DNA of 62,458 nt, the filler included, from Collodictyon triciliatum (Eukaryota): assembly GCA_043381765.1 (NCBI GenBank). It is 24 parts of 24 records of this genome, joined end to end, with 100 filler letters (N's around TTAATTAATTAA, not from the genome) between each part and the next. Parts side by side here need not be neighbours in the genome. Positions count along the whole stretch, not along the records: positions 1 to 2,599 come from JBHJMP010008603.1; 23 more parts are not named here. One strand, given 5' to 3'. Each line of letters begins with the position of its first letter. Position 1 is the stretch's first letter. The notes beneath the pieces are model-generated. The model saw only the letters and a program-made list of their open reading frames with translations. It did not search any database and had not been told where the DNA came from. Of this stretch, positions 1 to 62,458 are shown piece after piece. The position numbers were made by a program, and so were the translations under genes.

Positions 1-186
1 AAAAAACAATTTTTTTTTTTTTTTAAGGCTGGAACAAATAATTTCAACAGAAAACTGGCCTCATACAACAAATAATTCAAAAAAATCTATAGAAGCACCA
101 AAAAGTATTAATTACTCATTAAATTGTTCGAGTCATAAGTATTCATCCTGCTATTTATCTCGGAGAGGGCATCACATAGATTGGTA

Positions 187-933
187 TCATGGTACGGAGA
201 TTTCTGATCTTGAAGCTCCTGTTAGCAAAGGGCGAGTTAATTCTAAGGGCATCACAAGAATGTTCTAATTTTCCCTTCTTTTTTTTTTTTTTATTGCTTT
301 GTATTTCTGTCGTTCTTACCGCCAAGTAGATCAAAAAGGACGAAAACTCTTCGAAATCAACTCGGTTATCCTTGTTCTTATCAATAGCGCCGAATATTTT
401 TTTCATCTATGTATTGATTAGATGCTTAAAATCAAAATAAATTGTCGTACTACCATTTCATATTTTTGCATAAAACAAAACAAAAACAAAAACAAAAACA
501 AAAACAAAAACAAAAACAAAAACAAAAAACGGAGAAAGTCTCGACCTCGGAAGTGGACGGGTAAAATCCCAAATAGTTGAAGACGAGCTCCATCTCCCGG
601 GCATCAAGGTCTCCGTTTCTGTCCTCATCAAATTTGGTGAACAATCTTCCTCCTTGGCTACATATTCAACTCATTTGATGATTAAATATATCACTTATAC
701 TCATGATTTATTCTAAAGGAAAAGTAGCTAAGACACCTTGTATTGCACGTAGAGCGCAACAGAAAAATAGCTTACAGGAAAAAGCTGACCGAGCCGAACG
801 CAGGCGGGGTCTTCGTTGAAGATTTTTTGGTGATTGGGCAGCTAGGGTTGAAGATTGAAGCGATGTGATTGGTGGCAGCTTTCACACTCGAATAGGATTC
901 CTATCACATTTCGGTGAATTATAAATAAGATGA

Positions 934-1025
<92 letters not shown>

Positions 1026-2482
1026 CACAAGAGATTTTCTTGCCAGATCGGATACGAGTTGCTAAATTTATGATAGTTAAGGATGCCAATTGTTTCATTT
1101 TAAAATATTCAAGCTCGACTTATCTAACACAAGATTACAGCACCCATGGTATATTTCTTCAATGGTTTCCGGTTTTTGGACATAAAGCATGCCAAGACAA
1201 ATATTCCTTATAATTTTCATTTTATCTATACCCTGGCTTCATTCAGCGCATCAACTTCATCCTGGTCTAGGGTTGAGTCGCCAATAGTCGTGTTCGTCTT
1301 AATATTTTGGATAGTAAGCACTAAATGACGTCCGCGACCTATAAACTCGGCAACCTTTGGGTATTTAAAGATGAGAAATGAAGAATCAATAATCAATAAT
1401 AAATAATCTACACTCCACAATACAAGAAATAAAAGAGGAAAAAAAAAAGTAACCTCGAGCATGGACACAACAGCTCGTGTTTGATCGTCAATTACAAACA
1501 GCAGGATAGTTGCCGACTCTTTTGCCTTTCTCTCCAATTCTACTAACCCAGCATGCCAATCATCAACCTAAACATATTGGCAGTAAATCAGAGGATTTCT
1601 TCTTTTTTTTAAAAAAAAAAATAAATAAATAAAAAAATAAAATAATGCATGGTGCAAAATGGTGACAGAAGCTCCAACATAGAATCACTAATGTAAATTG
1701 GATTCTAAGATGAATAAACCTGTGGATTGTAGTATGATATCTTTTCTTGCTCTAGAATAGGCATCGCGATGGTCTTTCTCCATGTTGTAGGATTGCATGA
1801 GCCTCCCAAAAAGACATGGGTGGTACAGTCCATTTGAATTTTCACTAAATTCGCGTGACACAAAATAAGGATTTTATGTATATTCTTGAAATGCCTTACA
1901 CATTAGAGAGGAAAAAAGACAATCGAAGTTTCATGTTTTATAGGTAATCAATAGAACAATTACGAACATGGTTGGCCTTTGGGTTCTTCCTTCTCAATCT
2001 TTTGGATAAGATCCAAAAGTTCTCCAAACTCTTTCTGGTTTAGGATCCCGTCTCCGTTCTTTGTATATTTTTATGTTCAAATGTTATTCGATGTATCTCT
2101 AAAGTCTAAGTTACTATGGCATGATAAAGAATGATGGCACCAAAATTGACCTTGTCGACTTCGAGAAATAACGTACGCAATTCGTTTTTGCTCATTATTA
2201 TATTCTTGCTGAGCAGAAACTATTTATAAATGGTAATAAAATAAACCAATATTGTCGCGGTTATTGCCCATGGTCATCACAAACCATCAAAAGTACACTC
2301 AAGCAAGGACAAAATGAATTAACATAATCAGTTAATGTCTCGATATGGGTTGCGAGTGATTTGAAATGGGAAAATAAAAAGAGCACCTCGATGAACTCAT
2401 CCTCGGTCAAAGCACCATCAACATTTTTATCTGCTCGGATAAACTGTTTCTCGACAGGACTATCAAAAATTCGCATCACCAT
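187..2482 (-). CDS. Multi-exon protein: EF-hand pair + Raw-like nucleoside 2-deoxyribosyltransferase-like domain + EF-hand pair
   Basis: GT-AG splicing joins, in frame: DKNVDGALTEDEF; LFLEVDK|NGDGILNQKEF; VFLGGSCNPTTWRKTIAMPILEQEKISYYNPQ|VDDWHAGLVELERKAKESATILLFVIDDQTRAVVSMLE|VAEFIGRGRHLVL...LNEAR|QLVSDLARKSLV|ESYSSVKAA...; DEDRNGDLDAREM; DKNKDNRVDFEEF; TGA at 187-189. Confidence 0.8.
934..1023. repeat. (AAT)n microsatellite in an intron
   Basis: Perfect AAT tandem run between predicted exons. Confidence 0.95.
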
Positions 2483-2502
2483 CGAAAACGGAATAGTGAA
2501 AA

Positions 2503-2594
2503 GAATAGAATAGAATAGAATAGAATAGAATAGAATAGAATAGAATAGAATAGAATAGAATAGAATAGAATAGAATAGAATAGAATAGAATAGA
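2503..2594. repeat. (AATAG)n microsatellite at contig end
   Basis: Perfect pentamer run; the same motif recurs at ~41900-41997. Confidence 0.95.
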
Positions 2595-2599
2595 AAAGA

Positions 2600-2699
2600 N
2601 NNNNNNNNNNNNNNNNNNNNNNNNNNNNNNNNNNNNNNNNNNNTTAATTAATTAANNNNNNNNNNNNNNNNNNNNNNNNNNNNNNNNNNNNNNNNNNNN
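2600..2699. other. Artificial contig-joining spacer N44-TTAATTAATTAA-N44 (first of 23)
   Basis: Identical 100-bp spacer with six-frame stop 12-mer also starts at 5300, 6945, 9644, 12343, 15044, 17742, 20439, 23136, 25832, 28528, 31224, 33921, 36614, 39306, 41998, 44690, 47380, 49020, 51709, 54400, 57087, 59773. Confidence 0.98.
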
Positions 2700-2789
2700 T
2701 TTGTTAGAGATGTTTCTACAAAAACATTTAATGTTAATTTTTCTGCATCACAAAATCCTTTAAATATTGTCGCTAATTCAGGAATGATT

Positions 2790-5000
2790 CACTTACCGAG
2801 GGACTTTGTTTCATGTGTGAACCTGGATGTGGATTCAATCGTGAGTTGTGGATTGGATTCAATCTCTGCCAATTTTTTGATGCAGTTGGAGGAAAGTTGT
2901 AGGCTCGGATATTAAGTCGTCAGGCTCAGGCTTAATGAGTTTGACATTAGGGTTTGATGACCATCGACCGCAGGTATTAATTACAGAGTTATTGTTGCAT
3001 CGCTGTACGACGTCGTCCTCGAAATTCAATCCAACCAGCAGACTTACCGCATAGAATAAAATCCTAATTTAAGTAATGGAACCGATTATGATATTCTCAT
3101 TTCTTATGACTTGCGTGTTAGTGATAGATTGTGTGTGGAAATATGCATTCGACCATTTGAAACAAAGTTGGTGTTATGGGGCAGAGTCGAGTTCAAGGAA
3201 GAAAGACTTGCTGCACGCTGGAGCTTAGTTGGCACAAAAGTGGGGAGGGGGTAGGTTTTCCCTCTTCATTATATACCACATCTTTGCTCATCTTACTTGA
3301 AAAGTTTGAAAAGTGGATAAAAAGGAAAATAAGAAAAGAACGCAATTTTCTGAACCATTTTGGCCAAGGATAATGATATATGGGTATTGTAGAGGGGAAG
3401 GGACTCATCAACCTCTCGCTTTTGGGTAAAATATTATAAAATTGATTTGTTGTATTTGTTTTTACTACATACAAAAAAAAATGGCAAACGTTAAAGTATT
3501 TTGGTGTTAAGACTATATCAGCTATCGCTGCTTATTCTGCCACAATAATGGTTTTGAAACTGAGTTTAAGGAAGGAGAAGCTGCGGGCTACACAGTAAAA
3601 TTGAAAGACTGGGGTGAACTGACAATATAGATGAAGAAAAAATAGGTTATTGGGAAACAAGACATATCTACTGCTGTTCAGGCCTATGCTAACCACGGAC
3701 AAACCAGTACAGATTATAAAAAGCCGATGCAAGCGCGTCAAAATGGAATATGGCGCATTCTAAACGCACCTTAAGATATTTGCCCAAGTGAAACGCGTTA
3801 TCTGTAAAAAAAACTGCATGCTGGTTTGTATTGCGCTCATCACTCTCACCAGGGTCGTCACAAAGAATGAGCCTACTACCGCAAATAATTCTTTGCTCAA
3901 ACCCTGTGACCTTAGATTCATCTGCGCTATCTTTTTCTTGGCGTTTCCTATATCTTTATATCTTTGATTTAAATCATTTATATTGTAATTCTTTATAAAA
4001 TCTGAGGTTATCCTTGAAGTTTTTATATCATTTGTCCCCAAAGCCTACAAGTTGTAATAGCATACGAACAAACTCTCTAATTCGGGAAGATGTTGTTTTG
4101 GTCTTGCAAATCCTGCTGTATATTTACTTTTTGCGATATAAGTGATGGTTACCTTTGAATAATAAAACCGGAATATTTCCGAAGAATCTTCTAGATTTAT
4201 TTGCATCCATCGAGGCTGGTATAACAATCAACTACAAATCCTGACGACGCGAAGCAGCTAGGATAGAATGTCGATTTGGCTTGATTGAATTGCAACGAAA
4301 CACATGAAATAAAATATGAGAATTTGAAACGTCGTATATTTTTCAATCTTTTTGGAAAATTACTTGGACATGATATCAGTCTCGAAGTGGTATTGAGTTT
4401 CATGATTCTTGAAACCTCTGCATATTTTCATTTAAGAAAAGAGAAAAGAAAAGGAAATAAGAAAATAGACCTTTCATCAGGATTCCAAAAAGGATTTGCA
4501 TTCAGAAAAGGTTCGCAAGCTTCGTACATCATGATAGCATTGTGTATTTCAATGTCAGAGTTTGCCAGAAATTCTCCCAAAAAACATCATCAGTCAAATC
4601 TTTGGAAAAGAAAATAAGACATAATTCAATTATCCATGGAAACCGATAAAAAAATTGATGAAAAATATGAAAAACTGAAAAAAATCAGGCGATGCCAGTT
4701 ATTTGATTAGCCAGACCGTTTGGTTATGAGTTAGTACTTCCTCCATTTTCTTCATATTATCAGAATATGAGCCCAAAAATGGATCGACAGAGTTGTCGAT
4801 TGCCTGAAAAGAAAACAAGGAGAAAGTGTTCATCAGACATCAAGACATGGTTTGGTTAATAAGTAAAATATACGAAAGTGTTTATGGCATTTAAGTACCT
4901 CATTATCATTTTCGCCATATCAAAGCTATCTTCCTCTTGCTCATCAACATCATACTCCCAACGCGGTTCCCTTCGGAGGTGTCTGAAATTGAGGTACATG
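2790..5000 (-). pseudogene. Unidentified multi-exon gene, possibly degenerate
   Basis: Exon-like blocks bounded by AG/GT on the minus strand (e.g. HLRREPRWEYDVDEQEEDSFDMAK, AIDNSVDPFLGSYSDNMKKMEE, GTNDIKTSRITSDFIKNYN), but I could not join them in a consistent frame and recognise no family. Confidence 0.25.
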
Positions 5001-5533
5001 AAGGTAAAATCCAATTATATTAGACATCCAAAATCATACGCATTCTTGTACAAGTATCTCTGCTTATAAAGTAAAAGGTGAGCGACAAAACTAAAAATCT
5101 TTTCCGAATGATTGTGATGTCTCTTGAATTGGGACTCCGCTCGCAGGTCTTCTCTCAGAAGTTATTGAAATAATCAAGATGCATATCTCGTTGTCAGTAA
5201 AAAAAAAAAAAGGAAGGTACTCTTTTGCCTGTTATGCATAAATATTAACAAACAATCGAAAATTAAACAAATTTAGTTAGAAGAAAGACCCATTCCGGCN
5301 NNNNNNNNNNNNNNNNNNNNNNNNNNNNNNNNNNNNNNNNNNNTTAATTAATTAANNNNNNNNNNNNNNNNNNNNNNNNNNNNNNNNNNNNNNNNNNNNA
5401 AATGAATATATTTGATTTTAAAATAGAAAAAATTTATTAATTTTTTTTTCGTTTTTTTTTTTTTTTTAGAATTTCATTCAAGATATCGATAGAGGAATGG
5501 ATGTATGATAATCAATCATATACAAATTCATAC

Positions 5534-6162
5534 GAATTTTAGTCGCTCGAGACATGCCCATGTCATCGACTTTATGAAAAGTATCACAACCATTACAACA
5601 ATATGCTGCAGTCCCACTTCGAATTGGAACACCGCGAGACTCAGAAACGCCTCCGTCAGCGCGAAGCCAATTCTTTCTCGAACAGCCTTTGGCAGTCACA
5701 TTAATACCGATGGTTTAGTGATGCGTACATTCATATACATACCAGATAGTTATTCGTGGTTATCATAGACAATCATAAATAAATAAGTAAATAAATAAAT
5801 AAATAAATAAATAAATATAAACTACCTCGCGTTCGCTCTCTCTTAACGAACCCAGAAATACATATCCCAGAATATTATGGGAGGCGATCATTAGCGCCAC
5901 AAGCAGGTTAAGGTAGGACTGAAGTATGAGAGAATGAAACGATGACCCAGCATACCAAGAAAGGAAAAGAAGAAAAAAGATGAATAAAAGGCAAAGCTAA
6001 GGAAGGCAGAGGAAGTAAAGAAATAGAAACCAGAACGCCGAAGCTTGACTTTGTGAGCTGATCCACAGTCGGGTAGAGATAGGGTCGCAGTTGATATGCG
6101 TTGTGAGTTGCGATGGCGGCAAGAAGCACACTCACAACAAAGTAGAGTCCCTTTGAAAGCAT
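5534..6162 (-). CDS. HRD1: ERAD E3 ubiquitin ligase HRD1/synoviolin-like, N-terminal transmembrane exons (3' truncated)
   Basis: MLSKGLYFVVSVLLAAIATHNAYQLRPYLYPTVDQLTKSSFGVL|SYLNLLVALMIASHNILGCIFLGSLRESERE|AVRERIGFALTEAFLSLAVF...IKSMTWACLERLKF matches the HRD1 N-terminus (YPTVVYLTKS; FFGQLRxAExE; TETCLAFTVF). RING domain is outside the contig. Confidence 0.8.
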
Positions 6163-6451
6163 TGTCCTCCCACGCCTGGCCTCTATTAACCAGGCTTGCG
6201 TTCATATCTCGGCCCACATAATGACTTGAACACAAGCACAACAACAAAGAGGAAAGAAAGAAAAGAAGAAAAAAGAAAAAAGAAAAAAAGGCACTCTTAT
6301 AAATATAAACTAGTTACAACAGGAATCGGGTATTGTAAATCAATAATAAAAAAAATCACGAAATAATTAAAAAAAAATATCATAGAAATCACATTAAAAA
6401 TCACAAAAAAAATCACATAAACAACTTATCATTAAATATCACAGGGATCAA

Positions 6452-6771
6452 ATGCAACCACGCCGCTCAGAATCGCAGCCAAAGCCACGCCCGGCACAAA
6501 AACAACAACAACTACCACAACAGTGGCAAAACACGCAACAGACGACGGGAAACTCACAACATCTGCTCCAAAGCGGCGGCCTTCGCACAAACGTCGCGTC
6601 ACCCGAGCGGCTCAAACAGCGAATCCACGCGCTGAGTACTCCGCAGTACACAATACCGAAGGAAGGCACTTTCCATCACAAGTCTGCTGCGTTTCTGGCC
6701 GAGAAGGCAGCAAATGACCCCAACTTTCCCTTGCATGTGGACGACTCTGAAATACGCTACAAGTCATCCAA
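6452..6771 (+). CDS. Hypothetical protein, first exon (Q/P-rich N-terminus), divergent from HRD1-like gene
   Basis: GC-richer ATG-initiated ORF ending at AAG|GTTGGT donor before a T-rich intron. Confidence 0.55.
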
Positions 6772-7044
6772 GGTTGGTTTATTTATTTTATTTGTTTATT
6801 TATTTACTTATTTATTTGTTTTTCTTTTTCTTTTTCTTTTTCTTTTTCTTTTCTTTTTTCTTTTCTTTTTCTTTTCTTTTTTCTTTTCTTTTTTCTTTTC
6901 TTTTTTCTTTTCTTTTTTCTTTTCTTTTTTCTTTTCTTTTTTCTNNNNNNNNNNNNNNNNNNNNNNNNNNNNNNNNNNNNNNNNNNNNTTAATTAATTAA
7001 NNNNNNNNNNNNNNNNNNNNNNNNNNNNNNNNNNNNNNNNNNNN

Positions 7045-7470
7045 AAACCACATCGATGTCATGGCCAAGGTCATTACCAGCACTTGGGAAACGTCCCAAA
7101 TGCAACAAACATACTCTAAAGACCGCTCTGCGGTCTGGAAGGAGGTGAGTCAACCATGCAGAGAAGTCCTCTTTGCACTCGACCTAGTACTTATCAAACG
7201 AACCTCACTTCTCTTTTCACCATCCTTTTCGACACCTTGCGCCATCAAAGCAGTGTATCCCATCCTCCCTCCATCCAGTCAATATCACCTGTCCCTTTGT
7301 TTCTCATGCTCGCGGGGCACTATCATGCGTCTCCAAAAGAATCCATGCGTCTGTTATCAAGCATCAATGTCATCTCTTTTCCTATTTCCTTTATTTTTTA
7401 TACCTGTATGTCTTTCTATATCCCTTACCCCCACCTGCTTTGGAACGAATTTCCTGATGGTAGAATGAAA
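7045..7470 (+). mobile_element. Interspersed repeat, probable 3' end of a non-LTR retrotransposon
   Basis: Inverted second copy at ~9300-9640; the frame KDRSAVWKEVSQPCREVL loosely resembles ORF2 C-termini elsewhere in the window (KRDMWKEAEKKIQ). Confidence 0.55.
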
Positions 7471-7577
7471 GATTGTTGAGACGGGATCAACAGCTTAGGT
7501 TTTTAGAATAAAAAATGTAATGTTACTTCGTAACTGTTTGCTTGTTTTTTTATTTTAGCATGGAAAGCTGATTAATT

Positions 7578-8671
7578 TTAATCAAATGGCAGCCATTGAG
7601 ATGGATAAAGTGCACAAAATATCTCTGGAAGAAAAATGAGAAACAAGTCTTTTGCGCTTTCTTCGTGGAGATGTACATGATCCCTATTCAATCCTTTGCG
7701 AAATACCACTTCAGAGGCAGGGTACCGATTGAACTCTAACCAGCCATATTGTTTCACCAACTTATGATGCTCAACATTTAATTGTTTGGTGCACTGGTCG
7801 TCTTTTGTCCACGCTTGAGTATCAAACCAAATTATCGGGCTATGAAGTTTGTCCGCAACCATTCTGAAAAATCTCTGAGAGTTAAGTGTTATATTCTCAT
7901 ATGAAATTCCATGATAACAGTCATGCAAACCAAAAGTAAATATGAATAAGTCCGGCTTCCTTCCATGACGAAATTTGTTGAACAAATGGACATCATATCT
8001 TTGATAAGCGAAATGTTTCCAATCAAATGTCATCTCATAGCCACCTAGCGTTACATTCGAAAAATGACATGTAATTTCATTGGCAGAATCGGAGTATTTT
8101 TGGTCCAGCTCTCTCATCTCCTGCATTGTACAATTTCCTATTCGCAACAGTTCTGTTTCGTGTAAAGATCAAGAGTTAAATATTCTTTCAAAATTCCACA
8201 CCAAACTTAGAATTGGTGATTGATAAAGAATTATTGCGTATACAACACCTAACCTTTGAATAGTACAAAGGATCCATATTCCGGATACTTCCCAAGGAGT
8301 TTTAAATATTGTGTTGCCTGTGTAGTATAGTAACTTTATGTCAGAATGGTTTCGTCGACATAAGCATTTTAGGCTTAACTGACCATTTGACGGAGAGTGG
8401 AATCTCCGTAAAAATAGATCCATCTGTTCTTTAGCAATGCAAGATTCGTGATAGTGAAATCTCTCTTGTTGCGGTATGAATCTGGGTAGGTACTATTTTC
8501 CCTAAATCTCACTCCTGAGGGTTCCTTACACCAATCACCCATGGGCGTAGTGCTTGAACATTTTTTCCATTTTCGATCTTGTACTCTAGCATCCTGGTGC
8601 CCGGTGCATACTTGATGTAAACAGTTGTGCACAAGAACACATGCAAAAAATAAAAACAGAGACCCTTTCAT
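7578..8671 (-). CDS. SGNH-fold acyl-esterase/O-acetyltransferase (PC-esterase/NXPE/TBL-like), secreted or type II membrane, 3 exons
   Basis: Hydrophobic N-terminus; WIYFYGDSTLRQ (GDS), PDLFIFTFGLHD and C-terminal DHVH (DxxH); exons ~8671-8381, ~8312-8252, ~8152-7578 join in frame. Confidence 0.8.
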
Positions 8672-9299
8672 TTCATTAATGAATCTACGTCCGGACGTCT
8701 AGTATTTTTTCGAAGAGTAGTGTGAGTGCATGTAGGAAGTAATTCAGAATCTATGAAAAATAATACACTGAATGCATCCCTAAACTATAAAGTGAACAAT
8801 ATAACGTTGTATTTATCTATAATAACTCATTATGCAACCGACCGTGACTCGAGGTGGGGTGGAATTTAAATGTGATCCCTAAACTTTGATACAAAAATGT
8901 ACTATAATTTTGCACGTCTTTGTGAGATTCACGCCCGAACTTATCGACCTCTCATTCCATCTAGGACTTTCAATCCAATACTAACTGGTAATAAACATGC
9001 CATACTGAAGTTACTTGAGCTTTACCCACAACAACTGTCACGCTGTGCAATTTCCAACAAATTGTTGCTCTGTCTACAAATGCGCGTTTGTCTCTCAGAT
9101 AGAAGGGTCCCCTAATGTCAAAATTCCCTGAAAATATATATGCATCCAATATAAATTTTCAGAAAATCATTAAATCTATCTTAATTAAACCTAAACTCTG
9201 GCGATGATATTATATTTTTCTAACTATATAGATAAATTTAATATCGGGTCAACTATTTTCATTTTAAGTCACAATTTCCGGAATTTGCTTAAATTTCAA

Positions 9300-9643
9300 T
9301 TTCTCTGGCCATCGGGCAAGTAGTTCCAAAGGAGGTGGGGATGTGTGGGAGATAGAAAGAAGAAACATGAATTAAAATAAGTAGATACGGGGAAAAGACA
9401 TGTCTTCGAGGCTTCATAACAGACGCATAAATTTCTTTTGGAGACTTAAGTTAGTGTTCTGCAAGCATGAGGAAAAATGGACGGGAAAATTGGTTTGGAT
9501 GGAGGAGGTGGAATACTGCCTTGATGGCGCAAGATGTCGAAAAGGATGGTGAAAAGAGATGTGAGGTTCGTTTGATAAGCACTAGGTCGAGTGCAAAGAG
9601 GACTTCTCTGCATGGTTGACTCACCTCCTTCCAGACCGTATTA
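9300..9643 (-). mobile_element. Second, inverted copy of the repeat at 7130-7470
   Basis: Reverse complement reads GGTCTGGAAGGAGGTGAGTCAACCATGCAGAGAAGTCCTCTTTGCACTCGACCTAGT..., near-identical to 7132-7240, more diverged distally. Confidence 0.7.
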
Positions 9644-9937
9644 NNNNNNNNNNNNNNNNNNNNNNNNNNNNNNNNNNNNNNNNNNNNTTAATTAATTAAN
9701 NNNNNNNNNNNNNNNNNNNNNNNNNNNNNNNNNNNNNNNNNNNAAAAAAAAAAAAAAAAAAAAAAAAAAAAACAAAAAAAACAAAAAAAACAAAAAAAAA
9801 AAAAAAAAAAAAAAAAACAAAAAACAAAAAAAGTTACTTCGTTTTTGTTACCCCACTCGTTGCTGGCACTTTCGAAAAGCGAAAAAAAAAAAAAAAAGAG
9901 AGCATAGAAACAAGACCATATTGAGCGGTCAGAAACT

Positions 9938-12114
9938 ATGGAGTTAAGCGAAGATTCTATGACCGATCCCTCGGCTGAGTCCGGCAACCAGATCATTTTT
10001 GTTGTAACAGACCCGACCGGAACGACCATAACTTTAAGGTTTCACTTATCCCTCAACCCACACCTAGTTTCTTTCCTTTTTCTTCTTTCTAGGTGTTTTC
10101 CTTCATTTCTCTCATTATCCCTTATCTTCTAATCTTCTCCTCTGTTTTCTATCACCGCAACCACTCATTTGATTTATAGTCTCTGACACATAACTCACAT
10201 AGCCTAAGCATCCAAAACACTCTGGCCGATTTAAAGCGTCGCATAGTCAGCTCCATTCCGCGTTCTCACCGCATCGTTGAGTTTATCGGCCTCCCAGATA
10301 TTGAAGAGGGCGTTTCAGATGGGGTAATCATCATGTTTATTTATTTAAAAAAGCAAACATAACCAAGTTCTCACGTCACTATTCCTCTCCTTCATATGTC
10401 ATTTACTATCACTTCAATTTTTCCATACCTGAATTAAATATAATTTTAACAATTTAATATTGATACATGCCGACTATACGGCACATTTTTTTTTTGTTTA
10501 TCTATCTGGTGTGTAAATCTTCATTTCTTTTGAACTAGGATGTTCTTCTTCTCCAACTTCCTTTAGATAATCCGCATTCAATTTTGTTGATATGTGAAGA
10601 TCGACCAGACCCAGCCCACGTTTTCTTCACTTTCTTTTATTCACACTATAAATTATTTTTATCCAAGTGGATAAATTAAATCGAATTATTTAAATACTTT
10701 TTCTCTGGTAGTTTCACGTGGTGCTGTTTTTAATGTATTCTTCTATTTCAGCAATTCACCCGCACTGCCTATACAAACACCGAAGACATCCACAGTGAGA
10801 TGGTCAGGAACATCCGCCGAATGCAGCATGAAGCCAGTGAAAACTTTTATCATTTACTTGATCAAACAGAAGGAGATATTCCTGTCGTCAACGACTCTCC
10901 TTTACCTCCACGACTTCATCCCTCTTCATCCCGGGGACTGTGGCATGTTTGTTTGATACAAATAGATCGTACACAAACAGATAAAAAAAAAGGATACATT
11001 CTCGATCATTTCTTTGTTATTTTTTTGTCTTATCAATCATAATATATCATTTCATCTTTGCAACCCAATTCTACCTCAATAAGCAGAGTCCTTTCATTAC
11101 TATTTAACCTTCTCACGTTTTCCATTTATTACATTATTCTAAACTCAGGAAAAAATGAGCGAAGTGTTGAACATATCTCCTCACGGAACAGACTTTTTTG
11201 AATGCATGCAGACGGGCGGAATCCATTCATTTCCGGTTCCTTTCCCTGGGGCGTTTCAAGATATTTTGATACAGGCAATTTGCGCAATAATACACATAAT
11301 ATAACGCAACTCCTATTCTTTCATGTGACACACATTTCATGATAATTCTATCAATGAACACAAAATGCGCTCATATTTTCTAACTAAAATGGAGTCATTT
11401 TTAATTGACCGCATTTACATCGTATATACATCGGCAACGCCATTTTTTTTTTACATATATACTCATAGTCGAAGGAATCACTTAAAATGGTTGTTGTTTT
11501 ACTTCATGACCCCGCATCAGATTCATCGATTGAGTTTTGCAGGTAACTTGCGTGCATGATTACTTGCGTTTATTTAAACAATCATTATATCATTTAGGAG
11601 CATATGGCTGCACGTCCATCAATCCGTAAATTAACTCCTTTTTATATATATATATATACTCTGTTTCTACAGAGATGCTATGGGTTCAGATGGAAACATA
11701 GAGCTACTAGAACACACTTTTCTCTTTTGGGCTTCTATCGTGGACGAATCTGTCTCCGATGTTCTCAACGAAGTCTTTCCTGGCAAGACATATCCGCTCA
11801 CAGTTATATTCGCACCCACGGCATCCCAATTCTCTGTCGTTCAAATTATGGAAGGTTTGTTATCTTTTGTGTTGACTATTTTTTATGGAGAGGAACTACG
11901 TTGCTTTTATGAGGCAAATGTAATATTCAGACGAGTGCAGGCAACGCAAAGCATATATTTGTTTACTGGGATGTTTCTGCTCTCGACTTTTCTGATAAAA
12001 TACCTACATACGAATATGTTGGATAGGCAAAATCTCTGCTGAGGAGCTTTTTGCCAATCTTTGCCAGGCAATCGAAACGCAAGAGCCAGTTATGGACGAA
12101 GAAAGAGCTCGCCG
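9938..12114 (+). CDS. FAF1/FAF2-like p97 adaptor (ubiquitin-like + UAS domain; UBX beyond contig end)
   Basis: N-terminal Ub-like segment (IIFVVTDPTGTTITL...NTLADLKRRI); UAS signature FPGAFQDIL...KWLLFYF...LLEHTFLFWA...TYPLTVIF...VVQIMEG|KISAEELL over multiple exons. Confidence 0.7.
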
Positions 12115-12201
12115 GTTTGTATTCATATACAGACACTCTGAATATACTTTTTGTTATTATTTTTGTTTTTGCTTTTGCTTTTGCTTTTGTTTTTGTTTTT
12201 G

Positions 12202-12278
<77 letters not shown>

Positions 12279-12306
12279 GTTGTTATTGTTATTATTATTA
12301 TTATTG

Positions 12307-12342
<36 letters not shown>

Positions 12343-12464
12343 NNNNNNNNNNNNNNNNNNNNNNNNNNNNNNNNNNNNNNNNNNNNTTAATTAATTAANN
12401 NNNNNNNNNNNNNNNNNNNNNNNNNNNNNNNNNNNNNNNNNNACGTATTCATATAGCCTGCATA

Positions 12465-12590
12465 ATTGCACGACCTTCACAAAGGAACAGTCTTACATAA
12501 AATAGTGAGGTACACGGACACAGCCACTGATGTTGCATTCCACCCACTTCACCCCCAACTGGCGACTTCGTGCTTGGGTGGGAAATAAGA
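12465..12590 (+). pseudogene. C-terminal WD40 repeat fragment (WDR27-like), apparently degenerate
   Basis: DLHKGTVLHKIVRYTDTATDVAFHPLHPQLATSCLGGK* is a WD40 blade lacking the GH dipeptide and stopping early. Confidence 0.45.
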
Positions 12591-13227
12591 ATATTTAATG
12601 AAAATGAAAGTGGGAGCTCTTCATGATTATTGTCTACTTTTATCCAGTATCATAAATGCAATTAGTAAAAATAAAAGTGGAATGTAATGGGGTAATTCTG
12701 GTGTATTTGAATATTTTCCCCCTGATTCTATGGTTTATCTCTTCCTTTATCATTAAAAAAGCTATACCACTATGCTATCATGTTTGCTAGAATTGATTGA
12801 GCATATTTATGTAGCTTTACTCCTTACTTTTTTTTGATTTTTTTGATTTGTTTTTTGCGTTAAAAGAAAATATATTTTGTTTATGTGACAATAACAAAAG
12901 CAAATTATGTATGTAATCAAACAAAACATGGGGAGAAAATCGTCAGGGTAGGTGCATACAGATAGAAAAATGACAAGCAAACGAACAAAACCATATTTTC
13001 TAGCAGGCAAACTGTCATATCCAATCAGGCATAACGGTTTGTGGTAGCGGTGAAGGGGTTTTCACTTTTGCGTATATCAGACCCGCTAAGGGATTTCATT
13101 TTAGATTGTGAGAGACAATCACACTGATGAAGCATGGCGCGAAAGAAGGATTTATCATGGGCTATGTCCATAAGGTCGAAAAGAAATGGGTGCCAGCCTA
13201 GAATGCAGGGATATGGTGGGATGTTGC

Positions 13228-14814
13228 TTAGTCAAACTTGTTTTCCAGGACGAAGCGGTAGCGGACATCACCGGCACGAACGCGCTCGAGGGCAGTATTG
13301 ATGTTTTGGATGGGCAGAACTCCAATCCAAGGACTGACGTTGTACTAGGAAGAAAATTGCAACATTTCTTTGATTTCGAAGGTGGAGCCGATGACGCTGC
13401 CATATAGGCCGACATGGCTCATGATAAGATTGAAGGGCGCGATTTTGATGGTTCTTCAGGGAGACAAACCACGACCATTTTTCTGTGAGTGTGGAGAAGT
13501 GACAGATACCCGCCCCAGTTCATGTCGTTGCTGTTGGCTGTCACAAGGATAACATCCAACTAATTAATTCTGACTGTAAAACAAAGTTCACTTTCTTTAT
13601 TTTAGCAATATATAAGCACATATTAACGAACTTTTATGTTTGATTCGCATACGGTCTTTGCAGCAGCAGCGATTTCAGCAGGGTTGCTACTGTTGATGAA
13701 GTGATGCGCTCCAAGCTTGATGGCTTTCTCTTTCTTTTTCTCTGAGTGAGAAATGGCGGTTACTTCGCCTCCTAGGGCCTCCATTTTTTATTTATTTTTT
13801 GTTTTAAATATATAAACACATGAATCCTCTTTAAAGCGATATATGCCGTGAAGTTATTTTATTTTGTAACATAAATATCATAGTGAAAACAAATCTTGGC
13901 GAACCAGATTCCCAAATGCCCATGTCCTCCGATACTAATGATTCCCACCTTGATTCCGTTGCTCGCACCGTCTCTGTTTCTGAAAAAAAAAAACGTAAAA
14001 ATAAAGCGCTTCGTTTCTTGTATCAAGAAATTATATAACTTAGGCATCTGTGAGTCTTAATGATGTCTAATGCCTCAGGGCAGTGGAAACTGTGATTCCA
14101 ACACTTAGAAGAGGAGCAGCAACATCAGAAGGGGTACTCTCTGGAAGAGGAAGGCGAAGTCGGACAAGAGACGGATGCGGTCAGCATATCCACCCCTTGA
14201 GAGCTCACCGTCAGCGTAGGGTATATTGTAGGTGAAGACTTTCTTTGGGTACCGTTGGTTATCCTTGTAGCTGCACTCATAAAAATCGGGCTTCAGACAG
14301 GCAAAATACTGACGCCCACACCCACCCGGTCTCCTACCTTGAATGAAGGTCGATATTGATGAGAGGTGAGCGCAAGACTACGTAACATGCAAAGCTTTAC
14401 ATAGATGGCATATATTTTATGAGACTTACCATCAAGTTCGTCATGTTGTGACCTGCAGCAACAACCTCGCTGATAACATCATGTCCAACAACCACAGGAT
14501 AGACCGACCTCTTCCAGTCGTTATCGATGGTATGGATATCTGTAAAGTTGTGAATAATACGGGTAAGTGGAGCAACAACATCAGAGTCTACGGCGCGGCG
14601 TTGCTTCTCATCACAAGCTGGGCTTTACAACTTATTGCTGCCTCTGTGTGTTTGCGACAAAGGTCACTCATCCGACCGCAGATTCCGCAGTGGGTGATTT
14701 TGATCTCAATGTCGCGCGGGCCAAGGATGCGGGATGATACGTCCATGGCTCAAGAGCTGCTCCGGCACTCAATGCGGTATAGGAGTGGAATGAAACGCTG
14801 GTGTCAACGGCCAT
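13228..14814 (-). pseudogene. Zn/NADP-dependent alcohol dehydrogenase (CAD/ADH6-like) pseudogene with introns
   Basis: DIEIKITHCGICG, YPVVVGHD, VGDRVGVG, GGYAD, IGGHGHLG, GDVRYRFVL occur in order but in shifting frames; in-frame TAG at 13345-13347; GHE changed to GHD. Confidence 0.85.
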
Positions 14815-15143
14815 TTGGCTGCTTTTTATATGGGATAGAAGCGGGGTAAGTTGAAAGAAAATAAAGCAATATTGATGCATTATTATTGGCGTGCTGGGTC
14901 GAGAAATCATCCCCAAGATGCCCTGACAAGGTTGAGGCAGGGTGATGAAAAATACATAATGGTTATTTAGATTGTGGTTTTTAAGATTCTCGTCACTTTT
15001 TTTGATTTTTTTGCAGTTACAGTTGGGTTGCTGTTGATAGGTCNNNNNNNNNNNNNNNNNNNNNNNNNNNNNNNNNNNNNNNNNNNNTTAATTAATTAAN
15101 NNNNNNNNNNNNNNNNNNNNNNNNNNNNNNNNNNNNNNNNNNN

Positions 15144-15215
<72 letters not shown>

Positions 15216-15235
15216 AGGATAAACGAATACGTACG

Positions 15236-17563
15236 TTGGCCGATGTTTTAATATCAAATGCGTATGAAATCTAAATGCATATAAGCTTTTTAAAATAGGA
15301 AGAAAAAAAAGAGCAAAATCAAAGGCTCTGACATTACATGCATATATCTCGTACTTTCTTTATGTATAATAAATTAAGCAAACCCTCTCATCTGGCGAAT
15401 GTATGACCAATACATTGTCGACGATATTGCAAGTATATCCAAATCTGGAGGGAATGGCAAAGTCTTTATGAAGTCTGACATCGTCTCGACCAACCTGTAC
15501 AAACGAAATTACACATTCACCATAAAATTGGTAATATATAGTTTTACGTAAAATACAATACTTTTTTTTTAAAAAAAAAGTACGGGTTAATTTATTTAAA
15601 GATGTGACGCACTTTTTTATTTATTATTCCTTTCCATTTGTATAACAGGACAAGTTTAGGAATGGGTTTCATATAATGAAGAGGCTTTAAGGGGCTGAAA
15701 TTCGTTTTAACCAAAATTTTACCTGGTATATGCAAACTCTTCGCTGAATATGATTCAAATGAATGCAATACAGGACTCCATATCTAATGTTGATCACGTT
15801 AATGTGTCGTTTGGGAGCTGCTGGTTGATTTGAAATGAGAAATGGGACATCAGTGTATTTTGATACATAAACCAAAGAATGCCACAATGATGATAATTGA
15901 TGGACTTACATCTGAGAGACAATTATGTCGTGTCCTTGCACGATGATTGTCGGATTAACATCGAGTTCAATCTTTGGTAACTTTACGATTTCAGACGGAG
16001 GAAAATGGAATGCATTCACAGTGCTGCTCATGATTAGGACACGTGTGAGTATGAGTATAATTCGCACAAGAGCATATCATGTTATATATTTATGCATTTA
16101 CTTTCAAAAAAAAAAAGCAGTAGTAAACAGGCATTCATTCACCTGCCATTGGGTCCAAGTCCAATTAGCAGAACTCTATTTTCGTGCTTTTGGTGATGGA
16201 TTATAGTATTCGATAGAAATAAATAAATAAACATGGGCGCGTTTTAAATGTCATATAATGAAAAAGGAAAATGCATATTTTGTCAAACATTTTATCTTCA
16301 TTTAGTTGTCAATTACTAATTATAATTTTACCGAGTACGAATACCACATAACATGTAAGCTTTTAGATTTATGCAGTTTGGCTGAACCTTTTGCAGGAGA
16401 GACCTACTCAAAAAAAAAAAAGATGGGATAAAAAAATGAAAGTGGTCAAGAGTACATTTTTTAGATAAAGATATATCAAGGAGACCTTGTATAAATCAAC
16501 ACCCATTTTCGTCACTAGAAAGCATTCATTGATATGGGTCCACATGAAACAAAGAATTTTATTTCCATCTCCAATCTTTTGACACTGTAATCGGAATTCG
16601 TTCTCGAATGCAACGTTGTAAAATACCTAGAGATAGAAAAGGAAAAAATAATGGATGAAATATCTTCCCCTTTTTTTTATGGGACATCGCTCATAATTGA
16701 GCTCGTTGGAAAATGCTTGTCAGCAAACAACAGCTTTTGAGGAAAGAGTTGACCAACCAATTCCACAGACGATGTTTGATAGCACAGCACATTTGAATCC
16801 ACAGATAGTTTTGCATTTAATACTTCTCCAGTGTACGATATGCTGCCAAATAGAAAAGAAATCAAAAAAACTCATTATATACGAATTCAAGTTTGAAAAT
16901 CACGCTTAAATACTTTTTGAAACGAAATAAAAACTTGAAAATTAGGATCTTTCCTTTAACCTGACAGATTTTCATGTTACTAATTCTGATCAGGGGGATG
17001 TTTTGGGATGTTTTGGGATGTTTTCCTCTCTCCCTCTCTCTCTCTTTCTGTTTTTCTGCTCTTCTGTTTTAAAATTTTCCTTTTCCTTTTCCTTTTCCTT
17101 TTCCTTTTCCTTTTCCTTTTCCTTTTCCTTTTCTCTTGTTTGACTCGAAAAGCAATTACGTGATTGGTCTTGTGCGGATTCTTGGTGGGTAGTATGGTAG
17201 CCAAGAAACCTTTCCTTTATTGCAAAACAGAATGTGTTTATGAACTTCATCGAAGAAAATCGTTTGCTCGCCCTAGTATCATAAAAGAAAAAATACTCAG
17301 ATATAGAAGCTATTTGTTGGCGTCGAGTAATACAATATCTATTTCCACATTCTAGACTTCTACATAATGCTGCAAGTGATCGGGGTGAAATATTGGAGCT
17401 AAGGAAGCAATAATATTCCATTCTCAGTGATAAAATAAAGTAATAGTCCGGCAGGCAAATAAACAGTGATTGGACAAACTGTGGGATCAAAAGTCACAGG
17501 AGAACGCGAAGTCTCTACAAAATGTTGTGGGCGATCTGCAAACAAAATCTGTTCGGTTGTCAT
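15236..17563 (-). CDS. RMC1: Regulator of MON1-CCZ1 (RMC1/C18orf8/Mic1-like), 5' exons
   Basis: Exons IFFDEVHKHI; GEVLNAKLSVDSNVLCYQTS; KILCFMWTHINECFLVTKMGVDLYK; VSPAKGSAKLHKSKSLHVMWY; KLPKIELD; YGVLYC; CNIVDNVLVIH...AFDIK are colinear with the RMC1 beta-propeller. Confidence 0.75.
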
Positions 17564-17638
17564 GGCCGATCCCCTAAAACAAAATAAAATAAAATAAAAA
17601 GAAAGCCACTATATAATAGATGGGTTACGATAATAAAT

Positions 17639-17689
<51 letters not shown>

Positions 17690-17861
17690 TGAAAAGAATA
17701 AAAAAAAAAAAAAAAAAAAAAAAAAAAGATAGCTTGTGAGTNNNNNNNNNNNNNNNNNNNNNNNNNNNNNNNNNNNNNNNNNNNNTTAATTAATTAANNN
17801 NNNNNNNNNNNNNNNNNNNNNNNNNNNNNNNNNNNNNNNNNTGTTCTTACCTTTTCTACAG

Positions 17862-19006
17862 GCTGACATATGGTCTTTGGGTATAATGTCAATAGAACTG
17901 GCCGAACGGGGCGAGGTTCCTTATTGTAACGACCGGGTTATGACCGTAAGTTGACATAACACAGTCATTCTGTTGAAAATTATATATATGAGGGTTTACT
18001 TATTTTTCTGAACATATTGCGATTTTACTAATGTGACTCAGGCCATGCGAAAAATTGCAAGCAACCCGCCACCAAGCTTGACAGACACGATGAAGTGGTC
18101 TCCTCAATTCCGTGATTTTGTTTGGCTTTGTTTGCAAAAGTATGAAGCTTTGAGAGGAAAATTATATCTCTAGCTTTTTGAGATATGCTCAGATTCAATC
18201 GAAACTGTCTTTAATTTTTCTTCTCTTCCAAACTTTCCTTTGCCAGAGGATAATAGTTGAAACCTGCCAACTTGCATAAATTGAAAATATTTAGTATTTT
18301 TTTTAATCAAATAACATGTGTGGAATCTCTTTGAATCGAATAAAGGAAAAAAAAAACATGTGTGGAATCTCTTAAAGCTGCTCATCCTATTATCACTACA
18401 ACACACAGAGACCCATCCCGACGTCCAAAAGCTAGAATGCTTTTGAAACATCCATTTATCCTGAGCCATCGATCTGATATATTACGAGAATGTATCCTTT
18501 CTGACGATGAATCGCAGAAGGTAAGCATGCAGCTACTTTAAGAATAGAGATAAACACAAAAATTACAATGTAGTTTTTTTTTTAATATAAATCAAACAAG
18601 AGCCATTAATGCTGTGCACCTTTTAGTATGCCGCATGGAAGCCTTTTAATTATTCTGCATTTTCATCATTTAGTTACCGACAATACCTCGAGTTGCATCC
18701 AAATCTCCAAGAAGAGCACAAAAGAATTCGGGGCAATTTGTTGCCATGCTACCAACAACAGCTGAAACATCGTCACAACAAAGTTACTATCAACATAATT
18801 AACCAAAATCTATTCAACTTTTGACGGTTTCGAATTTTTTTGTTCTAATCGTCAGACACTTTGTATATTCCTACACTGAATGCATACTATATAGGCCATT
18901 TTTCAAATATGTCTATGAATCACATACAGATCACTTATCAGCCCCATTGTTGCACCCAGAGGAGCCTGTACCTTCAAAAAGCAAATGCTGTTGCGTCATT
19001 TCGTAA
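17862..19006 (+). CDS. STE20-family Ser/Thr kinase, C-terminal exons, ending in KSKCCCVIS*
   Basis: ADIWSLGIMSIELAERGEVPY; AMRKIASNPPPSLTDTMKWSPQFRDFVWLCLQK|DPSRRPKARMLLKHPFI (subdomains IX-XI); downstream exons join in phase to the stop at 19006. Confidence 0.85.
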
Positions 19007-20983
19007 ACAAAGCACCCCCATTATTCGAGTGGGATGATTGCATGTCTACTGACACTAACAGCTAATGATTTTTTTATTTTGGTTCCGGAAGTTTGAGACG
19101 TTTTTATTTCATGAACGAAAATCTGAATCAAAGTAAGACCCATCTATTTCCAACTTTATAAATCGTACTCCGTCACATGAACACCACAAATGATATTTTC
19201 TTCATGATTTTGTTTTTGGGTCTTTAAATAAAGCAACCTGAAACAATAACTTTTAGCACCACGGACTCGACAAGTATCTTTTAGATTATTGCACGTTCAT
19301 TTGTTCTTTGTCTGAGATAATGTGATATTAGAAATTATTATATGGGGTTTGCTGCAAGAAGGATGATTTTCAATGACTCTTTGCTTTTATTTTACATCAG
19401 TGAGCCATGTCGAGAGTGAGCAGTGCTTTTGATTATTGTCACCCTTAAAACATACTTATTCCTTTTTTTATATTTGTCATCCCCATTTTTTTATATTGGT
19501 CTCAACCAGTAGATATTGCGCACCCAGAATTTTGCGTGGTTCGGAGCATCTTTTGTAATCGATATGTTAGAATTTTTTCATTCGTTGTTTTCTTATTTGT
19601 GTTGCAGTTTGCTTCCTTGACTTCTTCAATTATATATTCCAAGGAACAAGCACATCTCAGCGTGTCATGTAAAATCGGAAGTTTGCTTGAAGATTATTGT
19701 AATGCTTTGTTGCTGGAAAACACCCCATCAATCACAGTCTCATCATAAAATCAGTTCAATCAGTTTGCTGGATTGGTGTTCTCATGTCCTCCAAAGATTT
19801 TCTAGAAAAGCACCTGCAGTTCCTTGTATGCTATTGGAAAGATGACGGGCATTAGTAGTTATTCAAAAGACATCAATAGACACTTTCCTGATGTTTGTGC
19901 TGGGTGTAAATGAAAGGAAGCAAGGCGCACCAAACGGGCTGGTTCGTGCGAATACTAAACGCACTCAGGCTGCATGGATTGAAAACATCACCAATACAAA
20001 AGCGATTCACGGCCTTGACACACCCGCCAGCCGGCTGATTACACGAACATAAGATGTCAACACCACGTGTGCATCAGCTCCCACAAGGGACGCTTTCTGC
20101 CATTTCAGTAATTTCTGTATATGGAAATGAGAGCAGCATTTCATCGAATTACAGTAGAAAACAGCCCATTTTGGTTGTTATAGCAGATAAATTTCTTCAC
20201 AAAAAACAATAAAAACCAAGTCACAACCAAAACACACAATCTAAGTTTTCATTTTCTATTATCGCCCGTCATACTTGCGAATTGGCGCAACGTCGAAGCA
20301 AAGGGATATAGTCTGCGATACACAGGGCGCCTGCCAAGAAAAACAAAAAACAAAAAACAAAAAACAAAAAACAAAAAACAAAAAACAAAAAACAAAAAAC
20401 AAAAAACAAAAAACAAAAAACAAAAAAAAAAAAAAAAANNNNNNNNNNNNNNNNNNNNNNNNNNNNNNNNNNNNNNNNNNNNTTAATTAATTAANNNNNN
20501 NNNNNNNNNNNNNNNNNNNNNNNNNNNNNNNNNNNNNNTTTTTATTGGTTTTTTTATTGGTTTTTTTATTGGTTTTTTTATTGGTTTTTTTATTGGTTTT
20601 TTTATTGGTTTTTTATTGGTTTTTTTATTGGTTTTTTATTGGTTTTTTATTGGTTTTTTTCTTGGTTTTTTGCCGAAGATCCATTGGCGCACGCAGGCCG
20701 TCGGTGGATACCAAAGGACTACAAAGGGCTTTCAAACCGAGATAATTGTTGTCGATTACACCATTATGGATTTATAGCGGTATTATGTTCGCGACTTCAA
20801 TCCGTCGTCAGCGGGCTTATGGCAGCAACCCAAGCGCCTGAGTTCAGGTTGGCCTAGAGGGGTTTTCTTTTGGCTCCTCACGAATGCATCGAGCGCACCC
20901 ATATAAACACTCAAAGACCCACACGCATGTAACAACTCGAGCAGTAAACACTTTTCATTTTATGAAAAATTTGAAATGAAAAA

Positions 20984-22045
20984 CTAGAAGACCTGTATCT
21001 TGTCCCCGTGATAATCCACAGAGTATATAAATGAATCATACGTGTAGATCACTTGAATGGGATTATTGACACGCATAACTTTAAGACAATCTCCATTTTC
21101 CGAATACAAATACGCGGTATTCTTGTTGTTATCTGACAGAATGAATCCGTTCACGGGACCCCTTGAAATATTCACCCAATTTCCCAGAGGCTGTTCAACT
21201 CGTATTCTGCGCAACTCCTCCAAGTCGGTATTGTAGGCGGATACAAAAGGAATTTTACCATGAGAAATGAAAATTGTATTTTTCAAATCGATATATATAC
21301 CAAACACGTTAAAGTTTGAAATGCTCTTCTTGAACTGGAATGTACCTCTGGACAACTTTACCACTTCTCGGTAAGTATTCACAAAATATAAATTGCCATA
21401 CGTGTCAAAGTCGGATGAATGGGGTTGAGAAATTCGATGGCCGATTTTTTTCGAATCTAAGCAAACCTCTTTTTCCAAACTGGAGGAAAGGATCGTAAGC
21501 GTGTGCTTATTGAAATGAGTGATACAAACATACTGTCCGTCTTTTGTCAGCGACACCCCACATGGATCCTCTATGTGCATGTATCTCAATGTGTTGATAT
21601 TGATGCGGTGGTCGTGTGGAACGGATATCTCACTTTTGAACATCAAAAGTATTTCATTAGACCAGCTGGTGACATAATAAAATTGATTGAAGGGATTATA
21701 GTTGATCCCTCTTGGATGTTGTAAATCAAGTTTAAACTCCGGAACTATCAAATTTAGCAGATTTCTTGAATTTTTCGGTATGGTGGTAATGTCTCTGTCA
21801 GCTATGGCAAAGTGGTGAAACATATATGTTCTGTCACTTTTTGTAGAAATGAAGTCGAATAATGAAAATGAGTAATTAATCTCAAAGTTTAATAAGAATG
21901 GGTGATAATTTTCAATTATCTGCGCCACTATTCTTGACTCTACATAAATCAAATCAATACTGTTGTATGGATTTATTTTTTTGGACGAATTTCTGAATAA
22001 TTTTATACTTTTGCAATTGCAAAATCTAAGCCTGGAAAAATCCAT
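20984..22045 (-). CDS. Intronless 353-aa beta-propeller protein (NHL/SMP-30-like)
   Basis: Blade-like repeats LQHPRGINYN, IEDPCGVSLTKDGQYVCIT, ISQPHSSDFDTYGNLYFV, ending DYHGDKIQVF. Confidence 0.7.
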   Translation of the reverse strand: MDFSRLRFCNCKSIKLFRNSSKKINPYNSIDLIYVESRIVAQIIENYHPFLLNFEINYSFSLFDFISTKSDRTYMFHHFAIADRDITTIPKNSRNLLNLIVPEFKLDLQHPRGINYNPFNQFYYVTSWSNEILLMFKSEISVPHDHRININTLRYMHIEDPCGVSLTKDGQYVCITHFNKHTLTILSSSLEKEVCLDSKKIGHRISQPHSSDFDTYGNLYFVNTYREVVKLSRGTFQFKKSISNFNVFGIYIDLKNTIFISHGKIPFVSAYNTDLEELRRIRVEQPLGNWVNISRGPVNGFILSDNNKNTAYLYSENGDCLKVMRVNNPIQVIYTYDSFIYSVDYHGDKIQVF

Positions 22046-22964
22046 TTCGATACACGAAAGGGTTTTTTGATGGTGTAATATTTTTCTTCTTACCTAAATA
22101 TTGGTGGCAAATTAACCGCAAATAATTTATTGTCCGTATAAAAAATGCAGGCAACTCATGGTCAAAACTTTTTCTATTACTGCTGAACATCAAAAAGGGA
22201 TGAAATTGGATATTTTCATATTATAGACCATGTGAATCAAAATTCAAGAAGTGAGAAAACAAATTCCTTTATTCTAGAAAAGAGATAAGATATACTATTT
22301 CCACGACTGCATTTTCTTTTTCCAATAGGACTTCTCGAATTTTCTCCATAGAGGATATAATTGTTTCATCCATCATATCAAAATAATCATATGTCTGCAA
22401 AATTGAATTTTTTTTCCAGACTGGTTATTCGGTGAAAGGTAATAATATGATATATGTCTCAAAATGGAGTATGTCAACTCACCTCTTCATAAGCAGCAAT
22501 GTAAGCTTCAGAATCTGCAAGCATCATCTTAAAAAAATGTTATGTTGTTTAACAAAAGAGGTAATGAAATCCCCTGTGCTATTACGCATGAAATTTTTTT
22601 TAACTCCTGGTTCGTTTCCAGTGCTCTGGCTATATTGACCGATAAGTGTTTTGTTTCAAATTTTAAGGTTTGTCGCTAGTTTATACTATTTTTTATTTAT
22701 CGCGATGGACTAAGCTGTTGGTATCGTGGAGACAATCAGCGTTTACTCAAATTTAGAATAAAATTTCTTAACCACACACCATAACTGGCTGAATATAGGT
22801 TTCTTGATTTCTAGGAAAAATCTCGTTTAAATGTGATTAATGCTATCGTCTAGATATATGTGGCCAAAATAATCCAAACACTCGGACTAATATGGATCAA
22901 TTACAGATTTCACTCGTCATCGTGTGAAATAATCCAAGGTTTAAAATGAATTTTGGTTTCTTTG

Positions 22965-23135
22965 CTCTTCGATCTCGTCCCGAACACCTCCACACTCGAA
23001 CGCACAAGAATCGAGCACACAACCCGACCAAGGCCTCTCGGCCACACCGATCCGCCGATCAAAGAGAGCCCAGGAGCAGAACCTGTACGGAGCCGGCTGC
23101 TACGTCCGCCTTCGAGGTAAGCACAAACTGCCCCA
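22965..23135 (+). mobile_element. Probable 5' end of the L1/Tx1-like element
   Basis: CACACTCGAA...CACAACCCGACCAAGGC...GCCACACCGA...ATCAAAGAGAGCCCAG is homologous to 34580-34695, which lies upstream of LINE ORF2 sequence. Confidence 0.6.
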
Positions 23136-23261
23136 NNNNNNNNNNNNNNNNNNNNNNNNNNNNNNNNNNNNNNNNNNNNTTAATTAATTAANNNNNNNNN
23201 NNNNNNNNNNNNNNNNNNNNNNNNNNNNNNNNNNNGAATAGCCGGGTGCTTGTCGCGTGCG

Positions 23262-24830
23262 TCACCGGGCGTCACCAAAGACCTGGGAATTGCCATATGG
23301 TTGGGAATACTGGGGGTGGCCACATGAGTCGCGTCGGTGCGGAGGAGTTGCTGCATGTTCGTGTGTTCCTGAATCACCTGCACGGATGCGTCTCTTTGTG
23401 CTAAGTCCGGCGTCGCTGCGGTTGGAGAGTGGCCGAAATTCTGCAATCAGAAACCGGAGAATGCACATTGGAAAATGGATTGTCGACACTTTATTATGGG
23501 TTCTTTGGTTATTGATAATCTGAAAAAATGCTTAAGTGTTTTCTATTGTTGTATTTGATAATGGAGAAAATAAGAGATTCTCTTAATGATAAAAATGTGT
23601 GTAAATGGGATACTCACCTGAAGTTCTTCGCGTCTGCACATGGACGGGAATATGTTGTGTCTCGTGTCCGCGACTCGACTTTGTTGCTCAATAATCAGAG
23701 AATTTGGCTTCGAATGTTCCACATATCTGACACATAATGCTATATTATGACAATGGAAATTCAATTTTTGTGCTTTATGCATGAATAAAATTCTTCCGTA
23801 CGAATTATAATAAAGTTCATCGACTAGGTGTATGCAAGTACAAAACAAAATGCTCAAAGTGAAGTGAAGATAAAAAAACATCTGATTGCTTAAGACTTAC
23901 GGTTTTCGCATCCAGGCATAGTGGAGAGCCTTTGCAGTATTGATGTCCGCGATTCGACTTCGTTGCTCAATAATCATCGAATTGGGCTTCGAATATTCCA
24001 CATAACCGCACACAATTTGCTCTATTTTCACAAGATAAATTTCAATTTTTATGCTCTATGCATGAATATACCTTTCTTTATGTATTATAACAAAAACATC
24101 GACTCACTGTATGCAAGTACAATGCAAGGTGCTCGAAGCGAAGAGCAAAATAAAATAATATATCTAATTGCACAAAACTTACGGTTATCGTATTCGAGCA
24201 TAGTGGAGAGCTATTGCAGTGTGTGAAGCAGACTGCGTCGTATTCCGGCATAGTGCAGAGCCTTTGCGGGTCTTGTGTGGAGCAGACTTCGTCGCATTCG
24301 GGCATACTGGAGAGCCTTCGAGGGCTGTGTGTGTGAAGCAGACTTCGTCGACGTTCGACATAGTGGAGAGCCTTCGTGGGTCTTGTGTAAAGCAGACTGC
24401 GTCGTATTCCGGCATGGTGGAGAGCCTTTGCGGGTTGCGTGTAAAGCAGACTGCGTCGTATTCCGGCATAGTGAAGAGCCTTCGAAGTTGCGTGTGAAGC
24501 AGACATCGTCGACGTTCGGCATAGTGGAGAGCCTTCGTGGGTCTTGTGTAAAGCAGACTGCGTCGTATTCCGGCATGGTGGAGAGCCTTTGCGGGTTGCG
24601 TGTGAAGCATACTTCGTCTCATCCCGGCATAATGGAGAGCCTCTGTGTGTCTTGTGAAGCAGACATCGTCGTATCCCGGCATAGTGGAGAGCCTTCGAAG
24701 TTGCGTGTGAAGCAGACATCGTCGACGTTCGGCATAGTGGAGAGCCTTCGTGGGTCTTGTGTAAAGCAGACTGCGTCGTATTCGGGCATACTGGAGAGCC
24801 TTTGCGGGTCTTTTGTGAGTGAAGCAGACA
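23262..24830 (-). CDS. Possible repeat-containing multi-exon gene overlapping the minisatellite
   Basis: GTAAGT/GTGAGT donors and AG acceptors give ...SSPLCSNTIT|SNRGHQYCKGSPLCLDAKT|SSRGHETQH...RRTS|EFRPLS...GDAR*; no recognisable family. Confidence 0.3.
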
Positions 24831-25831
24831 TCTTCACATCCCAGCATAATGGAGAGCCTTTGCGGGTCTTGTGTGAAGCAGACTGCGTCGTCTTCCGGCA
24901 TAGTGGAGAGCCTCTGCGATTGTGTGTGAAGAAGACTGCGTCGTATTCCGGCATAGTGGAGAGCCTTCGAGGGTCTTGTGTAAGCAGACTGCGTCGTATT
25001 CCGGCATAATGGAGAGCCTTCGAGGGTTGTGTGTGTGAAGTAGACTGCGTCGTCTTCCGGCATAGTGGAGAGCCTTCGCGGGTCTTGTGAAGCAGACTGC
25101 ATCGTATTCCGGCATAGTGCAGAGCCTTTGTGTGTGTCTTGTGTGTGAAGCAGACTGCGTCGTATTCCGGCATAGTGGAGGGCCTTTCAGGGTTGCGTGT
25201 GTGAAGCAGACTGCGTCGTAATCACGGCATAGTGGAGAGCCTTCGAGGGCGTGTCTTGTGTCTTGTGAAGCAGACTGCGTCGTATTCCGGCATAGTGCAG
25301 AGCCTTCGGGGGTTGCGTGTGTGAAGCAGACTTCGTTGCTCGATATAAAGGGCATTGGGCTTCGAATATTCCACATATCTGACACATATCGCACTATTTA
25401 CACAAGAAAAATTCAATTTTTATACTCCATGCATGAATATACCATTCTGTATGAATTATAATAAAAAAAACATTGACCAAGTATATGCAAATACAATGCA
25501 AGGTGCTCGAAGCGAAGATAAAAAAATAGAATATCTGATTGCTTAAGACTTACGGCTTTCGTATCCGGGCATAATGCAGAGCCTTGCGGGTCTTGTGTTT
25601 CTTGTGAAGCAGACTGCGTCGACGTTCGGCATAGTGGAGAGCCTTTGTGTGTGTCTTGTGTGTGTGTGTGTGAAGCAGACTGCGTCGTATCCCGGCATAG
25701 TGGAGAGCCTTCGAGGGTTGTGTGTGAAACAGATTTCGTCGTATTCCGGCATAATGGAGAGTCTTTGCGGGTTGTGTGTCTTGTGAAGCAGACTGCGTCG
25801 TATTCCGGCGTAATGGAGAGCCTTCGAGGAT
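23670..25831. repeat. Composite array: ~54-bp GC-rich minisatellite (~25 units) plus three ~220-bp AT-rich cassettes
   Basis: Unit GTGAAGCAGACTGCGTCGTATTCCGGCATAGTGGAGAGCCTTCG(A/T)GGGTCTTGT, spacing 52-64 bp (mode 54) from 24228 to 25326 and again ~25560-25831; cassettes at ~23679-23900, ~23958-24182, ~25331-25553. Confidence 0.95.
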
Positions 25832-26103
25832 NNNNNNNNNNNNNNNNNNNNNNNNNNNNNNNNNNNNNNNNNNNNTTAATTAATTAANNNNNNNNNNNNN
25901 NNNNNNNNNNNNNNNNNNNNNNNNNNNNNNNATAAAAAGAAACATAAAAAGAAACATAAAAAGAAACATAAAAAGAAACATAAAAAGAAACATAAAAAGA
26001 AACATAAAAAGAAACATAAAAAGAAACATAAAAAGAAACATAAAAAGAAGAAAAAAGTAATGATGTACATCAGACTGCGCAGTATGCGCTGATTAACCTA
26101 AAC

Positions 26104-27357
26104 GTGTTTAACTCAAGACCTTTTTCTTGCACAGTTGGGCGCGGCTCTCTCCAAAACTTTTTCAATCAGCTAAAGAAACAGCGATTCTCTGCACAAACTT
26201 CATGTAGAACACTGTGGAGTGTGCTCAACAAAGCAACTGGAGGTGAAGAAAGCATCCCCCTGCTTTCTGGGATATGGAACGCAACATTTCGCGCTGCGCA
26301 AGGAACGGAGCAAACTATTGTCCATTCGTTGATCAGTCTCTACCAATCGGGGAGTGATGTATTGATTGTGGATTCCCTTCCTTTGTCACAGAGCGTGGGC
26401 CGGCTGGGGGTGGGATATGTTCGACAGCATCTCAAAGCGGACACAGCTAGGTCGAAAAACAAAAAGCTGAGTGATTCTCCCTCATATCAACTCCACTTCG
26501 AGTGGATTGATTTTGTTAATTCAGACTATGTCCAAAGTCATTCCCACTGGTGGGCACAGCATACAGCGAAGTCTGAGTATCACAAAATGGAGCTAGTTGC
26601 ATCCGTTTCTTCTAAAAGTATGACTTTTGTGGGGAACGGCACCGGAGACTTAGTTTCACTTCAGCTAGTAAAGAGTCAGCAAGGTAAAGATTCTGATGTG
26701 AGAGTATAAAAGAAACTAACAAACTAACAAACTAACAAACTAACAAACTAACAAACTAACAAACTAACAAACCAACAAACTAACAAACTAAGAAACTAAG
26801 AAACTAAGAAACTAAGAAACTAAGAAACTAAGAAACTAAGAAACTAAGAAACTAAGAAACTAACAAAAGAAAACAAAAGAAAACAAAAGAAAACAAAAGA
26901 AAACAAAAGAAAACAAAAGAAAACAAAAGAAAACAAAAGAAAACAAAAGAAAACAAAAGAAAACAAAAGAAAAGGATTTTGGGATATGTTTTCCACGACC
27001 AAACCATTATGTGATTTGCATCATAATTTCCATTTACCATCGGTATTAGGTATGTGTGCCGACTTTCCAAAGTCACACCGGTATGGTGGGACATGGTCCA
27101 ATGATAGAATGACCATACAGCTTGTTCAGGTCAACCACCATCTTGTGGGCTTTGTCAGCTTACCAGAAACCGAGGCAAAATTGATTGAAGGAATCACATT
27201 GAATAGAGACATCCATATATTCTTCCACAGGTTGGATGCTAAGGTAGCACCCTCCTTCATGTCTTTGAAGGCTGACCGAGCTGGTGCTGTGCTGAATGTC
27301 GTTTCGCAGAACGGATTCCATGGAGGGTTTTTGTCTCCCTTCATAAGGAAAAATTGA
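26104..27357 (+). CDS. Hypothetical protein, last two exons
   Basis: Two long non-repetitive ORFs separated by a microsatellite-filled GT-AG intron (~26698-26973); no family recognised. Confidence 0.6.
26710..26972. repeat. Compound intronic microsatellite (AAACTAAC)n-(AAGAAACT)n-(AAAAGAAAAC)n
   Basis: Three consecutive related tandem motifs. Confidence 0.95.
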
Positions 27358-27704
27358 GCCAGAGCCTAATGGGCTGTCGAGGTCACCAGCGAAGGCTTTC
27401 GATAGGGTTGACGTGAGCGGCACTAAGAGGCAAATCGTGTTTCCACACCCCAAGATGGAAACACACAGACACAGAGATAATCAAGACAACATCGAAAATA
27501 AAGCTTATACCACAGTAAAATAATGCATGCGGCTATTTAGGCATGCCCTTCATGTGCGGAATGGCCAACGCATAAAATTTCGTGAGATTGAGAGCCACTT
27601 CCAAAAGCAAGCTGGCACGTCTCTTAAATATGTGGATGTCTTGTATTTCACAGGTGCGAAGAATGAATGCGTAGCATGCGCACACACAATAATAGATGTA
27701 AACG

Positions 27705-28527
27705 AAAGACACATTCCCATACCTCTCCTCGCTTGCGGTTAGAGTAGCGAAGAATGCGGGCGTGTTTCAGCAGGCTGTTCAGGAAGCTGTATTTCACGAG
27801 GCTTTCAAGCCTGGCTACATTGATTTCTCGTTGGGTGAGGCACTGGAGCGAGAGAATGCACGCACACTCCATAAGGACCACAGTATATGTTCCCTTGTGA
27901 CTGTCCAAAGTATTCTAGAGTCGTGGGTCATTTGGTATTGTAGGCCAAACAAGATGTCAGACGCGCTGAGTCGGTAGCATAATCAAGCTCAGAGAGCATC
28001 TTGTGGATAGATTCCGTCACTTTTTGAGCCAGAGAGCACTTAATAAATGTGTGTTCGATAAAGCCGTCTCCATTATGGCACATGGTGCATTCTGGGGAGG
28101 TCGTTGTTGCATGAACTACACACGCACCTATCCACAACTCTCTTGGAAATATATAGGAGCAGGGCGCGATGTTTCGAAAGCAACTAATATTTGGTTATAT
28201 GAAATCTATTAGATGCTACATTCCACGCTGCCAAAATCCTTACGGACGGGTAAGCATATCTGTCCACTATCTCATCGTGAGCGATGTCCATGCAATGCCA
28301 GGCGTTATAAGCCCCAGTCCTCCCTCCGTAGGTGGCTTAGAGAGCGTCTTGATTTTGTAATTTTTGATTATTCGTAGTGATGAAGTTGCGGCAGATGTCT
28401 TCCAGCTCCTTCAGCCTCTTGAGATTCAGCAAAGTGCCTTTCATGTTGTAGATAAGGGTCGACAACATCACTTGGTTCCACAACCTTACTTTCCCCACGT
28501 CCGAGAGATGAAAGTTGCTCCACACTG
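27705..28527 (-). mobile_element. L1/Tx1-like retrotransposon ORF2 fragment, subfamily B, degenerate and internally deleted
   Basis: GKVRLWNQVMLSTLIY...ICRNFITT...GGLGLITP, then directly the CCHC knuckle CTMCHNGDGFIEHTFIKC and SFLNSLLKHARILRY; stops and frameshifts. Confidence 0.85.
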
Positions 28528-28963
28528 NNNNNNNNNNNNNNNNNNNNNNNNNNNNNNNNNNNNNNNNNNNNTTAATTAATTAANNNNNNNNNNNNNNNNN
28601 NNNNNNNNNNNNNNNNNNNNNNNNNNNCCAATAAAAAACCCAATAAAAAACCCAATAAAAAACCCAATAAAAAACCCAATAAAAAACCCAATAAAAAACC
28701 CAATTAAAAACCAATAAAAAACATGAAGTCAATAATAAGGCAACAAAGTGAAATTGGTGTACTAGATAGCGTGCAACCATACCTTCTGCCTCCTTGTTCT
28801 CATCCACCTTTCCCACTTCCTGACTCATTTTCCTGGCTCTGGCTTTTCGGTTGCGATCTCGGCAGACAGCAGATGATCACAATAATAAATACACCATTTC
28901 CACAATAAGATAACCATAAAAGGCATGTTTATTCACTCGGGTTTCTTTCCGGCTGAGCCCCGC

Positions 28964-30366
28964 CTACTTCCGGGTGCGCTTGAAGTACTCCTGCGCCACG
29001 ATGAAACAGGCGTTAGTGAAGCCACATCGAATAACTAATAAACTAAACATACACAAGAATAAATAATTGATATCAATAATAACAAAGTTCATAAATATTT
29101 CTTGAAATTTATGAACCTGGTTGGATTCTTGAACACACTTTGAGAAGGCCGATACTTGGTTCTGAACACCGTGAATAAAACGCAAATGTGAGTCAACTGG
29201 GGAGTAATTCACTGTGCATATATTACTAAATCCCGAGAAAGAAAGTGAATGTAACCAAAAAATGAGGTCATACAATTTTATACTGATATATAAATGGCGA
29301 GAAAAAACACCAGGATATAAATAAAGAAAAAGTAAAGTCAGGACCCAGCATTTGAGAGGGTCGGCCTTGTTTTCTCGGTAGCATTCTACAGAGGCGGCGC
29401 TGTATGCTTGACAAGGGGGTTCACTCTTTGCCGAACTGCCCAAGGACAAGAAAAATCAATAAACGCACTCCAAAATTATTCAATTAAATGATGATTATAA
29501 TGCAACCGTTGATTTAAAGGATGAGACATGTGTGCCAATCCGAATGGATATACATAAACAAATTAAATATGCCACATGGAGTAATTTTTTTTTTTTACTA
29601 CAAACCCAACATTCTCATTGATAAGGAAATCCGTTTTTTGTCTAAGGCTTTCAAGCCTCTCGCTCTCGAGTTTCATCATGGTTTCATACTGCTCGTTAAC
29701 TTTTCTGCTCCAGTCAAATAATTATTGTTTTGCATGATTAAAAAACAATCAAAATTTTATAACATAGTAGTGATTATGTAAACATCCAAGCGCTTTTAAT
29801 TGGTAATGGACGATAAACACGTCGCAAAATTTTCTTCTTTTCTTTCTTTTTTTTTGGTTAGAGAGGGTTAAAAGATGGAACAAACTGCGATGTTTCCTCA
29901 TGTTTTAGAATGTCTCTGCGAGCGGTTATCATGTAGCGGTGAGAAAGAATCGTTTGCGTAAACTGGCGATTGTCTGGTGCGTCTTGCGAGCGTCTCTCCT
30001 TTAAAAAAAACAAAAACAAAACAAAACATAATGTGAAAAAATTAGACAAAAATAAGAATAAAAAATCAAGATAACTTTTTTAGAGCATTATAGCATCATT
30101 GAAACCTGTGCAGCTCTAATCCTCTCATTCCTAAGGTCTTCCTCTTGTTGTTTTTTCTTTTGGTGGTAGAGCGGATCGGAAACAGAACCCATGAATCCCT
30201 CTGTAAACTGAGTGTCGTACAATAGCCTGGTTAAACCCGAAAGCAACGGGCAGAGTGTCCTTCGCGCAGGGAAAACACAATATGACGGGGTGAGAATGGA
30301 AGGAAATGAACTCACCAGAATAAGTCCTCCGGGGACCTGCACGACGTAGTTGACCTCGGCTTGCAT
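28964..30366 (-). CDS. Coiled-coil + twin Cx9C (CHCH) mitochondrial protein, Mic19/CHCHD3-like
   Basis: Charged coiled-coil exons then CQAYSAASVEC-YRENKADPLK-C|QNQVSAFSKC (Cx9C-x10-Cx9C), ending EYFKRTRK*. Confidence 0.7.
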
Positions 30367-31126
30367 CCTCGCCCAACCTGTGATTGCTATACGAGGGAAT
30401 AAACTAAAAAAGAAAAAAAAGANNNNNNNNNNNNNNNNNNNNNNNNNNNNNNNNNNNNNNNNNNNNNNNNNNNNNNNNNNNNNNNNNNNNNNNNNNNNNN
30501 NNNNNNNNNNNNNNNNNNNNNNNNNNNNNNNNNNNNNNNNNNNNNNNNNNNNNNNNNNNNNNNNNNNNNNNNNNNNNNNNNNNNNNNNNNNNNNNNNNNN
30601 NNNNNNNNNNNNNNNNNNNNNNNNNNNNNNNNNNNNNNNNNNNNNNNNNNNNNNNNNNNNNNNNNNNNNNNNNNNNNNNNNNNNNNNNNNNNNNNNNNNN
30701 NNNNNNNNNNNNNNNNNNNNNNNNNNNNNNNNNNNNNNNNNNNNNNNNNNNNNNNNNNNNNNNNNNNNNNNNNNNNNNNNNNNNNNNNNNNNNNNNNNNN
30801 NNNNNNNNNNNNNNNNNNNNNNNNNNNNNNNNNNNNNNNNNNNNNNNNNNNNNNNNNNNNNNNNNNNNNNNNNNNNNNNNNNNNNNNNNNNNNNNNNNNN
30901 NNNNNNNNNNNNNNNNNNNNNNGCTGCACACCTTGTGTTTGCTTCATCACATCCTTGGAAAGACAGGGAGAAAAGCGTGAGCAGTAGCAGTTTCTGGGGC
31001 GAATATCGGCCTGTTTGCAACACTGAATCGTTCGTTTCAGGTGTGACAGGACTCAGGGAGGGAAAACCTGTCAAAAGAATACAAATGCGGATTCATCTGT
31101 TTTCCCAATTTTCTCTATTATTCTAT

Positions 31127-31223
<97 letters not shown>
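31127..31223. repeat. (TTG)n microsatellite
   Basis: Perfect trinucleotide run to the contig end. Confidence 0.95.
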
Positions 31224-31517
31224 NNNNNNNNNNNNNNNNNNNNNNNNNNNNNNNNNNNNNNNNNNNNTTAATTAATTAANNNNNNNNNNNNNNNNNNNNN
31301 NNNNNNNNNNNNNNNNNNNNNNNAAAAACAAAAACAAAAACAAAAACAAAAACAAAAACAAAAACAAAAACAAAAACAAAAACAAAAACAAAAACAAAAA
31401 CAAAAACAAAAACAAAAACAAAAACAAAAACAAAAACAAAAACAGAAACAGAAACAGAAACAGAAACAGAAACAGAAACAGAAACATACCCTATAATTTT
31501 AAATAAAAAAAACATAC

Positions 31518-33920
31518 CGCTTATTTCGTTGAGCGCTGATTGCATTCGGTCCATTTGTATTAGACTGCATAGGGCTTTGTACCGAGGTGATGTTCGGCTG
31601 ATAACATAAAATACTAATTAGCTATCGAAAAATCGTGACCTTTACTGATATTAAGCATCCAAAAAAATCAACAAACTTGGCGAGGTGACGCTTGGTTGGG
31701 AATGCTTGGGACAGAAGGATTTCGGGGCGACTGAAGATTTGATGGTGATGTAATGGAAGAGGATGGAGCTGCTGTATTTAGGGGACGTTGCAGTTGTAGT
31801 GTTGGTCCGCCAAAAGAATCGCTTGCACCTGATACACTTGGATCAGAAGTTGTGCTGCAGTTTTGTGTGTGCAGTGGAGTGGACGTGGCCTGTGATTCAA
31901 ACTCGGATGTTGTGGTAAAGGTGCGGGACATATGGATGCATCGTAACAGAATATCTTTCATTCGGTCCTAAATTGAAAGTTTGGCATACATGAAGAAAGG
32001 GATAGAAAATTATTAAATGAAGCCTTATTCTTGTAGACGAAAACATGATATTCTTTGCTACGAACTTTTTTCCTGAGACGTATTTACCTCTAGTGCACGA
32101 TACATCAAAGTACAAGCTTCTTCACTGACACCTTGAAGCCTATAATAATGTGCAAATTTGAAAGAAAAAGGTCACTTTATATTTACCCACAGCTTTGTAT
32201 GATGTCACAGAGTACCAGCTGAAATATGACAAGGAAATTCAATAATGATAAAAAAGTAAGACGCAGATGTGGATGGTTCTGGTTTCATACTCACCCAGAC
32301 TCTGCTGCGTGACATTGCATTCTCATCTTCAGCAAGTTGATATCCGGTAACTCGTATGTTTTACTGCATCAGACGTAAATACATGATAAATGTTGTGTAT
32401 TGGATAGCATATTTCTGAAAACATCGATGTGGAGTTTGCATTTGTTCACAAGTTGCAAAACTTTTGTCGAGAATAGACAAATCAGAGAACCTTCCATCCG
32501 GTTCAATAGCAGTTGACCTCAGAAATGCGGCTATCATACCAGGGTTGATATGCGCCTGCAGAAAAATGAAAGGGTTACACGAACTTCATTCGCAAACGTG
32601 GACTATCGTTCTATTTTCCAGAAATATCCTGATTAAAGCTTCAATTTTTTTATTATTATCTTTTGGTTTACAGAAAAGAATCTTACTGTCGTTTCTGTCG
32701 GCCTTATGTGCTGCTCCACTAAATTTTACATAAAAAAAGTCGTTGTGAAATGAAACTATTTTTCTTTGAAATTAAGCTATACCTTGTTTTATGATATCAA
32801 AATTAAATATTCTTCTATTCATGATAAAAATGAGACATAGATACCATAAGAAAAGAAACATAATTGTGCATCGTTCATGGAACACATACATTTGATTTTC
32901 TTTGGACCCGGGGCATCCAAAGATGAATTTCCCTGATTGGATGCGTTCTGGAGTAATCCTTGAGCTGCTTGTAGCTGCGCTGGCGACGAGCTGTTCATGG
33001 ATGGGGAACCGAGAGTGCTGGGAAGTGACCCAACGGAACTCACAGATGCAGCGGCGGCCGCGGCTGCAGCCGCAGCTTCCCTAGCCTTCTTTGTAATTTT
33101 CTTCGGTTTTGTTTGTGTTTGGGTGTTGGGTACACTATCAGACATTCCAGACGAATCTAGAGAAGGGATGAATTCATTATGTGAGTACAGTTGCGTATCT
33201 TAGGTATCGACTAGCTTTTCAAAAGCGATCGCTGAAATTATCTTGGTAAGAGATAAAACATATTCACATTACATGAGCGTTAAGTTGATCATCAATTATG
33301 ATGAAAGCATAGTGTTTTTATTTGATTGACTTTAACCTATGCTGTGGCTGAGTATATACTTTAACAGAACTTTGCTTCTATTGAATCGAAGTCGTCGAGT
33401 TGCAAGGGGAAAAGGTCGAATTGATGGGCCAAGTGTTATAGAAAGCTAAAATATAATCTCATATGAACCAAACTTCAAAATGAGTTTTTAAATAAAATGA
33501 TATTTCGGCTACTTTATTTTTGTTTCAAAGTAAAGAAGTCGTCATAATGAAAATTCTTTTGGGAAAGTCGAATACTAGAAATGTATGGATATGTGGAATA
33601 TAATTACGTTCGGTAATGCTGTTTGTTTATCTGTTGCAGGCGCTCTTGGCTTCTTTGTTTTCTGGATAGAAAGTAGGAAAAAATATAAAGAAAGAAATAA
33701 CTGGTTAGTATAATATCATCAAATTGTTCTACCGTGAGCTAACTACAGAACTTTCCTTTTTCTTCTTCTTTTTCTTCTTTTTCTTCTTTTTCTTCTTTTT
33801 TTTCTTCTTTTTTTTCTTCTTTTTTTTTTTTTTGAGGACAGAAAGAAATTGATGTAGGATGAAAAAGAGAAATCAAGAGAAATAAAAAGATACCTTTCCT
33901 CCAGATGTTTGCGAGGCTAG
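31518..33920 (-). CDS. H2A-like histone-fold transcription cofactor (TAF4- or ADA1/TADA1-like), partial
   Basis: Spliced LVLCDIIQSCG|LQGVSEEACTLMYRALE|DRMKDILLRCIHMSR resembles the TAF12-binding histone fold of both ADA1 and TAF4; flanked by Ala/Ser/Pro-rich regions. Confidence 0.6.
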
Positions 33921-34020
33921 NNNNNNNNNNNNNNNNNNNNNNNNNNNNNNNNNNNNNNNNNNNNTTAATTAATTAANNNNNNNNNNNNNNNNNNNNNNNN
34001 NNNNNNNNNNNNNNNNNNNN

Positions 34021-34333
34021 TTGGGCAATAATTATCGGAGGAATCGTTTGCGTATCTGCTGTCACGCTCATTTCACTAGCATTCCTGCTCTATATGAGGA
34101 GAATTAAAAGAAATGTTATCGTCGTTTGTGAGCAAAATCTCTCGAAAAATCCATCCGGCGCTTCGCTTTTACACAACTTGAATAGCCAGAACTTTGAGCC
34201 ACTGCAAATCGTTGTTGGTGACAACTCGTCAAATCCATCTCCAACAGAACATATCCATTTATCACGCCTTTACAATTCAACTCAATCTCCTTCTTTTTCA
34301 TGTGGTGAATCGGATTCTGAAAACTCGGCCTAG
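34021..34333 (+). CDS. 3' end of a single-pass membrane protein
   Basis: WAIIIGGIVCVSAVTLISLAFLLYM-RRIKR (TM helix + basic stop-transfer), Ser-rich tail, TAG at 34333. Confidence 0.65.
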
Positions 34334-34579
34334 AATAAAAACAAAATATATAAAAAGATGAATGGACAAAATAAAATAGTCAATAATTAAAAATTGCGAC
34401 TATATTGGAACAATATTTGAGATTATTTTTTTGTTAAGTCCCATTTCGTCTAAAGGGAGAAAAAAAAGGATGCCCTAGACTACCAGTTTCTGAAGCTTCA
34501 TGTTTTCTTTTAGGACGCCCAGCGCCCAGCCAAACATTACATAATCCCATTACTTTCCATATCGTCTAAAAATAATTTT

Positions 34580-36490
34580 AAAACGCCCTCTCGCCAATCC
34601 TCTCCTTGCAAACACACTCGAAAGTACGAGACTCGAGTGCACAACTCGACCAAGGCTCCTCAGCCACACCGAACCGCTTATCAAAGAGAGCCCAGNNNNN
34701 NNNNNNNNNNNNNNNNNNNNNNNNNNNNNNNNNNNNNNNNNNNNNNNNNNNNNNNNNNNNNNNNNNNNNNNNNNNNNNNNNNNNNNNNNNNNNNNNNNNN
34801 NNNNNNNNNNNNNNNNNNNNNNNNNNNNNNNNNNNNNNNNNNNNNNNNNNNNNNNNNNNNNNNNNNNNNNNNNNNNNNNNNNNNNNNNNNNNNNNNNNNN
34901 NNNNNNNNATCACCACCACAACAAATCGAGGTGTTTGGGCTCTTGCGGAGGGCGATAAGGTGCTGGAAATGACAGCTTCTCGAGTCGACAAAAGATGCCG
35001 TACATTCATCACAACAAAGAGACAGCAATACAAAATCAAAACACTGATTAAGCCACCCACAGAAGAAGGCGTTGGACTCATCACACCCAAAACCGCATGG
35101 ATATCACTGACCTTGAAGTGGTGGACGGACATGTTCATGCAGCCGAAAGGGTTTTGGCAAATTGGGATGTGGAAACTCATCACCAAACTGTGTGCAGACT
35201 TCAAAACACAGTTGCAACAAAGAACAATCCCACGACCACCTCCAAACACACCCGAGCCTTTGCTCTCGCGTTGGCACATTCTGTATACTCACTGCGAAAT
35301 GACAATACCCCTGAACGAGCCATTAGCAGCAGGACAAATATGCTGGGACAACCAGAAAGGCTTCTGCAGCGTCAAACAGGTACACGAAGGCAACGCGGCC
35401 ACTATCAGATAAATCTCGCTCAAAGAAGACGGCTTATACATCACAACGCCAGGCTCCATAGCATTCCGCACACAAGATGCACACAGCCAACCACAGCCGT
35501 CCTGAATAACAAAGGAAAATGGCGCTCACGCAGACCAATCTCATACGACATCCCGTCGCCATTCTTCCTCCGCCTCAAGAACGAACGCTCGTCCAACGGT
35601 GCGCAGTCTATGCAGTTCTCGATGGCTATGGCCTACTCCAAATTCTTTCGATACAAAATATCGCCGCCGACACCCTACAAAAAGTAAAAGAATCAACGGT
35701 GGAGAGAAACATTAGGCATCACCCACACCTCGCTCACCGCGAGCTGGAGACAAGCACGAACCCCGCAAGTCCTTCCAAATCACCGCTCTCTAATGCTTAA
35801 TATCACCAATAGGAGCTATGGATAGGCACACGCGCGGCAAAAGCTGGCAAAGTCTCCCAACAATGCACACTCTGCAGCAACGGTGATGAATCCATCGAGC
35901 ACACGTTTATGCAACGTCCCTTCGCTCAAAATCTGCACAAAACAGCCGGTGAGATTCTTCGGCTGACACTCAAGACGGCTGCGGCTATTGTTGGCCCAAT
36001 CCAGGCGATATTTGGGCCTCTGCAACAACTGCGTCCAAATGCGAAAACACTCTGGGCAGTGACGCGGGGCCATTTGCTATGACTATGTGGATAGCGCGCA
36101 TATACCCATGCAAAGCAAGACTCAACAACCAGCCACCCATTCCTGATGACAGGCTGAATGACATCATACAAATATCTTTTCTCAATAGCTTTCTTCGCCA
36201 CCTGCACGTTCTCCATTTCTCAAACCCCGTGAAAAGAGACATGTGGAAAGAAGCTGAGAAAAAGATTCAACCCCGCCTTGTATCTCTTATGCAAGCACAA
36301 GACCCAGGCTACAGGCCTAACCGCAGGATGTAATTCCTGATTACCGACTACTTCTCCGCCACCCGGCCACCAAGTAGCGTCCATGCAAACGATGACTAGC
36401 GAATCAAAGCTAATAACTCCGCTTTTTTGCACAAAATTGAAAGGAATAAAATAAGAAAAATAAGAAAAATAAGAAAAATAAGAAAAATAA
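34580..36490 (+). mobile_element. L1/Tx1-like non-LTR retrotransposon, subfamily A: putative 5' end, gap, degenerate 3' half of ORF2, A-rich tail
   Basis: KPPTEEGVGLITP...LKWW, zinc-knuckle remnant CTLCSNGDESIEHTFMQ, MWIAR; internal stops/frameshifts; followed by (TAAGAAAAA)n and (AAT)-rich tail. RT core not visible. Confidence 0.85.
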
Positions 36491-36713
36491 GAAAAATAAA
36501 ATAATAAAATAATAAAATAATAAAATAATAATAAAATAATAATAAAATAATAATAAAATAATAATAAAATAATAATAAAATAATAATAAAATAATAATAA
36601 AATAATAATAAAANNNNNNNNNNNNNNNNNNNNNNNNNNNNNNNNNNNNNNNNNNNNTTAATTAATTAANNNNNNNNNNNNNNNNNNNNNNNNNNNNNNN
36701 NNNNNNNNNNNNN

Positions 36714-36780
<67 letters not shown>

Positions 36781-36882
36781 TTTTTTTTTGGTTTTTTGGC
36801 AGTAGATCAGTTCGTCAGTTTCCATGCTTTAGTTAATATTGTGTACTAGTTCATTCAAAAATAAGTCTTTCTCACGAAACTA

Positions 36883-37845
36883 GAGCTTTGGAGGGACTTG
36901 CGATTGAGATAATCCGTGTTTACTTCGAAAAGGTGTATCAATACATGGAATCAGCGCTTATGATGATGCACCAACCGTAAGATATCAATTTCTCATTGAA
37001 AGCACATAGCATATTGCACAGGATTTACACATTAGCATTGATTGATGAAAACTTATTTGTTACCTAGCATTCAGGTTATTTGCCTTACACCATTTTCTTT
37101 TATCCTTCTCTCTTTTATATAAACTACTCCCAGCAAATCTGGTCTCCTTCCATCTGACGAGACATGCTCCTTGTACATGATTGAGTTTCGGCAAAGAGCT
37201 AACCAGATTCACCGAACTGCCCTTCCTTTGTTCCAGAACCCAACTGGTCTTGGTACGCGGTCGCCACTCGCCCAGTCGTTGTTTTTCACACACTTGCAAG
37301 CCGTGCGCACACAACTTGGCCGATTCTTTGTGCGCAGTGTCTGCCACTTGAGGGACGTCACAGAGACACATCGAATGCAACTCGCTGCCGATTGCGCCGA
37401 ACTTCCCATGAGTCTGCAATCATTTACGTCTCTCCTCCAGAGTGCTCCTCCAACTTTGCTCTCGGGCTCTGAACTGCTCTGGCCCAATATACTGAAGCAG
37501 CTCCATTCTGTGCGTGCCTTGCTCTTCATCGATAGTGCCGAAGTGCCGAATATCACAAATGCACAAGGTACAAACCCGATTGCGAGCCTAGGGTATGGCC
37601 TTACATGTATCCATCTCATGGGTCGCTCTGGAGACGAAATCGCTTCGCCCCATCAAGCCCTGAAGATCGACCTCAAAGCGTGGCTTCACCAACTCGATGT
37701 GTCAACCGATTCACAAATAATAGACGCCGTGTCGAAGGCAATCCAAGCATACGCCGATGCAGCCAATCAGGAAGGGCGGACGCAATATCATCCCGTTTAC
37801 CCCGTTTTATGCGAACTGGTGCGGCTCTCTCGTGGAGGAAGATAG
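36883..37845 (+). CDS. COG5: Conserved oligomeric Golgi complex subunit 5, last exons
   Basis: CSLYMIEF; RMQLAADCAEL; LHSVRALLF; IASPHQ; AIQAYA...YHPVYPVL match the COG5 C-terminus (CSLYMKEL, MRLAADFAQ, LRSFRPLLF, FAPVYPIM). Confidence 0.85.
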
Positions 37846-38363
37846 AGTGTCGAGGTAACCCCGCACTCATCATTTTGATATAAAAAAGTTGAAAAGAATT
37901 ACGCCTGCGCGAAAGGCCGCTGAGAAGAGATTTGGGGGGTTGCGAGGCTTGCCCTGCGAAAGGCTGGTTCCCTATATTTCCAGAATAGGAAAGAAATACA
38001 ATAATTTACGCAGAGCAAAATATCAGTAGATACCCCTTTATTGGAATTTGAGAAGGGTGGAATGTCTTCGCATTGCGGGATCTGTGATTGAAATCGATCA
38101 ATCGGTTTGTTGCTGGAATCGCGATCTGGCTTCCAGCGCATCCTACAGCGGCCCTCGCAGAGAAGCAATCTTTTTTTAAAATTTTTTATTTTATCATTAT
38201 ATTATTTTATTGAACCTTGATCTTCTTTCCTTTTTTTTTTTTGATTGACTTTTGTGTGTTTTTCTTTCCTCTTACCACAAAGTGTTTATTTTCCTTGTTT
38301 CCTTCGGTTTATTTTGTTGAATATTATTTATTTTTTTCCTTTGTTGACGAAGCAGGCGTGGCG

Positions 38364-39022
38364 ATGGCTTTCTTGTTTTCCAACCCGACTCAGGAAAAAA
38401 TCGAGCGTGCAACCAGTGAAACGCTTCTCGGTCCAAATAATACCTACAACTCGGGAATATGCCAGGACATTAACCGAGACCCCTCGTTGTATGTCGTTGA
38501 TGTTTGGATAGATTGATACTTTCACTTGTCCTCTATCCTTGGTCTCGTTGCTTTTATTATTATCATTATAATTGTCTTTGTTGTTGTTCTACTATTTTGC
38601 TTCATTCGATCTCATAAACTGGTAATTAAAAACGAAACTCGCTCATGATATCCACAACCCTTATCAATTGTTTTAACAAAGATCGAAAGATGCTGTCAAG
38701 GCCATCAAAAAGAGGCTGCAAAACAAGAATCCCAAGATCGCACTCCTAACACTTTCTGTCTGGAACATCTTTTACATATATTTTATTTATTGTAGTACTT
38801 TCACTCAAACTGCTCAATTATTTGAGACTTTGGTTGACACTCTGATTTTTATTTATTTATTATGGCACTCACCGTTGAACGCCATTTACAACTTTTTAAA
38901 GGGACAATATTCCTATAATCCTAGCTACTGGATGCCATGATGCAGAATTGCGTATCAGCCTTTCATAAACGGGTCGGGACGGAAGAATTTCTCAACGATT
39001 TTGTGGATATAGCGCTACGGAG
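38364..39022 (+). CDS. VHS-domain protein (TOM1/Hrs/STAM-like), 5' exons
   Basis: IERATSETLLGPN...ICQDIN|SKDAVKAIKKRLQNKNPKIALLTLS|LLDAMMQNCVSAFHKRVGTEEFLND. Confidence 0.9.
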
Positions 39023-39405
39023 GGTATATTTTATCAAAGAGAAAATATGTTGACAGTAACATCTTTTAGTAATTATTATTATTGTTATTATTACTATCAG
39101 TATTATTATCATTATTATTATCATTATTATTATCATTATTATTATCATTATTATTATCATTATTATTATCATTATTATTATCATTATTATTATCATTATT
39201 ATTATTATCATTATTATTATTATCATTATTATTATTATCATTATTATTATTATCATTATTATTATTATCATTATTATTATTATCATTATTATTATCATTA
39301 TTATTNNNNNNNNNNNNNNNNNNNNNNNNNNNNNNNNNNNNNNNNNNNNTTAATTAATTAANNNNNNNNNNNNNNNNNNNNNNNNNNNNNNNNNNNNNNN
39401 NNNNN

Positions 39406-39615
39406 CATGTGGAAAGAAGCTGAGAAGGATATTAAACCTCGCCTTGTATCTCTCATGCAAGCACAAGACCCAGGCTACAGGCCAAACCGCAGGATGCAAT
39501 TCCTGATAACCGACTACTTCTCCGCCACCCGGCCACCAAGTGGCGTCCATGCAAACGATGGCTAGCGAACCAAAGCCAACATCTTCACCTTTTTACACAA
39601 AATTGAAAGGAAGAA
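39406..39615 (+). mobile_element. 3' end of a second subfamily-A retrotransposon copy
   Basis: Near-identical to 36240-36447, both ending ...CACAAAATTGAAAGGAA; reads MWKEAEKDIKPRLVSLMQAQDPGYRPNRRMQFLITDYFSATRPP. Confidence 0.9.
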
Positions 39616-39811
39616 AAGGTCATATTTCTTAATATTCCTAAACACATTCTAAACTATATACTCTTTATCAACTTCCTCTTGATTTCATTTATTTGCCCTC
39701 ATGAGAGTATCTTTTTGATAGAAATGACACCACGCCCTTCTAAAGCAATTAGTGTGAGCCGACTAGAATCAAGTTCGGCTATTATCAGTGATGAATAAAT
39801 TGATGAGTCCA

Positions 39812-40423
39812 TTATTTGTAAGTCCACAGCTTCCTTCCCAACATTTTTTCCAATTCTTCATTCATCGGGATAAAGAAGCTTTTGAATTCTTGGACAACAT
39901 CAGCAGGGAGCTTGGGGCACTTAAGGTGGACATCCTCATCCCCAGGAATTAACCCAAGTCCTTGCATAGGGATGCCAGGGTTCCTGTTTGAGGACAAGAC
40001 TCCAACATTGTACTTTGTCTTCGTCAGGTCGCCCCACGTTATGGCCGGAAGACCGAGGAATTTCGTGATCTGTAATAAAGTGGGAGTAGACCATATTATA
40101 TCAATAAAGTTTAATTGAGCAGGATTATGAAACTCAAATACATTGGAGAATCGTGCCCTAGTATCTTACTTCATTCATGACTTCATTTGCTTGGGTGTAA
40201 ATATCCTCTGTTCGAACGACGAGGATAGATTCCTTAGGGAAGAAACGATACCAATGTGCTAACTGAATTACATGGCAGTAAGGTCGACATCCAATCATTA
40301 GACTTTTATCCAACAAAAGCATATATAAATAATAGGATAAAATTGTAATCATTTTTCTTTTTACAAAAGTTGCCATAGGATTCTATGCGGAATGATTTCG
40401 TCTGTTTGTCTTTTTTTTGAAAA

Positions 40424-40490
<67 letters not shown>

Positions 40491-41860
40491 ACATAAATAA
40501 AAAAACAAATAAATAACGACCTGTGGAGCGTACCATGAGTGGCTCAGATATGTTCTGTCCACGAGTGAGGGTAAATTTTTTGTTTTGTTGTAAAATTTTG
40601 TGGATATTAGACAAGGGTGTAAATCGACCCATTGTGTGTGCTTCGACATACAGTCTTGAATTAAAGGTTTCTCAGCGAGTATAAATCCAAGGAATCTTTG
40701 AATAAATTTATTCCTATCTGCTTCAGATTTATGCTCGAATGCATTTGACTGCTAAATTAAGAAATATCATCAGCAAAATTTATGTTCCGTATAGGACGTG
40801 ATATTCCTCTTTGTCTTATTTTTTTTCCCGCTGTTACTTAATAATCAGAATGTACCTTATTATCAAGACTGGGATTATTTTTCTTTGAATTAATATGTGT
40901 GCGAGCCATGGCCAAGGAACTTTTATGACAATACTGAGAATAAGCTCTAGAAAAGGGTTCTCGAACCATCAAAATTATTTTCACTTGTGGGAGATATTTG
41001 GACACAATTTCAGGAACCTTTAATAAGATTTAATTTAATTAAATTTTAGAATAAAAAACAACAACAAAATACATAGAGAAACCACCTTTGGGACGTAGAT
41101 GTAATTTGGTGTTGCTTCTCCGGTAACCAAATCATCACCAGGTAGTATCTCAGGGAAAAAATTCATGTATCGATCCAACAAATCCCTAATTATGAAATTT
41201 CAGGTGAACAAAAAAGCATTTTAATTTGAAATATGTATGCTTTGTATCGACAAGTCTCACGCATAATATCATCTCATCTTAAAGCAGATACTTTTTCTCT
41301 TTTTTCAAATTAAAGCTTACGGAGGTAATCCTTTTACGTTTGTAAAATGATCGAAGAAATGAAGTTCCTTTTGGCGAACCGTAACTAATTGATTACGACC
41401 ATTCTGTCTGTTGACATTCGAGCTTTGTCTCTTTTTCGCTTCTTTGTCAATAGAATTATGATTAGATACCGGCCTTCCTTGGTGGACATTTAAGAGCTTG
41501 TGATTCAGTTGAGAGAGACCTAAAGAACCAAATCTTTTTGAATTTTCAGGGACATCACTATCATTATGCTGCGATATCATTCCAAAATGAATTCCAATGT
41601 CTTTCTCCAGTTCATCGCGGCTTATATCTTCATAAGGAGTCTCTCTTTCCTTATCAGGTATAAGAGCAAAGTGGTTGAAGGGCCTTCCTGGACGATTTTT
41701 CAGAGCATCATGAGGCCTTACATGGTCTACAAATTCGGACATATGCTCGATTGCACCATTGCGACGAGGTGTTCTGTTATGTTTCAGTCAATCGATATAT
41801 TTACAACGAACTTTTCCAAGATTTTCTTGAATAACTCCGTTGAAGATCAGAAAGTCAACT
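39812..41860 (-). CDS. PAPS-dependent sulfotransferase (heparan-sulfate 3-O/N-sulfotransferase-like), 5' truncated
   Basis: KELHFFD; VTGEATPNY; KIILMVREPFSRAYSQY (3'-PB motif); SWYAPQLAHWYRFFPKESILVVRTED; FFIPMNEELEKMLGRKLW. Confidence 0.9.
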
Positions 41861-42243
41861 GATTAACTTCACATAAAAGATTCGGTGAAAGAGTATAGTA
41901 GAATAGAATAGAATAGAATAGAATAGAATAGAATAGAATAGAATAGAATAGAATAGAATAGAATAGAATAGAATAGAATAGAATAGAATAGAATAGANNN
42001 NNNNNNNNNNNNNNNNNNNNNNNNNNNNNNNNNNNNNNNNNTTAATTAATTAANNNNNNNNNNNNNNNNNNNNNNNNNNNNNNNNNNNNNNNNNNNNTTT
42101 GTTTTGTTTTGTTTTGTTTTGTTTTGTTTTGTTTTGTTTTGTTTTGTTTTGTTTTGTTTTGTTTTGTTTTGTTTTGTTTTGTTTTGTATTGTATTGTATT
42201 TTTTTTTGTTCTTCGCCATCAAATTAATGACTTTGTATCCTAG

Positions 42244-44358
42244 GTTAGAGAAGGCGGATTTCACAACATTCGCCCTAATGTCATATTTGTGGCTGGCCAC
42301 GGAGAAGGGGGTCTTATCGCAGCGGACATAGTTCAAAAGTACCTGATTTGATTTGATTTGATTTGATTTGATTTGATTTGATTTAGATGGATGTTTATTT
42401 TCTAGCTTCCTAAAGTGTGACATCAAATAAAATCCGATCAACATATCCATATAGTCGTGAGATATGACCTTATGTTAAGGATTGATGCCAAATTATGCCC
42501 TATATATTTCCTTTGTATCTTTTTGCAATAACCCTGTCCTCACCTCTCCATTCAACCATGGCTCTTCAGTAATCCGATACACTTCGTAGACACAACTTCC
42601 GCGGGCTTATTCTCCTTGCCTCACACGTCCACCCACCAAAATCATGGCTCCCATTCCAGGGTGGCATTGATCTGGAAAACTGTGCCCATCCAGTCCTGAC
42701 TGTTGGCGGAGAGCTCGATGGCGTTGGTGCGCGCATAACTCGGCTTGCTCTTGCATTCAAGTCGTATCAAGAAAAGAAAGACCAATACGGCGACCACTAT
42801 GCCTTATACAAGCGTCCTGTGGTGATTCTGCCTGGGGTCAATCACTCCCAATTCGCTGATGACAGATTGGTTGAGCATGATTTAAAGGCGGATGCAACTC
42901 TTCGAGATGCCCAAATAGCAATTGCAGAGACAGTTAGCGCCTTTTTGGCTCTCAATACGCTTTCAGCCCTCGACAGCTCCAAAGTTTCGCCAATAATCAT
43001 TCAATCAACCACGCAGCAGATGACAGATGTCCTACAGCGCAAAATTAGAGAGTCTGAGAGACTTGCAAAACCGTTTCTAACTTCTCTAGACTACGAAGCC
43101 AAATGGTGCCAAAATATCCAGTTGCAGTTATGCAATCTATCTTCCTATGATGTTGAGAGAATACGCACGTGCAACACCCCTCAAGCATCCTATGGAACAT
43201 TCCTGCTACAAAAACCCAAAATCATTACAATGTCTCTTCCAGACGATGTCATACCAAAACTGATATATATTCAAACTCATTCTTACAGTGTTTATGAAAG
43301 TAGTCATGACGCTATGACCCCTGTTTCAAGTAAAGAAATCGCCATTAAATTGAAAACTCAAGAGGCAATCAGGTCATTTTATTGCTGCCGCCATCCTTTC
43401 AGTTACATTTTCAAGTTTTCTTGAAAATTGTACTCTTTTTATATGCATATACCCCCAAGGCACTCATATCTATAAAAAAAAAATGGTAATTATGATAGTA
43501 ATAATAATAAAAAAATAGTAGCGATGATAATATTAATTTCAATAATAGTGAATAAAAATAATTATGTAATAGTGTTGCTCTCGACAAAAATTGTCTAGAA
43601 CTTCCAGGTAGAACAATCATAAACATTTTCAGACTAAAAAAAAAAAAAAAGACATAAAAATGTGGTTGGAAACACCATAAAATAGCCAACGTTTCTTCTT
43701 TCTTTCTTTCTTTTTTTTTCAGAGTAATTGTTCAAAATATCATTTTATTTTCCTTATGATTCTTGTGATGTTAATCATTTAACAAACGTTCCGGATAACC
43801 CAGTGGATATAATATATTCATGAAAATTTCTAATAGACGAAAAATCTGCCAGTAACCTCAATGCTCAAGCTTTAGAGTGGGCTCTTTTACATGTGAATAA
43901 AGAATCGAGGGAGAGGTAACGATTAGCACAAAAATTTTTTGAAAAGAAAAAGAAAAACAATTCCTCCATTTATGACAGAAATATCACCCACGAAATAACT
44001 ATCTGCTTTCTAAACAATAAAAATAATGATGATGTCAATCTTACCCTAATTTTTGATACTATTTGCAATAGATATTTTCTCAGAGGAAAACAGCTCGATT
44101 TTGGCCCCGATGCACACGTTGTATACTCTGTCTGGTTAAATGAAGGGCTGTTATTTCGCCCGAGTGAATATGGGTATGTTTAATGAAGGATACATGCGCT
44201 TATTTTCCAAAAGTCAAAAATTAAAACAATATATCTTTAATTATTCACATGACCATTCAAATATATCAGTGATAACAGAATCCTGGTTACATCCCCTGTG
44301 ATGAAGTATAATATTAGTGCGGTTATTCCTAGATTTGCTGGAAACACACATGCAAAGG
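42244..44358 (+). CDS. Alpha/beta-hydrolase-fold protein, internal exons
   Basis: IFVAGHGEGG (elbow), GLILLAS, PVLTVGGELDG (Asp), ILPGVNHSQFA (His), then a C-terminal extension. Confidence 0.8.
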
Positions 44359-44637
44359 TTAGTTGTAGATTTTTCATTTCCGATACAATATTTCTCGTAA
44401 AATGCATTTTTCTTTTCTTTTTCTTTTTCTTTTTCTTTTTCTTTTTCTTTTTCTTTTTCTTTTTCTTTTTCTTTTTCTTTTTCTTTTTTCCCTTTTTTCC
44501 CCTTTTTCCCCTTTTTCCCCTTTTTCCCCTTTTTCCCCTTTTCCCTCGTTTTCCCTTCATTTTCTTCTTTTTTTTCTTTTTTTCTTTTTTTCTTCTTTTT
44601 TCTTCTTTTTTCTTCTTTTTTCTTCTTTCTTTTCTTC

Positions 44638-44689
<52 letters not shown>

Positions 44690-45199
44690 NNNNNNNNNNN
44701 NNNNNNNNNNNNNNNNNNNNNNNNNNNNNNNNNTTAATTAATTAANNNNNNNNNNNNNNNNNNNNNNNNNNNNNNNNNNNNNNNNNNNNTAACAAAAAAT
44801 AACAAAAAATAACAAAAAATAACAAAAAATAACAAAAAATAACAAAAAATAACAAAAAATAACAAAAAATAACAAAAAATAACAAAAAAATAACAAAAAA
44901 ATAACAATAACAAAAAACACGTAGCACACAACACATAAAATCTAGGACGAACCGAAGCTAGCCCTTACCTAGCAATAGAGTTATAAAATTCAGATTTTTT
45001 TTATTTGCGTTTTTCTCCCTTTTATTCTGAAACTATCAATATATCCTTGACTTCAAAATCTTACTCTGCAGTGGAGATAAAACATATTATGTTGTCAAAA
45101 AAAGGGAAGGAGTGATAACACATGCAGAAAAATTATACTTACTCTTTTTCATCCTTTTTTTTTTTTGAGAAAAAGAAAAAAAGGAAGGAGGGAGCAGGA

Positions 45200-47379
45200 T
45201 TAATTATCAGTCTTTTTGTAGACAAGGGATGGATAGTAGCCCCAATTGTACTCGTCATATCGGATTTTGACCGCGTAAGAGCCTCCTTGTTTTATCAGCT
45301 CGACAACTTGGGCCTTTTTGTGTTCATCTAGCAAGTCGATAACCAAGTCTAGAGCTACTGGAGGTCTCATTTCATACTCTTCAAATATCCATTCAAATAT
45401 CTTTGGAAGACGCAGCCGCCCTTTTTCATCCACGAGATTCTTGTTCATTCGAAGGTGGTTAACACCTATCTCACGAATTTGCTCGGCGAGATTATCACTG
45501 TGGAATATTGTAACGTGGGGAAAGCTCGACAGATGCCCTCTGTGAAGGGCTAGACTTAGAAGCGGGTTCACGGGGTTTAAGGATGGGAGAATAGGTTTGT
45601 ACTTGGCGACATGAGAGACAAGCTCACTGACACGGCGACTGAGTAACTTACCCATCACACTTGGTCTGCCCATTACTGTATTTAAAATGACGGATTCAAC
45701 GTCGCCAGGGGATACAAGCAAACCATCCACCTCATATGAGGCTCTCTTTAAAAAATTCTTCATGGATGACGTAGAAAACGGTGCTCCGATTATAATAAGA
45801 GAGTGGATGAGGATTAAATGATATAGGTTCATAAAGAATGTTACCAGAGAGGTTTCATTCATATGGGACAGAGAAACGACTTGTAATTCGCTTGTGTTTT
45901 TCTCAAAGCTGTAAAAACGATAAGCAAACGCCTCGTTCGTAGCGTAATCTGAATTATCTTGACGCGCTTCCTCATAAAGTGTTATCGCCAGTGCCAGAAG
46001 GTCTTCCACCACAATTTCTGCTGGTCTTGCTTCAACGCGATTCCAAACGATTTTGTGACGATTCAAAACAACGGGCTTCATGTGTTTTTGATTCTCTTCG
46101 ATAGAAGTTATCAAGTAAATATGGTCAGAGGCTTTAGTCGCAGTTGAGGGGATTTTAAAGTTTTCGTGAATTTGGTTCATCACGGATTTGGCCCACTCTG
46201 AAACAGCTTCTTCGTCGGTTGAGCAGAAGAAATACGTCTGTCTGACTGTTCTAACTTCCAAGAATACCCAACCTGGTACATTCGAAGCAGTAGTGTTTGG
46301 AACAACCGAATTAATATGTTTTAGTGGTATCTTAACCATGACATCTTTGGTGCGTATGTCTACAGAAATAAGTGAGTCGATAGTCAACAGCAGAATCTCC
46401 TCCTTCCAACAAGTGCGCCAGCAGACTCGAATGATGCGAGAGTGTTTTACGGTTGAGGGGAAATCACTGGCCAGAAGAACCTTGTTTGGGTCGTCATTAT
46501 CTAGCGTTGCCAAAGAACCGATGTTTAGGAAAAGCTCTGTGAGTCTATTGCGCGCTGTGGCTGGGTCTTGTAAGGTGGCACGGAGATGTGTTTCGATGGT
46601 CTTGATGGCGTGGTCACATGAGGAAATCGCTGTATAGTAATCAAGTAAATCTTGGTACGAAGAGTTTGGATTTTCCTTAAAGTAGCCGATATCTGTTAGA
46701 TTTATTCGAGAAACAGATACGGCTTCATTTTTGGTTGAGCTTTTTGAACGAAAGGTCTTCCAAATATCCTCACAGGAGCGATCAAATGCAATGAGTTCTT
46801 CTATACTGACGATATTCATGGATGCCGGAGAATCATCAAAATCATCATTCGACATAGTCGCATCCATTGGCATCAAATCAGTGCGAGAATCTCTAGCGTT
46901 GAATGTGTTGCCTTCTGTTACGATGACAAACAGGAAGTGCCCTTTTCCTTCTCGGGTTATATCAATAACAGCAGATACCTCGATTCTAGAGACATAAACA
47001 CAGGGAGTCGAATAACTGCTATATTCTGAATCGACTGCTGTATCCGTGAGCTCAGACGAATAGTCGGTGTGGTCTGCAGGGTAAAGCATGGGCTGCAGGG
47101 TTTGCCCAATATTCATTAGTTCTGTAGTATCGATATCAACAGAGGGAGGGCGCATATCTTGGAGTGGGTGAACACTGGAACTATGATGTCTCATGTGACT
47201 TGGTTTAGCTCTCGCTTCCTGAATTGAGACTGAGGAAGTGTCGATATCGGTAGGCGCTGAGGACGCAAATGATAATTGCAATTGTAAATGGGTCGAGTCC
47301 GTGTCTTTGTCTGTCATATCCAATTCGTTTTCAGGTTTGAAAATTTCGGGCTCCTTTGAATTAAGATTTTCTCTAGTGT
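45200..47379 (-). CDS. PH-like domain + DUF547 protein; large terminal exon, 5' truncated
   Basis: IPLKHINSV...FLEVRTVRQTYFFCSTDEEAVSEWAKSV (PH); SELQVVSLS...FFMNLYHLILIH...YEVDG...DVESVIL...LPKIFEW...YDEYNW (DUF547-like). Confidence 0.75.
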
Positions 47380-47689
47380 NNNNNNNNNNNNNNNNNNNNN
47401 NNNNNNNNNNNNNNNNNNNNNNNTTAATTAATTAANNNNNNNNNNNNNNNNNNNNNNNNNNNNNNNNNNNNNNNNNNNNCCCCCCGCCCCCCCGCTTGCC
47501 CCGCCCCCCCCCCCCCCCTTCCCGGGCTCCTTTTTTTTTTTTTTGTTTCTTTTTTTTTCCTTTTTTTTTTTTTTTTCTTTTTTTTTTTTTGTTTTCCTTT
47601 TTTCCTTTTTTTTTCTTTTTTTTCTTCTTTATCTATTCCCTTTGTGTGGTTTGATTTCGTCTTCTGCTTCAATGGCGGTGGGGGCAGTG

Positions 47690-47846
47690 CTCAGAGGAGG
47701 GTGGAATGGGGGAAGTACCGCTTTCGATGGGCTCGGGCCACGGGCGAGTGTGGCGATGGGGAGGCGATGTGAGGATTGTTGCTGTCTTCGTCGTCCAGTC
47801 CGAATTGGCCCAGAGAGGCTGCCAGGGTGTCGATGCTGTCCGTCAT
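47690..47846 (-). CDS. Possible exon of a hypothetical protein
   Basis: GC-rich segment MTDSIDTLAASLGQFGLDDEDSNNPH in AT-rich context. Confidence 0.3.
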
Positions 47847-49119
47847 GTGGTGACTTCTCTCTCTCTCTCTCTCGTTCAATACCTTTTCTCTTCTCTTCTC
47901 TTTTCTAAATGATCTGGTGTGTGTTTGTGTGTGTGTGAGTAGTTGGCTGTGGGCTGCAGGAGTGAAATAAACAGATGTAGTTTCTCTTGTGTGTTAGGAT
48001 CGTCCCACTGCCATTATTATGTCTTTCCTCTGTTTCTATAACCAAAGAAGCTCGTTTGTGTGGGTTTGTTGCGAGAATAGAAGCGAACTAACTGGCCCTG
48101 CACCCTTGTGCAGATGTCCTTCGTTCCACCTTATGCTGCATCCGTTTTCTTGACAATTTTTTTTCTTTTTTTTGAGTTTTGTCTGAAGAACCGGCTCGGA
48201 AATTTGGTGCTGGACTCATGAAGCTTTACGTTGTGGCAACTTGAGGCGAGTGTTGGCCTTTCATCCATTTGAATTCGAATATTCAAATTTGAAAAACTAA
48301 TTCGGTTGGCTGGGAAATGTCGTCGAGGGCACAGAGAGGAAATTCTGTATCTTGTTTTGTGTGTCGACGCTTGTAGTAAAAAAAAAAGAAAAAGAAAAAG
48401 AAAAAGCAAGAATAAAATAAAAATGTCAGGTTCATTCGGGTTTATGCACTGTTGTCGACTCCAACAAAGTTTCTGGAATAGGTGAAGCGCAGCTATTTTA
48501 TGACCTATCCAACAAATCCAGCAGATCGTCTGTTTTGCCTATAGAATCATTTTATTTATTCATTTTTAGTGAATCAGGATAATTTTTTTATTTTTTTTTA
48601 ATAATTTGGAAAAAAAAATAGTAAAAGAGTGAATGTTGCAAAAGCAGAGTAGAAGTACATATGATGAAAATAAATGAATGGCTCATGAGCGTATTTATAT
48701 CACTCTAATCGCATGGTTAAAAAAAAAAAAAAAAAAAAAAGGACAAAAAAAAAAAAAAAAAAAAAAAGGGCATAATAAATAAAACACCAGAATCGGACAC
48801 GGTCATCCCATCGATGAGTTTGGACACATCCATGCGAGCGCGCTGCGCGGTAATCACAGTCGGACCGCTTGCTCCACTTTTTGAGATGAATTAGGAAAAA
48901 AAAAATTGTTATGCAATAACATACATATATTAATAGTGACCACATTATAAACTATCTCATCATAATTTTAAAAATATATCAATGTTAAAATGATGAGTTA
49001 TAACAAGAAAAAATCAAACNNNNNNNNNNNNNNNNNNNNNNNNNNNNNNNNNNNNNNNNNNNNTTAATTAATTAANNNNNNNNNNNNNNNNNNNNNNNNN
49101 NNNNNNNNNNNNNNNNNNN

Positions 49120-49194
<75 letters not shown>

Positions 49195-49268
49195 GGGGCA
49201 GAGAATGAAAAAGATGTTCTGGCCGTCGCTTCTGACAACGCCAGCGTGGGAATCGTTCACGACTGGTA

Positions 49269-50383
49269 TTACGTTGCTTTCTTGGCTGCCACAGAGTCTC
49301 CACTTGGCGTAGTTGCAGGAGATTTGCCTTCCAGCGTTGCAATCTTTGCCTGAAGGGCATGAATCCGAGCCTGCCTTTGGGACCTGTGAAAGAGGCGATG
49401 ATGATGGTGATGACGATGTGATGGTGATGGTAATGATGCCAGAGCGTACTCTGAGAGTTGGCCAAGAGAAGCTATGGGGAGAGGCTCAGGGTACAGCCTA
49501 ACGGAAGCGGATGCTGCGTCAGCCTTTGGTCTTATGTACGGTTTTTCAGGCTCTTCTTTCTTTTGTGCACCAAATTTAAAACCCATTCATCGATTAGAAT
49601 TAACAAAAGGCAAAGAGTGAAAGAAAAAGACAAAGAAAAGAAGAAGGAGGAGGTATTCCCCAGTGTTGTGACAAAGAGTATGTGTATGAAATTATAGCAA
49701 AGCTTATATATCAATGGTTTACTATAACATCTTATTTACTCGTTCTTGGGCGTGCCTGACGAATAGTCTTCTGTCATTGACGACCTTGTCATTCATGGAA
49801 TTGATGGCTCTTTCAGCTTCCTATTTTCATAATATTGTTCAGTAGTTGCAGAGTAATCTAAAAGTATGCTACGAACAATATATGCATATGTTTGCCTGAA
49901 TGTGACCTAACCTCCTTCTTTGAGTATTCGATAAAACAATATCCTTTGGGGCGTCCCATTTTGTCCCCGCTTCGATGGAACGAATAATCAAATCCAACAA
50001 TTGTTCCAAAGGGCTTGAACATTTGGATTAATTGATGTCTATTAAAATGACGTATTAGCATTAAGCCATTTATTTTTTAATCAAGAAAAAAAAAGAGGCA
50101 TATTGGGGATTTATACTGCAGGATGAATATTTGGATTAGTGTTGATGTTTCACGATGTTGAAATATTTTGAAGTTAAGGGAGTATATGATACGGATGCAT
50201 GAAAGATATAATGTTTCGTGCTGGGTATGTGATCTTCATTTAAATTACTCTGTGAGGCGTGGATCAAAGTTTCCTATCCATATCTTGTTCTGTAAAACTT
50301 CTTCCCGAGTCTGAATCACAGCACCGAACTGGTGGTTGGTAGAGAACTAAACAGTATTTCGTAAACGCCGCTTCAATATTCAT
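49269..50383 (-). CDS. RBM18: RRM protein, RBM18-like
   Basis: KIWIGNFDPRLTE|HQLIQMFKPFG...FHRSGDKMGRPKGYCFIEY..KE|EAERAINSMND...RRLFVRHA and C-terminal ARIHALQAKIATLE. Confidence 0.8.
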
Positions 50384-51808
50384 GTAATATTTTAGCCTTC
50401 TTACAATTTGCCACCAAAACTATATTCTCAAGATTAGAGCACAATTGGATTTCTAAAATTAATCCTTTTTTTTTTTTTTGGCAAGTGATTCTACGAGTAA
50501 AGAAAAAAGAAAAGAGAGAAAAAGAAAAGAGAGAAAAAGAAAAAGAAAAAGAAAAGAAAAAGAAAAGAAAAAGAGAGAAAAAAAAAGAAAAAGAAAAGAC
50601 AAGAAAAAGAAAAGTAAAAGAAAAGGAAAAGGAAAAGGAAAAGGAAAAGAGAGAAAAAGAAAAAAAGAAAAAGAAAAGTAAAAGAAAAAGGAAAAGAAAA
50701 AGGAAAAGAAAAAGAAAAAGAAAAAAAGAAAAAGAAAAGACATACGAAAACAATAGCAAAAACATATTCTAACCCTGACAATCTTCGGCATGTACAAAGT
50801 CTGATGTGCGGTGTTAGATTCTGCGACCAGGTCTGCGGGGCCCTAGACAAAGAGAAATCAAACCGAAGAAAGGCCCAACCAGAGCAGTCAGCGCGATAAC
50901 TTCAAGGAATCACGCCGGTGCAGAGAACAGCAATATATTTGTGTGTGTATGAAATATTCAACTCCAAATGTGACTGAGCCTTAAAACAATGATAAAAGAA
51001 ACTAATGATAATGATGATCCGACGGAACAGGCCAACCACCCGCTCAAAACTAGTTGATTGATGCAACCGCGCACAACTACCAGAGAGCAACGGAGAGAAA
51101 CAGGGATACATCCCACACAAGAAAAAATTGTGTTATTGATGGATAACAGTGTCAATATGCAATCTTAAAATACACTCAGTCACAACAGAAGGGACAATAA
51201 AGGATACTAATTATAAATTCCATTTTAGAATAATCCACATTAGGTTGACACGCTTTCGCACAAATCGCAGCGCACACCCGAAGCGGCTGTTGTCGGCCAT
51301 TCTCTGGATCGGCATTGTGTCGGCGGCTCCAAACAAAGCAACGAAACAGAATGTCGAAACAGAGAATCGAAACGGAGCACGTTTACCCATTCCACCCGCG
51401 GGTTACTTTCCTTCTCAAAGAGGCGCATCAAAGCGGTTCTTCGGGCTTCTTCCTGAGAGAATCTCCATCGCGGTTGATAGTTTCAGAGGAATGCCTTGCC
51501 TTCATTCCTGTCTTTACCTCTGTCTTTGTCCCTTCCTCTGTTTTGGTTTTTTTTTATTTATTTATTTATTGTTTGTTTGTTTTTGTTTGTTTTTGTTTGT
51601 TTTTGTTTGTTTTTGTTTGTTTTTGTTTATCTTTGTTTTTGTTTTTGTTTTTGTTTTTGTTTGTTTGTTTGTTTGTTTGTTTGTTTGTTTGTTTGTTTGT
51701 TTGTTTGTNNNNNNNNNNNNNNNNNNNNNNNNNNNNNNNNNNNNNNNNNNNNTTAATTAATTAANNNNNNNNNNNNNNNNNNNNNNNNNNNNNNNNNNNN
51801 NNNNNNNN

Positions 51809-51907
<99 letters not shown>

Positions 51908-51995
51908 AACAATACAAAATAAGAAAAGGGATATCAATACTAACTTTGCCGTCGAAACAGCTTTCTCATCCACCACGCAGAAGCCCATCCAAGCC

Positions 51996-54119
51996 ATGAG
52001 CCGCCACCTCGGCAATCTTCACTTTGGCGTCACCGAACTGGACGACGACGACAACGACGACCAAAGCGACGATGGCACCGAATTACAGGAGAAGCCGAAA
52101 GAGACAAAGCCTGCCGCCCGCACCACCTCCTTGTTCGGCGGTGCAGGTGCATCCTTTGGCCGAGGCCGCGGACTTGGCTCCAGCAACGCTTCTGCCATGA
52201 GCCGTGCGCAGGCCTTTCTGAGCGGCTCTGCCCGAAAGACTTCGTTCCAAAAGACGCCCCAGACGCTGGAGGAATTCGAGGCCCAGACCGACTCCAGCAT
52301 CAGCGGCTCGTTTGATTTTGTGGACGATGATGACAACGAAGGCGCAAAGAGGAGGCCCGCAAAGACATCTTTGCCCCTGCCAGGCTCAAAGCCGGGCTCC
52401 TTCGCCTCGACTGGGCCGTCCAAGCCGCTGTCATCATTCACATCTGCCGCCTCGTCTCTGAAGAAAACCGCCCCCGCGGCTCCCATTCCGCAGAGGCCGC
52501 AGACCACCGCGCAGCTCAACACGGGTCGGCTGATGTTCCAATCTGCCAGCGACCTTGACATGCCCTCTGATGACGAAGACGAAGACGAAGATGCAGCCAT
52601 CCATGAGTCGCTGATCAGTGGAGACGACTTTCTTCCGTCTGTCCCGGCAAAGCAAACGCCTCTGGTGTCGGGGCCTCCAAAAGCAATACCTTCTGTTCCT
52701 GCACACGCGCAGATGGATGATTACGACGATGACCAGTTTGAAGATGACGAGGTCTTGAATGGGGATGAGGACAGTGATGATGTCGACCTGCGCGAGTCAA
52801 TTAAAATGGCCAACCCAGAGCCAAAGAAACCAGAGACACTCGGTACTTTGCCACCACCTCCGAAGCTGGCTTCTGTGCAACCCCCAACTTACTTGAGTCG
52901 CCTAAACGCCGCTGCAGCATCACCAACTATATCAGACGATGATGAGAAAAGCGGAGTCATCGACGAGGACTTTGAGATCGACGAAGATGATGATGAAAAA
53001 TCACTGTCCCATACTGGGGAATATGACAGCGGCCCAACATCCCCACATATATCACCAGCCAAGGGCAAGTCCGTTGCACAGACAAATGCGATCGGACACA
53101 CAAGTGCGTCTGTGCAATCAAATACTGCGGGACAAAAAGCACCCTCCAATCCAGCACCGACCAAAGATTCTGCATTTTCTACAGTTCACAAAGGCATACA
53201 GGATCTGGATGCATGGGACAGTGTGGATTTTGACTCTGAGGATGTCATCCACGAGACTCAGTCACAAGCTCGGTCGGAGGCATCATCTCATTCGAATCCA
53301 AAGTCCAATTCAAGCAACAACCAAACTTTACCTCCAGCCAAACTTGTGGCACCATCACCTACACTATGTACAATACACTCACAAACAAAGCCGTCTCCAA
53401 CTTTACAGGCCCCTGCAAAAGCGGTCGCTCCTTCCCCGACTCCTTCTGTAAGCCAATCACAGACCAACCCGCCGCATATAACCAATACCGCGACAAAATT
53501 GACTCCGTCTCCGTCCCCAGTGCCATCTCTTGGACAATCGCAATCGAAACAACAGCATGCATTCTCTATAATTCCTGCCAAAATCACTCCTTCCTCATCT
53601 CCAGTTCCATCGTCCACACAATCGCATAACAAACAAACAATGAATTCACCTATGTTCAACCATAAAGTTGGATCGGACGCGAGGCCTGCTTGGGATTCTT
53701 CAGAGACTCTAGAACCAAACTCCAAACCATATGCCTCATCTGCAGAGCAAAGAATAGGAGTGACGCGGCCAAGTCCAAATACATGGGCAAAGCCTAGTGC
53801 AGAATTGGACTCCGAAGATGATAAGAAATGGGGATTCAGAAGAGGAAACGAACCTGGACACACTGGCATGCATGGACGAGTTGCAGTAAATAAAGAAAAA
53901 TCTGGTCTAGAGGACGAGAGACTATCCCGCCCATCCTCTGCAAGAGCCCCCATGCACCCGGCTCGGTTGGGTACTGCGCCCGAAACACAGTCCTACCAAC
54001 GAGTTAGTCAACGCCCTCCTTCTGTCCCGACTGAACGCCCACAACTTATGACCTTTGGAGCAAAACCGCCCTCGGAAATCATGAAATCGATGATGCGTGA
54101 AAAGTTTGTAAAATTTTAA
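51996..54119 (+). CDS. Large low-complexity (S/P/D/E-rich) probably disordered protein; may continue after an intron
   Basis: 707-codon GC-rich ORF with acidic patches and ~4 imperfect AKxxPSPxP...QSQ repeats. Confidence 0.8.
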   Translation: MSRHLGNLHFGVTELDDDDNDDQSDDGTELQEKPKETKPAARTTSLFGGAGASFGRGRGLGSSNASAMSRAQAFLSGSARKTSFQKTPQTLEEFEAQTDSSISGSFDFVDDDDNEGAKRRPAKTSLPLPGSKPGSFASTGPSKPLSSFTSAASSLKKTAPAAPIPQRPQTTAQLNTGRLMFQSASDLDMPSDDEDEDEDAAIHESLISGDDFLPSVPAKQTPLVSGPPKAIPSVPAHAQMDDYDDDQFEDDEVLNGDEDSDDVDLRESIKMANPEPKKPETLGTLPPPPKLASVQPPTYLSRLNAAAASPTISDDDEKSGVIDEDFEIDEDDDEKSLSHTGEYDSGPTSPHISPAKGKSVAQTNAIGHTSASVQSNTAGQKAPSNPAPTKDSAFSTVHKGIQDLDAWDSVDFDSEDVIHETQSQARSEASSHSNPKSNSSNNQTLPPAKLVAPSPTLCTIHSQTKPSPTLQAPAKAVAPSPTPSVSQSQTNPPHITNTATKLTPSPSPVPSLGQSQSKQQHAFSIIPAKITPSSSPVPSSTQSHNKQTMNSPMFNHKVGSDARPAWDSSETLEPNSKPYASSAEQRIGVTRPSPNTWAKPSAELDSEDDKKWGFRRGNEPGHTGMHGRVAVNKEKSGLEDERLSRPSSARAPMHPARLGTAPETQSYQRVSQRPPSVPTERPQLMTFGAKPPSEIMKSMMREKFVKF

Positions 54120-54933
54120 ATCTGCCACATCTAAGCTTTTATGATAATTTGTTATAACGCGACGCAAAAGTGAATCGAAGGTCAATCACTTGTGTACCAA
54201 ATTTATAACGTTCTAGTTTACTTAAAGACATTAATATCAATTCTTTTTATTTTCTTTTAAATTGTTTTTGGTAATTTATTTGAACATTTATCGTTTTGGG
54301 TTTTTTGGTTTTTTTTTGGTTTTTTTTTGGTTTTTTTTGGTTTTTTTTGGTTTTTTTTGGTTTTTTTTGGTTTTTTTTGGTTTTTTTTTGGTTTTTTTTN
54401 NNNNNNNNNNNNNNNNNNNNNNNNNNNNNNNNNNNNNNNNNNNTTAATTAATTAANNNNNNNNNNNNNNNNNNNNNNNNNNNNNNNNNNNNNNNNNNNNT
54501 CTTTCTCTTTCTCTTTCTCTTTCTCTTTCTCTTTCTCTTTCTCTTTCTCTTTCTCTTTCTCTTTCTCTTTCTCTTTCTCTTTCTCTTTCTCTTTTTCTTT
54601 GTGTAATCGGAATGTGAGACATGCTTTGTGTTATGAGTGTTGCCAGATGTTCTTGGCTCGATTAATGAGAGCATGTGGTCAAGAAACCATAATTATTGTA
54701 TACTATTAAATACCTCTTCATGAAAATAGATAATTCACGAAAATATATAGTTTAAATATCAAAAATATGATATTATAATTTAAATTCCACGTTAACATAC
54801 CCACAAAAGGATAATTTGTGAATAAAATCACCACCACAGCGGCGATTCTCGATACCCTTCTATATTAATCGAATTGGGAATCCGACAGTCACCAACACGA
54901 CTATTTTATCATTTTTGCGAGTAGGCGCAGAGA

Positions 54934-56823
54934 ATGTCTTTGAACATACCTCACCAAATACAGCTGTATCCCCATTCGCCTCATCAGGCACACACCAACA
55001 AGACAATACAAACAGACTTGATGAAAAGCCCTCCAAACAAACCAGCAAGCAGCCAGAAGAAGCTTCAATTGGCTGCCAACCAGCTGCACCGCCCAGTATA
55101 TCTAACGCCCTTTCCTTTCCCTTCAACTTTCGATAGCATCGTCCCACTTCAGAGAGTGGGAATGACAAGCGCAAGCAAGAAACACACCCGTACGAGTTAC
55201 GTCGTCTCAGAATCATCACAGACGGCTCATTCTACTTCAGCGAAACCTGTTGTGCGTGGCTTCGCGCTCGATGGCAATCAGTTGCACCAGCAGCCCTCTG
55301 TTGGCAACAGCGACAACAAAAAGGCTGATTCTAAGTGGCCGATCCAAGAGCTGAGGAAAGCTTTGGGTGAGGCCCTTTCCATATGGCTGCGCGTCTTTAT
55401 CCAATGTGTGCCTTTTCTCTTTGTTTTTTCGATCATTTTGTTAGTCTATTACTTCCCCATAATTGCATTAACGCATGGTAAGTTGAATGCCGTCCGAGGA
55501 ATTCTTTACAAAAATCTCCTGTGGGCCCTGATACAACTTTCAGTTTATTCATGCTATGTTTCCTGTATTGTTGCGATATTTGGTGGGCAAGCGTGTCGCT
55601 ATTCTATTTATCTTATTGCATGGCCCTTCTGCACAATCGGCGTGATTCTTACATTCCCTCTCCCTATTCCCCCGACCCTATCTGGATTGGTCAGCATATT
55701 TCTTTGCATGATTGCTCCCTATCTTATGTTTTACATAATCATAAAAACAAACCGCAGTCACGGTAAAATTGCACACGATACTTCAGTTCACGGCGCTATC
55801 CATCATGCGGATGTGGGCAACAATTCTGGTGCTAACCCTGAGATAGACAAGCCTGAGCTATGCAACAATAACGACACTCTGACCCATGACGGAACGCCAC
55901 AAGCACTTGTCAAAGGATGGATTGGGTTTTCGATCATATTTCCTTTGTTTTCTTTCTCTATAGATACTTATATAAGGGTCAATTTTGTTTACAAGATGAT
56001 TATTAGGCTGGCTATCATGCCAGCAACTCTATGGCTTCTTAACTCTGTCCAACAGTATTTATTAATTGGACTGTCCCTCGGGCATATGGAGAAGCGCTTA
56101 CTTATATCCGTTTGCGTCAGCCAATTACTTCAATTTCTGGGTAGACTTATGATATCAAATACAACTGGAGCTAATTCATCGTCGTCAACGTTGTCAACCG
56201 GATTCATCATAGTAAATATTGGAATGACTCTGGTGGATATTCTTAGTCGCCTTACGTATCTAAATCGAAGGAAGCACTTTCGTATTCTGCTATTCTCTAT
56301 TGAAAAGATAAAAAAGACATTAAAATCTCTTTTTTGTTGTACCCATTTTTGTAATCTTAAGATTCTTTGCCAGGATTCAACACTAGTGAACGTTAGAGAG
56401 CTACAAAATTCATCTGTACAGGAACAAGAGGATGATGTAGAGCGTGGATTCGAGCCTGAGGATGATTTGCAATATGTAAAAGAGTTTCGAGCACGGCAAT
56501 TAATTCATGAGATGGGAGCAGAGATTCGGGTCCTCGTCTTTGTTCCGATGATGATGTACTTTTTTCATCCCATCAACCCAGGCACCACTTACCACACAAT
56601 ATCAACCACCAAAGAATTGGCCGAGCAAATATTCTTTCAGCTCATTCTACAGTTTTTTGGGGATATCATATGCTTGTTTGTGGAAGTCTGGGTGCACAAA
56701 ATAGAGTTTAATCATCTTGAAATCGGCATATGGGATCAATTTTTTATCCCAAAGCTCACGACGTCCTTGGTTTGTGTTCTTTATGTGCAAACATTTGTGA
56801 CAGAGTTAAACGTAAAAGCTTGA
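54934..56823 (+). CDS. Intronless 629-aa multi-pass membrane protein, unknown function
   Basis: Complete ORF with many hydrophobic segments in clusters separated by polar loops. Confidence 0.8.
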   Translation: MSLNIPHQIQLYPHSPHQAHTNKTIQTDLMKSPPNKPASSQKKLQLAANQLHRPVYLTPFPFPSTFDSIVPLQRVGMTSASKKHTRTSYVVSESSQTAHSTSAKPVVRGFALDGNQLHQQPSVGNSDNKKADSKWPIQELRKALGEALSIWLRVFIQCVPFLFVFSIILLVYYFPIIALTHGKLNAVRGILYKNLLWALIQLSVYSCYVSCIVAIFGGQACRYSIYLIAWPFCTIGVILTFPLPIPPTLSGLVSIFLCMIAPYLMFYIIIKTNRSHGKIAHDTSVHGAIHHADVGNNSGANPEIDKPELCNNNDTLTHDGTPQALVKGWIGFSIIFPLFSFSIDTYIRVNFVYKMIIRLAIMPATLWLLNSVQQYLLIGLSLGHMEKRLLISVCVSQLLQFLGRLMISNTTGANSSSSTLSTGFIIVNIGMTLVDILSRLTYLNRRKHFRILLFSIEKIKKTLKSLFCCTHFCNLKILCQDSTLVNVRELQNSSVQEQEDDVERGFEPEDDLQYVKEFRARQLIHEMGAEIRVLVFVPMMMYFFHPINPGTTYHTISTTKELAEQIFFQLILQFFGDIICLFVEVWVHKIEFNHLEIGIWDQFFIPKLTTSLVCVLYVQTFVTELNVKA

Positions 56824-57186
56824 GTTTCATCCACTTAATAGGAGTAAATTATTTTTTCTTTTTTCTTTTTTCTTTTTGTTTTTGTTTTTGTTTTTGTTTT
56901 TGTTTTTGTTTTTGTTTTTGTTTTTGTTTTTGTTTTTGTTTTTTGTTTTTGTTTTTTGTTTTTGTTGTTGTTTTTGTTTTTATATTTTCTTTTTTCTTTT
57001 TCCTTTTCTTTTTTCTTTTTTGTTTTTGTTCTATCTTTTTTCTTTTTCCTTTTTCCTTTTTCCTTTTTCTTTTTTCTTTTTTCTTTNNNNNNNNNNNNNN
57101 NNNNNNNNNNNNNNNNNNNNNNNNNNNNNNTTAATTAATTAANNNNNNNNNNNNNNNNNNNNNNNNNNNNNNNNNNNNNNNNNNNN

Positions 57187-57715
57187 GATTGCATGTCCAT
57201 GTCCGGGCATCGCAGTTTCTTCGCTAGCAACTGATTGTCTGGTTTCCACCTGAGTTGGCTTTTGTTTGTTAGCCTGTTTTCGTTTACCTGTAGATACCTC
57301 GGGGTTAGGAGGCGTGTCTTTAGTTGTAATCGGGGTTGGGGCTGGGCTCTTATATCCTTTCGGACGAGTACTTGCTCTAGAGGGGTACCCTCTGACCATC
57401 TTGCGCTCCTCGTTGGTTGGGCTCGTCCGCGTGTTACGGGTAAAATGAGGATTTACAAAGATAGCTTTGGCCAACTTGGCCTAATTAGTTTCTTAGATGG
57501 GCACGATACCCTCGATATAAATTTATTTTATCAAAAAATTTCTTTTGGGAAATCGAGATGGTAAGACGAATCCCTGTCAATTGCTGGCTAGGGACTGGAT
57601 ACTTTCTGATATATTGTTTTTGGTTGAAAACCTGGTAGTCGAGCTCTTGAGAGGGTTTTTCTTCAGGAGCGGTCAGGGTTTTAGATCGGGAGAGCAGAAA
57701 AAGCTCTCTCTCTTT
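57187..57715 (-). mobile_element. Possible 5' region/ORF1 start of a retroelement
   Basis: GC-richer block with basic Pro/Thr-rich ORF running off the contig edge, abruptly bordering AT-rich DNA; no diagnostic motif. Confidence 0.25.
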
Positions 57716-59229
57716 GATTAGGTGGTGTTAGCATGTTAAGATTATAATCTGCTAAACGATTTTATCATACGACACTTTTTTAAAATATGGAATTATTTAA
57801 GCACGACGGCTCATAATGAAGTTCAAATAAATTGAGGTAGGTAAGCTGGGTTAAGTGTAATTTCGCCAAATATTTTGGTATTATCAAGTAGCGATGTACA
57901 CGACTTCCATTTTCACATTCAATATCACCGACTTAAGTGTAAGACTATTTTTTATGCCTTAGGCGATTACAATTATTTCTTTAAGTTTAATCATGTCCAC
58001 CATCATTCAAGTATCAACGCGTATTCGTTATGTTACGGGTATGCGCATTAGAATATGGCCGATGGAAAAAAAATTGACTCAAGACCAAAAAAAAATGTTG
58101 GGCAAACCAAGTTATTTTTAACCATTTAATCATACGTCAGTAATTAAACGAATTAAATACCATGATGAAACACAAATTAATCGAAAGATAAACAATACAA
58201 AAATACCAAATTATGTCTTCAAGTAAAAAAAACATAAAAACATGGAACATTTTTACATAGACCTAAAAGTGATTATATATTTTCCATAACTTAACATAAA
58301 ATGCCCATTCTTAATAGCAATAAGATATTACCTTACCATCATAATACTATCGAGCCATACTCACTCAAGCATACACATATATTTTGGGCCAAATTCTACA
58401 ATTAAAAAATTCACCAAAATTTATCCACACAGCAAATATGTATTCACCATAATCTATCAACTTAATGCTATATGAAGGAAAAAAACTTTCGAAGGTTTTT
58501 AAAGCATTCCAAAAAACTGCTCATAAGTTTAACGCATGTCAGAGGATATTTGTAACTATTTTAAATTGTGTTATTGTCACCATTGGTAATAAAAGTATAT
58601 CACTCTGATGCTTTAAAATAAATAAACTATGTACCAAATAATCAAACTCAACCCTTTAATAAGTGAACAAATATATCAAAGATAACTAAGTTTCAATATT
58701 ATAAAATTCAAAATCAGTTTCTTTCTAGTAAAATTTGCCTAATCATTTTTCTGTAAGCCATCAATCACAAAGACCAATACGTAGTAGATAATGCAGTATA
58801 AACCATATTTCCGGCACGAAAACTAGATATTTATTTTCATCATACTGGATTTTTTATAACGTAATCATATGCTGAACATGAATTTCATAAATAAATATAT
58901 TTTACGGACCGTGAAATATATTCTTTTTATATTCTATTCATTTCGTCTCAAATAATAATGGAACTCTTGATTTACTCAACCATTCGACTCTTCTTAAAAG
59001 TCATTCGCAAATGATGCAAAATAAGATTTTGAGATATCAATAAGCCACTGCACACTGCAAGCGTAATCGCGGTCTTCAAGAGCTAACAATCATAATGCGG
59101 CCCATGCACTGTTTTTATAAAAAAAATCACAATATTTGCGCATTAATGATGGTGTTGCTGATACACACAAATCATAGCAAAGATAATAATAGTGATAATG
59201 ATTATAATAGATGAACTGGTTACATATAT

Positions 59230-59772
59230 TCTTTTCCTTTATTCGACTCAAAGTGCAGCGAGGTTATGCCATACAAAAGGGCGGGATGGGAGCGCATGGC
59301 AGAGAGCAAACGCGAGTAGGGGAAGACACTACCGTGGAGAGGCTGGCACTGGAAAGAAGTCAGTGATAGCGAGTTGGTCAGGTGGGCGTCCCAACTGGTT
59401 GATTGGCTGCGTGGATAGCAGGGGTTGGATATGCTGTGGGAGATATCTTACGACACATTCCCACATCTCTCTCCGTTTGCGGTCAGAGTAGCGAAGAATG
59501 CGAGCGTGTTTCAGCAGACTGTTCAGGAAGCTGTATTGCACGAGGCTTTCAAGCCTGGATACATTGATTTCTCATTCGGGTGAATCATTGGAGCGAGAGA
59601 ATGCACGCACACTCCATAAAAACCACAGCATATGTCCCCTTGTGACTGTTCGGAGTATTTTAGAGTCATGGGTCATTTGGTATTGTGGGCCAAACAGGAT
59701 GTCAGACGCGCTGAGTCGGTTGGGAGCATAATCAAGCTCAGAGAGCATCTTGTGGGTAGACTCTGTCACTTT
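59230..59772 (-). mobile_element. 3' end of a subfamily-B L1/Tx1-like retrotransposon
   Basis: Highly similar to 27705-28025; ORF ends SFLNSLLKHARILRYSDRKRREMWE...QLAITDFFPVPASPR*, then short UTR and A-rich end. Confidence 0.85.
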
Positions 59773-62300
59773 NNNNNNNNNNNNNNNNNNNNNNNNNNNN
59801 NNNNNNNNNNNNNNNNTTAATTAATTAANNNNNNNNNNNNNNNNNNNNNNNNNNNNNNNNNNNNNNNNNNNNACGATTGCAATTTAATTTATTTATGTAT
59901 TATTCATCAATTTTCAACTAGGAACATTATCTCTGTATTGATGCACACGTAAAATACCTCAATGACTAAATTATCAATTATAAATTACCTTTGAAACGAT
60001 TGTGCCGGTAATTTTATTGATATTCAGACCTTCGTTGCCTTTCTCATAGTAATAATTATATTTTGTATCAAAATCTAGTACTAACCTTAGTGCAATAGAC
60101 TTATTCTATTCAGAGCTTCAAAGAACCTTTATAGCTTATAGTCTTCAAATTCTCAATGAAATATATGATTTACATATCACTAATAATAGTCATAATAATA
60201 AAACATTTTTTTATCAGAGTGATTTGGTTTTGATTAGTATAGCTGGTTTTAGCTCTATGAATCATTTTAATATGGTGACTGTGATAAATATGTCCTTTAA
60301 AGAGAGGTCAATTAAAAATCACTATATTTGGGACTTATGATAGAAAAGGAGATAATGATTGACATTAATCAGATAAATAAATGCATAATAATACTGAAAC
60401 GGGTTGTGAATCATGAAATCTATTAGAGATGATATCCAATACTCACACAACATATTTTTATATTGCAATCAGTTATTGATAAAATTTTACCGAATATTAG
60501 GATGTGATTCATCGTTTGGGCCCCTATTTTGTACATAGACGGTTATACTTCAAGGGTCGACATATTTTATATTTTATATATAATCAATAATATAGTTAAC
60601 TGAAAGACAATTTGCTAAGTTATATTAAATCATAATTATAATTTTAATCAGATACTATCGAAATCCATGTTCTAAAGGAAATATTTTTGTTTGCTCCTAT
60701 ATGATGTTCATTTGATAAAGTCAAGCGAACAGTAATTATATTATCATTGAACCAATATAAGTTATCGAATAATATGATAATATTACAGCTATGATTATCT
60801 GATGAATAATATGTATAAATATTATACGAAAACAATATAACGATTTGAATCAGTATATCTCGATAAATATGCACATTATGATAATGAATAATTATAGCTT
60901 GATTAATTTTTATTGGAATTTCTTGGTATTTATAGTTTTTCATTTAGAGGAATGTTAAAAATAAATGTTCAACAAATAAAGCAATTTTTCAAAGGATACC
61001 ACTGGTTCTGGAAATGAATATTTCATGAGATTATATTTTACAATATTTTGATGAATAATCTATTAATACATGCACTTGAATTAATTATCGTATATCATTC
61101 AATTTTAATTTTATTCCCATAAATCTCATAATTAATCGATATATCAATTCGATTAGTTATTAAAATTATATGTCATTAACTCACTTATTACTTTTAAGCA
61201 TTATATCATCTGCTCATCCAATTTTGGAATTCTGACAAAACAACTTAAATGTATGATATATTTTTGATCGATTAATCAAATTAATTGGATGTTTTGTGAA
61301 TTTAGACGCTGTTTTAAAGAATACATGATTGAACAACCAATTTATTAATTATTGCTTTACTTTATCAATATTTATATACGAAACATGTGAACAAAAATGT
61401 AACCAAATGATTGACATGTGTTTTCCTTGATGACATGTTTTATTCATAATTTTATTATAGATTTAATTTCCTGATATACATAACATATAACTGTTTTTTT
61501 TCATATTTCATTTTTTAAACTCGTTCAATTTGTATGAATAATAAAATAATTAATTTTATATTTTTTAACTATAGGTGTGATATATTTTGATTTTAAAGTG
61601 CATATAATTGATTGAAAAATTCTTCTGTGGAATCGTCAGCTATTGTGTTTATCACAATTTATTGATTGATCACTTAGACAAATCAAACCTATTGTTCTCA
61701 AACTGAAACATGTATTATCTTATCATTTAAACTTAAACTTGATTTTTTTTTGATTTATTATCATGTCCTATTCACAATAAGGCTAATTTGCATGAGTCCC
61801 ATATTTCATATTGTTTTCGTAAATTGATTGATTTGTTTTTAAGGCAATTATTCATCTAATAATTGATTATTGATTTTCCTATAAGTATCAAATCAAAATC
61901 TACTTATAATTGATACAAAAATGACCTTGCTAAAAATATAACCGAAGACTAATGAATTTTTATCAGTTTCATCCTAATTTGTGAGTTGATATCGATTTAA
62001 TTTCAGATGATGACTATTTTTCAATTTTAATATAAATGAATCGATTGAATAAGTCACTATACCATCAAATAAAATAGCCATGTTTGTCGATGGATATGAA
62101 TAAGAGTATTTTATAGAGATTTATATATGAGATTTATCGAAGTTATGTGTAGATAGTCTATCTATGTATTTTTGAATCAATCAATGATAATTGAGTAGAG
62201 TGGTTCAATATTAGATGTTTAAGTAAATGTCTTGATTGGTTGTTACACCACTTCATAAAATTTTGTATAAATGTTTAAACACTCATCGCATTAGTTTAGA

Positions 62301-62458
62301 ATGAGATTGAACTCAAAGTCGTTTGCAGCTCTGTTGCTGTCGGGTGAGTTTTAAATTATTTGTTTTAATTTTATTGACTTCAAATTACATAGAATTTTAA
62401 TTAATATAATTTCAGGATTGATGCTCCACTGCCAATTGTGTCTTGTTGAAGGGCAAGA
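62301..62458 (+). CDS. 5' end of a putative secreted protein (signal peptide, 2 exons)
   Basis: ATG 62301; G|GTGAGT donor 62344, TTCAG acceptor 62415; MRLNSKSFAALLLSG|LMLHCQLCLVEGQ. Confidence 0.55.

What the first reader, a model, noticed from the sequence alone, without database searches (positions are those of the whole stretch)
187..2482. Ca2+-sensor architecture: EF-hand pair / Raw-like NDT domain / EF-hand pair in one gene
Seen: pieces the ORF track shows as unrelated splice in frame into one ~11-exon gene with four EF-hand loops bracketing VFLGGSCNPTTWR...YYNPQVDDW...LFVIDDQTR...SMLE. Known: this motif marks the nucleoside 2-deoxyribosyltransferase-like domain of Drosophila Raw and C. 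elegans OLRN-1, signalling regulators of unclear biochemistry; NDT enzymes use a catalytic Glu at about the SMLE position, and related flavodoxin-like folds (TIR) cleave nucleotides in signalling. Inference: a calcium-gated nucleotide N-glycosidase or second-messenger enzyme in a unicellular eukaryote, a compact model for what Raw does.
Basis: partly seen in the sequence, partly recalled or inferred. Interest (0 to 1): 0.7.

Follow-up and report, generated by a model that had tools for sequence, protein, structure and literature searches.

The report
Raw enzyme with four intact EF-hands
This is the front two-thirds of a spliced protist gene of the Raw/OLRN-1 family, whose fly and worm members destroy the messenger cyclic ADP-ribose, and it carries four intact calcium-binding-type EF-hand loops exactly where fly Raw has two unexplained 'dimerization domains', so it is likely a calcium-regulated form of that enzyme.

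Summary
The gene is real and spliced: 11 minus-strand exons, 10 GT-AG introns, 352 open codons; transcript contigs show 7 introns directly. The ATG at 2482 lies in an intron, the stop at 187 is out of frame, and transcripts run on into a second Raw domain beyond the contig end. The full layout is EF-pair/Raw1/EF-pair/Raw2, collinear with Drosophila Raw (DD1-TIR1-DD2-TIR2), shown in 2026 to hydrolyse cADPR but not NAD (PMC13455253). New here: fly DD1 folds as a calmodulin/centrin lobe and animal DD2 matches calmodulins by profile, so both look like decayed EF-hand pairs. All four loops are canonical in only 3 of 95 aligned homologues: this gene and two Diphylleia proteins. Best reading: a Ca2+-regulated cADPR hydrolase (0.5); calcium binding, substrate and gating are untested. 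Databases already auto-label many animal Raw proteins 'EF-hand domain-containing', but I found no paper linking the two. The scan noted a related Trichoplax gene earlier (e1-7318246).

The parts
2387..2459 (-). Exon 1 of the window model (not the first exon of the gene); EF-hand loop 1 at 2431-2396
   Evidence: Acceptor AG at 2461-2460; joint 2219/2387 in X1, X2, X4; 179 loose letters 5' of 2459 in X2; Pfam EF-hand_1 E 0.0017, under cut-off
2151..2219 (-). Exon 2; helices between EF1 and EF2 and the first two residues of loop 2
   Evidence: Joints 2219/2387 and 2058/2151; model
1968..2058 (-). Exon 3; rest of EF-hand loop 2 (to 2029) and linker
   Evidence: Joints 2058/2151 and 1844/1968, the latter in all four runs laid
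1720..1844 (-). Exon 4; start of Raw domain 1 with Phe (1812-1810) and Cys (1797-1795), equal to fly F354 and C359
   Evidence: PF15891 32.4 bits, over cut-off; residue mapping
1454..1567 (-). Exon 5; the two glutamates (1534-1532 and 1456-1454) equal to fly catalytic E396 and E422
   Evidence: Joint 1564/1717; alignment with D. melanogaster RAW P0367; invariant in 95 of 95 aligned proteins
1232..1354 (-). Exon 6; second half of Raw domain 1; lacks the D-x-x-R-x-x-x-Y motif, so the second possible pocket is probably dead
   Evidence: Joints 1351-1353/1451-1453 and 1061/1232; columns
1026..1061 (-). Exon 7; helix of Raw domain 1
   Evidence: Joint 1061/1232; donor at 1025 from GT-AG, frame and contig length
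776..900 (-). Exon 8; last helix of Raw domain 1 and linker
   Evidence: Joint 657/776; model
546..657 (-). Exon 9; EF-hand loop 3 at 629-594; its exit helix holds the position equal to fly A532
   Evidence: Joint 657/776; Pfam EF-hand_6 E 0.00017, under cut-off; mapping
320..406 (-). Exon 10; EF-hand loop 4 at 382-347
   Evidence: Pfam EF-hand_5, EF-hand_1 and EF-hand_6 over cut-off; loose ends at 219 and 319
116..218 (-). Exon 11; linker to Raw domain 2, open frame, ends in a phase-1 donor
   Evidence: X1, X2, X3 contigs cover it and go on into Raw domain 2
1..115 (-). Intron 11, cut by the contig end. The five exons of Raw domain 2 are held once in the assembly, on G000:C840:32381-33354 (L012 6382-7355)
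   Evidence: Loose end matches C840 exactly; X3 contig of 204 nt joins window 115-188 to L012 6382-6431 and 6587-6667; one genomic copy only
2460..2599 (-).
   Evidence: Sequence; loose end behind 2459

Best explanation
The gene encodes a Raw/OLRN-1-family protein built as EF-hand pair, Raw domain, EF-hand pair, Raw domain, which likely hydrolyses cyclic ADP-ribose to ADP-ribose and is likely switched by calcium binding to its two calmodulin-like lobes. Shown: splicing, domain order, four canonical loops, and the pocket residues. Inferred from the fly enzyme: one composite pocket in which domain 1 gives the two glutamates and domain 2 gives the Asp/Arg/Tyr motif. Inferred from calmodulin-type lobes (established knowledge): Ca2+ opens lobe 2, which packs on domain 2 and re-sets the pocket. 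I favour activation (about 60:40), making a feedback brake in which a Ca2+ rise clears a Ca2+-mobilising messenger. Fly DD1 and DD2 would be the same lobes after loss of their Ca2+ ligands.
For: Residues: fly F354, C359, E396, E422, D946, R949, Y953 are identical in the model and D956 is Glu. The first four are invariant in 95 of 95 aligned proteins, D946/R949/Y953 in 91 of 95 (4 gaps), and D956 is Asp in 84 and Glu in 5. Activity is shared by fly Raw and worm OLRN-1; both domains and DD2 are needed (PMC13455253). Loops: all six ligand-type positions fit in 4 of 4 loops, 36 residues apart within each pair (calmodulin spacing recalled). Two Diphylleia rotans proteins keep the same four-loop layout at 43-44% identity over the whole model and group with this gene at 99/97 support, so the loops have been kept through long divergence. 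An AlphaFold model of one of them (pLDDT 89.8, pTM 0.89) shows two EF lobes and two alpha/beta domains. Fly DD1 folds like centrin/troponin C (TM 0.74, rmsd 2.2; Z 11.1 and 11.0). A profile of 29 animal Raw proteins without canonical loops hits calmodulin-family chains at DD2 (E 3e-8 for CaBP1). The activity-reducing fly allele A532D maps to the exit helix of EF3.
Against: No Ca2+ binding, substrate or gating was measured. Fly Raw, with no canonical loop, is constitutively active and DD deletions cut activity, so the lobes may be structural. No cADPR-making enzyme was found in this genome: no match to TIR_2, TIR or CD38-type profiles, though the search goes exon by exon in a fragmented assembly and the CD38 control rang nowhere. 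The fold is at least as close to nucleoside/nucleotide N-glycosidases (Z 13.4) as to TIR domains (Z up to 10.5), so the substrate may differ. The domain-2 motif is read from exons held once in the assembly on the paralogue's contig; RNA links this gene directly only to the first one or two of them. A dipteran-only profile of DD1 or DD2 matched protist EF lobes only weakly (P 0.004 and 0.04).
Confidence: 0.5

Rival explanations
1. A Raw-family N-glycosidase with another substrate: a cADPR isomer, NAD+, or a modified nucleoside monophosphate as in Rcl/DNPH1 and MilB (their functions recalled), with or without calcium control.
For: Top fold matches are deoxyribosyltransferase-type proteins: 4mcj Z 13.4, YtoQ 12.0, MilB 10.0, RCL 9.6. 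No SARM1-type TIR or CD38-type cyclase match in the genome. Activity has been tested only in two animals.
Against: The full eight-residue, two-domain Raw signature, including the Arg modelled on the cADPR pyrophosphate, is kept with the same asymmetry as in the fly. Fly Raw does not cleave NAD. The genome searches are insensitive.
Confidence: 0.25
2. A constitutive cADPR hydrolase whose EF lobes are a scaffold that holds the two catalytic domains together, or a targeting or buffering module; bound calcium does not change the rate.
For: Fly Raw is constitutively active without canonical loops and needs DD2. The paralogue on C840 keeps only 2 of 4 canonical loops.
Against: All four loops are kept in this gene and two distant Diphylleia proteins; a scaffold would not need the ligands, as their decay in animals shows.
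Confidence: 0.2
3. The window holds a partial duplicate or divergent allele of the C840 gene that makes no full protein of its own.
For: Domain 2 is present once in the assembly; tracts are near-identical to C840, introns included; no contig spans the whole transcript.
Against: The frame is open across 352 codons and stays open into the shared exons; three runs from two studies join this gene's own exon 11 to domain 2; both versions occur in X1 and X2; 6 of 10 introns are no more alike than shuffles, as expected of paralogues with conversion tracts and a collapsed identical 3' half.
Confidence: 0.05

Closest known systems
Drosophila Raw (NP_723416.1; RAW Q9NJ08 used here) and C. elegans OLRN-1, cADPR hydrolases (Chen et al. 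2026, PMC13455253)
   Same: Four-domain order; 7 of 8 named pocket residues identical; two PF15891 domains; same split of Glu pair (domain 1) and Asp/Arg/Tyr motif (domain 2).
   Different: About 510-550 aa (estimate from the partial model and the 532-aa paralogue) rather than 989, without the long disordered inserts; DD1 and DD2 positions carry four canonical EF-hand loops, fly Raw none; D956 is Glu; unicellular host; at least four paralogues; no SARM1-type partner found.
Diphylleia rotans proteins EP00002 P007835, P007836 (P0001, P0003) and P003973 (P0010)
   Same: Same EF2-Raw-EF2-Raw layout, 43-47% identity, four canonical loops in two of them, Glu at the D956 position, one clade in the domain-1 tree.
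   Different: Unnamed transcriptome predictions with no described function.
Animal Raw orthologues auto-named 'EF-hand domain-containing protein' (UniRef; e.g. Cloeon, Timema, Lottia, Strigamia)
   Same: PF15891 twice, in some with a Pfam EF-hand hit.
   Different: At most one canonical loop (EF3) in the animal rows; the label is automatic.
Nucleoside 2'-deoxyribosyltransferase superfamily (NDT, YtoQ, MilB, RCL) and TIR domains
   Same: Flavodoxin-like alpha/beta fold with a glutamate nucleophile (mechanism recalled).
   Different: 9-16% identity in the structural alignments; no EF-hands; the pocket here is predicted to form between two fused domains.

Membership tests
Raw/OLRN-1 cADPR hydrolases | Two tandem Raw (PF15891) domains | tested here: met
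   Domain 1 over cut-off; RNA contigs run into domain 2; complete in paralogues C840 and C4435 and in P0001/P0003. This gene's own later domain-2 exons are inferred to be the shared copy.
Raw/OLRN-1 cADPR hydrolases | Domain-1 residues F354, C359, E396, E422 | tested here: met
   4 of 4 identical, same spacing
Raw/OLRN-1 cADPR hydrolases | Domain-2 residues D946, R949, Y953, D956 | tested here: met
   3 identical, D956 is Glu as in 5 of 95 aligned proteins; read from the shared exons on C840
Raw/OLRN-1 cADPR hydrolases | A DD domain before each catalytic domain | tested here: met
   EF lobes align with DD1 and DD2; fly DD1 folds as an EF lobe; DD2 profile hits calmodulins
Raw/OLRN-1 cADPR hydrolases | Hydrolyses cADPR, not NAD | not testable with these tools
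   Needs an assay
Raw/OLRN-1 cADPR hydrolases | Co-occurs with a SARM1-type cADPR maker (reported trend) | tested here: inconclusive
   No match to PF13676, PF01582, PF02267 in a fragmented, intron-rich assembly
Calmodulin-like EF-hand sensors | Paired canonical 12-residue loops between helices | tested here: met
   4 of 4 loops, 36 residues apart in each pair; helix-loop-helix pairs in the homologue's model
Calmodulin-like EF-hand sensors | Ca2+ binding with a conformational change that controls a target | not testable with these tools
   Needs binding and activity assays
Nucleoside 2'-deoxyribosyltransferases (PF05014) | NDT fold | tested here: met
   4mcj Z 13.4, rmsd 1.9, 120 aligned, on the homologue's model
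Nucleoside 2'-deoxyribosyltransferases (PF05014) | Match to PF05014 over cut-off | tested here: not met
   No PF05014 match at E up to 1 for the domain-1 pieces or at E up to 0.1 for P0001 and P0003
Classical TIR domains (SARM1, TLR, NLR) | TIR profile match and closest fold | tested here: inconclusive
   No TIR Pfam match for P0001/P0003; TIR structures match at Z 9-10.5, below the best NDT-type rows

The most novel reading that the evidence does not exclude
The Raw family began as a calmodulin-lobed, calcium-gated cADPR hydrolase in unicellular eukaryotes: a one-protein feedback brake in which Ca2+ directly sets the lifetime of a Ca2+-mobilising messenger. The fly's 'dimerization domains' are fossil EF-hand pairs, the axon-degeneration allele A532D hits the exit helix of EF3, and animal orthologues that keep loop 3 may still sense calcium. 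This gene and its paralogues with four, two or fewer intact loops are a natural series to test it.
Probability: 0.4. Interest if true: 0.8.

Novelty: new variant of a known kind. Interest (0 to 1): 0.55.

Why it matters
The 2026 paper that gave Raw its activity states that how Raw is regulated is unknown and names calcium signalling as untested. Reading DD1 and DD2 as EF-hand lobes gives a concrete regulatory hypothesis and a compact protein with intact loops on which to test it. It also places a candidate cADPR-removing enzyme in a lineage outside animals, which bears on how old cADPR signalling is, and a calcium-switched cADPR eraser would be a useful reagent. The score is held down because the family and its activity are known, databases already auto-label EF-hands in it, and gating is untested.

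Tried and rejected
Joint 586/1232 with non-canonical ends: it is the C840 paralogue's transcript laid on this gene, not a splice form. Search for the missing 5' exon: no match for a 30-base pattern; two 2-mismatch hits of a 20-base pattern were not followed and are treated as chance. Homologue search with the intron-containing 113-aa frame among longer proteins: 0 of 463 candidates passed; the unindexed search then found 253. ESM Atlas gave only short PF15891 clusters at score 0.90. Foldseek on the whole 531-aa model gave meaningless multi-domain rows. Complex prediction of lobe 1 with lobe 2 of P0003 returned no answer; not used either way. No match for TIR_2, TIR, CD38-type cyclase or TRPM SLOG profiles in the genome; controls rang nowhere for the last two, so absence is not shown. 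Gene neighbourhood: unusable, the window is a chain of about 2.6-kb contigs joined by a 12-base linker, 23 times. Literature searches (EF-hand with Raw terms) gave 0 papers; searches listed no title or abstract start linking EF-hands to Raw.

Full report
Observation. The region is one minus-strand gene on a 2,599-base contig (G000:C8603). The window is a chain of such contigs joined by a linker (23 copies), so neighbours carry no information. Eleven exons (2459-2387, 2219-2151, 2058-1968, 1844-1720, 1567-1454, 1354-1232, 1061-1026, 900-776, 657-546, 406-320, 218-116) join through ten GT-AG introns of 92-170 bases into 352 codons with no stop. I laid 4 of the 7 runs listed on the window and 4 on the paralogue; 5 different runs in all. 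Seven introns appear as joints, intron 10 as reciprocal loose ends, and introns 7 and 9 are inferred (a 304-base contig fits the model exactly; the paralogue shows the matching joint). X1 and X2 are only guessed to be RNA, but they skip GT-AG introns and end in poly-A; X3 and X4 are RNA on record and show introns 1 and 3 and the onward joint. All are contigs and none spans the gene. Four canonical EF-hand loops stand at residues 10, 46, 262 and 298; 0 of 10,000 shuffles gave three or more, and six frames of the rest of the window gave one such motif. The middle domain passes the PF15891 cut-off.

The ATG at 2482 is inside an intron: X2 carries 179 other letters 5' of 2459, and that exon was not found in the assembly. 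The stop at 187 is in the wrong frame. Exon 11 ends at 116, and contigs of X1, X2 and X3 go on into a sequence that matches G000:C840 exactly. A 204-base X3 contig joins window 115-188 to two exons there. Those exons begin a second Raw domain, and the frame stays open to its end. C840 holds a complete 17-exon, 532-codon paralogue; 15 joints were listed for that locus (2 more not shown), one of them from the window gene's own transcript. The second domain is held once in the assembly. The two genes share near-identical tracts, introns included (introns 4, 5, 9, 10 at 77-93%, and the far half of intron 11), while the other six introns are no more alike than shuffles. I infer paralogues with gene conversion and a collapsed identical 3' half; a divergent allele is the alternative. 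Two more paralogues exist, C8839 (cut after domain 1) and C4435 (both domains), read from frames and tblastn without RNA support.

Identity. The layout EF-pair/Raw1/EF-pair/Raw2 is collinear with Drosophila Raw, described as DD1-TIR1-DD2-TIR2 (PMC13455253; I read the abstract, parts 1-2 of 4 of the Results, section 11, the Discussion, parts 1 and 4 of 5 of the supplement, and term searches of the main text and supplement; figures and the .rar tables were not visible). That paper shows that Raw hydrolyses cADPR to ADPR (Km about 20 nM), not NAD; needs both TIR domains and DD2; loses activity on mutation of E396, E422, R949 or Y953; and that OLRN-1 does the same. Against D. melanogaster RAW (989 aa, P0367), whose residues match the paper's numbering, the model has F354, C359, E396, E422, D946, R949 and Y953 unchanged and Glu for D956. 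In a 95-protein alignment (89 best-scoring, mostly animal hits, the two models, four additions; not a random sample) the first four are invariant, the next three are present in 91 with 4 gaps, and D956 is Asp in 84 and Glu in 5. Domain 1 of this gene lacks the Asp/Arg/Tyr motif and domain 2 lacks the Cys, so one composite pocket is likely, as modelled for the fly.

Relatives. The unindexed search gave 253 proteins at E up to 0.001. The best full-length matches are Diphylleia rotans proteins (44% and 43%), which group with this gene at 99/97 in a 36-row tree of domain 1 (one row left out for lack of the motif). The host is therefore probably near collodictyonids (that placement of Diphylleia is recalled; one gene tree does not fix the organism); holders on record are freshwater metatranscriptomes. 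Among the 150 listed proteins, many of them fragments, 133 have no canonical loop, 10 have one, 4 two, 1 three and 2 four. In the 95-row alignment all four loops are canonical in 3 rows (this gene, P0001, P0003); Pigoraptor keeps loops 3 and 4, Codosiga and some animals loop 3, Drosophila none. Many animal hits are auto-named 'EF-hand domain-containing protein' or carry a Pfam EF-hand hit, so the pairing is old and visible in databases.

DD1 and DD2 are EF-hand pairs. A profile of 29 animal Raw proteins chosen for lacking canonical loops matches calmodulin-family chains at DD2 (best 7e-12 for a calmodulin-calcineurin B fusion, 3e-8 for CaBP1). An AlphaFold model of fly DD1 (D. mauritiana 173-261, identical to D. 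melanogaster 185-273; pLDDT 82.9) matches centrin and calmodulin lobes (TM 0.74, rmsd 2.2, though Foldseek E only 0.02) and troponin C and centrin at Z 11.1 and 11.0, rmsd 2.1 and 1.6. That Z is under the tool's caution line for helical proteins, but EF-hand proteins dominate both lists. A dipteran-only sequence profile gave only weak support. The fly allele A532D falls on the exit helix of EF3. The term 'EF-hand' does not occur in the text of the 2026 paper or its readable supplement, nor in PMC2213652 or PMC10719852 (passages); PMC7016017 and PMC3360750 do not mention the family (term searches). Searches found no paper with the joint terms. The library lacks most subscription papers, and Fig. 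7B of the 2026 paper draws clade architectures that I could not see.

Fold. I folded a homologue with the same layout (P0003) rather than this gene's own spliced product: pLDDT 89.8, pTM 0.89. Domain 1 matches a putative deoxyribosyltransferase best (4mcj, Z 13.4, rmsd 1.9, 120 residues); YtoQ, MilB and RCL follow at 12.0, 10.0 and 9.6 and TIR domains at 9-10.5.

Mechanism. Shown: splicing, domain order, loops, pocket residues. Inferred: cADPR as substrate (from two animal enzymes), Ca2+ binding (from loop sequence), and coupling of lobe 2 to the pocket (from the DD2 requirement and A532D). I put a Ca2+-regulated cADPR hydrolase at 0.5, another substrate at 0.25, a calcium-blind scaffold at 0.2 and a dead partial copy at 0.05. 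Against the best reading: fly Raw is constitutive without loops, and no cADPR-making enzyme turned up in this genome, a weak negative. One weak match to the IP3/ryanodine receptor N-terminal profile exists (27.2 bits, cut-off 23).

Verdict. A real, expressed, truncated Raw orthologue: a new variant of a known kind. Its value is the reading of Raw's unexplained domains as EF-hand lobes and a testable handle on an open question. An earlier scan note on Trichoplax (e1-7318246) reached the same family and paper on other DNA; I had formed my reading before seeing it and count it as no evidence. Interest 0.55.

Noticed in passing
window 1-2459 versus L012 3705-6381 (G000:C840): Mosaic likeness between the two paralogues: three near-identical tracts (domain 1 core, EF4, from mid intron 11 onward) with introns included, separated by unalignable introns and exons at 52-70%. 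Looks like gene conversion that homogenises the catalytic parts while loops 1 and 3 diverge.
   Followed up: partly
L012, L013, L014 (G000:C840, C8839, C4435): At least four Raw paralogues with different sets of intact loops: 4 of 4 here, 2 of 4 in C840, both loops of lobe 1 in the truncated C8839 and apparently only loop 4 in C4435 (the last two read by eye).
   Followed up: partly
window 1355-1453: Intron 5 is 99 bases, in frame and free of stops; retention would insert 33 mostly hydrophobic residues right after the E422-equivalent glutamate. The paralogue's intron is 100 bases, and contigs show it spliced.
   Followed up: no
proteins P0343, P0344, P0341, P0095, P0339, P0002: Raw domains fused to DEP and RGS, PDZ, or BTB-Kelch domains, and a Cyanophora protein with three near-identical Raw repeats: further signalling architectures of the family.
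   Followed up: no
L015 1500-3653 (G000:C1045:6387-8539): The 18S rRNA gene is 2,153 bases with AT-rich expansions; a second, weaker SSU match lies on C834.
   Followed up: no
L017 (G000:C899:25262-25498): Weak match to the IP3/ryanodine receptor N-terminal profile, with a nearby CxxC-rich, ZZ-like frame (label recalled).
   Followed up: no
window 24078-25887: A degenerate tandem repeat with long open frames on both strands.
   Followed up: no
window 45200-47431: An intron-free frame of over 700 codons in an otherwise intron-rich genome; looks by eye like PH plus DUF547-type domains (recalled, not scanned).
   Followed up: no
whole window: The 12-base linker TTAATTAATTAA flanked by N runs occurs 23 times, mostly about 2.7 kb apart: an artificial concatenation of small contigs.
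   Followed up: yes
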